Shown piece by piece: positions 1 through 32,000 of a stretch of 32,000 bases of DNA. A program made the translations under genes and the position numbers. The stretch's first letter is position 1; each line of letters begins with the position of its first letter. The stretch is taken from NCBI GenBank assembly GCA_965231035.1, contig OZ246409.1:421101-453100 (forward strand). The letters are read 5' to 3'. The notes under the pieces were generated by a model. It did not search any database. It saw only the letters and a program-made list of their open reading frames with translations, and was not told where the DNA came from. Origin of the DNA: an uncultured Muribaculaceae bacterium (GTDB lineage Bacteria; Pseudomonadota; Alphaproteobacteria; Rs-D84).

Positions 1-1300
1 AACGTTCTGGTAAGTTCATATCCAGTTGCACAGTTCCACACTGCCAAGGTCTGCCCATTGAATCTTTGATATAATTATCAATCTTTGGACCATAGAATGC
101 GGCATCACCTTGGGCAATTTCAAATTCTATACCATTTTTCTCCAAAGCATTCTTTAAAGCATTTTCCGCCCTGTCCCAGATCTCGTCAGAACCAATACGG
201 AATTCTGATTCTTTTCTGGTTGCCAATTTCATAGAAATTTTTTCAAAACCAAATTTTGAATAAATATCTTTGATAAAGCGTAAAACCTTTACAACTTCGG
301 ATTCCAACTGATTTTCTGTACAGAAAATATGGGCATCGTCTTGGGTAAATTCACGAACACGCATTAAACCTGATAACCCGCCTGCTGCTTCGTATCTGTG
401 AACTTTTCCAAATTCAGCCATATACAAAGGTAAATCTTTGTATGATTTTATACCCTGACCAAATACCAACATACCACCCGGACAAGACATAGGTTTGATA
501 CAGAACACCTTGCCATCTTGGGTTTTACCTGAATAGTTATGTTCCCCATACTTTGCCCAGTGACCAGAAGTCTCCCACAAACATTTATCCATAACCGACG
601 GAGTTGATATTTCTTGGTAACCAGCCAGTTCTTGGCGATGGCGGACATATTCAATCAATCGGCGATATATTTTATATCCCTTATCGTGCCAAAACACTGC
701 ACCTGGGGCATATTCAGGCTCGAAATGGAACAAATCCATATCGCGCCCCAGTTTTCTGTTATCTCGGGCAGCGGCTTCTTCCTGCATTTTCAGGAATTCT
801 TCCAGTTCTGATGTATTTGCAAATGCGTCAACGTATACCCGTTGTAGCATTTTATTCTTAGAATCCCCTTTCCAATAGGCACCTGCGACATTGCGGATTT
901 TAAAGCCGTCACGCGGCAAATCCTTTGAACTTTCAACATGTGGACCACGACACAAATCGACAAAATCACGAAAAGTATAAATTGACAAAACTTCGCCATT
1001 TGCATCATATTCGTTTAACCATTCCATCTTGTATGGCTGGTCATGGAATATTTGCTTGGCTTCGACCAAGGATACATTTTTCTTTTCAAATTGACCATTG
1101 GATTTAATCAATTCCCGCATTTCTTTTTCGATTTTAGGAAAATCTTCGGGTGAAAATTTATGTTCAGTATCAAAGTCATAAAAGAACCCATTTTCAATCG
1201 CTGGTCCACCTGCGAACTTAACATCTCCATAAAGTTTTTTGACAGCTGCCGCCATTACATGCGCCAAACTGTGTCTAATAATTTCAATTTCATATGACAT
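1..1300 (-). CDS. thrS: Threonine--tRNA ligase, partial (C-terminal part lies beyond the window start); begins at the editing domain with no TGS domain
   Basis: Absent from the ORF track because it runs off the window. My minus-strand translation from ATG (1300..1298) gives MSYEIEIIRHSLAHVMAAAVKKLY...RDNRKLGRDMDLFHF...TSGHWAKYGEHNY...RVREFTQDDAHIFC. These are ThrRS editing-domain HxxxH and class II catalytic motifs. AAAGG lies upstream and an in-frame TAA sits seven codons upstream. Confidence 0.9.
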   Translation of the reverse strand, partial: MSYEIEIIRHSLAHVMAAAVKKLYGDVKFAGGPAIENGFFYDFDTEHKFSPEDFPKIEKEMRELIKSNGQFEKKNVSLVEAKQIFHDQPYKMEWLNEYDANGEVLSIYTFRDFVDLCRGPHVESSKDLPRDGFKIRNVAGAYWKGDSKNKMLQRVYVDAFANTSELEEFLKMQEEAAARDNRKLGRDMDLFHFEPEYAPGAVFWHDKGYKIYRRLIEYVRHRQELAGYQEISTPSVMDKCLWETSGHWAKYGEHNYSGKTQDGKVFCIKPMSCPGGMLVFGQGIKSYKDLPLYMAEFGKVHRYEAAGGLSGLMRVREFTQDDAHIFCTENQLESEVVKVLRFIKDIYSKFGFEKISMKLATRKESEFRIGSDEIWDRAENALKNALEKNGIEFEIAQGDAAFYGPKIDNYIKDSMGRPWQCGTVQLDMNLPER

Positions 1301-1377
1301 AACAACAACCTTTATTTTTTATTATGATTTCAAATTTATGATTTATTGTAAAGTGCGAAAAATCGCAATAGAATTCA

Positions 1378-1393
1378 AACCCCCCAAGGGGTT
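1378..1393 (-). terminator. Candidate hairpin terminator downstream of the Cys-rich gene array
   Basis: aacccc-ccaa-ggggtt is a 6-bp GC-rich stem about 70 nt past the 1464 stop. The minus-strand trailing sequence is only moderately T-rich. Confidence 0.3.
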
Positions 1394-1463
1394 GTTGTAG
1401 TTGTTGTGAAAATAACTTTTAGAACTTTCATGCTTTGTACTATAATCCTAATAAATCAGAAAA

Positions 1464-1871
1464 TCAAGAGCCTGTATAAGAACAAACAGAGGAATATCCA
1501 TAATCACCAGTAATATCAGTTCCGGTATAACTTGCTGGAAGATAACAACCATTTTTATTGGTTGTTCCTTGAATAGATGTTGCATTTGGATTACCAGTTC
1601 CCGATGCACAACTTACACAAGCAATAGAGTTAACTGGATCACCATAATAACCAGCCTTGCACTTACAATCTGAAATTAATGTAGAACCAGTTCCAGCGGT
1701 TGTTGAGTTTGTTGGACATTTCTCACAATAATTCAACTTAAGATAATATCCTGAGTTACAAGATTCGTAAACTATTGTTGTTTCTCCTTCTTCACAAACC
1801 AATGCTAATGCGTTTAAAGAAAAAAACATTGCGCCAAATATAAACGATAAAAAGAAAAATTTTTTATTCAT
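1464..1871 (-). CDS. Small secreted cysteine-rich protein, paralog 1
   Basis: 135-aa ORF with signal peptide MNKKFFFLSFIFGAMFFSLNALA. The mature part has 10 Cys and is G/S/T/Y/N rich. It contains the module CNSGYY..CEKCPTNSTTAGTGSTLISDCKCKAGYYG..CVSCASGTG. Confidence 0.7.
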   Translation of the reverse strand: MNKKFFFLSFIFGAMFFSLNALALVCEEGETTIVYESCNSGYYLKLNYCEKCPTNSTTAGTGSTLISDCKCKAGYYGDPVNSIACVSCASGTGNPNATSIQGTTNKNGCYLPASYTGTDITGDYGYSSVCSYTGS

Positions 1872-1893
1872 ATATTTATTACTTTAAAATTAT

Positions 1894-2262
1894 TTATACC
1901 ATACCACCATCACAAACACAAACTGTTTGGTATCCAGTACCACGCACATCAGAATAATCTGTAAATTCTAGTGAACAAACCGTAGTTCCGCCACCAGTAC
2001 CAGTATAGTTACAATAATAATAAGGACAACCACTACCAGAAGCATAAGTTTTTGTATATCCTGAATTACAAGCTGTTGCAGTACAAGAAAAAATCCAATA
2101 TCCACCGCTGTCACATCCTTTAAAATCAACTTGTCCAGATGGACATCCTACCATAGTGTATGGTTCCGTTGGAGTATTATTACAAGTACCTGTACATGCA
2201 TCACCATATGATCTTGAACTAAATGATATTATTATTAAAAATACAATTAAACAATTTTTCAT
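1894..2262 (-). CDS. Small secreted cysteine-rich protein, paralog 2
   Basis: 122-aa ORF with signal peptide MKNCLIVFLIIISFSSRSYG. It contains CNSGYTKTY and CPSGQ motifs and ends in CDGGMV. Confidence 0.65.
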   Translation of the reverse strand: MKNCLIVFLIIISFSSRSYGDACTGTCNNTPTEPYTMVGCPSGQVDFKGCDSGGYWIFSCTATACNSGYTKTYASGSGCPYYYCNYTGTGGGTTVCSLEFTDYSDVRGTGYQTVCVCDGGMV

Positions 2263-2279
2263 TTCTTCTCTTTAAACCC

Positions 2280-2564
2280 CTAGTTTGTATAATAACAAGC
2301 ACTTGTGTATATATAACTTCCTGACGAATTTTCACCACCAGTTCCAGCAGCATAAAAACAACTGGTTATTAAGTTATTGCTGCCCGAAACACTTGTTCCA
2401 CCGCTTGGACAAAGTGAACAAGAACAAGATGAAGTTCCTTGATTTACAACATAATAATTCACATTACAAACACAATTATAACTGCTATTAGTACACGCAG
2501 CAAATGAAGAATTCATAAATAACACAACACTTGCTACAAACAAAATTTTATATATATTCATCAT
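2280..2564 (-). CDS. Small secreted cysteine-rich protein, paralog 3
   Basis: 94-aa ORF with signal peptide MMNIYKILFVASVVLFMNSSFA. CSLCPSGGTSVSGSNNLITSC aligns with CEKCPTNSTTAGTGSTLISDC of paralog 1. The start overlaps the upstream gene's stop (ATGATGA). Confidence 0.65.
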   Translation of the reverse strand: MMNIYKILFVASVVLFMNSSFAACTNSSYNCVCNVNYYVVNQGTSSCSCSLCPSGGTSVSGSNNLITSCFYAAGTGGENSSGSYIYTSACYYTN

Positions 2565-2872
2565 GATAACATGCCACCCAAATCACATGCAGCTGCAATA
2601 CCATTTTTACAATAAACAAGTACCCCTGTATTTGGACAAACTTCATTCCAATATCTTGTTCCACCAGTTATTGCAACAGATTGCGGGGTACTAGTATTAC
2701 CACAAGAATAACAAGATTCATCACATGGATTTTCGTCACAAAATGTAGAACTTTCAGAAATTGCTAAATTAGCAGCTGTACAACTTCCGCAACACCATCC
2801 TGTTACCAGAACAGCCCCAGAATATCCTTCTGTAATTAAAATCATAAAAAACGCAATTAAAAAATTTTTCAT
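2561..2872 (-). CDS. Small secreted cysteine-rich protein, paralog 4
   Basis: I chose the internal ATG at 2872 (MKNFLIAFFMILITEGYSG...), because the longer track ORF (to 2956) would read through a strong terminator hairpin. It has 13 Cys and ends in CDLGGMLS, similar to the paralog 2 C-terminus. Confidence 0.6.
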   Translation of the reverse strand: MKNFLIAFFMILITEGYSGAVLVTGWCCGSCTAANLAISESSTFCDENPCDESCYSCGNTSTPQSVAITGGTRYWNEVCPNTGVLVYCKNGIAAACDLGGMLS

Positions 2873-2920
2873 TTTTATCTCTGTTTCTTTGATTTTAGCT
2901 ATTATGTCAAAAAAAAACCA

Positions 2921-2948
2921 CAAAAAAATACCGCCGAAACGACGGTAT
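2921..2948 (-). terminator. Rho-independent terminator after the gltX/hlyIII unit
   Basis: ataccgccg-aaa-cgacggtat forms a 9-bp stem (one G:U on the minus strand) flanked by a run of A (T-run on the minus strand), about 20 nt past the hlyIII stop. Confidence 0.7.
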
Positions 2949-2965
2949 TTTGTCATTTATAAAAC

Positions 2966-3712
2966 CTATAAATAAATTATGCTGCCGAACAGGACTGCAA
3001 AGAAAAAGCATACACTGCCACCGATTACAAACAGGTGCCAAATTGCATGACTGAACTTCATTTTTCTCCAAATATAAAATATTACTCCGACTGAATAAGA
3101 CAATGCACCTGCCAACATAAACCACAAACCGATTGATGGTACGCTTCTGAATAATGCAGGCAGCATAAACAATACTGTCCAACCCATTATCAGGTATAAT
3201 GCAACCATCCATTTCGGTTGACGCTTTGGACTACGAATTTTCATAATCGCACCAAATATAACGATTGCCCACAAAATTCCAAAAACCGTCCAACCCAATC
3301 CACCACGCATATTAACCAACAAGAACGGTGTGTATGTTCCAGCAATCAAGGCATAGATTGCAATGCTGTCCCATACTTCGAAAAAGCTTTCGCTTTTTTG
3401 ACCAATCATCGCATGGCACATTGTTGAACCAAAATATAGTGTGAACATTGTTAATCCAAATATAGCACAAGATACAATCGCCCAAGGATCACCCTTTAAC
3501 ACCGCAAAAACTTCCAGCAAAGTTAATCCAGCAATTGCCAAGCCAATTCCAATTCCATGGGTTAAAATATTCAAAACTTCTTCAGACTTGGTCGCAGGCT
3601 TTTCCCAACGGAACAAACCTGTTGCCTGCAAAACACGCAGTAGCGTCCAAGCACGTTTATCTTTTTTAACTTCTTTTAATTTTTGTCTTATAACTTTTCT
3701 TGATTTTACCAT
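2966..3712 (-). CDS. Hemolysin III family channel protein (PAQR/YplQ-like)
   Basis: Multi-TM protein with LTHGIGIGLAIAG, CHAM and HAIWHLFVIGG motifs typical of HlyIII. I chose the start at 3712, which is preceded by AAGGAAGG. Confidence 0.85.
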   Translation of the reverse strand: MVKSRKVIRQKLKEVKKDKRAWTLLRVLQATGLFRWEKPATKSEEVLNILTHGIGIGLAIAGLTLLEVFAVLKGDPWAIVSCAIFGLTMFTLYFGSTMCHAMIGQKSESFFEVWDSIAIYALIAGTYTPFLLVNMRGGLGWTVFGILWAIVIFGAIMKIRSPKRQPKWMVALYLIMGWTVLFMLPALFRSVPSIGLWFMLAGALSYSVGVIFYIWRKMKFSHAIWHLFVIGGSVCFFFAVLFGSIIYL

Positions 3713-3713
3713 T

Positions 3714-3977
3714 TTACCTTCCTTTGTTTTCTGAACGCCATTTATATAAAGAATCCGCAATTTGTCTTTCAATCTGTTTCTGTTTTAAAAGCATATCATT
3801 ATAAATTTTCTTATGTTTTTTTATAGCCCCTTTATCAAGTTGTGATTGACCGGGCGGTGCAATATCAACAAGCATAGAAACAATTACAAATATACTAATT
3901 ATTAGCAAAAACCCCGATAAAGTGGAATGTTTTTCAGTAAAGTTGTTTACATAATCTTTTATTTTATTATCTGACAT
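3714..3977 (-). CDS. Hypothetical single-pass membrane protein
   Basis: 87-aa ORF with one TM helix (LSGFLLIISIFVIVSMLV) and a charged, coiled-coil-like C-terminus. It sits 1 nt after the gltX stop, and its stop lies 1 nt before the hlyIII ATG. Confidence 0.5.
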   Translation of the reverse strand: MSDNKIKDYVNNFTEKHSTLSGFLLIISIFVIVSMLVDIAPPGQSQLDKGAIKKHKKIYNDMLLKQKQIERQIADSLYKWRSENKGR

Positions 3978-3978
3978 T

Positions 3979-5670
3979 TTATATATTCTTTATTCTTTTA
4001 ATAACCCTATCATGCCCCATTATCTGCATAATCAAATATAAATCTGGTGTATTGGTACGACCAGTTATTGCAACACGTAAAGCCATTGCAACATCACCAT
4101 TTTTCAGCCCTAAATTATTCGCAATTTCAACAATCTTGTTCCACCAAATATCTTTACCATCTGCAATATCAAAAGTTTTTAAGAAAGCAGACAAAATATC
4201 TTTGTTAAAATCAAAATCTTTTGGTTGAACAAACAAATCATCCCAAAAATATGCAACCTCTTCCATTGTTTGTTTCCAAGTAACAAAATCTTTGCGTATA
4301 CGTTTTGGATTGTCACGCTCAATAGACAAGATTGATTTTAAATAATCTTCATGGTTGTGAATTATTTTTTTCCATTCAGGACTGTATTCATTCACCCATG
4401 ATATAACACGACTTGTTAAATCATCAACGGATAAAGTTCCAATAAATTCCCTTGCCCACCATTCAAGTTTTTTCATATCAAACAATGCACCCGACATGGG
4501 AATTTTTTTAATTTTAATTGGATAGTTCCATAAGTTTATTTCTGAGTTTTTTAATTTTTCTTCTTCATATCCACTTGATGCAATATTTAACAAATATTCT
4601 AAAACCGCCTCGGTTGGCCAGCCATCTTCCAAAAACTTTGCAACTGATGCCTCGGGGTCATGACGCTTGGATAACTTGCGTTGTTTACCAGTTTCTGGAT
4701 CAATTTTATCCAATGTCGATGTGTGAATATAAACAGGTGTGATCCAGCCCATCATCCTGAATAATTGAAAATGCAGTGGTAAACTTGGTAACCATTCTTC
4801 ACCACGAATAACATTTGTTGTTCGCATAAAATGGTCATCACACAAATGCGCAAAATGGTATGTTGGTAAACCATCATTTGATTTTATTAAAATAATATCT
4901 TCATTGGTTTCTGGAAATGCAATACTGCCCCTAGCACCATCTTTACAGAATATTTTTTGATCGGGATTACCGGTTGAATACAAACGAATTGACGGCTTGA
5001 AATCATTACCCATTTCTGACCATTTTTCTAAAATTTGATCTTCGGTTAAATCGCGATCGCGTGCCCATTCACCATAAATACCTGTCGGCAGACCAGATAA
5101 TTTTTGTTTATCACGGATATCCTCCATATCTTCATGTGTTAAAAAGCAAGGATAAGCCTCCCCACCTGCTAATAATTTCGCAACCACAGAGTGATAAATA
5201 TCTTTACGTTTTGATTGCAAATAAGATCCATAATTACCCTTATCACTATTTACTAAACCCCATTCATTTTTGATTGCCTTATCTGTAAAAACTGGATTAT
5301 CTTTATTAACAAATTCTGCTTTAATATCTCCTGCTTTTTCAGGTATCGGCATTTCATCAGGCATCAAAGTAAATTTCTCAGCAGTTTCCAAGATCAATTT
5401 AGTTGCACCATAAACTTCACGTTTAGTATCTGTATCTTCAATACGTAACATAAAAACACCACCAGATTGTTTTGCCAACTTATAATTTATCAACATTTGG
5501 TATAAACCACCAATATGCATAAAGCCTGTTGGACTTGGGGCGAAACGAGTCACCATTGCACCTTCGAGTAAATTACGTGCTGGGTATTCTGCCTCAAGCT
5601 CTGCAATAGTATATTTTGGCACACCGCCCAAAATTCTTGTAATTAAATCCTTGGATATACCTTTTCTCAT
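3979..5670 (-). CDS. gltX: Glutamate--tRNA ligase (long form)
   Basis: RFAPSPTGFMHIGG (HIGH), LRIEDTD and KLSKRH (KMSKS) motifs. I chose the start at 5670 (MRKGISK...), which is preceded by AAGGTTAAAGG. Confidence 0.9.
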   Translation of the reverse strand: MRKGISKDLITRILGGVPKYTIAELEAEYPARNLLEGAMVTRFAPSPTGFMHIGGLYQMLINYKLAKQSGGVFMLRIEDTDTKREVYGATKLILETAEKFTLMPDEMPIPEKAGDIKAEFVNKDNPVFTDKAIKNEWGLVNSDKGNYGSYLQSKRKDIYHSVVAKLLAGGEAYPCFLTHEDMEDIRDKQKLSGLPTGIYGEWARDRDLTEDQILEKWSEMGNDFKPSIRLYSTGNPDQKIFCKDGARGSIAFPETNEDIILIKSNDGLPTYHFAHLCDDHFMRTTNVIRGEEWLPSLPLHFQLFRMMGWITPVYIHTSTLDKIDPETGKQRKLSKRHDPEASVAKFLEDGWPTEAVLEYLLNIASSGYEEEKLKNSEINLWNYPIKIKKIPMSGALFDMKKLEWWAREFIGTLSVDDLTSRVISWVNEYSPEWKKIIHNHEDYLKSILSIERDNPKRIRKDFVTWKQTMEEVAYFWDDLFVQPKDFDFNKDILSAFLKTFDIADGKDIWWNKIVEIANNLGLKNGDVAMALRVAITGRTNTPDLYLIMQIMGHDRVIKRIKNI

Positions 5671-5703
5671 ACCTTTAACCTTGTTTTCTTGTAATGATAA
5701 TTT

Positions 5704-5709
5704 TATACT
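5704..5709 (+). promoter_or_regulatory. Candidate -10 box (TATACT) 6 nt upstream of the trmB ATG, possibly a leaderless transcript
   Basis: TATACT, then aattat, then ATG at 5716. No Shine-Dalgarno is visible, and the whole divergent intergenic region is only 45 bp. Confidence 0.3.
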
Positions 5710-5715
5710 AATTAT

Positions 5716-6366
5716 ATGGAAATACAAGAAATAAGAACTTTTGGCCGCAGGCACGGTAAAAAAATATCCAAACGCCAGCAATGGCTGGTTGATAATATTT
5801 TGCCGGCCTTATCGCCAAAAAATATCAAAAACACCGGTAAAATTATTCTTGAAATTGGATTTGGCGCGGGCGAACACATTCGGGAACTGGCCTTGCAAAA
5901 TCCTGATAAAATAATCCTGGGGGCTGAACCATTTATAAACGGTGTTGCATCATTACTGTCATCTGTCACTGTCGAATCGGATAACCAGATAAAAACAGAG
6001 TTCAAAAATATTTTTATTTATCCGGATGATGTTCGAAAAATTATAAAAAAAGATTCCTCAGAATTTGTTCCAATTTTGTTTTCAGAAATTTATATATTGC
6101 ACCCCGACCCCTGGCCAAAGGCAAGACACGAAAAAAGAAGATTATTAAATTCAGACTTTTTGAATTTGTTATCCGAACGGTTGGAAAAAGATGGTCGAAT
6201 TATAATTGGAACCGATCACTGGGAATACTATGAGTGGATTATTGAACAACTGAAAAAAACCAGATTAAAAATAGCAACCACCGATTTAAGTATAATTGAT
6301 ACTCGTTACAAACAAAAAAACAAGGCAAAAACAACAAATCCCAAGTATCTTGTTTTATCTATATAA
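5716..6366 (+). CDS. trmB: tRNA (guanine-N7)-methyltransferase
   Basis: LEIGFGAGEH SAM-binding motif, HPDPWPK motif, and length typical of TrmB. Confidence 0.85.
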   Translation: MEIQEIRTFGRRHGKKISKRQQWLVDNILPALSPKNIKNTGKIILEIGFGAGEHIRELALQNPDKIILGAEPFINGVASLLSSVTVESDNQIKTEFKNIFIYPDDVRKIIKKDSSEFVPILFSEIYILHPDPWPKARHEKRRLLNSDFLNLLSERLEKDGRIIIGTDHWEYYEWIIEQLKKTRLKIATTDLSIIDTRYKQKNKAKTTNPKYLVLSI

Positions 6367-6405
6367 AAACTCTCTATATGGCAATTTATGGCGTATACAA
6401 GGTTT

Positions 6406-7065
6406 TTAACTGTCTATAAAAAACTTTACTTTTTTGGAAATTTCTGACTGCATTTTTTGAATTAAACGCCAAACTTGTTCTATCTTTTCATAATCGTTAT
6501 TTAACGAGAAATGTAACTCTGTATTTAAATCTTTATCCAAACCATCCAAGAACCCATAAATACGTCCAACAAAGTCATAATTTTTTTTCAAGTCATTATG
6601 AAAATCTAATAATAAAACATCTGCCCTTATTTTTTTTATTTCCGAAAAAACATTAACCCAATCCAATGAGTTTATTTCATCAACATCCAAACAAATTGAT
6701 AATGTTTTATTAAAAAATAAATCATCTCTGATTGGTAATAATTCAGATACAAAAGAAGATAATAAAGAGTACGGTACAAAAATTTGTGCCCCACCCGCCC
6801 CTTTCTTAAAAACAGAATTTATTTCTGTTGATAACTTTGAAATATCAAAATTTTTATCCAGATAAAAACGTGCCATTATTCTTGTTAAATTTTTTTCCAA
6901 CCATGGCCATAAAATCTGGACTGATTCTTGTGGTACAGATATAACAGGTATATTTTCCTTTACCACTACTTCGGCCATTCGTACAAGTTCAGAAATATCT
7001 CTATTTGGTTTACATTCTAGAACCAAGATATCTTTTAATTCTTCAAAAACATTTTCAGTATTCAT
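6406..7065 (-). CDS. Hypothetical protein with weak DeoC/class I aldolase TIM-barrel resemblance, Schiff-base Lys position not conserved
   Basis: KKGAGGAQIFVPYSLLSS compares with DERA AYGADEVDVVFPYRALMAG. IRADVLLLDFH compares with AGADFIKTSTG, with Leu at the Lys position. The DERA sequence is recalled from memory. The start could be 7065 or 7095. Confidence 0.4.
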   Translation of the reverse strand: MNTENVFEELKDILVLECKPNRDISELVRMAEVVVKENIPVISVPQESVQILWPWLEKNLTRIMARFYLDKNFDISKLSTEINSVFKKGAGGAQIFVPYSLLSSFVSELLPIRDDLFFNKTLSICLDVDEINSLDWVNVFSEIKKIRADVLLLDFHNDLKKNYDFVGRIYGFLDGLDKDLNTELHFSLNNDYEKIEQVWRLIQKMQSEISKKVKFFIDS

Positions 7066-7072
7066 GCTTTTC

Positions 7073-7085
7073 AGTTTATCACAAA
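7073..7085 (-). promoter_or_regulatory. Extended -10 promoter (TTTGTGATAAACT) 7 nt upstream of the ATG at 7065
   Basis: The minus strand reads tttgTGATAAACT-gaaaagc-ATG. It belongs to the recurring TTTGTGATAnAnT motif in this window. Confidence 0.4.
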
Positions 7086-7087
7086 TA

Positions 7088-7096
7088 TGGTACAAT
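7088..7096 (+). promoter_or_regulatory. Extended -10 promoter (TGGTACAAT) 9 nt upstream of the ATG at 7106
   Basis: TGgTACAAT-taaaaccaa-ATG with no SD. It sits back-to-back with the minus-strand element. Confidence 0.4.
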
Positions 7097-7105
7097 TAAA
7101 ACCAA

Positions 7106-8020
7106 ATGAATAAAAGAATTGACCGTTTTCTTTTGGGGCTGCTTTGGCTTTTGGCTATGACGCTTGGTGCCAATTTTTGGTTCACGACCCGTTTTGGTTT
7201 TAATATTTTTCTTGTATCTCATTGGAAATATCTTGGGGAAATCCAGGCTGCTGGTTCGGAAATAGAACCTTTGTTTTATATTTCCTTGGTAGTTTTTGCA
7301 TTTTTAACGGTTTTTGGACTTTTTATGCTTGTTCGAACCAAACTTAGAAAAATAACATTTGATACTGGAAAAGAATCATCATTGGAAAAAACTGTTGTTG
7401 TTGAAACTCCTGTAATAAAAATGTCAGAGATTGTGATACCAGAAAAAAAAGAAAATGTTTTATCACCTGTTCGTCCACCCAGATTGTCTATTCCTGTGAC
7501 GCCAAATTATTCCGTACCAAAGAATCAAAATAATTTAAGACCGGACGTACCTGTTAATAATATTCCGGAAATACCGACCCAGGTAAAAAACAAGACTGTT
7601 TCAGGTATCGAAACATCCGAAATTGAAGAGATATTCAAACAATCTGGTTATCTGGTTAAAAAACCTTCCAGAATTGCTGGTTTTCTTCCAGATTTATTTG
7701 CAATTGGTGCAGACGAAGTATTATGGGTTGGCGGTATTGGTTCAAATCCAAATGAAATGTCTAATGCTTTGGAAAAATTAAAGGCTATTTTCAAAGACAC
7801 ATTGGAAGATATAGACATTAACGTAAAATCGTTTATAATATCTGATGACAATGCTTCTACTGATGATTTTGCATCAATTGAGAAGTTTGCCTCAGTTCAA
7901 GAACTGCGTGATTATATGGGCAAAAATAAAAGTAGAGAAATTCAAAATTCAGAACAAGAAGATTTTGAAGCTTATTCTGAATACATAGATACGGTTGCAG
8001 ATTATTTTAACAAGTTATAA
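7106..8020 (+). CDS. Membrane-anchored protein with Pro-rich linker and C-terminal restriction-endonuclease-fold-like module
   Basis: Two N-terminal TM helices and the linker PVRPPRLSIPVTPNYSVP. The C-terminus EIEEIFKQSGYLVKK..FLPDLFAIGADEVLWVGG..ALEKLKAIFKD..INVKSFII has an alpha-beta3-alpha-beta pattern with PD...E-x-L where PD-(D/E)xK would sit. Confidence 0.45.
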   Translation: MNKRIDRFLLGLLWLLAMTLGANFWFTTRFGFNIFLVSHWKYLGEIQAAGSEIEPLFYISLVVFAFLTVFGLFMLVRTKLRKITFDTGKESSLEKTVVVETPVIKMSEIVIPEKKENVLSPVRPPRLSIPVTPNYSVPKNQNNLRPDVPVNNIPEIPTQVKNKTVSGIETSEIEEIFKQSGYLVKKPSRIAGFLPDLFAIGADEVLWVGGIGSNPNEMSNALEKLKAIFKDTLEDIDINVKSFIISDDNASTDDFASIEKFASVQELRDYMGKNKSREIQNSEQEDFEAYSEYIDTVADYFNKL

Positions 8021-8039
8021 ACAACGGGAAAATAAAACT

Positions 8040-8546
8040 ATGCAGCTTAAGAAATCATCCGCAGAAAAAAGATTAGAAGATTTGTTTATGGACGATCTGC
8101 CAGTAGTGGAATTCGCCGTCCAGGAATCTTGTGTAGTTCCAGATTGGTTTGCCAAATACAGATCTTTGCGCCGTGATTTTATGAAATCTTTAACTGATTC
8201 TATTGAAGACCTTGCTTTTCTTAATTTATCCCAAGATGAATTTATGGGACTAATTATGGGACGCTCTTTGCCCCCTAACCTTTCTTTAAGATTTCGTATT
8301 CCATTGGTATGGGGTGGAAAATTGGAAATAGAAAATATGTTTATGTGCAGAACTTTTCCACACAGTCATAACATGGACAGATTTATAATCGAACAAGCTG
8401 GCAGTCCCACTATATGGCTCCCTAATCCTGTCAGAAAAGTTTATGTACCAGCACATACTACTGGTGGTGGCGATGGCGGTAATGCAACCGAAGACAGATT
8501 AAGCCAACTGGCTTCACAACTAGCTTCTTCAAGGGGTATGGAATAA
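8040..8546 (+). CDS. Small protein with a degenerate HNH/beta-beta-alpha-Me-like motif (candidate toxin component)
   Basis: RFRIPLVWGGKLEIENMFMCRTFPHSHN resembles HxxPxxxGGxxxxxNxxxxCxxCH, but has Phe at the first His position. The start at 8040 follows GGGAAA. It is tightly coupled to the next ORF. Confidence 0.35.
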   Translation: MQLKKSSAEKRLEDLFMDDLPVVEFAVQESCVVPDWFAKYRSLRRDFMKSLTDSIEDLAFLNLSQDEFMGLIMGRSLPPNLSLRFRIPLVWGGKLEIENMFMCRTFPHSHNMDRFIIEQAGSPTIWLPNPVRKVYVPAHTTGGGDGGNATEDRLSQLASQLASSRGME

Positions 8547-8548
8547 AA

Positions 8549-8983
8549 ATGGATATAATGGAATTTTTATCTTATATGAAATCTAATGGTGCAACATTTG
8601 TGCCTGCTGCTAGTACAGCAAATATATCAATGGCCAGCAGTAATTTACAAAATATTCGTGCGGCCACACTGCCTCCTTTTATGATAGATTTTTATAAAAA
8701 TGTTGGCGGTATGATTTTAGGAGACGCATACATATTTGGACCAGATCAAATAACTGTGACCAAAAAATTTCCTGTGCCATCAATACTAGAAGTAAATCGT
8801 GAAATAATTGATTTACCACAGGTTCGTGGAAAAACCGTTTTTGGCAGAAATGATTTATTCTGGTTTGCGTTTGATGCTTTTGGAATATGTTTTATGTTGG
8901 ATAATATTTCATTAAAACCAGTACGTAAATATGACGATCCTTGGCGCGCCATGACTGATTGCTTAATAGTAGGAAAGATGTGA
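8549..8983 (+). CDS. SMI1/KNR4 (SUKH)-like protein (candidate immunity component)
   Basis: NIRAATLPPFMIDFYKNVGGMILGD plus C-terminal GRNDLFWFAFDAFGICFMLD fit the SUKH pattern (LPxxhxxFhxxxNGG ... GxD ... D..G). It starts 2 nt after the upstream stop. Confidence 0.45.
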   Translation: MDIMEFLSYMKSNGATFVPAASTANISMASSNLQNIRAATLPPFMIDFYKNVGGMILGDAYIFGPDQITVTKKFPVPSILEVNREIIDLPQVRGKTVFGRNDLFWFAFDAFGICFMLDNISLKPVRKYDDPWRAMTDCLIVGKM

Positions 8984-9195
8984 AAAAAATATCTGTTTCT
9001 TTATCAGGTCATCAAACCAGCATCACACTGGAAGATGAATTTTTTGACGCTTTGAAAAAAATAGCCGACACGGATAAAAAATCTGTTGCATCTATAATCA
9101 ATTCAATAGATGAAAAAAGAACGCCTGAATCTAACCTTTCTTCCGAGATAAGGATATATATATTGAACAGATTGTTGAAAACAGCAAAATTATAA
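8980..9195 (+). CDS. Ribbon-helix-helix (RHH_4-type) DNA-binding protein
   Basis: KKISVSLSGHQTSITLEDEFFDALKKIADTDKKSVASIINSIDEKR...NLSSEIRIYILNRLL matches the alphaproteobacterial RHH_4 pattern (GHxTSxxLEdxFW..L..iA...). A GTG start at 8980 overlaps the upstream stop (GTGA) and is preceded by AGGAAAG. Confidence 0.7.
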   Translation: MKKISVSLSGHQTSITLEDEFFDALKKIADTDKKSVASIINSIDEKRTPESNLSSEIRIYILNRLLKTAKL

Positions 9196-11122
9196 TCATC
9201 CACATATCACGTCCCAATTCTCGATAAATAGTTATATGATGACCACCAATAATTCCGTCCAAACTGCCCGCTTCGCCAACCTGCAAAGATGATTCAATTG
9301 TTCCATCCGATGAAATAAAAGCACTGATACCAGAATAATTTGCACGAACAATCGGTAACCCAGATTCAATAGCATATCTGCGAACCATATCCAGATGCTG
9401 ATAAGTACCAGGTGTTTTATCAAACCAATTATCATTAGTAATATTTATAATAGCCTGGGGTTGATGTTCTGAATTTTTTGGAATCAAAGAATCTGAAAAT
9501 ATTATTTCATAGCAAATTGCCGGTGCAAAATAAAAATCATTATCTTTTAATTTCAGCTTTATAATTTCTGGACCATTTCCAGGTGTCAGTAACCCGGGTG
9601 TTGGAATTAAATTCCCAAACGGACGGTATTCCCCGAATGGTACCAAATGTGATTTACTGTATATTTTTTGTATATTCCCTTCTTTATTAACGACCAGCAA
9701 AGAATTATAAAGTTTCCCATAATCATAAGTAGTTGCACCCATAATTGTTTGGGTTTTTAATTTTTTCACAATGTCCAGATTCTCATTTATAACTAAATAC
9801 GGATATGTTGTTTCTGGAAATATCATCAAGTCAACTGGCTCATCATCTTTGCTTGCCAAGTACCCTAAATTTTTTATATTTTCTTCGGCATTTGCAATTG
9901 CCTGTGCACGGGAATAAGTTGCTTTTTCTTCAGCTGACTTTCCAGGTTGAATTATTCTTATTATTGGTGATGAATCATAATTTTTATTATTGGATTTTTT
10001 TATGTTTTGATACCCAAAAAATATTCCAATAATTAATAATGTTAAAAATACAAAAAATGGAAAAAATATTATCTTTGATTTTCTGTTTTTTATAATCTCG
10101 ACTGTGCTGGATATTAAACCAATAATTATAAATGTTAAACCAAAGGCACCCCACAAAGACATAGAGTTAGATAGTATCGGAAACGGCATTGTTATGTTCG
10201 AAATTGGGTTCCATGGGAATCCTGTAAAAAGCCATTCACGAAGCCACAAAACAAACACCCAAATTGATGCGAATAAAAACGTTCTATGTGCACTGTTCTG
10301 CCGCATACAGTGAATTATTATGAATGGAATCGCAAAAATAAATCCGCCAACAATTCCAATTCCAATTAATGCAGGAACTGTCCAAATTGCAAACTTTGCC
10401 ATCAGTTCCGGAACAACATAAATTGAATTAACAACCCACCAAAATTGACCAACCGCATAGGCGGCTGTGAATGGTAAAATTCTGAACATTGATTTCCAAA
10501 ATTTATGTTTATGATTATTATCTAAATCATAAATTGTAATACCGTATGCCAGACCTATTCCAAGTACAGTTCCCCACCACAGATTAAACGGTGCAAAACC
10601 AATGGAAGATAACAATCCAAGAAATATCAAAACAAAAGATCTTAAAACTATTTTGTTTGAAATTTTTCCAATAATTCTATTAAAAATATTTTCTTTTTTA
10701 TCATCTGAATAAGGATTTTTAATACCAAGTTTTTTTAATAACTTTATTTCCAAATTTTCCATTTTTTTTGCATCCCGATTATTCAAATGATCATACCCCA
10801 TCAGATGAAGTACACCATGAACAAGCATGTGTGTTGTATGTTCTTCAAATGTTTTGTTTTGCTCTTTTGCCTCTCTTGCGACAGTATCAAAGGATATAAA
10901 AATATCACCCAACAATTCGTTATCCCCTGTTTCAAAAGAAAGAACATTTGTGGGCTTGTCAATTTTTCTGTATTTTTTATTCAGCACTTTGATTTCTTTA
11001 TCATTTGTCAGAATAATAGAAACTTCAGCATTTTTAGTTTTGTTCACAGATTCAACAATTCGCATAAAATCAATCTTGTGCGATTTCCATCTGGTATCGT
11101 TATAATTTACAAAAGTTTTCAT
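9131..11122 (-). CDS. ybeY/lnt: In-frame fusion of the YbeY endoribonuclease domain (about residues 1-140) with apolipoprotein N-acyltransferase Lnt (about residues 158-663)
   Basis: The N-terminus has HGVLHLMGYDH (YbeY zinc motif). The rest is a multi-TM Lnt with the nitrilase-type triad context FPETTYP, KSHLVPFGEY and PAICYEIIF. It is a single 663-codon ORF with no stop or ATG at the junction. Confidence 0.85.
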   Translation of the reverse strand: MKTFVNYNDTRWKSHKIDFMRIVESVNKTKNAEVSIILTNDKEIKVLNKKYRKIDKPTNVLSFETGDNELLGDIFISFDTVAREAKEQNKTFEEHTTHMLVHGVLHLMGYDHLNNRDAKKMENLEIKLLKKLGIKNPYSDDKKENIFNRIIGKISNKIVLRSFVLIFLGLLSSIGFAPFNLWWGTVLGIGLAYGITIYDLDNNHKHKFWKSMFRILPFTAAYAVGQFWWVVNSIYVVPELMAKFAIWTVPALIGIGIVGGFIFAIPFIIIHCMRQNSAHRTFLFASIWVFVLWLREWLFTGFPWNPISNITMPFPILSNSMSLWGAFGLTFIIIGLISSTVEIIKNRKSKIIFFPFFVFLTLLIIGIFFGYQNIKKSNNKNYDSSPIIRIIQPGKSAEEKATYSRAQAIANAEENIKNLGYLASKDDEPVDLMIFPETTYPYLVINENLDIVKKLKTQTIMGATTYDYGKLYNSLLVVNKEGNIQKIYSKSHLVPFGEYRPFGNLIPTPGLLTPGNGPEIIKLKLKDNDFYFAPAICYEIIFSDSLIPKNSEHQPQAIINITNDNWFDKTPGTYQHLDMVRRYAIESGLPIVRANYSGISAFISSDGTIESSLQVGEAGSLDGIIGGHHITIYRELGRDMWMIIILLFSTICSIYISLSRKKG

Positions 11123-11484
11123 TATTTTTTCCCCAGACCAGTTTTCTTTGCAATTTTGGAACGAACCCTCGAATAGCTGGATGCAACAAAAGGATAATTA
11201 TTTGGCAATCCCCATTTTGAACGATATTGGGTTGGTGTCATATTAAACTTACGTTTTATATACCGACGCAGCATTATGTGCCAGGTACCATCTTCCAGAC
11301 ATTGAATTTTATCCAAGCGCACCGAATCTTTTATTTGCTGTGGTGTAATAGATGCACCACGAAGATGTTCAGTTGCCTGTTTTACAGCATCCGCCATGGT
11401 CAGTTTTGGATTCGCAGAAATAGCTGCAGCCGCCAGTTGTGCCACCGCCAAGGCAAAATCATTATTTTTTACTATTTCTTTCAT
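11122..11484 (-). CDS. mucR: MucR/Ros family transcriptional regulator, zinc ligands mostly substituted
   Basis: IQCLEDGTWHIMLRRYIKRKFNMTPTQYRSKWGLPNNYPFVASSYSRVRSKIAKKTGLG aligns to Ros ITCLECG...KRHL..HH.MTPEEYR.KW.LP.DYPMVAP.Y. Its stop overlaps the ybeY ATG (TAATG). Confidence 0.85.
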   Translation of the reverse strand: MKEIVKNNDFALAVAQLAAAAISANPKLTMADAVKQATEHLRGASITPQQIKDSVRLDKIQCLEDGTWHIMLRRYIKRKFNMTPTQYRSKWGLPNNYPFVASSYSRVRSKIAKKTGLGKK

Positions 11485-11519
11485 TTTGCTTTCGCTTTGT
11501 TGTTTTTTGTACTAATATT

Positions 11520-11532
11520 ATTGTATCACAAA
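11520..11532 (-). promoter_or_regulatory. Extended -10 promoter (TTTGTGATACAAT) for mucR
   Basis: The minus strand reads tttgTGATACAAT, ending 35 nt upstream of the ATG at 11484. Confidence 0.45.
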
Positions 11533-11558
11533 TAAAACCAAAGTAAAATAAAAGTAAA

Positions 11559-12848
11559 ATGCGTAAAACAATCGAATCTTCTGGTCGTCCATTGGCAGAT
11601 CTTATGCGTCCAAAAACTATTGATGAAGTTCTGGGTCAAAATTTGTTGTTGGGTGAAAATGGTTTAATTCGCAGAATGGTTGAAAATAAAAAACTTTCTA
11701 ATCTGATTCTTTGGGGACCGCCCGGATGCGGAAAAACAACAATAGCACGCGCCCTGGCAAATTCTGTTGATATGGATTTTGTTCCAATGTCGGCTGTATT
11801 TTCAGGGACTGCTGATATAAAAAAAGCAATGGAAGCCGCCAAAATGAATTGTGCTATTGGGCGGTCTACCCTGCTTTTTATTGATGAAATCCACAGATTT
11901 AATAAAACCCAACAAGACACTTTACTTCCATATCTGGAAGATGGAACGGTTGTATTTATTGGTGCAACTACTGAAAACCCCAGCTTTAATTTAAATAATG
12001 CTTTGTTGTCGCGTTGCCATGTTTGTGTTTTGCAACCATTATCTACGGAAGATTTGATTGAATTAATTGATAGATCTGAAAAATTTCTTGGAATAAAAAA
12101 ATTACCATTAGCAAATGAATCAAGAATTCATTTGGCACAAATGGCTGATGGAGATGCAAGGTTTTTATTAAACACTGTTGAATATCTTGTTTCTGCAAAA
12201 TTTGATCATGATTTGTCACCTGTTGAATTAGATAATGCGATTCAAAAACGTCCCCCACTTTCTGATAAAAGTGGTGACGAACATTATAATCTGATTTCTG
12301 CTGTTCACAAATCTTTACGTGCCAGTGATACAGATGCCGCACTTTACTGGACCGCACGAATGATGATTGGCGGTCAAGATCCAATGTATTTGTTCAGACG
12401 TTTAACCAGATTCGCAATGGAAGATATTGGTCTGGCAGATCCAAACGCGATGAGTGTTGCCCTGACTGCATGGCAGGTTTATGAAAGAATGGGTTCACCC
12501 GAAGGTGATTTGGCATTAACAGAATTGGTAATTTATTTGGGAACCGCACCGAAAAGTATCGGAAATTACAAGGCACAAAAATCCGCGTATGCGGCAGCCA
12601 CTGCCAATGGTAGCCTGATGCCGCCAAAAAATATTTTAAACGCACCAACAAAAATGATGAAAAATTTGGGATACAGCTCCGGGTATGTTTACGAGCCTGA
12701 AACAGAATCCGGATTTTCAGGTCAAAATTGTTTTCCCGAAGGAATGAAGAGGCAAACTTTCTATACCCCACATGAAATTGGTTTCGAACGTGAAATTAAA
12801 AAGCGCATAGATTACTGGAATAAAATCCGTGATCAGAAAAAAAATTAA
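11559..12848 (+). CDS. rarA: Replication-associated recombination protein A (AAA+ ATPase)
   Basis: Walker A GPPGCGKTT, Walker B LFIDEIHRFNK, and the C-terminal MgsA region HYNLISAVHKSLRASD.DAALYW. Confidence 0.92.
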   Translation: MRKTIESSGRPLADLMRPKTIDEVLGQNLLLGENGLIRRMVENKKLSNLILWGPPGCGKTTIARALANSVDMDFVPMSAVFSGTADIKKAMEAAKMNCAIGRSTLLFIDEIHRFNKTQQDTLLPYLEDGTVVFIGATTENPSFNLNNALLSRCHVCVLQPLSTEDLIELIDRSEKFLGIKKLPLANESRIHLAQMADGDARFLLNTVEYLVSAKFDHDLSPVELDNAIQKRPPLSDKSGDEHYNLISAVHKSLRASDTDAALYWTARMMIGGQDPMYLFRRLTRFAMEDIGLADPNAMSVALTAWQVYERMGSPEGDLALTELVIYLGTAPKSIGNYKAQKSAYAAATANGSLMPPKNILNAPTKMMKNLGYSSGYVYEPETESGFSGQNCFPEGMKRQTFYTPHEIGFEREIKKRIDYWNKIRDQKKN

Positions 12849-12853
12849 ATTAA

Positions 12854-12882
12854 AAAACCACCTATTTTGGTGGTTTTAATTT
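12854..12882. terminator. Bidirectional Rho-independent terminator between convergent rarA and the OMP gene
   Basis: aaaaccacc-tatttt-ggtggtttt forms a 9-bp stem with T-runs on both strands. Confidence 0.8.
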
Positions 12883-12883
12883 T

Positions 12884-13600
12884 CTAGAACAAAATATTTA
12901 AATTTGCACCGAATTGATATTCACTTGATTCAAATTCATAATCAACATGTGCAACATATTCTGTGCGTCCATATTTTCTGACCAGTTTAAAGTTTATCCA
13001 TTCTTGATCAAACACTGGATTTGTTGATTTACGCAAATCAAATCCTAAACCTGTCATCCAACTAGGACTTATTTTTACATATGCCTCGGGCATCAAATCA
13101 ATATAAGCCATACCTGAAACTTCGTCAAAAATCCAAGTTGTCTTTATGGTTCCTGCCAAAGTAAACGAAGACCATTGGCGTCCAAAACGCATTCCGGCAT
13201 AATATGCAGTATTTGCAAAATCAGGTGTGCGAACACGATCACTGCCACCAAAGTTAACCCCAAAAAGTGCGTCTGAAATTGCCTCGGATTCGGAATTACC
13301 AGAAATACGATAAATACCACCAACACCAATGTGAGAAAATCCGTCATCGGTTCCATTAAAATCCTGTTGATATTTAATGTTTGCATTTAAAGCCAATCTG
13401 CCGTTTACACCATACGAAAACATTTGCGATACACGTATAACACTGTCATTCAAATACAGTCCAGATCTAGATAAAAAATCACCAGAGCTTTCCAAAAATA
13501 TTGGATTTTCAGTATCAAAATCTGACTCTGCGTTAGCCGCAAAAATCGGCAATCCGCACAAAACCGTAAATGATAAAATTTTTAATATTTTATTTTTCAT
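12884..13600 (-). CDS. Small outer-membrane beta-barrel protein
   Basis: Signal peptide MKNKILKILSFTVLCGLPIFAANA, alternating beta-strand pattern, and the C-terminal ...GANLNILF aromatic terminus typical of OMPs. Confidence 0.7.
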   Translation of the reverse strand: MKNKILKILSFTVLCGLPIFAANAESDFDTENPIFLESSGDFLSRSGLYLNDSVIRVSQMFSYGVNGRLALNANIKYQQDFNGTDDGFSHIGVGGIYRISGNSESEAISDALFGVNFGGSDRVRTPDFANTAYYAGMRFGRQWSSFTLAGTIKTTWIFDEVSGMAYIDLMPEAYVKISPSWMTGLGFDLRKSTNPVFDQEWINFKLVRKYGRTEYVAHVDYEFESSEYQFGANLNILF

Positions 13601-13620
13601 ATTTCATTTCCGTAACAATT

Positions 13621-14817
13621 TTAGAAATACAATATTCCTTGGACACCAAATGAAGTTTCCAAAGTATTATTCAATTTTGCAGTTCCTATTTTTGTAAATT
13701 CTGTTACACCTGCACTTGGTTCATACCACCAGAATCCCAGTTTTTTGCCATCTGCATTATCATATACAGATGTTTTAGCATATAGATTCAAAGAGAAATT
13801 GTTATATGGTTGCCATCCAACTACCCCTTTGATAGATGCTTGATTATGCCAATCATAATTTCCGAATAATCCTTCAACATTTAATGTCCAATCTTTATCC
13901 AAAACGCTGAAAACGCCAAATCCACCTTCGTAGTAATTTACATTATTGTCGCCAGTTTTATAAGCAATCAATAATGCTGCATTATCATTTGATATTCCAT
14001 TTCCATAAGAATTCATATCAAAGTTTACAAACCATCCACGTGCCAAACCATATATTGTAGAAGAACCAATTTTGTAACCAGCCTTTGCATCAACTGCAAA
14101 AAAGTCTGCTAAATCACTTTGTCTTTGATAATATCCAGAAATATTTGCAATCCATTCGTTTGTATCAACAAAACGCCACTGCAAACCCAGACCGTACATA
14201 TTTAAACCAGAATCTGTCATTTCGTCATCAGACGCAGTTGACCAATCCATAGAATATTTTGAATAATCATATCTGACCATACCCATCAAAGCTAAATTAT
14301 CTGTAACACCATAGCTGATATCTTCTTTTACATACATCTGACCTGCATTCCATGTTGCCTTGGTATCACTTAATGCTGGTCCTGTTGTTTGATCAATTTT
14401 GAAATCATAAGAACTGTTTGTATAACCCAAATCAGTTACAGAACCAAATTTACCAGCCAATGGTTGAAAGAAAGGATGTGCCAAATAATATTTGCGCTTG
14501 GCATCTGCACGTGCTGATTCTGTACGTGAAGTTCTGTCGTATTGATTTGTTGATTCAGAATTATAAGCCTTGTACAAAGCACTTCTTTTAGAAGGTTCTG
14601 TATAATAAATATTATTATTGTCTTTTACTGCATAAGTTTTTGATGTGCTGCGTGTTTCATACTTTTCATAATTTACCCTTGTTTGAACACGTGCGCCTGG
14701 TGCACTGCTGAGATCTGCAGTGGAAGAACCATCAACAGCTGCGTTCGCAGAACTAAAAACACTGGCCATTCCGAAAACTGCAATTGCCCAAACAAAAAGT
14801 GACATCTGTTTTTTCAT
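13621..14817 (-). CDS. Outer-membrane porin-like beta-barrel protein
   Basis: Signal peptide ...ASVFSSANA. The protein is Gly/Tyr/Asn-rich with an amphipathic strand pattern and ends in GVQGILYF. AAGGAG RBS. Confidence 0.7.
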   Translation of the reverse strand: MKKQMSLFVWAIAVFGMASVFSSANAAVDGSSTADLSSAPGARVQTRVNYEKYETRSTSKTYAVKDNNNIYYTEPSKRSALYKAYNSESTNQYDRTSRTESARADAKRKYYLAHPFFQPLAGKFGSVTDLGYTNSSYDFKIDQTTGPALSDTKATWNAGQMYVKEDISYGVTDNLALMGMVRYDYSKYSMDWSTASDDEMTDSGLNMYGLGLQWRFVDTNEWIANISGYYQRQSDLADFFAVDAKAGYKIGSSTIYGLARGWFVNFDMNSYGNGISNDNAALLIAYKTGDNNVNYYEGGFGVFSVLDKDWTLNVEGLFGNYDWHNQASIKGVVGWQPYNNFSLNLYAKTSVYDNADGKKLGFWWYEPSAGVTEFTKIGTAKLNNTLETSFGVQGILYF

Positions 14818-14846
14818 ATAAAAACTCCTTAATATTTCCTGCCCGA

Positions 14847-14875
14847 ATTATATCACAAAAAACTTATTAGTGCAA
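14847..14875 (-). promoter_or_regulatory. Porin promoter: -35 TTGCAC, 17-nt spacer, extended -10 TGATATAAT
   Basis: The minus strand reads TTGCAC-n17-TATAAT with TGA immediately upstream of the -10. It lies 29 nt upstream of the ATG, followed by AAGGAG. Confidence 0.55.
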
Positions 14876-14878
14876 AAG

Positions 14879-17098
14879 CTATAATATATGTCTTTTGTTA
14901 TTTGCATCTGGCTGGCTGACTATGCCGTCGGCCTCCATTCTTTCCATAAATCCAGCTGCCTTGTTGTATCCAACACCTAATCTTCTTTGAATATAGGAAA
15001 TTGTTGGTTTTTTATCACGAATTACATATTGTTTCGCCTGTTCATAAAGGTCTGCATCTTTGTCATCTTTAGATAATGGCATACCTGGGATTGGCGCGCC
15101 ACCGGCACTAATTCCTGATGAATCATCATTATCTGAAACACCTTCGACATATTCCGGTTCACCCTGTGCATGCAAGAAATCTGCAACTTTGTTAATTTCT
15201 GTGTTTTCAACCCAAGATCCATGTATACGAACTGGTACACGCCCTGCTTCACTGAACAACATATCACCATAAGCTAATAATTGTTCTGCACCCTTTTCAC
15301 CAAGTGTTGTTCCACTGTCAATCGCACTGCGTGCCTGGAATGAAATTCGTGTTGGAAAGTTTGCCTTGATAACACCTGTAATAACTGTTGTGTCTGGACG
15401 TTGAGTTGCAGCAACCAGGTGTATTCCGGCTGCACGAGCTTTTTGTGCCAGACGTTGGACACAGGCCTCAACCTCTTTACGGGCAACAGACATCAGATCG
15501 GCGACCTCGTCTATAATAACAACCATGTATGGCATATCGGATAAATCAATTTCTTGTTCTTCAAATTCCAGTTCCCCAGTTTCTGGATCTGTTCCAACAG
15601 CAACTTGCTTGGTTGGTTTTTTGCCTGAATTACGTAATTTCTCAACAGCTTCGTTATAACCTTCAATATTCTGGACACCAACATCTTTTAATTTTTTATA
15701 ACGTTCTTCCATTTCGCGAACAGACCATTTCAGTGCATTCACAGAGGCATTAGCATCGGTTAAAATCGGCGTAACTAAATGAGGAATGTCGTTCCATAAT
15801 GTAAAGTCAACACCCTTTGGGTCAACAATAAGCAATTTACACTTATCAGGTGTAAAATGATACAAAATTGACATTATTATAGATTGAACAAAAACAGATT
15901 TTCCAGAACCTGTACGACCAGCTATCAAAAGATGTGGCATCTTTGCCAAGTCAAAATACATTGGATTTCCACCGATATCAACCCCCAGTGCAAGAGGTAT
16001 TCTGTATTTTGAATTCATAAACAATGGATTAGTTATCAAAGATTGCATACGTACAGGTTGTCTGTGCATATTTACCATTTCAACACCGATATAATTTGTA
16101 CGTGGAACATGCGCAATACGAATATTTTCAGTTGCCATTGCACGCGTCATATCTTTAACAGTTTCTGTAACCTTGGAAATTCTGACACCACTGTTTGGTT
16201 CAAATTCATAAAGTGTTACAACTGGTCCAGGCTTTATTCCCATAACTTTTCCAAACACACCAAATTCTTCAAAGTGTGCTTCCAGTGCAGAACCATTTCT
16301 TTTTAATTCTGGTGTTACAACACCCTTGCTGAAATTGGATTTTTCCAAAAATCTTGGATCTGGTAATTCATATTGACCCTCGGTATGGCTTGGTTTACTA
16401 TGCGTCACACGTTTTTTAGAAATCAAATTTTTTCTTTTTGTTTTATCTTCTTTTGGTTCATCTTCTTCTATTTCTTCCTGCTCTTCTTCAACCTCTTCTG
16501 GTTCTGGAGCCTTTACCAAATGGAACACTGATAATAACCAAACAATGGATCTATATATAATATGTATAAAGTTTCGCAAATCCTGCCATTTGATATTTAA
16601 CATTTTTCCCGCTATCGCCATAAATATTGCAAAGAAAACAATCCCAAAAACAAAAGTCCATCCACCAAAAGCAGCAGATAAATCATTTGAAACGATACTG
16701 CCAAACATTCCACCAAAAGATGTTGACGGGAAAACAGTACCCAAACCCGCTGCACCCATACAGATTGCAATAAAACCGCGTAACATATTATATTCTGGTG
16801 CACGTTCAGCGTCCCAGTTCATAACCAAAGAAATTCCTGTGCGACCAATACATAAAAACAAAAACAATGTCGGAATAAAGCCAACACCATAACGGATAAA
16901 GCCAACTACATAATCAATTATACTTTGGTCTCCAAAGCTGCTGCCGACAGCAAAACCGTTCAAATATGGATTATGAAATAATAATGCCAAAGAAAACCAG
17001 GCACCCAAAAACAACAACCCCAGACCGACTATGCGCCAGAACAAACTTTTAAGAGCACTAGAAAACCTTTCAGGTAAAAATTTTGATTTATTCGCCAT
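14879..17098 (-). CDS. ftsK: DNA translocase FtsK
   Basis: N-terminal TM segments, an acidic/Lys-rich linker, Walker A GRTGSGKS, VVIIDEVADL, and the C-terminal gamma winged-helix ISYIQRRLGVGYNKAAGFMERME. Confidence 0.93.
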   Translation of the reverse strand: MANKSKFLPERFSSALKSLFWRIVGLGLLFLGAWFSLALLFHNPYLNGFAVGSSFGDQSIIDYVVGFIRYGVGFIPTLFLFLCIGRTGISLVMNWDAERAPEYNMLRGFIAICMGAAGLGTVFPSTSFGGMFGSIVSNDLSAAFGGWTFVFGIVFFAIFMAIAGKMLNIKWQDLRNFIHIIYRSIVWLLSVFHLVKAPEPEEVEEEQEEIEEDEPKEDKTKRKNLISKKRVTHSKPSHTEGQYELPDPRFLEKSNFSKGVVTPELKRNGSALEAHFEEFGVFGKVMGIKPGPVVTLYEFEPNSGVRISKVTETVKDMTRAMATENIRIAHVPRTNYIGVEMVNMHRQPVRMQSLITNPLFMNSKYRIPLALGVDIGGNPMYFDLAKMPHLLIAGRTGSGKSVFVQSIIMSILYHFTPDKCKLLIVDPKGVDFTLWNDIPHLVTPILTDANASVNALKWSVREMEERYKKLKDVGVQNIEGYNEAVEKLRNSGKKPTKQVAVGTDPETGELEFEEQEIDLSDMPYMVVIIDEVADLMSVARKEVEACVQRLAQKARAAGIHLVAATQRPDTTVITGVIKANFPTRISFQARSAIDSGTTLGEKGAEQLLAYGDMLFSEAGRVPVRIHGSWVENTEINKVADFLHAQGEPEYVEGVSDNDDSSGISAGGAPIPGMPLSKDDKDADLYEQAKQYVIRDKKPTISYIQRRLGVGYNKAAGFMERMEADGIVSQPDANNKRHIL

Positions 17099-17105
17099 AG
17101 CGACA

Positions 17106-17120
17106 ATTATATCACAAAAA
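17106..17120 (-). promoter_or_regulatory. Extended -10 promoter (TTTTTGTGATATAAT) 7 nt upstream of the ftsK ATG
   Basis: This is the same 16-mer (aattatatcacaaaaa) as upstream of the porin gene. The -10 is followed by tgtcgct and then ATG, with no SD. Confidence 0.4.
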
Positions 17121-17152
17121 TAAATATAAAAAAAGCTTAGTAAGTCAGTTGG

Positions 17153-17848
17153 TTATTTATTTTTGAAAAACACGCTTTTAACAATGTCTGCAACAACCAT
17201 TCCGATAAATGCGCTAAAAATTACATCGCTTGGCCAATGATCACCACAACATATTCTGGATACACCTATTACAATTGCCAATGTCCAGGTTGCCCATTTG
17301 ATTTTTGGAAATAATAATCCAATCATAATCAGACCCGCAAAGCTGGCAGTTGCGTGACCAGAAGGCATAGAATTAAATGCCCAATCATTGTTCATTGGAT
17401 AAAAACCAGACTGTCCCAATGCTTCAAAAAATATTGGTCTTTGGCGTCCAAAACCGTACTTTAAAATGTCTGTTATCAACCCCGCCAAAAATACAGAGCA
17501 AAGTACCAAAAATCCAAAATTGTTCTTTGATTTTTCTTTAAATTTATTTATTATTTTCTTGATACTAAACTTATTTTTATCTTTTGTAACTTTGTGTTTT
17601 GATTTTACTACATTTTTTATAACTATAACCAACGCAACACAAAAGGCTGCCGCCAACCAAATTTCAGTTGTGAAAACAGTATCAAAAAATCCCCAGACAG
17701 ACCAATTAAAATTACGCAAAAACAAGAACAACGGTTTATCAAACCACATTACACCTGCTAGACATAAAAACACAACAACAACAGATGCAATTGCCAATTT
17801 TTTCCACTTAATGGAATTATCTTGTCTCAGAAACATTTTCGCCCCCAA
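17153..17848 (-). CDS. PAP2-family phosphatase (membrane lipid phosphatase)
   Basis: KYGFGRQRP, PSGH and SRICCGDHWPSD reproduce the three PAP2 motifs. The protein is multi-TM. The start could be 17848 or 17836. Confidence 0.85.
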   Translation of the reverse strand: MGAKMFLRQDNSIKWKKLAIASVVVVFLCLAGVMWFDKPLFLFLRNFNWSVWGFFDTVFTTEIWLAAAFCVALVIVIKNVVKSKHKVTKDKNKFSIKKIINKFKEKSKNNFGFLVLCSVFLAGLITDILKYGFGRQRPIFFEALGQSGFYPMNNDWAFNSMPSGHATASFAGLIMIGLLFPKIKWATWTLAIVIGVSRICCGDHWPSDVIFSAFIGMVVADIVKSVFFKNK

Positions 17849-17849
17849 G

Positions 17850-19361
17850 TTATAAATTGTTTATCAATTTACTATAAATTTTCTTGTCTGTCAGTATTTT
17901 TACAGATACGGCACTGGATAAAGCATCTTCATCTGCCCCACTTGTAATTATTGGGCAACCTTTTTTAATTTTATCAATTGGTGTTTCATTGTCTTTATTG
18001 AAATCTTTGGACTTAAAATCACCGTTTGTAATATTTAAAAAGAATGCGCTTTGTTGAGCATCACTGCGTATATTAGATAAACATACCAATGGGAAAACTC
18101 CGCGACCATCTATACTGAATCCTTGACCTGTTTTAATGGATTTGTTCAATAATTCTAATGCACCACCGTTATCAAGATCAATTCTGGTAGCAATACGTGC
18201 ATTACCAGATGTCGGTGTTCCAATTAAAACCCCACGATTGTTTTCATAGAACGCAGACGCTATGGCTTCGGCTGTGCCACGTGTAGTATTCGAAACCAAA
18301 ACAACAACAGGCGCATCTGTTACAGATTTTCCACCGGGTACAACTTCTACTTCGTCTTTAGAAGTTTCAACAACCCTCATAATTGGGGTTTGTCCCATAA
18401 ATAATCCAGACAGTTTTGCAGCCGCACGTTCATCATCACCATTTGCAGCACGAAGATCCAAAATAATTCCACCAATATCATCATATTTGGCCAATGCTTC
18501 GTTAACTATGGATACCGACCCGTCTGATACTTTGTGTACAACGATTTCCAGAATGCTTGGCGCGTCTGCAACGCCAGATCTATGAATAACATCTGCATCT
18601 GCCAAAACAATTGTAGCACGACGCAAAACAACAGATTTATTTCCAGATTGAGTTAACAGGTTCAACTTTAAAGTTCCAGAATTGAATCCAGAAAACATTG
18701 ATTCTGTATCTGAATCAGACAATTCAGAAACACGTGTTCCATTTATTGTTGTAATAATGTCCCCAGATTTTACACCTGCATCATCAGCACTAGAACCCTT
18801 ATAAACACCATTCACACGAAGGTTTCCACGTTCATCACGAACACTTTCCAGACCGACACTGGTTAAAATTCTGCCGTCTTCCATTACCTCAGCTTTCTTA
18901 GAGTAAATATATCTGCCATTTTCGTCTATTCCGCGCATCAGTGCATCTACGACTGTTTGGTACATCTGACTTTCGGACACTTTCCCAAACTGTGAATCAA
19001 ACTCGCGCAATTTTAAAACTAATGCTGTTGTGATCTGACCAAAACCATTCCAATCACCCTTATCAGGACGGGGATAATTTGCAACAATAGAATCACGCCA
19101 TACCAAAACAACACGATCATCGGTTGCAGCAATATGTGCATTTGGATTTATTTTTTCCAAACTTTCTATTGCAACATTTATGCTTTTTCCGCCCCAACTG
19201 ACCGTATCTAATTTTTTATAAATATCAGAAAATACAGCCGAGGTATCAAATACATTTATTCCACCTTGGACTGGTTCTTCTTTATCAAACAAATCTGCCG
19301 CGTACAAAGGCACAGCAAATAAAAGCAAAAACACCGATAAAAATAATTTCTTTATTTTCAC
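17850..19361 (-). CDS. S41 (C-terminal processing peptidase, CtpA/Prc) family homolog with PDZ domain; catalytic Ser/Lys apparently substituted
   Basis: Signal peptide, PDZ-like GVYKGSSADDAGVKSGDIITTINGT, and S41 core ILDLR...VVVLVSNTTRGTAEAIASAF...LIGTPTSGNARIAT. The canonical sequence is GSASASE...GxxTFGKGxVQ. Confidence 0.75.
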   Translation of the reverse strand: MKIKKLFLSVFLLLFAVPLYAADLFDKEEPVQGGINVFDTSAVFSDIYKKLDTVSWGGKSINVAIESLEKINPNAHIAATDDRVVLVWRDSIVANYPRPDKGDWNGFGQITTALVLKLREFDSQFGKVSESQMYQTVVDALMRGIDENGRYIYSKKAEVMEDGRILTSVGLESVRDERGNLRVNGVYKGSSADDAGVKSGDIITTINGTRVSELSDSDTESMFSGFNSGTLKLNLLTQSGNKSVVLRRATIVLADADVIHRSGVADAPSILEIVVHKVSDGSVSIVNEALAKYDDIGGIILDLRAANGDDERAAAKLSGLFMGQTPIMRVVETSKDEVEVVPGGKSVTDAPVVVLVSNTTRGTAEAIASAFYENNRGVLIGTPTSGNARIATRIDLDNGGALELLNKSIKTGQGFSIDGRGVFPLVCLSNIRSDAQQSAFFLNITNGDFKSKDFNKDNETPIDKIKKGCPIITSGADEDALSSAVSVKILTDKKIYSKLINNL

Positions 19362-19379
19362 GTTTTTACCCTTTTTATT

Positions 19380-20249
19380 TTATCTTTCTGTTCTGCGTAA
19401 ATTAAAGTGATACAAGACAACGTTTGAAATGTAAATACTGGTCAATGTTCCCATAACAACCGCAAAAGTCATAGCGATTGAAAATTCACGCAACAATTCG
19501 CCACCAAAGAAGAACAAACCAATCATTGCTAAAATAACTGATGTACTGGTCATAATTGTTCTGCGCATCATTTCATTCACAGATAAATCAATTAATTCTG
19601 TCATTGGCATTTTATGATACTTTTTAATATTTTCTTCGATACGGTCATAGTTCACAACCTTGTCATTAATAGAATATCCTATACCCATCAATATTACCGC
19701 GATTGCTGTCTGATTAAACTCCAGACCTGCAGCTGCAAAAAAACCAAACATTAAAATAAAATCTAAAACCAGCGAAATAAAAGATCCAACCGCATATCCA
19801 CCGCGATAACGTATCCAGATATAAACAGACATTAAAACGAATGAAAATAGAATTGCCAGAATTCCACCCTGAATTAATTCCCCACCAATCTTTGGTCCAA
19901 CAATTTGAACATGAGAATAATCAACCTTGTCACCCAAAATGTCTTTTATTTCACGAACGCGTTGGTTTTGTTGTTCATCTGTTGCGCCCTTGGGTAATCC
20001 GACACGAACCAATATGGATTTATTATTGTCAATTGATTGTAATTCTGGTGCAAATGCAGATAAGTCCTTGCGCATTTTATCGATTGTATAATCTGCAGAT
20101 TTTGGTGTTAATTCCATAGAAATACCACCTGCAAAATCAATACCATAATTCAATCCACGTGTTACTAAACACACAATCGACAAAGCCACCAGTAAACCAG
20201 AAATCCAGTACGACAGCTTTCTATATTTCATAAAATGCATTTTCATCAA
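19380..20249 (-). CDS. secF: Protein translocase subunit SecF
   Basis: LNYGIDFAGG motif, six-TM architecture, and position immediately downstream of secD. Confidence 0.92.
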   Translation of the reverse strand: MMKMHFMKYRKLSYWISGLLVALSIVCLVTRGLNYGIDFAGGISMELTPKSADYTIDKMRKDLSAFAPELQSIDNNKSILVRVGLPKGATDEQQNQRVREIKDILGDKVDYSHVQIVGPKIGGELIQGGILAILFSFVLMSVYIWIRYRGGYAVGSFISLVLDFILMFGFFAAAGLEFNQTAIAVILMGIGYSINDKVVNYDRIEENIKKYHKMPMTELIDLSVNEMMRRTIMTSTSVILAMIGLFFFGGELLREFSIAMTFAVVMGTLTSIYISNVVLYHFNLRRTER

Positions 20250-20277
20250 AAACTCCCTTTGGCAAAATTTGCCGTAA

Positions 20278-21831
20278 TTATTTTATAAAGCTTATCTTTT
20301 TATTTTTACCGTTCATATACCACAAGATTATAATCTTGGACAATGCCAAACATGTCAACAAAGTGGTTATAATACCAATAGACAATGTGACTGCAAATCC
20401 ACGAATTGGACCTGCACCAAACTGGAATAATATCAAAGAACAAATAAGATTGGTCAGGTTTCCGTCCAATACAGCCTTCATAGAACGATGGAATCCCAAA
20501 TCTATTGAATGAAGTGTTGGAACACCAGCTTTGACTTCGTCCCTTATTCTTTCGAACGGTAGAATGTTTGCGTCCACCGCAACACCCATTGTCAGAACGA
20601 TACCAGCAATACCAGGTAATGTCAGCGTTGCACCAAACAAAGCAGATACACCAATAATTGTTCCCAAGTTAATTAATAACACAAGGTCTGCCATGACACC
20701 AAATTCACGGTACATTATCAGCATGAATATCATAATAAATAATAACCCTGCTGCGGCACCAATTTTTCCAGACGCAATAGTATCAGCACCCAAACCCGCA
20801 CCAACTGTGCGTTCTTCGATAACTGATAAAGGTGCAGGCAAAGCACCAGATCTTAGCAACACAGCCAAATCTTTTGCACCCTGCAAGGTAAATCCACCAG
20901 ATATTTGACCACGACCGCCTGGGATTGGTTCGCGAATTGTTGGTGCTGATAAAACCTTGTCATCCAAGACAATTGCAAATCTTTCATTTACATGTTCAGA
21001 AGTCAGTTTTGCAAATTTTCTTGCACCTGTGCTGTCAAAAACAGTTGTAACAACTGGCATATTATTCTGGTCAAAGTCAGCCTGTGAATCTTTCAAATTT
21101 TCACCCGATACTTCGATACGTGAATAAACAGGAACCATCTGCCAAGGCGAATCAATTAATGGTAAAAATTGTGTACCCGAAGGTGCGCGCCCACTGGCCA
21201 ACTGTTCTGGGGATACATTTTCATTTACCAAATGGAATGTCATCTTTGCTGTCTGACCAATCAAGTCCTTGATACGTTCTGGATTATCAACACCAGGTAA
21301 TTGGATTAAAACATATTTTCCACCCTGGCTTTGGATTGAAGGTTCCTTGGTTCCCAGCGCATCAATTCTGCGACGTACAATTTCAATACTGCGTGAAAGT
21401 GCATCACGAATCATTTCAGATTTTTGTTTATCTGAATAAGAAACAATTACCATATTTCCTTTGGATTCAATATCAACATCATTTCCCAATTCGCTTTTCA
21501 AGCGTCCTTTGGCACGTGAAACTTCATCTTTATCACGAATTACCATTGAAACACGACCATTTATATTACGCAGATCTGAAAAACGAATAACACCCTTGTC
21601 ACGGTTTATCAAAGCAGATCTGGCACTGTCATACAATTGTACAGATTTTTCTTTGAACATGGTTTCTGTATCAACTTCCAACAATAACTGTGCACCCCCC
21701 TTCAAGTCCAAACCCAAAGGAATTGGACGAACCCAAGATGGAAGGTATTTAGTAGAACTTGGAACTATTGTAGGGACAGATAATAAAACACCAAACACCG
21801 CAACTAAGACTATTGCAAGCTTTTTGAACAT
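20278..21831 (-). CDS. secD: Protein translocase subunit SecD
   Basis: LGLDLKGG motif, a large periplasmic domain, and a C-terminal RND-like TM bundle (AGIAGIVLTMGVAVDANI). Confidence 0.92.
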   Translation of the reverse strand: MFKKLAIVLVAVFGVLLSVPTIVPSSTKYLPSWVRPIPLGLDLKGGAQLLLEVDTETMFKEKSVQLYDSARSALINRDKGVIRFSDLRNINGRVSMVIRDKDEVSRAKGRLKSELGNDVDIESKGNMVIVSYSDKQKSEMIRDALSRSIEIVRRRIDALGTKEPSIQSQGGKYVLIQLPGVDNPERIKDLIGQTAKMTFHLVNENVSPEQLASGRAPSGTQFLPLIDSPWQMVPVYSRIEVSGENLKDSQADFDQNNMPVVTTVFDSTGARKFAKLTSEHVNERFAIVLDDKVLSAPTIREPIPGGRGQISGGFTLQGAKDLAVLLRSGALPAPLSVIEERTVGAGLGADTIASGKIGAAAGLLFIMIFMLIMYREFGVMADLVLLINLGTIIGVSALFGATLTLPGIAGIVLTMGVAVDANILPFERIRDEVKAGVPTLHSIDLGFHRSMKAVLDGNLTNLICSLILFQFGAGPIRGFAVTLSIGIITTLLTCLALSKIIILWYMNGKNKKISFIK

Positions 21832-21853
21832 ATTTTTGCCTTTATTTTTAACT

Positions 21854-22159
21854 TTATTCCACAGTGGCTACAGCGTTTTTGTTAACTTCGATAACAACAC
21901 CTTTGGCCACTTCAATATCAATTGTATTTTCTTTGATTTTCTTTACAGTTCCGTATATTCCGGCGGCCATAACACGATTGCCAACTTTCAAGGAATCTAT
22001 CATTTTTTTGTATTCAGCCATACGTTTTTTATTTGGACGTACCATAAAGAAATAAATAACAACAAATATAACCAAACAATAAACTATCAATCCCATAGTA
22101 TTATTTTTTGGTGCTGCATCTGTTGCTGTGTTAACTGTATTTAATGTTTGTGGGTTCAT
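21854..22159 (-). CDS. yajC: Preprotein translocase subunit YajC
   Basis: FFMVRPNKKRMAEYKKMIDSLKVGNRVMAAGIYGTV is the YajC signature. I chose the start at 22159, which is preceded by AAGGAG. Confidence 0.88.
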   Translation of the reverse strand: MNPQTLNTVNTATDAAPKNNTMGLIVYCLVIFVVIYFFMVRPNKKRMAEYKKMIDSLKVGNRVMAAGIYGTVKKIKENTIDIEVAKGVVIEVNKNAVATVE

Positions 22160-22229
22160 AAAATTTCTCCTTTTATCAAGGGAAAGATTAGTAAAAAAAC
22201 GCCCCAGTGTAAAGCAAAATAAAAGAAAT

Positions 22230-23939
22230 TTAAATGCGTTCAAACATAGTATCCAATTCGGACATTTTTATTATTTTATAAACAGGACGACCATGATTAC
22301 ATTGCCCTGCACGTTCAGTATTTTCAATATCCCGCAGCAAAGCATCCATTTGGGCATAATCCAGTCTTTGTCCTGCACGTACAGAATGATGACAAGCATA
22401 ATTTGCCAGTTTCAAATGAAGCTTTTCATGTAATTGCGAAGAATGACCATTTTCAATAACTTCATCTGAAATATCACTTAATAGCTTTGACCAGTCCATA
22501 TTCCAATCTGCTGGTTTTTCAAATATTGCAATCGCATCATCACCAAACTGGTCCAATACCAAACCACAGCTTTTCATTTCATCTTTTATTTCCAAAACCG
22601 CCGCAACTTGTTCGGGTTTCATATTTATAACAATTGGTGTCAATAATGGTTGAACCTTGATTGAATGTGTACGCAGTTGTTCGTATACAATTCTTTCGTG
22701 TGCGGCATGTTGATCAATTATTACAAAGCCCTGCTCGCTTTCTGCAATTATATATTTATTTGAATACTGTCCGATTACACGACCAAGCGGTCTGGTATTT
22801 GGAATATTTTCTGCTGGTTTATCTTCGCTATATGTTTTAATAAAGTTATCAAAAAAAGCAGGTTTGTTATTATGAACAGATGGAACACTGTCACGAAACT
22901 GCATTGTAAAAGAAACTTGTTCGGGTCTTTTAACAAAATCTTCCACCGTGTTAGTATTAAAATCAACCATTGGTCTGGAAAGTTTTTCACGCAAAGTTCT
23001 GATTATAAATCCACGTACACGGGACGGTTCCAGAAAATGAACTTCAGTCTTGGCTGGCGATACATTTACATCAACAGATTTTGGATCCAAATCCAGGTAA
23101 AGTGCCACACAGGGAAATTCACGCGCATGCATAACATCCATATATGCTGCACGCAATGCGCCAACCAGAACCTTATCTTTAACCGGTCTATTATTTACAA
23201 ATAAATATTGATCCACAGATGATGCACGACGCATTGTTGGTTCAGAAATAAAACCACGCAAAGATAATGCACCGGTTGAATTTGATGTATCTTCTATGGC
23301 AAGCATTTTTCCAGAAACATCATCACCCATAACAGCAATTATTCTTTGTTCTAAAGATTGTTTGGCTGGAAAACGCCAACGATTATTCAACGTAAATCCA
23401 ACATCTGGTCTTGCCATTGCCAAACGCTTTACAACTTCGACCACTGACATCATCTCGGCACGGTCTGTACGCATGAATTTAAGGCGTGCAGGAGTTTTTG
23501 CAAATAAATTCAACACCCTGATTCTGGTGCCAGATTCCCACGAAGAAGGTTTTATTTCACCCGTGGTACAATCCATAGACCATCCATGCGGATCAGCACC
23601 ATTATATGTATCAATTATCATATCTGAAACAGATGTGATTGATGGTAATGCCTCGCCACGAAATCCCATAAAATTTATATTCAATAAATTATCATCTGGT
23701 AATTTTGATGTGGCATGTCTTTTAATACTTTTTGCCAAATCTTCACGTGACATTCCAGATCCATTATCAATCACACTAATCATTGTGCGACCACCATCCG
23801 TGACATCAATAATTATCTGATCACTTCTGGCATCCAGCGCATTTTCTATCAATTCCTTGACAACGCTGGCGGGACGTTCGACCACCTCGCCTGCAGCGAT
23901 TTGATTAATTAAAAAATCTGGCAATTCACGAATTGGCAT
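22230..23939 (-). CDS. mutL: DNA mismatch repair endonuclease MutL
   Basis: N-terminal GHKL ATPase (LINQIAAGEVVERPASVVKELIENALDA) and the C-terminal DQHAAHERIVYEQL endonuclease motif. Confidence 0.93.
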   Translation of the reverse strand: MPIRELPDFLINQIAAGEVVERPASVVKELIENALDARSDQIIIDVTDGGRTMISVIDNGSGMSREDLAKSIKRHATSKLPDDNLLNINFMGFRGEALPSITSVSDMIIDTYNGADPHGWSMDCTTGEIKPSSWESGTRIRVLNLFAKTPARLKFMRTDRAEMMSVVEVVKRLAMARPDVGFTLNNRWRFPAKQSLEQRIIAVMGDDVSGKMLAIEDTSNSTGALSLRGFISEPTMRRASSVDQYLFVNNRPVKDKVLVGALRAAYMDVMHAREFPCVALYLDLDPKSVDVNVSPAKTEVHFLEPSRVRGFIIRTLREKLSRPMVDFNTNTVEDFVKRPEQVSFTMQFRDSVPSVHNNKPAFFDNFIKTYSEDKPAENIPNTRPLGRVIGQYSNKYIIAESEQGFVIIDQHAAHERIVYEQLRTHSIKVQPLLTPIVINMKPEQVAAVLEIKDEMKSCGLVLDQFGDDAIAIFEKPADWNMDWSKLLSDISDEVIENGHSSQLHEKLHLKLANYACHHSVRAGQRLDYAQMDALLRDIENTERAGQCNHGRPVYKIIKMSELDTMFERI

Positions 23940-23955
23940 TTAATTATTCTTTGAA

Positions 23956-24426
23956 TTATTCCTTGAATTTTATTTCCAAAATTTCGTATTCTTTTTCACC
24001 GCTTGGCAAACGCACAATACAAGTATCACCAACACATTTTCCAATCAAAGCACGCCCCACCGGCGAAGTACAAGAAATAACCTGTTTCCCATCCGATTCA
24101 ATATCAGATAAAATACGGCACTGCATTTTATTACCCTGGTCATCTTCGACAACAACATGTGCACCAAAAACTATACGACTTCCAGATAGACTGTCGATAT
24201 CTATTACGTTTGAATTGCTGATTACTTCTTCGATAAAACGCATTCTTTTATCTATTTGTCTTTGTTTTTCTTTTGCAGCGCTGTAATCCGCATTTTCAGA
24301 TAAATCCCCCAAAGAACGCGCCCATTGCACGGTTTTTAATATTTCTGGTCTATCTATTTCTTGCAGATGTTTTAATTCTTTCACCAGTGTATCAAACCCT
24401 GCTCTTGAAATTGGCTTTTTTTCCAT
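23956..24426 (-). CDS. greA: Transcription elongation factor GreA
   Basis: DLSENADYSAAKEKQ coiled-coil tip motif, 156 aa, and a C-terminal FKBP-like domain. Confidence 0.92.
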   Translation of the reverse strand: MEKKPISRAGFDTLVKELKHLQEIDRPEILKTVQWARSLGDLSENADYSAAKEKQRQIDKRMRFIEEVISNSNVIDIDSLSGSRIVFGAHVVVEDDQGNKMQCRILSDIESDGKQVISCTSPVGRALIGKCVGDTCIVRLPSGEKEYEILEIKFKE

Positions 24427-24525
24427 TGTATTATCCTATTTATAACTAGTATTCATTTTAATTTTGCAATTGTCAATTGAACAGGATATACTGCATAGAA
24501 CCTAAATAAAAGGCTATTTTAAGTT

Positions 24526-25584
24526 ATGCCAAGAACCAAGATTCTTTCCAAATTTCTGATGGGCAGATTTTTTGCAGGCGTCGGTATTGTTATGCTGGTT
24601 GTCTGCGGTATTATTTTTGCAATCACATTCGTAGAAAGATTACCACAAAATCCATCAGCTGGTTTGGCCATGTTGGATTCTTGGGTAAGATTATTGGAAT
24701 ATATTCCATTATTTTTGCCATTAGCAGTTTTTATGGGAACTCTTTTTGCGTCTTATAAACTTACTAAATCTTCGGAAAGTATTATTGTATCCAGTGCAGG
24801 ATTGTCACCTTATCAATCTGCACGCCCTTTTTTAATTGGTGCTGCTTTGATTGGAATATTAACAACAACTGTTATAAATCCATATTCTGTAAACTTATCT
24901 GGTAAAAACATAACTGCTGATAATTTTAGATTGGTTGATGAAACAATATGGTTGCGCGAATCATCAGACAGTGGAATTATAACAATACGCGCAAAGAATG
25001 TCGGCTTTGGTAATAAAACTTTGACCTTTAAAGATGTAACCGTATTCAAACAAGATATTAATTCCAAAGTACAAGAAAGAATAGAAGCCAAAAAAATAAG
25101 ACTTTCTGACAAGGGTTTGGATACCGATAATGCCAAGATATGGGATATTAACGGTGCACAAAAAATATCTTCTTGGCATTCTGATACTTTATTAAACCCA
25201 CAAACTGTTTTGGATAGATACTTGCAACCTAATCAAATATCTTTTTGGAAACTGCCCTTATTTATCCAAAAAATGGAAGGTATTGGTGCATCTGTTCGTG
25301 GACATTGGGTTCAATTCTGGACATTATTATTTATGCCGCTGACTATGATTGCTATGGCTGTTTTGGGCGTTGCTTTTTCACAAACAAAACAAAGAAGAAA
25401 TTACAGTTTTGGTATAAAATTCGGAATAGGAATTTTAACATGCTTTGTATTGTATTTTCTGACAAACTTGTTTAATGCTTTGGGTGCAACGGGTACATTC
25501 CCGGAATTTTTAGCTGTGGCTGCACCACCGTTGATAATTATTGCCTTGGCAGGCGTTTTTATCACAACATTTGACACTATATAA
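24526..25584 (+). CDS. LptF/LptG (YjgP/YjgQ) family LPS export permease
   Basis: 352 aa with three N-terminal TM helices, a central beta-jellyroll-like periplasmic segment and three C-terminal TM helices. The N-terminus ILSKFLMGRFF... is typical of the family. Confidence 0.75.
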   Translation: MPRTKILSKFLMGRFFAGVGIVMLVVCGIIFAITFVERLPQNPSAGLAMLDSWVRLLEYIPLFLPLAVFMGTLFASYKLTKSSESIIVSSAGLSPYQSARPFLIGAALIGILTTTVINPYSVNLSGKNITADNFRLVDETIWLRESSDSGIITIRAKNVGFGNKTLTFKDVTVFKQDINSKVQERIEAKKIRLSDKGLDTDNAKIWDINGAQKISSWHSDTLLNPQTVLDRYLQPNQISFWKLPLFIQKMEGIGASVRGHWVQFWTLLFMPLTMIAMAVLGVAFSQTKQRRNYSFGIKFGIGILTCFVLYFLTNLFNALGATGTFPEFLAVAAPPLIIIALAGVFITTFDTI

Positions 25585-25603
25585 TTTACCAAGGAAAAGA
25601 ACT

Positions 25604-25735
25604 ATGCCATTAAAAAAGAAACACGATTTACGTAACAAAATTATGCTTTGGACCATTGTTATTGTACTGTTGGTTCTGATGATAATATCATTTCCGCACA
25701 TACAAAACACAACCGAGATTGTGCTGTTCTCATGA
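25604..25735 (+). CDS. Candidate 43-aa single-TM small protein
   Basis: AAGGA lies 8 nt upstream of the ATG. The sequence is MPLKKKHDLRNKIMLWTIVIVLLVLMIISFPHIQNTTEIVLFS, a Lys-rich N-terminus followed by one TM helix. Its stop overlaps the xerD ATG (ATGA). Confidence 0.45.
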   Translation: MPLKKKHDLRNKIMLWTIVIVLLVLMIISFPHIQNTTEIVLFS

Positions 25736-26607
25736 ACTATATTGAAATATTCTTAGAAGCATTATCTGCTGAAAAAGGCCGCAGCAAAAAAACTTTAGAA
25801 AGCTATAACAGCGACTTGTTGCAGGCAGAAAACACCCTGGGTGATTTAAAAAATGTTTCAGCAGAAAATTTGCAAAAATATTTGGCAAACCTTCCTGACA
25901 AGGCTTCTTCTGTTGCACGCAAAGCAAGTTCTTTACGCGGTTTTTATAAATTTCTGATGTTGGAAAAAATAATCAAAGAAAATCCATCAATTGGTTTAGA
26001 GTTACCAAAAAGACAAAAGACTTTGCCAAAATTTTTATCAACCGAAGAAATTGATCTTTTGATTTCATCTGCCGGAGATATTAAAAATTCAACACGTTTA
26101 CGAGCGATGATAGAACTGTTGTATGCGTCAGGTTTACGCGTATCAGAACTGTGTGAGCTTCCCTTAACTGCTATATTGGGAAATAAACTTCTTATACATG
26201 GTAAAGGTGCCAAGGAACGCATGGTACCGATGCACCAAGGTGCAATTGATGCATTAAATAAATGGCTGGAAATATCATCACCAGAAAAAAATAAATCTGG
26301 TATAAAATATGTGTTTCCATCCAGTGGTAAAGATGGTCATATAACCAGAGATGGTTTTTTTAAAATATTAAAGAAGTGTGCTGTGTTGGCCGGGATTGAA
26401 CCAAAACGTGTAAGTCCCCACGTGCTTCGACATTCTTTTGCATCACATTTGTTGGCTGGTGGTGCGAACCTGCGCGCGATACAAACAATGCTGGGGCACG
26501 AAGATATTTCAACAACACAAATTTATACTCACGTCTTGCCATCAGCTTTGCGTGATGCAGTTGAACAACATCATCCGTTGGGGAAAAAACATGATAAAAA
26601 AATGTGA
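25732..26607 (+). CDS. xerD: Site-specific tyrosine recombinase XerD
   Basis: N-terminal FLEALSAEKGRSKKTLESYNSDL and the catalytic region HVLRHSFASHLL..GANLRAIQTMLGHEDISTTQIYTHV. I chose the start at 25732. Confidence 0.85.
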   Translation: MNYIEIFLEALSAEKGRSKKTLESYNSDLLQAENTLGDLKNVSAENLQKYLANLPDKASSVARKASSLRGFYKFLMLEKIIKENPSIGLELPKRQKTLPKFLSTEEIDLLISSAGDIKNSTRLRAMIELLYASGLRVSELCELPLTAILGNKLLIHGKGAKERMVPMHQGAIDALNKWLEISSPEKNKSGIKYVFPSSGKDGHITRDGFFKILKKCAVLAGIEPKRVSPHVLRHSFASHLLAGGANLRAIQTMLGHEDISTTQIYTHVLPSALRDAVEQHHPLGKKHDKKM

Positions 26608-27091
26608 TCACACGGGCTGCACCAAGGCTGGAATATGCCGTGCGCCAAAATCACGGGATTTGAAAGAATACTGGTTTTTCTGCAAAGATCATGCCGCGGA
26701 ATACAATAAGAATTGGAACTTTTACGAAAATATGACTTCTGAAGAAATTGAAGCTGACTGGGAAAAACAAACATTTGGCACCAGCTTAAAAGACAAAGAC
26801 AAGGCAAATAAAGAAAGTGCAGAATATGCAAATTTTATTAATGATTTTATAACTGGACGAACCAGATTTGATCATGTAGCCAGCGCAAAATCATTACCAT
26901 CGAAAATTGTTTCCGCATTAAAGGTTTTGGAATTGCCAATTTCAGCAACTTGGCGTGATGTTGGTAAAAGCTATCGTGCATTAGCAAAAAAACACCACCC
27001 AGATACCGCACATCATAAGAAGAATGCAGAAGTTGAATTTGCAAAAATAAACGAGGCTTATAAAATTTTGGAAAAACATTATAAAAAATAG
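26591..27091 (+). CDS. J-domain protein with Cys-rich N-terminus (C-terminal DnaJ domain)
   Basis: N-terminal CDHTGCTKAGICRAPKSR...YWFFCKDHAAEYNKNWNFY and a C-terminal J domain with KKHHPD and EFAKINEAYKIL. The start overlaps the xerD 3' end by 17 nt. Confidence 0.8.
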   Translation: MIKKCDHTGCTKAGICRAPKSRDLKEYWFFCKDHAAEYNKNWNFYENMTSEEIEADWEKQTFGTSLKDKDKANKESAEYANFINDFITGRTRFDHVASAKSLPSKIVSALKVLELPISATWRDVGKSYRALAKKHHPDTAHHKKNAEVEFAKINEAYKILEKHYKK

Positions 27092-27119
27092 AAGGCTTAA
27101 AAAAGCCTTCTATTTTTTT
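27089..27119. terminator. Bidirectional Rho-independent terminator between the J-protein gene and trxB
   Basis: agaaggctt-aaaa-aagccttct forms a 9-bp stem with a T7 run on the + strand and a T-run on the - strand. Confidence 0.85.
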
Positions 27120-28014
27120 ACAATTTAGTATTTATATAACCAATCGCATTTATCGCAGCCTCGCATCCAGTACCAACCGCAGTTGCAATCTGCATTTTGA
27201 TATTTGAATGAACGTCACCCGCAACAAACATACCATCTGGTAAACTTTCTGGTGCCAAACGCCCCATTTCATCACGTTTAATATCTTCTGATAAATAATC
27301 AGTATTTGCTTCGTGACCAATTGCAACGAAAACACCATCACATTCAATTTTCTTATCATCCAATGTCGTAGCTATCAGTTCTGTGCTTTCTAGCTTTGGG
27401 TGTATACTTTTCAATTCTGTATTAAAAACACATTCAATGTTTTTTTTGCTTTTGACGCGGTCTATCAATATCTTTTCTGCCCTGGTGAATGAACTGCCAC
27501 GATAAACAATTTTTACGGTTTTTGCCAAATCCGACAAATACAACGCATCATTCAAAGCTGAATTTCCACCGCCGATAACCAAAACAGTTTTGTCGTTATA
27601 AAAAAATCCATCGCAAGTTGCACAATAAGATACACCTTTACCAAACAATTCACGTGCACCATCAATCGTTAATTTTCTTGGGCTGGCACCTGTTGCAATA
27701 ATTACAACCTTGGAATTATATTTTTTCCCATCATCTGCCAAAACTGTAAAGCCCTTTTCACCGCCACCCGTAACAGACTTTGCAGATGAAAAAATAATTT
27801 CAGCACCAAAGCTGGTTGCTTGATTTTTCATAAACTCTGCCAATTCCATACCATTACCAGTCCAACCAGGATAATTTTCCAAAACTGCTATACTTGCAGT
27901 TTGTCCTCCTAACTTGTCACCACCCAATATAAGAGTCTTTTTACCCGCACGTGCAGTATAAAGTGCAGCTGTCAATCCAGCAGGTCCAGACCCCAGAATT
28001 ATAATATCATACAT
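27118..28014 (-). CDS. trxB: Thioredoxin-disulfide reductase
   Basis: GSGPAG FAD motif, redox-active CATCDG, and GGGNSA. GGAG RBS. Confidence 0.9.
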   Translation of the reverse strand: MYDIIILGSGPAGLTAALYTARAGKKTLILGGDKLGGQTASIAVLENYPGWTGNGMELAEFMKNQATSFGAEIIFSSAKSVTGGGEKGFTVLADDGKKYNSKVVIIATGASPRKLTIDGARELFGKGVSYCATCDGFFYNDKTVLVIGGGNSALNDALYLSDLAKTVKIVYRGSSFTRAEKILIDRVKSKKNIECVFNTELKSIHPKLESTELIATTLDDKKIECDGVFVAIGHEANTDYLSEDIKRDEMGRLAPESLPDGMFVAGDVHSNIKMQIATAVGTGCEAAINAIGYINTKL

Positions 28015-28344
28015 AAAATTGTCTCCATTTGTTGCTTTTCAGACACTGTCTTTCAGCATAACATAGATAAAATACCTATTCAAACTTATTTTTAACAAGA
28101 CAAACCTAGTTAAAATTTACAAAAAAACAACCCTTAGGGAATATTTTAGCATCGAATCTTCCATATATTCACATTAAAAATTAACAAAATTTGATAATGT
28201 CCTAATACATCTAATACAAACTTGTTTTTTGTGCAAAACTTGACTGATTCGTAACCTTGTGAATCACCCAGAAAAAGGCACCATTTTTAAGTCAAGTAGA
28301 AATTATTAAAAATGTTAAAAAAAAAATTCCTAAAACTATGTCTT

Positions 28345-28393
28345 TTACTATATATTGTGTCAGAACTGACAAAAATTACACTACCTGTTGATT
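28345..28393 (+). promoter_or_regulatory. Candidate tandem NrdR boxes overlapping a TATATT -10 element
   Basis: Box 1 (28345-28360, ttACTATATATTGTGT) matches 14/16 of the NrdR consensus acaCwAtATaTwGtgt as I recall it. Box 2 (28378-28393, ACACTAcctgTTGatt) is weaker at 11/16, with its start offset 33 nt from box 1. Confidence 0.45.
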
Positions 28394-28460
28394 TTGTGTT
28401 ATTGGAGAGGGCCCAAAAGCAACAGGAAACTAACATTATTAGATATTTAAGGGCGCCCAA

Positions 28461-30326
28461 ATGAACGAATCACTGAAGCTTTTATCCGATTTGACATATT
28501 ATATGAAGTACTCGAAATATATGCCGGATAAGAAGCGTCGTGAAACTTGGGAAGAAACTGTCCTTCGTAATAAAAATATGCACCTTTCCAGATTTCCACA
28601 GATTGCAAAGGAAATTGAAAAAGCTTATAAGCTTGTTATGGATAAGAAAATTCTGCCTTCTATGCGCTCTATGCAATTTGGTGGTGAAGCTGTAATAAAG
28701 AACAACGCGCGTATGTATAATTGTTCATCTGTTGGTATTGATTCTATATCAGCATTTTCAGATTTGTTCTATTTGCTTTTATGCGGCTGTGGCGTTGGAT
28801 TTTCAGTTCGCAAAAACTTTATTAAAAAATTACCAGCTTTGGCAAAACGTTCTGGAAATAAAAAGGTATTTACGCCAGAAGATTCTATTGAAGGTTGGGC
28901 AGATTGTTCACGTGAATTATTCAAGGCTTACTTTGAAACTGGTGACGATATTGAATTTGATTTATCAACCATTCGTCCCAAGGGTGCTTTGATAAAATCC
29001 AGTATGTGCTCTGCACCTGGACCAGAACCATTAAGAAATACTTTAGAAAATGTAAAAAAGTTGCTTGATAAAAAAGTTGCCAACAAGGAAAAGAAATTAA
29101 CTTCTTTGGATTGTTATGACACCTGTTGCTTTTTATCCGAAGCTGTATTGGCTGGTGGTGTACGTCGTAGTTCTATGATTTGTTTGTTTGATAAAGATGA
29201 CGAATTGATGCTGCATGCCAAAGAAGGTGAATGGTGGAAAGAAAACCCTCAACGCGCTTTATCAAATAATTCTGTTCAATTTGATCGTAATGATACAACA
29301 CGTGAAGATTTCGATAAAATATTTACTCAATGCCAGAATTCTGGTTGCGGCGAACCTGGTGTTGTTTGGACAAATGCAAAAGATTGGTTAGTAAATCCTT
29401 GCTGTGAAATTTCTATGCCATCACATGGATTTTGCAACTTAACATCTGTTAATTTTGGATCTGTTGAGTCCCAGGAAGATTTTAATGAACGTGCCTATTA
29501 TGCTTCTGTTTTGGGAACATTACAGGCTGCTTATACAAACTTTATATACATCGATCCAAAATGGAAGGAAGTTGCTGATAAAATGGCTTTGATTGGTGTT
29601 TCATTGACTGGTATTGCCTCGCACCCAGATTTGACCAAGTTAAATTTCAAAGAAGCTGTCGATTCTGTAAAGAAAGCCAATAGAAAAATTGCAAAGGCTA
29701 TTGGTATTAAAACAGCAGATCGCATGACAACTGTAAAACCAGATGGAACAGGATCTTTGGTTCTGGGAACATCCAGTGGCATTCATCCTTGGCATGCAAA
29801 ACATTATGTTCGCAGATTGCGTGTTAACAAAATGGAACCATTGTATGGTTATATGATTGAAAATTTCCCTGATTTGGTAAATGACGAAGAATTAAATCCA
29901 ACTAAAAATGGTGTTATTTCTTTGGTAATCAAGGCACCAGAAGGCGCAGTTACACGCAGATCCGAGACTGCTATTGAATTCTTGGAACGCGTAAAATACA
30001 TATACGAAAATTGGGTTGTTCCTGGACACGTACGTGGCAAGAACTATAACAATGTATCATGTACTTGTAATGTAAAGAATCATGAATGGGACGAAGTTCG
30101 CGAATGGATGTGGCAAAATCGTAATGAATACACAGGTATATCATTATTGCCTTATTCTGATGCAAATTATTTACAGGCCCCATTCGAAGATACAAATGAA
30201 GAAGTCTACAAAGCATTTTCTGAAAATGTTTGTGAACTGCATTTGGAAAGAATCGAAGAAGAAAAGAATTTTGTTAACTTTGGTGCATCGGTTGCTTGTG
30301 GTGGCGGCGGGTGTGAACTGGTATAA
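28461..30326 (+). CDS. nrdJ: Adenosylcobalamin-dependent ribonucleotide reductase, class II (compact monomeric-type)
   Basis: N-terminal TYYMKYSKY...KRRETWEETV, thiyl-radical loop NPCCEISMPSHGFCNLTSVNF, and a C-terminal redox tail CGGGGC (Cx4C, as in L. leichmannii RTPR). AAGGG RBS. Confidence 0.85.
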   Translation: MNESLKLLSDLTYYMKYSKYMPDKKRRETWEETVLRNKNMHLSRFPQIAKEIEKAYKLVMDKKILPSMRSMQFGGEAVIKNNARMYNCSSVGIDSISAFSDLFYLLLCGCGVGFSVRKNFIKKLPALAKRSGNKKVFTPEDSIEGWADCSRELFKAYFETGDDIEFDLSTIRPKGALIKSSMCSAPGPEPLRNTLENVKKLLDKKVANKEKKLTSLDCYDTCCFLSEAVLAGGVRRSSMICLFDKDDELMLHAKEGEWWKENPQRALSNNSVQFDRNDTTREDFDKIFTQCQNSGCGEPGVVWTNAKDWLVNPCCEISMPSHGFCNLTSVNFGSVESQEDFNERAYYASVLGTLQAAYTNFIYIDPKWKEVADKMALIGVSLTGIASHPDLTKLNFKEAVDSVKKANRKIAKAIGIKTADRMTTVKPDGTGSLVLGTSSGIHPWHAKHYVRRLRVNKMEPLYGYMIENFPDLVNDEELNPTKNGVISLVIKAPEGAVTRRSETAIEFLERVKYIYENWVVPGHVRGKNYNNVSCTCNVKNHEWDEVREWMWQNRNEYTGISLLPYSDANYLQAPFEDTNEEVYKAFSENVCELHLERIEEEKNFVNFGASVACGGGGCELV

Positions 30327-30352
30327 TATAAAATAGATAAAAGGGTTTTGTG

Positions 30353-30892
30353 ATGGCTCAGGTTACTACTAAATCAGGCGACACAGGAATGACTCAGCTG
30401 AATCCGAACAGGATTGCCAGCAAGACCCACCCTGTAATTGAGATTCAGGGCGCTATTGATGAATTAAGTTGTGCTTTGGGATTATCTGGGGACAAATTTG
30501 ATGGGATTCAAACATTCTTATCAGAACTTATGGGATACTTTTATTATAAAGCAATTGATGATCACCGTATAGCACAACAAATTTGGCAACTTGAAAATTA
30601 TATTTTAACTCATAATAATTCTATTCCTCCTTTCTTTGTAAACCCTCGTGGATATATTTCATTGGCCAGATCTATTTGCAGACGTGCAGAAAGACGTGTT
30701 GTAGAATTAATGGAATCCGAACGTAAATTACCTGAAATTGAAAGATATGGTATGAACCTGGCGCCAGTTATCCAATATTTAAACAGATTAAGTGATTATT
30801 TATTTGTGAAAAGTTTTGAACGTGCCGCAGCCCAACCGACATTATTTAAAGATGATTTAACCGAGGTTGAACCCAAAGCTGCAGTGGCATAA
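30353..30892 (+). CDS. PduO-type ATP:cob(I)alamin adenosyltransferase
   Basis: TKSGDTGMTQL...IEIQGAIDELSCALG, ARSICRRAERRVV and YLNRLSDYLFV are hallmark PduO-type motifs. I prefer the ATG at 30353 over the GTG at 30350. Confidence 0.88.
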   Translation: MAQVTTKSGDTGMTQLNPNRIASKTHPVIEIQGAIDELSCALGLSGDKFDGIQTFLSELMGYFYYKAIDDHRIAQQIWQLENYILTHNNSIPPFFVNPRGYISLARSICRRAERRVVELMESERKLPEIERYGMNLAPVIQYLNRLSDYLFVKSFERAAAQPTLFKDDLTEVEPKAAVA

Positions 30893-30905
30893 TCAGAGAA
30901 TATAT

Positions 30906-30928
30906 TGTCGGCATTTGCCGACATTTTT
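30906..30928 (+). terminator. Rho-independent terminator after nrdJ and the adenosyltransferase gene
   Basis: tgtcggc-attt-gccgaca forms a 7-bp stem followed by TTTTT. Confidence 0.8.
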
Positions 30929-31039
30929 ATTGAATTTTTCAAAATTATAATTTATAATCCGCATGTTATGAAAAAATATCTATATTCTATTAACTGTGCT
31001 TTATGCTCTATCTCATCCCCTTTGGGGATGTAATTTCTA

Positions 31040-31068
31040 TTGCGCGGACTTGCGCGCCAATCTATAAT
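31040..31068 (+). promoter_or_regulatory. Candidate serS promoter: -35 TTGCGC, 17-nt spacer, -10 TATAAT
   Basis: TTGCGC (31040-31045) and TATAAT (31063-31068) with exact 17-nt spacing. AAAGG RBS lies 7 nt before the ATG. Confidence 0.5.
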
Positions 31069-31109
31069 CAGTCTATAAAATTATTAATTTAAACCCAAAA
31101 GGTATAAAT

Positions 31110-32000
31110 ATGTTGGATATTAAATTTATTCGAGAAAATGCGGACATTGTAAAGAATGCATGTCGTGTAAAAGGATTTACGGATTACACTGATGAAATTC
31201 TGAAACTGGATGTCCATGTTCGTGAGCTTAAAACAATTACACAAACAAAAACCGCTGAAAAAAATAAGATAACTAAGGGAATTCCAACCTCTGCTGACAA
31301 GGCTACACTGGTTGCAAAGTCCAAGGCAATCGGCGAAGAAATTGCCAAAGATATGGCTGAACTGGTCGATAAAGAATCTGTGCTTAACGACCTGTTACAT
31401 CGTGTTCCACAAATTCCACATTCAGATGTTCCGGTTGGCCCAGACGATAAATCAAACGTTGAAGTCAAACGTGTTGGAAAACCAAAAAAGACAGATTTTA
31501 CACCACGTGCTCAATGGGATTTATTGGATATGAACGGATGGTGGATGCCTGAAAAAATTGCAGAGATTTGCGGTACTCGCACATATTGTTTAATTGGCGA
31601 AGCCGCTGAATTAGATTTGGCAATTCAAACATTTGTTATTCAAAAATTAATTGCCAAGGGATTCAAATTTGTTCAATGCCCTGCTATGACTAAACCACAG
31701 TCTGTATTTGACGCTGGCCATTTTATGGGATCTGATTTGTCTGTTATGAATAATGATGTATTTATGCTGACTGATACAGACAGATGCCTAGCTGGCACAG
31801 CTGAAGTTGTCTTGAATTCACTGCATTCAAATGAAATCTTGCCGGAAAACGCATTACCAATAAAATATGCTGGTTATAGTGAATGCTTCCGCAAAGAAGC
31901 CGGTGCCGCAGGACGCGATACACGTGGACTTGTTCGTTTTCATGAATTTCACAAGGTTGAACAGTACGTTTATTGCAAACCAGAACAATCTGACGAAATG
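31110..32000 (+). CDS. serS: Serine--tRNA ligase, partial (continues past the window end)
   Basis: Absent from the ORF track because no stop falls in the window. My translation gives MLDIKFIRENADIVKNACRVKGF..., an N-terminal coiled coil, ...LAGTAEVVL...GYSECFRKEAGAAGRDTRGLVRFHEFHKVEQY (class II motifs 2/3 context). Confidence 0.9.
   Translation, partial: MLDIKFIRENADIVKNACRVKGFTDYTDEILKLDVHVRELKTITQTKTAEKNKITKGIPTSADKATLVAKSKAIGEEIAKDMAELVDKESVLNDLLHRVPQIPHSDVPVGPDDKSNVEVKRVGKPKKTDFTPRAQWDLLDMNGWWMPEKIAEICGTRTYCLIGEAAELDLAIQTFVIQKLIAKGFKFVQCPAMTKPQSVFDAGHFMGSDLSVMNNDVFMLTDTDRCLAGTAEVVLNSLHSNEILPENALPIKYAGYSECFRKEAGAAGRDTRGLVRFHEFHKVEQYVYCKPEQSDEM

Follow-up and report, generated by a model that had tools for sequence, protein, structure and literature searches.

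What are the four small, cysteine-rich proteins that are encoded between hlyIII and thrS in a bacterium of the Rs-D84 group? The genes lie in a 32,000-nucleotide stretch of DNA that we analyzed as a whole (the window). A preliminary description, made from the sequence alone, viewed them as an independent, inserted cassette of four secreted paralogs that is bounded by terminators. The four consecutive minus-strand ORFs that it reported, here P1 to P4, are present (Table 1), and the start codon that it chose for P4 is backed by the orthologs at two related loci (L084 and L086), which begin at the equivalent ATG. The genes around the cluster are gltX, an 87-aa ORF, hlyIII, and thrS.

Table 1. The cluster genes and the sequence features at their boundaries (positions within the window).
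Feature	Position	Strand	Description
thrS 5' leader hairpins (two)	1355..1393 (1378-1393 and 1355-1366)	minus	neither is a terminator of the cluster
thrS promoter-like site	1439..1467	minus	TTGATT-17-TATAGT; outside the cluster; kept in six related loci, including cluster-free ones
P1	1464..1871	minus	135 aa; signal peptide, one PF07699 module, and family C-terminal module ending CYLP...CSYTGS
P2	1894..2262	minus	122 aa; exported-looking Cys-rich orphan; 11 mature Cys
P3	2280..2564	minus	94 aa; 8 Cys; PF07699-based family member
P4	2561..2872	minus	103 aa; exported-looking Cys-rich orphan; 10 Cys
Conserved leader of the first cluster gene	2873..2924	minus	about 95% identical to the leader of P5 in L084
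hlyIII intrinsic terminator	2925..2951	minus	12-bp stem with 5 G-C pairs, T-run; sequence identical in L084

Are these ORFs genes at all? P2, P3, and P4 have no match in Pfam, and there is no obvious Shine-Dalgarno sequence ahead of P1, so one could suspect spurious ORFs in low-complexity, AT-rich DNA. Even in DNA this AT-rich, however, stop-free runs of 94-135 codons have a chance probability of just 5e-4 to 2e-5 each. Also, the ORFs are not absent from relatives, as the spurious reading would have it: each of the four has orthologs in related metagenomic assemblies (orthologs occur at L002, L084, L085, and L086), with frames, lengths, and cysteines kept. For the close ortholog pair, 30 of 31 mature cysteines are kept. 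Pooled over the genes, synonymous change exceeds non-synonymous change (pS > pN, p = 4.5e-5). The gene callers of the source collections annotated the ORFs on several contigs, and some of the ORFs have strong matches to a family HMM (see below). We give the spurious reading a negligible probability, and consider it to be effectively refuted by the comparative data. To judge from these comparisons, the four ORFs are genuine, fast-evolving genes.

The cluster genes have dN/dS of 0.38-0.63, versus 0.01-0.04 for hlyIII and thrS, and their GC3 is 0.11-0.19, versus 0.27 for neighboring genes. Given that one copy is pseudogenized and another is lost (both described below), dN/dS of about 0.4-0.6 would also fit relaxed constraint on partly dispensable proteins. 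Cysteine accounts for 7.4-9.8% of the residues of P1-P4, as compared to a mean of 1.0% (maximum 3.1%) across the 25 other ORFs in the window. The proteins have 8-12 cysteines each, rather than the 9-14 originally given. The motifs that had been pointed out (CNSGYY/CNSGYT, CEKCP.../CSLCP..., and CD(x)GGM) are all there, and C-x2-C pairs are frequent (CEKC, CVSC, CSLC, CGSC, and CYSC). Of the two CD(x)GGM endings, the one in P4 is kept in its orthologs, but the ortholog of P2 ends with CDDSGLV.

The claim that all four proteins are paralogs is not supported. Only P1 and P3 are demonstrably homologous: their local alignment has z = 6.75, which was not reached by any of 500 shuffles. In contrast, no pair that includes P2 or P4 scored above composition-matched shuffles, so neither has a demonstrable relationship to the others. 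P3 is also similar to P5, which is the extra gene at L084 (z = 11.9). The family HMM matches both P1 (E = 5.4e-21) and P3 (E = 5.2e-12), and these matches include the C-terminal CY[IL]P...CYY module.

The preliminary description had likened the cysteine-rich module to Ephrin-receptor-like/GCC2_GCC3 and TNFR repeats. For P1, this is borne out: it scores 24.4 bits against PF07699 (the gathering score is 23.1). The P1 ortholog P0002 scores 32 bits; it has 228 aa instead of 135, due to three extra modules (93 aa). P3 by itself falls below the Pfam threshold, so it is assigned to PF07699 only via its homology to P1 and P5. What P3 retains is the signal peptide, a single degenerate module, and the C-terminal tail of the family. 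Its N-terminal half is identical to the family member P0039 at 29 of 52 positions, while its C-terminal half is identical to P5 at 23 of 41 positions, and by these alignments P3 is mosaic, with two family lineages contributing to it. An ortholog of P3 is frameshifted by a 5-nt duplication, which is seen in three independent assemblies. We considered whether P4 and P3 might derive from the splitting of a 190-aa ancestral gene, and rejected this idea because P3-type genes have a conserved signal peptide of their own.

An AF2 model for P1, which was built from a 63-sequence alignment, has a pLDDT of 77.5, and most of the mature protein is at 84-95. The top neighbors of this model in Foldseek are all Cys-rich domains of the TNFR superfamily or of Eph receptors, at scores that are not significant (best E = 0.07, TM-scores around 0.2-0.3).

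More broadly, a search with the family profile returned 92 matches, of which about 65 have the family's C-terminal tail motif. These tail-bearing proteins have 93-463 aa (mostly about 130-290). Among the 63 aligned members, 18 match PF07699, 6 weakly match the Giardia VSP model, and 58 have a signal-peptide-like N-terminus by the heuristic described below. Many members have an odd (approximate) number of mature cysteines, while P1 and P3 from the window and the long relatives have even numbers. The profile search also returned an immobilization antigen from Tetrahymena and a protein from Hanusia phi. A phmmer search with P0002 found 1469 proteins at E ≤ 1e-3, and the three top matches that were scanned with Pfam are giant PF07699-repeat proteins (365-590 bits). 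Searching the sequences in PDB with the family profile found nothing significant (the best match was CD46, E = 0.21). The cluster has no match in NCBIfam, PADLOC, or Rfam. One homolog, P0182, is labelled as Muribaculaceae; its neighborhood has a weak match of the Rickettsia 17-kDa antigen type, which suggests that the contig is proteobacterial.

The module had been described as unlike typical bacterial domains, and this needs to be revised, given about 65 small bacterial homologs in MAGs of gut Alphaproteobacteria. These matches place P1 and P3 in a family that had not been described before, with about 65 or more small signal-peptide proteins, mostly from such MAGs. Its members start with a signal peptide, continue with TNFR-like PF07699 modules in varying number, and close with a C-terminal module that is specific to the family.

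P2 and P4 are restricted to close lineages: neither has detectable relatives beyond two or three of them. The P2 ortholog P0004 is 82% identical, with 11 of 11 mature cysteines kept. P4 has orthologs of 102 aa (L084) and 108 aa (L086), which keep 9 of its 10 cysteines, the QSVAITGGT.YW motif, and the CD.GG ending. When P4 is compared with L086, 9 of 10 cysteines are kept, as opposed to just 30 of 69 other residues. The stop codon of P4 overlaps the start codon of P3 (ATGA, 4 nt), and the overlap is kept in three lineages; the translation of P4 and P3 is probably coupled.

We found little to connect P2 or P4 to the family. The family HMM found nothing for P2. For the three P4 orthologs, it gave marginal scores that were equalled by 1-9 of 300 shuffles, which we consider not significant. 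When profiles for P2 and P4 were compared with the family and with each other by hhalign, only the signal peptides aligned. We also built an HMM from the variable N-termini of about 46 members, and neither P2 nor P4 scored above shuffles with it. In pairwise comparisons of P2 with 87 matches, z was at most 3.7 (to family cores). The codons for CNSGY in P2 match those in P1 at 16 of 17 nt, in frame. Together, these two observations are only a hint that P2 might be related to the family core at a great distance. The single-sequence AF2 model of P4 is unreliable (pLDDT 50).

Clear signal peptides had been proposed for the first three proteins, and the N-terminus of P4 had been called less canonical. 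Using heuristic criteria for charge, core, and cleavage, all four N-termini are positive: each has lysine in the n-region, a 10-residue hydrophobic core (mean Kyte-Doolittle hydropathy of 2.3-3.5), and a small-x-small cleavage motif. P4 is probably cleaved after S-x-A at residue 20. In profile comparisons, the N-termini of P2 and P4 align to the family where its signal peptide lies. Export-related genes within the window include SecD, SecF, YajC, Lnt, and LptF/G. The cluster proteins end with CSYTGS, CYYTN, or GGM and have no TM segment. We identified neither an anchor (TM segment, sortase signal, or CTERM signal) nor a secretion system of the outer membrane, so the proteins could simply remain in the periplasm. 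The lipobox pattern (PROSITE PS51257) is fitted by SFAAC in P3 and by FAGC or WAAC in P0039, P0163, and P0164. In P3, the lipobox cysteine aligns with a cysteine of P1 that is not in a lipobox, and cysteine numbers are even only if it is counted. Both observations favor cleavage by signal peptidase I, and going by this alignment, we treat a lipoprotein as a minor possibility for P3.

Overall, then, the proposal of real, exported-looking, cysteine-rich proteins stands. The view of the cluster as terminator-bounded fared less well. The upstream terminator is real, but it belongs to hlyIII; it delimits the cluster on the 5' side. The downstream hairpin at 1378-1393 is part of the thrS leader, and on the minus strand no T-run comes after it. 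Both leader hairpins are kept in the cluster-free locus L005 and in L004, for which the available sequence upstream of thrS is limited to about 390 nt. In the alignment, the second hairpin has GCGG/CCGC in these two loci in place of GCGA/TCGC. The -35 box of the promoter-like site for thrS includes the stop codon of P1. At the other end of the cluster, a promoter scan of the conserved leader found no canonical sigma-70 site on the minus strand. The similarity of this leader to that of P5 indicates that P5 was deleted from the window's lineage exactly at the start codon.

Similarly, we do not favor an independent, inserted cassette, because another Enterousia-like lineage has one family gene in the slot between hlyIII and thrS already. 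There are no mobility genes or integrase beside the cluster, and tblastn with a P1 ortholog found no match in collections of phages and plasmids. The number of cluster genes in the slot ranges from 0 in L005 (which has just an unrelated 119-aa ORF) to 1 in L087 and L088, at least 3 in L086, 4 in the window, and 5 in L084. As judged from these loci, the slot is a hot spot for local expansion, and the cluster varies through local duplication, deletion, and recombination.

What might these proteins do? The threonyl-tRNA synthetase is 85-86% identical to those of Candidatus Enterousia MAGs, and the contigs that carry the gene reach 849 kb. Bacteria of the Rs-D84/Enterousia group have genomes under 1 Mb, lack respiration, and are probably obligate symbionts or parasites (PMC12306168). 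Our best overall account, to which we give a probability of roughly 55%, is that the cluster encodes Sec-exported, disulfide-stabilized proteins that bind something at the envelope or surface of a partner-dependent bacterium, and that it is a lineage-specific and fast-evolving set of genes. Within this account, we infer that the proteins are exported, form disulfides, lie at the surface, and have a binding role. In more concrete terms, a gut alphaproteobacterium with a reduced genome (from the Candidatus Enterousia / Rs-D84 group) would export small proteins with cysteine scaffolds via Sec. After export, the conserved cysteines would pair to form a disulfide ladder. The resulting proteins would be rod-like and resistant to proteases. 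Located in the envelope or at the cell surface, they would serve as binding or coat proteins where the bacterium touches the host or a partner cell. The genes diversify in place by duplication, deletion, changes in the number of modules, recombination between paralogs, and pseudogenization.

Other functions can be imagined. The C-x2-C thiolates might bind metals or buffer redox in the periplasm instead of forming disulfides, just as the CXXC motifs of Giardia VSPs have been suggested to bind zinc. Besides the abundance of C-x2-C pairs, this would fit an anaerobe that has no respiratory chains, in which the classical oxidation by DsbB and quinone may be missing, and it would fit the odd cysteine counts of many family members. 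We nevertheless think that it is unlikely, since in the solved structures of eukaryotic receptors that top the fold search, PF07699/TNFR-like modules form disulfide ladders, the cysteine counts of P1, P3, and the long relatives are even, and no metal transport genes are adjacent. A secreted family of disulfide-rich, bacteriocin-like antimicrobial peptides or toxins, aimed at competitors or at the partner cell, has a slim chance of being correct. Small, exported-looking, cysteine-rich proteins from a multi-gene cluster that diverges quickly and changes in copy number would be expected of toxins, but as for the usual marks of a bacteriocin or RiPP cluster, there are no adjacent immunity, export (ABC transporter), protease, or modification genes, and no leader processing site. 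Also, the homologs in other MAGs are single genes amid housekeeping genes, the proteins that have the module in common with the family are huge repeat proteins and not toxins, and PADLOC and NCBIfam are without a match.

The module itself raises the question of a eukaryotic origin. PF07699 is considered to have arisen in eukaryotes and to be rare in bacteria, where its occurrence has been ascribed to horizontal gene transfer (PMC6993872). If the proteins were acquired from a eukaryote and are directed at the host, they might be TNFR- or Eph-like decoys for the ligands of a host or protist. The giant repeat proteins, which are the best matches outside the family that were scanned, the Tetrahymena and Hanusia matches, the low GC3 of the cluster, and the viral TNFR decoys among the weak structural neighbors all point in this direction. 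Still, just one or two modules are left, they are 35-40% identical to eukaryotic modules, and the structural matches are not significant. Moreover, any transfer must be ancient, given the age of the family and its wide distribution among gut Alphaproteobacteria. We consider such mimicry to be very unlikely. There is a small chance of a broader scenario, in which an ancestor of these partner-dependent bacteria captured a gene for a PF07699 surface protein from a protist or animal, and the descendants of that gene now serve as a variable, recombining surface coat or adhesin, or as a ligand decoy. If so, a bacterium with a genome of under 1 Mb would be using these proteins to attach to a eukaryotic partner or to evade it, and they would be a bacterial counterpart to the variant surface antigens of protists or the TNFR decoys of viruses.

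Rs-D84/Enterousia are common in the guts of animals and humans and are thought to depend on a partner cell. An undescribed exported family that is built on a module regarded as eukaryotic, and that lies in a hot spot where the number of genes, the number of modules, and the reading frame differ among close relatives, is an obvious candidate for the interaction surface. Also, about 65 bacterial proteins are added to a domain family that had been reported in bacteria only as isolated cases.

How do these proteins compare to known systems? They share the C-x2-C-P ... C-x-C-x2-G-Y-Y periodicity with eukaryotic receptors and adhesion proteins that contain PF07699. Unlike these, they are bacterial and tiny, with one to a few modules instead of the tens of modules in the giant proteins; they have a Sec signal peptide, with no TM segment, kinase, or other domains; and they have an additional C-terminal module (CY[IL]P...SD.TG..Y...CYY) that is not covered by any Pfam model. 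An isolated bacterial case is YM304_37510 from Ilumatobacter coccineum, whose Eph/ephrin-type domain was attributed to horizontal transfer (PMC6993872). It is also a bacterial protein of unassigned role with a eukaryote-type PF07699 module, whereas here we have a whole family (about 65 or more), with its own architecture, mostly from host-gut Alphaproteobacteria, and with a conserved slot and local expansion in Enterousia-like genomes. The Crm/vTNFR proteins of poxviruses are small secreted proteins that consist solely of TNFR-like, cysteine-rich modules, as ours would be, and they are among the weak structural neighbors, but there is no significant match in sequence or structure. Finally, the surface coats of protists, such as the Giardia VSPs (PF03302) and the immobilization antigens of Tetrahymena and Paramecium, are also formed from periodic modules that are rich in CXXC and in G/S/T, and are also encoded by fast-evolving multigene families with variable numbers of repeats and mosaic recombination. 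No protein from the window matches the VSP profile, the cluster proteins have neither a C-terminal TM segment with a CRGKA tail nor a GPI signal, and there are just 4-5 linked genes, in a bacterium.

Four genes for cysteine-rich proteins (P1 to P4) lie between hlyIII and thrS, and they are real, conserved, and fast-evolving. Equally long stop-free runs have a chance of at most 5e-4 in the AT-rich DNA of the window, and cysteine makes up 7.4-9.8% of the residues of P1 to P4, versus a mean of 1.0% for the 25 other ORFs in the window. A close relative (loci L002, L084, and L085; thrS dS = 0.23) has orthologs of all four, and a more distant relative (L086; thrS dS = 1.19) has P4 as well as genes of the P3/P1 type. 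When pooled, pS exceeds pN (P = 4.5e-5). In the close pair, 30 of the 31 mature cysteines are conserved; P4 and its counterpart in L086 share 9/10 cysteines and only 30/69 of the other residues. Given the fixed cysteines and the higher dN/dS than in the neighboring genes, the cysteine scaffold stays constant while the remaining sequence changes over 10 times faster (by dN) than the neighbors. The stop codon of P4 overlaps the start of P3 (ATGA), and this translational coupling of P4 to the next family gene is conserved; the gaps from P3 to P2 and from P2 to P1 are 17 and 22 nt. GC3 of the cluster (1464-2872) is 0.11-0.19, lower than the 0.27 +/- 0.03 of 18 reference genes in the window, and 95% of its cysteine codons are TGT. 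The low GC3 could arise if the cluster is weakly expressed, under relaxed selection, or of foreign origin.

Features of the window and of two compared loci (lengths in aa)
Locus	Feature	Position	Strand	Length	dN/dS	Remark
window	thrS	start near 1300			0.04	flanks the cluster opposite hlyIII
window	hairpin	1355-1366				GCGA-TTTT-TCGC
window	hairpin	1378-1393				CAACCCC-TTGG-GGGGTTG
window	P1	1464-1871	minus	135	0.48
window	P2	1894-2262	minus	122	0.63
window	P3	2280-2564	minus	94
window	P4	2561-2872	minus	103	0.38
window	terminator	2925-2951				strong, conserved; ends hlyIII
window	hlyIII	2966-3712			0.01	flanks the cluster
window	ORF block	6406-8983		229, 304, 183, 144		no Pfam match
window	YbeY fusion ORF	9131-11122	minus	663
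window	ORF block	12884-14817		238, 398		no Pfam match
L005	slot ORF	9430-9789		119
L089/L090	listed coordinates	8834-9649	plus
L089/L090	listed coordinates	9695-10531	minus
L089/L090	listed coordinates	10828-12588	minus

The preliminary description, which holds up in part, had taken the cluster for a terminator-bounded, inserted cassette of four paralogs. The upstream terminator is real, yet it belongs to hlyIII, and the hairpin just downstream of the cluster lacks a T-run following it on the coding strand. This first hairpin, the second hairpin, and a promoter-like site upstream of thrS (TTGATT-17-TATAGT, with the stop codon of P1 inside it) are conserved 5' of thrS in all six loci compared (the window at 1300-1470, minus strand, L002, L086, L087, L005, and L004). 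L005 lacks the cluster. These elements belong to thrS. The second hairpin has a compensatory GCGG/CCGC change in L005 and L004, as read from the alignment. The region has no match in Rfam, and we consider it a candidate leader for cis-regulation of the threonyl-tRNA synthetase gene in bacteria of the Rs-D84 group. We found no canonical promoter for the cluster.

Nor are the four proteins all paralogs. In composition-preserving shuffles, only the P1-P3 pair was supported (z = 6.75, 0/500), and every pair with P2 or P4 was within noise. A fifth gene, P5 (189 aa), is present in the close relative. Its C-terminus shows clear homology to P1 (z = 9.2) and P3 (z = 11.9) and none to P2 or P4. A family HMM identified P1 (5e-21) and P3 (5e-12) as its sole matches in the 32-kb window; P2 and P4 scored like shuffles, and hhalign aligned just their signal peptides with the family. 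P2 reached z = 3.7 at most against family cores and shares an in-frame 16/17-nt CNSGY match with P1, but such hints that it might be a degenerate relative are not strong enough to be counted. P4 forms a small family of its own, which three lineages conserve (SCYSCG.T..QSVAITGGT.YW...C...VYC...CD.GG). P2 and P4 are orphan cysteine-rich proteins.

The slot between hlyIII and thrS is an expansion hot spot. It holds P4, P3, P2, and P1 in the window; P5, P4, a frameshifted P3, P2, and the 228-aa P1 in L084; the end of a P5-like gene, a P4-like gene, and a 274-aa P3/P1-like gene in L086; and a single 195-aa family gene in L087/L088. In L005 (Enterousia sp.), there are no cluster genes and just an unrelated 119-aa ORF, which lacks a signal peptide and includes CCDGCGEHC. 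The leader before P4 in the window is ~95% identical to that before P5 in L084, so a deletion that began at one start codon and ended at the next removed P5 from the window's lineage. The 93 aa by which P1 and its ortholog differ correspond to three modules, with alignment breakpoints that overlap within a repeated stretch. In three independent assemblies, the P3 ortholog contains a duplication of 5 nt. P3 itself is mosaic, similar to family member P0039 over residues 1-52 (29/52 identical) and to P5 over residues 53-94 (23/41). With gene number and modules varying among relatives, and no matches in phage and plasmid collections, insertion as a cassette does not fit. In more distant MAGs, family genes lie elsewhere amid housekeeping genes, mostly singly; L089 has two further family ORFs ~2-3 kb away. 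In this locus (L089/L090), from a more distant gut alphaproteobacterial MAG, the family gene is beside rho, and with it come these two further ORFs (~270 aa, matching the family HMM) and a gene of ~1750 aa without Pfam domains; small family clusters occur outside Enterousia too.

The ThrRS beside the cluster is 85-86% identical to those of MAGs named Candidatus Enterousia sp. or Alphaproteobacteria bacterium, and the contigs that carry cluster genes reach 849 kb. Enterousia (order Rs-D84), which inhabit the gut, have genomes smaller than 1 Mb and lack respiration and most biosynthesis; it has been suggested that they live as obligate symbionts or parasites of other cells (PMC12306168). The other genes in the window are housekeeping genes (gltX, trmB-like, a YbeY-Lnt fusion, MucR, FtsK, SecDF-YajC, MutL, GreA, LptF/G, and XerC/D-like), including Sec and outer-membrane biogenesis genes, with no signs of mobile elements among them. 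The fusion joins endoribonuclease YbeY to apolipoprotein N-acyltransferase (LNT_N plus CN_hydrolase) and is also called in L084 and L087, which also keep the ORF order of the 6406-8983 block.

The N-termini of P1 to P4 begin with M-K/N-K, followed by a core of 10 residues that is strongly hydrophobic and by a small-x-small site (ALA/L, SYG/D, SFA/A, and SGA/V across the four), and in profile-profile comparison those of P2 and P4 align with the larger family's signal-peptide columns. We infer, with good support, that all four are exported. At a probability of about 0.55, we propose that they leave via this Sec-type N-terminus, that their fixed cysteines would then fold as a disulfide ladder, and that the folded proteins may bind at, or coat, the envelope or surface of a partner-dependent bacterium. 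Plausibly, they form an interaction surface of this enigmatic gut lineage with its reduced genome.

Periplasmic proteins that handle metals or thiols are an improbable alternative, which hinges on whether a non-respiring anaerobe can oxidize these cysteines. Antimicrobial peptides seem slightly less probable still, as there are no immunity or export genes. We doubt even more that these are decoys or mimics derived from eukaryotes. Spurious ORFs are almost certainly not the explanation, as the comparative data speak against them.

Searches with word-indexed tools and P1 or P2 as the sole query returned just the query and one ortholog each. Exhaustive phmmer with P0002, the 228-aa ortholog of P1, found 1469 proteins; the best 150 were mostly far longer than P1 (many of 1-5 kaa) and matched in many stretches, and three top matches, scanned against Pfam, were giant proteins of stacked PF07699 modules. 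A profile built from P1, P3, P5, P0002, and P0039 found 92 proteins, including eukaryotic ones, for example an immobilization antigen of Tetrahymena and a protein of Hanusia phi. About 65 of the 92 (93-463 aa, mostly ~130-290) have the tail motif that follows the core at the extreme C-terminus (...TSI..CY[IL]P.GT.FSD.TG...YT..CYY), most with a signal-peptide-like N-terminus. The core pattern is Y.C.SGYYGTATS..GCT.CP.NATCAGGN.STF.CN.GYYK.G..C..CP. Where the matches carry names, nearly all read "hypothetical protein [Alphaproteobacteria bacterium]" and stem from gut MAGs. One locus labeled "Muribaculaceae bacterium" (L094; GCA_023665245.1, 473-kb contig) has a family-like 184-aa protein, and a weak match of the Rickettsia 17-kDa antigen type nearby suggests that the label may be wrong.

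The AlphaFold2 model of P1 (63-sequence alignment; pLDDT 77.5, and 84-95 across most of the mature part) consists of short beta-hairpins. Foldseek found no significant match, and a PDB sequence search was negative; the top 50 PDB matches were mostly TNFR-superfamily receptors and also included the ectodomains of EphA2/EphB2 and comparable cysteine-rich domains, and the viral list, likewise without significance, had TNFR-like and Ephrin_rec_like proteins. Among 63 family members, 18 match PF07699, 6 match Giardia VSP, and 3 match a TNFR-like model. The eukaryote-like cysteine spacing first ascribed to all four proteins holds for P1, which scores 24.4 against PF07699 (gathering score 23.1; P0002 scores 32 bits), and for P3 via the family HMM. 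PF07699 has been described as a eukaryotic invention whose bacterial occurrences are isolated cases ascribed to horizontal gene transfer (PMC6993872), and our literature search turned up no account of a bacterial family of such proteins. P1 and P3 are new bacterial representatives of an already known module family, PF07699.

Follow-up and report, generated by a model that had tools for sequence, protein, structure and literature searches.

A core operon of Rs-D84 alphaproteobacteria with relatives of an HNH toxin and a SUKH immunity protein

Toxin-immunity pairs are usually viewed as fast-evolving, dispensable weapons. An initial annotation proposed such a conflict module for four genes, here P1 to P4, within a stretch of 32,000 nucleotides from an uncultured bacterium (OZ246409.1:421101-453100; the whole stretch is called the window below). 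The genes were read as a membrane-tethered restriction endonuclease-like protein, an HNH-like protein, a SUKH-like protein and a ribbon-helix-helix (RHH) protein. The question that this locus raises is whether its genes still serve in conflict or have acquired another role.

A core operon of the order Rs-D84

P1 to P4 are tightly packed on the + strand at 7106-9195. Our ORF scan reproduced the four annotated reading frames and an independent gene caller predicted them too, with the spacing described before: 19 nt between P1 and P2, 2 nt between P2 and P3, and a 4-nt GTGA overlap between P3 and P4. The flanks had been given as trmB and lnt. Directly upstream of P1 lies not trmB but a 229-aa unannotated gene (unk229; 6406-7095, - strand), while the downstream assignment was right in that the neighbor is a ybeY-lnt fusion, convergent with P4. 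A consensus scan of the + strand found a sigma-70-type promoter at 7068-7096 (TTTTCA, 17 nt, TACAAT), with TG preceding the -10 element and its end 9 nt before the P1 start codon; it counts as a candidate only, because such sites are no more numerous in the region than chance expects. The operon has a G+C content of 35.1% vs 35.9% in the window, hence no compositional anomaly, and there were no paralogues of P1-P4 in the window. A PADLOC search of the operon gave no match, and the window P2 protein as a query found no relatives in IMG/VR (phage contigs) or PLSDB (plasmids).

Relatives of P2 were present in 103 species-representative genomes, every one from uncultured gut or termite-gut alphaproteobacteria. 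We compared 81 loci, consisting of 80 Rs-D84 loci (Ca. Enterousia and relatives) and the source contig. P1-P4 were intact, adjacent and syntenic in all 81, with one copy per locus examined and median gaps of -1, 14 and 2 nt. The gene order unk229-P1-P2-P3-P4 was identical in all 80 Rs-D84 loci kept, and the housekeeping flanks were also the same in most of them. The dN/dS values of P1, P2, P3 and P4 were 0.16, 0.11, 0.11 and 0.125, and those of the housekeeping neighbors gltX, trmB and ybeY-lnt were 0.075, 0.097 and 0.14; these values are rough because dS was ~1 for the pairs compared. As the genes are intact in 81 of 81 loci, with tiny gaps and dN/dS of 0.11-0.16, the four-gene arrangement exceeds what chance would give. 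The stretch 7106-9195 is a single, vertically inherited core operon of an alphaproteobacterial order with reduced genomes. Rs-D84 genomes have a size of ~0.75-1 Mb and lack nucleotide biosynthesis, and the organisms are probably partner-dependent (PMC12306168). They contain only ~800-950 genes. Core genes in conserved synteny across relatives are the outcome that the initial annotation had set against its own proposal, and the traits of a mobile toxin-immunity, toxin-antitoxin or defense cassette (patchiness, mobility, an entry in a defense catalog) were absent from the 81 loci, the G+C comparison and the PADLOC, IMG/VR and PLSDB searches.

P2 and P3 and their toxin and immunity relatives

P2 (8040-8546, + strand; 168 aa) has 490 homologues with a constant length of ~168 aa, and every P2 member searched failed to match Pfam HNH. 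The AF2 model of P2 (pLDDT 88) contains a beta-beta-alpha core at residues 81-117 (8280-8390, + strand), made up of strands 81-85 and 100-104 and helix 105-117. Foldseek searches of PDB and BFVD returned mostly HNH nucleases as best matches, each non-significant on its own. The P2-family profile aligned with residues 253-387 of E. coli YhhZ (hhalign probability 98.5%, E = 3.5e-15), and the P2-family HMM scored 64-72 bits in HMMER against YhhZ and plasmid HNH endonucleases (71-72 bits for the plasmid proteins). Profiles restricted to Rs-D84 gave no direct match to YhhZ or YrhA; the connection runs via more divergent family members. YhhZ, which consists of Hcp and HNH domains, belongs to group 32 of the His-Me finger proteins (PMC5714182). 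P2 combines a beta-beta-alpha core with detectable homology to a classified member and is a true HNH (His-Me finger) homologue, in agreement with its initial assignment.

P2 carries RIPLVWGGKLEIENMFMCRTFPHSHN, in which a Phe had been noted where the general-base His is expected. The homology with YhhZ fixes the register (NVHHKLSLDDGG in YhhZ, QVHHKIPLDDGG in the plasmid proteins, NIHLRVPFEYGG in the VirD4-linked relatives described below and SLRFRIPLVWGG in the window) and bears this out: Arg84-Phe85 (8289-8294, + strand) occupy the place of the His-His dyad, which provides a metal ligand and the general base. Where the general base is expected, 34 of 34 aligned P2 members have F, L, I, V, M or R and never His, as opposed to the His found there in YhhZ and the plasmid HNH proteins. 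Asn99 is conserved family-wide, and in the same alignment of 34 sequences none of the conserved core positions is His, Asp or Glu. His108 and His110, the H-x-H of the pattern claimed earlier, are not invariant among homologues. The VirD4-linked subfamily retains a His triad at reference positions 84, 109 and 113, which are Arg84, Ser109 and Asp113 in the window protein. P2 also has a family-specific C-terminal tail (GG-x4-DR ... GR; 8466-8543, + strand) that is modeled with low confidence by AF2, with Gly146, Gly147 and Asp152 conserved at >=90% across the family. The tail is absent from YhhZ and from the plasmid HNH proteins, which stop just past the common P.P.G.(V/I)Y strand. His-Me finger proteins sometimes use residues other than His as the base, so that on sequence grounds some residual activity of P2 is conceivable. 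Because the general-base His is lost lineage-wide and the first His is lost in Rs-D84 as well, sequence comparison makes it very unlikely that P2 is a nuclease toxin.

P3 (8549-8983, + strand; 144 aa) has the SUKH fold proposed for it and belongs to the lineage of the immunity protein YrhA. Its AF2 model (pLDDT 94.2) matched the SMI1/KNR4 family structure 3d5p (Foldseek against PDB, E = 2.2e-4, probability 1.0), and likewise 2icg and 2pag with probability 1.0; TM-scores across the P3 matches were 0.59-0.75. P3 scored 29.8 bits against NCBIfam YrhA (NF038335; E = 4.6e-7), which is below the 55-bit cutoff, and Pfam SMI1_KNR4 matched weakly in 5 of 67 P3 orthologues. The distant orthologues in loci L082 and L088 exceed the YrhA cutoff (71.8 and 66.6 bits), P3 finds them by profile (E = 1e-5 to 1e-14), and the family-wide P3 HMM matches YrhA proteins of plasmids. 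P4 (8980-9195, + strand; 71 aa) is an RHH_4 DNA-binding protein, again as annotated, with 72.7 bits against Pfam PF13467 (cutoff 25; E = 2.6e-20) and residues 2-64 aligned to positions 2-66 of the 67 in the model. The start of P4 lies in the GTGA shared with the P3 stop, and its 3' end overlaps ybeY-lnt by 65 nt. P4 directly follows P3 in all 81 loci and also in loci L085 and L087.

The pair P2-P3 mirrors a YhhZ-type HNH toxin with its YrhA immunity protein, since P2 matches YhhZ and P3 matches YrhA. The alignment with YhhZ extends over the whole P2 domain, from its helical N-terminal portion through the beta-beta-alpha core with P-x3-GG-x5-N to the P.P.G.(V/I)Y strand, and each of the two genes is followed by a tightly coupled gene for a YrhA-type SUKH protein (in E. 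coli K-12, yhhZ and yrhA overlap by 4 nt; here there is a 2-nt gap). YhhZ, a type VI secretion effector, differs in that it carries Hcp at its N-terminus for delivery and retains both His of the dyad, whereas P2 is free-standing, has Arg-Phe at the dyad and carries the extra conserved tail. YhhZ also lacks a P1 or RHH partner. YhhZ and YrhA are accessory in E. coli, with yrhA interrupted by IS1 in K-12, while P2-P3 is core and syntenic throughout the order. Plasmids provide counterparts to the free-standing form; its lack of a delivery domain was one of two reasons why the initial annotation could not place the gene combination in a described system. A tblastn search with the distant P2-family member P0409 found 458 plasmid records with genes annotated as 'HNH endonuclease', 433 of them conjugative, and in each of the examples listed a 'YrhA family protein' gene directly follows the HNH gene. 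Such HNH-YrhA pairs reside on enterobacterial conjugative plasmids; on the IncHI2A plasmid CP109752.1, the HNH protein is small (191 aa), free-standing and without a delivery domain, scores 72.5 bits against the P2-family HMM and is followed by a YrhA-family gene. The plasmid proteins differ from P2 in keeping the catalytic His, in lacking the tail and in having no P1 or RHH neighbors. Overall, the homologies indicate that P2 and P3 derive from a nuclease toxin and an immunity protein of the YhhZ (C-terminal HNH domain) and YrhA (SUKH) type.

The membrane protein P1 and relatives linked to VirD4

P1 (7106-8020, + strand; 304 aa) is an inner-membrane hairpin protein whose disordered linker leads to a reduced cytoplasmic domain, probably derived from NERD. 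It has 131 homologues, and P1 itself had no match in Pfam, NCBIfam or PADLOC. A hydropathy scan confirmed the two transmembrane segments noted initially (residues 8-26 and 58-76; 7127-7333, + strand), and the linker, described as proline-rich, contains 14% proline. The hairpin, whose loop of ~30 aa (FGFNIF..HW.YL..QA) is conserved, is the best-conserved portion of P1 in alignment A3 and is kept in distant P1-like proteins too. Both ends of P1 are predicted to be cytoplasmic because basic residues precede the first segment and follow the second. The linker contains an RPPRL motif (7472-7486, + strand) in which Arg123 and Pro124 are invariant and Leu127 nearly so (alignment A3). Its counterpart RPPA(L/V) is present in the P1-like proteins of VirD4-linked loci.

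The C-terminal alpha/beta domain (7616-7885, + strand), a shortened NERD-like domain, had been compared with the PD-(D/E)xK fold. A profile search of PDB with this domain gave no match. By profile, the window P1 found the L087 protein (E = 1.4e-36) and also those of L090 and L088; 8 of 14 members of the P1-domain family matched Pfam NERD (best E = 1.3e-5), 2 matched REase_MTES_1575, and the L087 orthologue of P1 matched NERD at E = 0.016. Descent of the domain from a NERD-like domain of the PD-(D/E)xK superfamily thus appears largely right by transitive homology. The fold proposed earlier probably stands, but the 'PD...DEVL' residues taken for its active site are not conserved, Glu204 being the sole nearly invariant residue at the proposed positions in alignment A3. 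The family alignment A7 has no conserved D...(D/E)xK triad; its positions conserved at >=90% are two Gly, a Trp, Ser-Pro, an Asn and an Asp. In Rs-D84, P1 has lost about 25 aa of the NERD-like domain, among them the stretch around strand 3. The protein ends in an acidic and aromatic tail (EQEDFEAYSEYIDTVADYFNKL; 7952-8017, + strand) that is kept as ENFDAYSEYIDTV in alignment A3 and likewise in L085 and L087, and that may have a docking role.

More distant alphaproteobacteria have a VirD4-type coupling ATPase inserted in the operon, giving the order P1-like, VirD4, P2-like, SUKH. The VirD4-linked set consisted of 5 loci from exact look-ups and 19 metagenome loci. Every locus with enough upstream sequence contained P1-like (one or two copies), VirD4, P2-like and SUKH genes, and these four families are the only ones common to the set. 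The linked VirD4 proteins have intact Walker A and B motifs, and the plasmid proteins nearest to them lie in canonical virB8-B11/D4 clusters. No other genes for a type IV secretion system (T4SS) adjoined the VirD4-linked loci, and there was no VirD4 gene in the window or in the 80 Rs-D84 loci, each with a flank of ~6 kb. The VirD4-linked P2 proteins have an N-terminal MWDWS motif, a long P/Q-rich region, and three conserved His in a colicin-DNase-like H...N...H-x3-H pattern. The adjacency of the P2-like and SUKH genes is conserved in all distant loci, as is that of P2 and P3 in 81 of 81 Rs-D84 loci. The window operon is the form of this P1-like/VirD4/P2-like/SUKH module that lacks VirD4 and bears an RHH gene.

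The polymorphic toxin systems with SUKH immunity proteins, reportedly described by Zhang, Iyer and Aravind in 2011, share with this family a SUKH immunity gene directly after a nuclease-fold toxin domain, and a single toxin domain with varied N-termini: YhhZ has Hcp, the Kosakonia protein an extension of 150 aa, and the VirD4-linked proteins MWDWS with a P/Q-rich region. These systems are variable, patchy, often multicopy and catalytically active. The window operon, in contrast, is invariant in content, core in the sampled Rs-D84 species, under purifying selection and catalytically degenerate. The X-Tfe/X-Tfi pairs of Xanthomonas, VirD4-linked effectors and immunity proteins of type IV secretion systems that kill bacteria, have active toxin domains, a C-terminal XVIPCD signal and a location near a full virB cluster. 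The distant relatives resemble them in having toxin-derived and immunity-type genes directly downstream of virD4, but here the toxin domain is dead, virB genes are not adjacent and the window form has no virD4. Inactivated His-Me finger domains are reused for binding in Smad MH1 and in the nuclease-like domain of ENPP/autotaxin (PMC5714182). They set a precedent, in that an HNH fold can persist as a DNA- or substrate-binding module after loss of the catalytic His, although these proteins are eukaryotic, unrelated in sequence and context, and without a retained immunity-protein partner.

Possible roles of the operon

The operon very probably serves a new purpose now, because the catalytic residues of the toxin are lost and the operon is a conserved core element in all sampled Rs-D84 species. 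Judging from the sequences, we lean towards an exapted, catalytically dead toxin-immunity pair that is anchored by a membrane protein and under the control of an RHH protein. P3 would still bind P2 in the manner of an immunity protein on its toxin, and P1 would hold the pair at the inner membrane, with either its tail or its linker motif as the point of attachment. The HNH and NERD folds, both catalytically dead, would bind nucleic acid or protein and have no enzymatic task, and P4 may act as the repressor of the operon at a site near 7068-7105. If so, the module would have a lineage-specific housekeeping role, not one in conflict.

The live module of the initial annotation, in which P2 would be a toxic nuclease neutralized by P3 and autoregulation would fall to P4, would be fixed in the lineage because its loss would be lethal. 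It has in its favor that P2 and P3 are genuinely homologous to an HNH toxin with its SUKH immunity protein, that tight gene coupling with a terminal RHH gene is like that in type II toxin-antitoxin operons, and that conjugative plasmids carry free-standing HNH-YrhA pairs. Yet the general-base His is missing family-wide and both dyad His are missing in the window P2, and the genes are universal and syntenic, with housekeeping-like conservation and dN/dS and none of the patchiness or diversification typical of conflict genes. In addition, the operon is compositionally inconspicuous, lacks paralogues in the window, gave no match in PADLOC or among phages and plasmids, and is kept in genomes of ~0.75-1 Mb. 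On these grounds we regard a live toxin-immunity or addiction module as highly improbable. Residual enzyme activity of another kind is also very doubtful. P1 (NERD-like) or P2 (HNH-like) might still cut or nick nucleic acid at the inner membrane by non-canonical catalysis, for example for nucleotide salvage in organisms that do not synthesize nucleotides, with VirD4 as a DNA motor in the relatives. Such a DNA-processing machine would account for the co-occurrence of an RHH DNA binder with two folds of nuclease origin, joined in relatives by an ATPase of the DNA-translocase type, and would fit the three His in the colicin-DNase-like pattern of the VirD4-linked proteins and the missing nucleotide biosynthesis of Rs-D84. 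However, the NERD segment is partly deleted in the window P1, Arg84, Ser109 and Asp113 stand at the three His positions of P2, and neither core has an acidic or His residue conserved family-wide.

Alternatively, P1, P2 and P3 could be accessory components in a type IV coupling complex whose VirD4-type ATPase would be encoded elsewhere in Rs-D84. As membrane receptor, adaptor and chaperone they would bring DNA or effector substrates to a T4SS, by analogy, though without homology, to DotM, DotN and IcmSW on Legionella DotL, and the complex could serve contact with the partner cell. The fixed gene order wherever a VirD4-linked locus has upstream sequence, the restriction of common families to just four, the intact ATPase motifs and the virB8-B11/D4 context of the nearest plasmid relatives are all consistent with this, as are the MWDWS motif and P/Q-rich region of the VirD4-linked P2 proteins, the gain of a conserved C-terminal tail that toxin relatives lack, and the probable dependence of Rs-D84 bacteria on partner cells. 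Against it, no VirD4 gene occurs in the window or, for 80 Rs-D84 loci, in the 6 kb next to the operon, T4SS genes are otherwise absent beside the VirD4-linked loci, and the literature found does not mention a T4SS in Rs-D84. We consider this reading unlikely. With similar reserve we raise the thought that P1-like, VirD4, P2-like and SUKH proteins form an undescribed coupling-protein-based machine of uncultured gut alphaproteobacteria, of which the Rs-D84 operon would be the minimal form. Its dead HNH domain and former immunity protein would be permanent adaptor or receptor subunits and the membrane-tethered NERD-like protein the anchor. If this were true, partner-dependent bacteria with genomes of <1 Mb would need the module for exchange of nucleic acid or protein with partner cells.

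In the relatives, the constant association with an orphan VirD4 ATPase suggests that type IV coupling proteins have a use not described so far. For annotation practice, proteins of the P2 type should not be labeled active HNH endonucleases or toxins. With the exapted pair as our preferred reading, a pair of the YhhZ/YrhA type has shed its catalytic residues, acquired a conserved tail and come to be associated with an RHH regulator and a membrane protein. The operon is a clean, testable case of the passage from conflict module to core function, and its four uncharacterized protein families are probably important for Rs-D84/Enterousia, a common uncultured lineage of the gut.

Gene order and conservation of the operon

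The four plus-strand genes P1 (7106-8020, 304 aa), P2 (8040-8546, 168 aa), P3 (8549-8983, 144 aa) and P4 (8980-9195, 71 aa) are identical, as open reading frames, to the public gene calls of the source contig. Both the coordinates and the spacing read in the initial annotation were borne out, with 19 nt between P1 and P2, 2 nt between P2 and P3, and a 4-nt GTGA overlap of P3 and P4. The operon is not wedged directly against trmB, as had been proposed; the divergent gene unk229 (6406-7095, minus strand, 229 aa, or 219 aa in the public annotation) intervenes, with trmB beyond it. The lnt gene expected downstream is present, in the form of a convergent ybeY-lnt fusion (9131-11122, minus strand) overlapping P4 by 65 nt. 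Its single 663-aa reading frame combines the YbeY endoribonuclease (Pfam YbeY, residues 21-132) with the apolipoprotein N-acyltransferase Lnt (LNT_N, 169-334; CN_hydrolase, 402-613). Fusions of a cytosolic RNase with a polytopic membrane enzyme are unusual; the YbeY-Lnt fusion is also found in L087 (596 aa), a locus of a distant alphaproteobacterial relative. The overlapping 3' ends of P4 and ybeY-lnt lie at 9131-9195, and the RHH_4 genes of L087 and another distant locus, L085, have convergent overlaps of 44-56 nt irrespective of the partner gene (AsmA in L085).

The protein encoded by unk229 had no match in Pfam, NCBIfam or PADLOC. The gene lies next to P1 in divergent orientation in all 81 loci of the order Rs-D84 and in L087, is 3 kb away in L085, and has a dN/dS of 0.17; it may be part of the operon or merely syntenic. 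The remaining genes of the window have housekeeping functions and encode FtsK, PAP2, an S41 (tail-specific) protease, SecDF, MutL, LptF/G and ribonucleotide reductase. Two adjoining minus-strand reading frames of 238 and 398 aa (12884-13600 and 13621-14817) had no Pfam match at E ≤ 0.001, and the 238-aa protein has a signal-peptide-like N-terminus and an aromatic final residue, like outer-membrane beta-barrel proteins. The apparent 66-nt overlap (5716-5781) between gltX (minus strand, listed TTG start at 5781) and trmB (plus strand) is probably a product of mechanical ORF listing, because the conserved GltX sequence starts further downstream. A promoter and terminator scan of the operon region performed no better than chance, and a search upstream of P1 for an operator palindrome gave no convincing candidate.

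A total of 490 close homologues of P2, constant in length, were identified, and relatives are present in 103 species-representative genomes, all from uncultured alphaproteobacteria of animal or termite guts, many of them named Ca. Enterousia. Rs-D84 is a GTDB order with genomes of ∼0.75-1.0 Mb and ∼800-950 genes, whose members probably depend on partner cells (PMC12306168). The order unk229, P1, P2, P3, P4 was identical in 80 of 80 Rs-D84 loci kept for comparison, most of them flanked by gltX and trmB upstream and by ybeY-lnt, mucR and rarA downstream. With the source contig included, all four reading frames were intact in 81 of 81 loci, and the gaps between them had medians of -1, 14 and 2 nt. 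The dN/dS values, calculated by the Nei-Gojobori method for 40-53 species pairs (20-23 for mucR and rarA) and rough because dS is near 1, were 0.16 for P1, 0.11 for both P2 and P3, and 0.125 for P4, alongside 0.075 for gltX, 0.097 for trmB and 0.14 for ybeY-lnt. The G+C content of the operon equals that of the window, its genes have no paralogues within the window, PADLOC returned no match, and P2 relatives were absent from IMG/VR viral contigs and PLSDB plasmids. P1 is identical to a protein encoded on an 848-kb contig. A recent horizontal acquisition was rejected, given the equal G+C content, fixed synteny and absence of phage or plasmid relatives. Hence, the operon is a vertically inherited core unit under purifying selection.

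A VirD4-linked form of the module in distant relatives

Including more distant relatives, the genes occur in two contexts. Form A, consisting of P1, P2, P3 and an RHH_4 gene, is present in the window, in all Rs-D84 loci, and in L085/L086 and L087. Form B consists of one or two P1-like genes, a gene for a VirD4/TraG-type coupling protein, a P2-like gene and a SUKH gene, and was found in five of five loci retrieved by exact look-up and, among 19 metagenome loci, in each one with enough upstream sequence. These loci are chromosomal and belong to uncultured alphaproteobacteria (L082, L088-L094, L096-L099 and L101-L109; for example L088:1145-7719). Their P1-like proteins combine TM segments with a NERD domain, the P2-like proteins carry MWDWS at the N-terminus and are extended by a P/Q-rich region, the SUKH proteins are of the YrhA type, and VirD4 bears an acidic tail and retains both ATPase motifs, Walker A (APPGTGKT) and Walker B (LFVLDE), intact. 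Only these four families are common to form B loci, which have housekeeping surroundings and no virB genes nearby. The nearest plasmid relatives of this VirD4 share 33-36% identity and lie within canonical virB8-B11/D4 clusters; the small genes beside canonical plasmid virD4 genes were tested and are neither P2-like nor P3-like. A further lineage (L083/L084) has P2 and P3 only.

Ancestry of the proteins and the active site of P2

The sequence of P2 matched nothing in Pfam, NCBIfam, PADLOC or the PDB, and a P2-family profile gave only chance-level matches in the PDB. In an AF2 model (pLDDT 88), residues 81-117 form a beta-beta-alpha unit, and HNH nucleases dominate the top Foldseek lists for this model (PDB and BFVD), which serve as supporting evidence only because no individual match is significant. 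When 1.8 billion representative proteins were searched with a profile, only 80 clusters matched, and their named members all come from alphaproteobacterial metagenome-assembled genomes. For P3, sequence and profile searches of the PDB were likewise at chance level, and the three best PDB matches of its AF2 model (pLDDT 94) in Foldseek are the SUKH proteins 3d5p, 2icg and 2pag. P3 weakly matches the NCBIfam YrhA family, and two genes downstream of the P2-like gene in distant loci exceed the cutoff of that family (71.8 and 66.6 versus 55 bits).

E. coli yrhA, the namesake of the family, sits behind yhhZ with a 4-nt overlap. The yhhZ gene is annotated as 'putative endonuclease', and its product has an Hcp + HNH architecture and belongs to His-Me finger group 32 in a published classification (PMC5714182). 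The P2-family profile matched YhhZ residues 253-387 with an hhalign probability of 98.5% (E = 3.5e-15; 64 bits in HMMER). Using a distant P2 relative as a tblastn query, we obtained matches on 458 enterobacterial plasmids, 433 of them conjugative, and among the matches listed each gene is annotated as HNH endonuclease and followed by a YrhA family gene. The plasmid HNH proteins, one of which is a free-standing 191-aa protein of the IncHI2A plasmid CP109752.1, scored 71-72 bits against the P2-family HMM, and the plasmid YrhA proteins 27-34 bits against the family-wide P3 HMM. In the pairs of two plasmid loci (L113:3845-4936, from CP109752.1, and L112:3377-4930) the His-His dyad is intact. The IncHI2A pair is flanked by genes for a lytic transglycosylase and a TraG N-terminal domain. 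Connecting P2 and P3 with YhhZ and YrhA required family-wide profiles; profiles built from Rs-D84 alone had no significant match to YhhZ, the K-12 YrhA fragment or plasmid YrhA. Pairs of an HNH toxin and a SUKH immunity protein are of a known kind, and the YhhZ, plasmid and YrhA matches show that P2 and P3 truly descend from such a pair of the YhhZ/YrhA type.

HNH enzymes use the second His of this dyad as their general base. In the register of the dyad region, YhhZ reads NVHHKLSLDDGGTNDFENLVLIENEPYH, the plasmid HNH proteins QVHHKIPLDDGGTNAIDNLVLIQNSPYH, the VirD4-linked relatives NIHLRVPFEYGGTNNFSNLCLIQTHPYH and P2 of the window SLRFRIPLVWGGKLEIENMFMCRTFPHS. All 34 aligned P2-family sequences have F, L, I, V, M or R at the general-base position. 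The first His of the dyad is retained in the VirD4-linked subfamily, together with two His residues of the helix, and is replaced by an invariant Arg in Rs-D84. Positions conserved in at least 90% of the family are structural (Phe47, Gly74, Asn80, Pro88, Gly92, Gly93, Asn99, Pro107, Gln119, Pro128 and Pro130), except for a new motif, GG-x4-D, in a C-terminal tail that YhhZ and the plasmid HNH proteins lack. Judged from the alignment, the catalytic His has been lost throughout the P2 family, and the toxin is predicted to be dead in P2.

P1 has hydrophobic segments at residues 8-26 and 58-76, the two TM helices of the initial annotation, and the proline-rich linker described there (14% proline). 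Both termini are expected to be cytoplasmic, because basic residues flank the TM segments on the N- and C-terminal sides. The most conserved parts of P1 are the transmembrane hairpin and an RPPRL motif in the linker. P1 of the window alone had no match in Pfam, NCBIfam or PADLOC, and sequence and profile searches of the PDB with its domain gave chance-level matches only. Its profile links it to orthologues in L087 (E = 1.4e-36), L085, L090 and L088, and within this wider family 8 of the 14 C-terminal domains match Pfam NERD (best E = 1.3e-5) and two match a second PD-(D/E)xK family. Transitive homology thus points to a NERD ancestry of P1, with ∼25 domain residues lost in the Rs-D84 copies. 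These matches make the PD-(D/E)xK fold suggested earlier plausible by descent; the PD...DEVL residues proposed with it are not conserved and were dropped as a catalytic motif. Derivation of the P1 tail from the acidic C-terminus of VirD4 was also considered and dropped, as the P1 profile had E > 1 against VirD4 proteins. P4 scored well above the Pfam threshold for RHH_4.

Possible roles of the operon

The structural calls of the initial annotation, including HNH-like for P2, SUKH for P3 and RHH_4 for P4, were good, and its term 'conflict module' fits the ancestry of the operon, not its present state. That annotation had itself set core, syntenic genes across relatives against a live conflict module, and such genes are what we found. 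A live toxin-immunity or addiction module is accordingly quite improbable. In the main rival, the proteins would act as accessory subunits of a coupling-protein complex whose VirD4 is encoded elsewhere in Rs-D84, as form B might suggest; VirD4 is absent from the window and, in the 80 Rs-D84 loci, from the 6 kb flanking the operon, and we regard this explanation as unlikely, while placing it ahead of the other two. A non-canonical nuclease machine, which would draw on the nuclease-like fold of P1 or P2, is about as improbable as a live toxin-immunity module.

Our literature searches found no description of a catalytically dead, tail-bearing P2 family, of its constant linkage to a NERD-like membrane protein and to an RHH protein (or, in relatives, to an orphan VirD4), or of such an operon being core to an order with reduced genomes. 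Nothing was found on PF13467, on NERD with coupling proteins or on type IV secretion in Rs-D84, and nothing relevant on SUKH with VirD4.

We favour a reading in which the dead nuclease folds serve as binding modules, and inactivated His-Me fingers reused in this way have precedents (PMC5714182). P3 would still bind P2, P1 would tether the P2-P3 pair to the inner membrane, and P4 may autoregulate the operon. The operon would have a housekeeping role in the Rs-D84 lineage.
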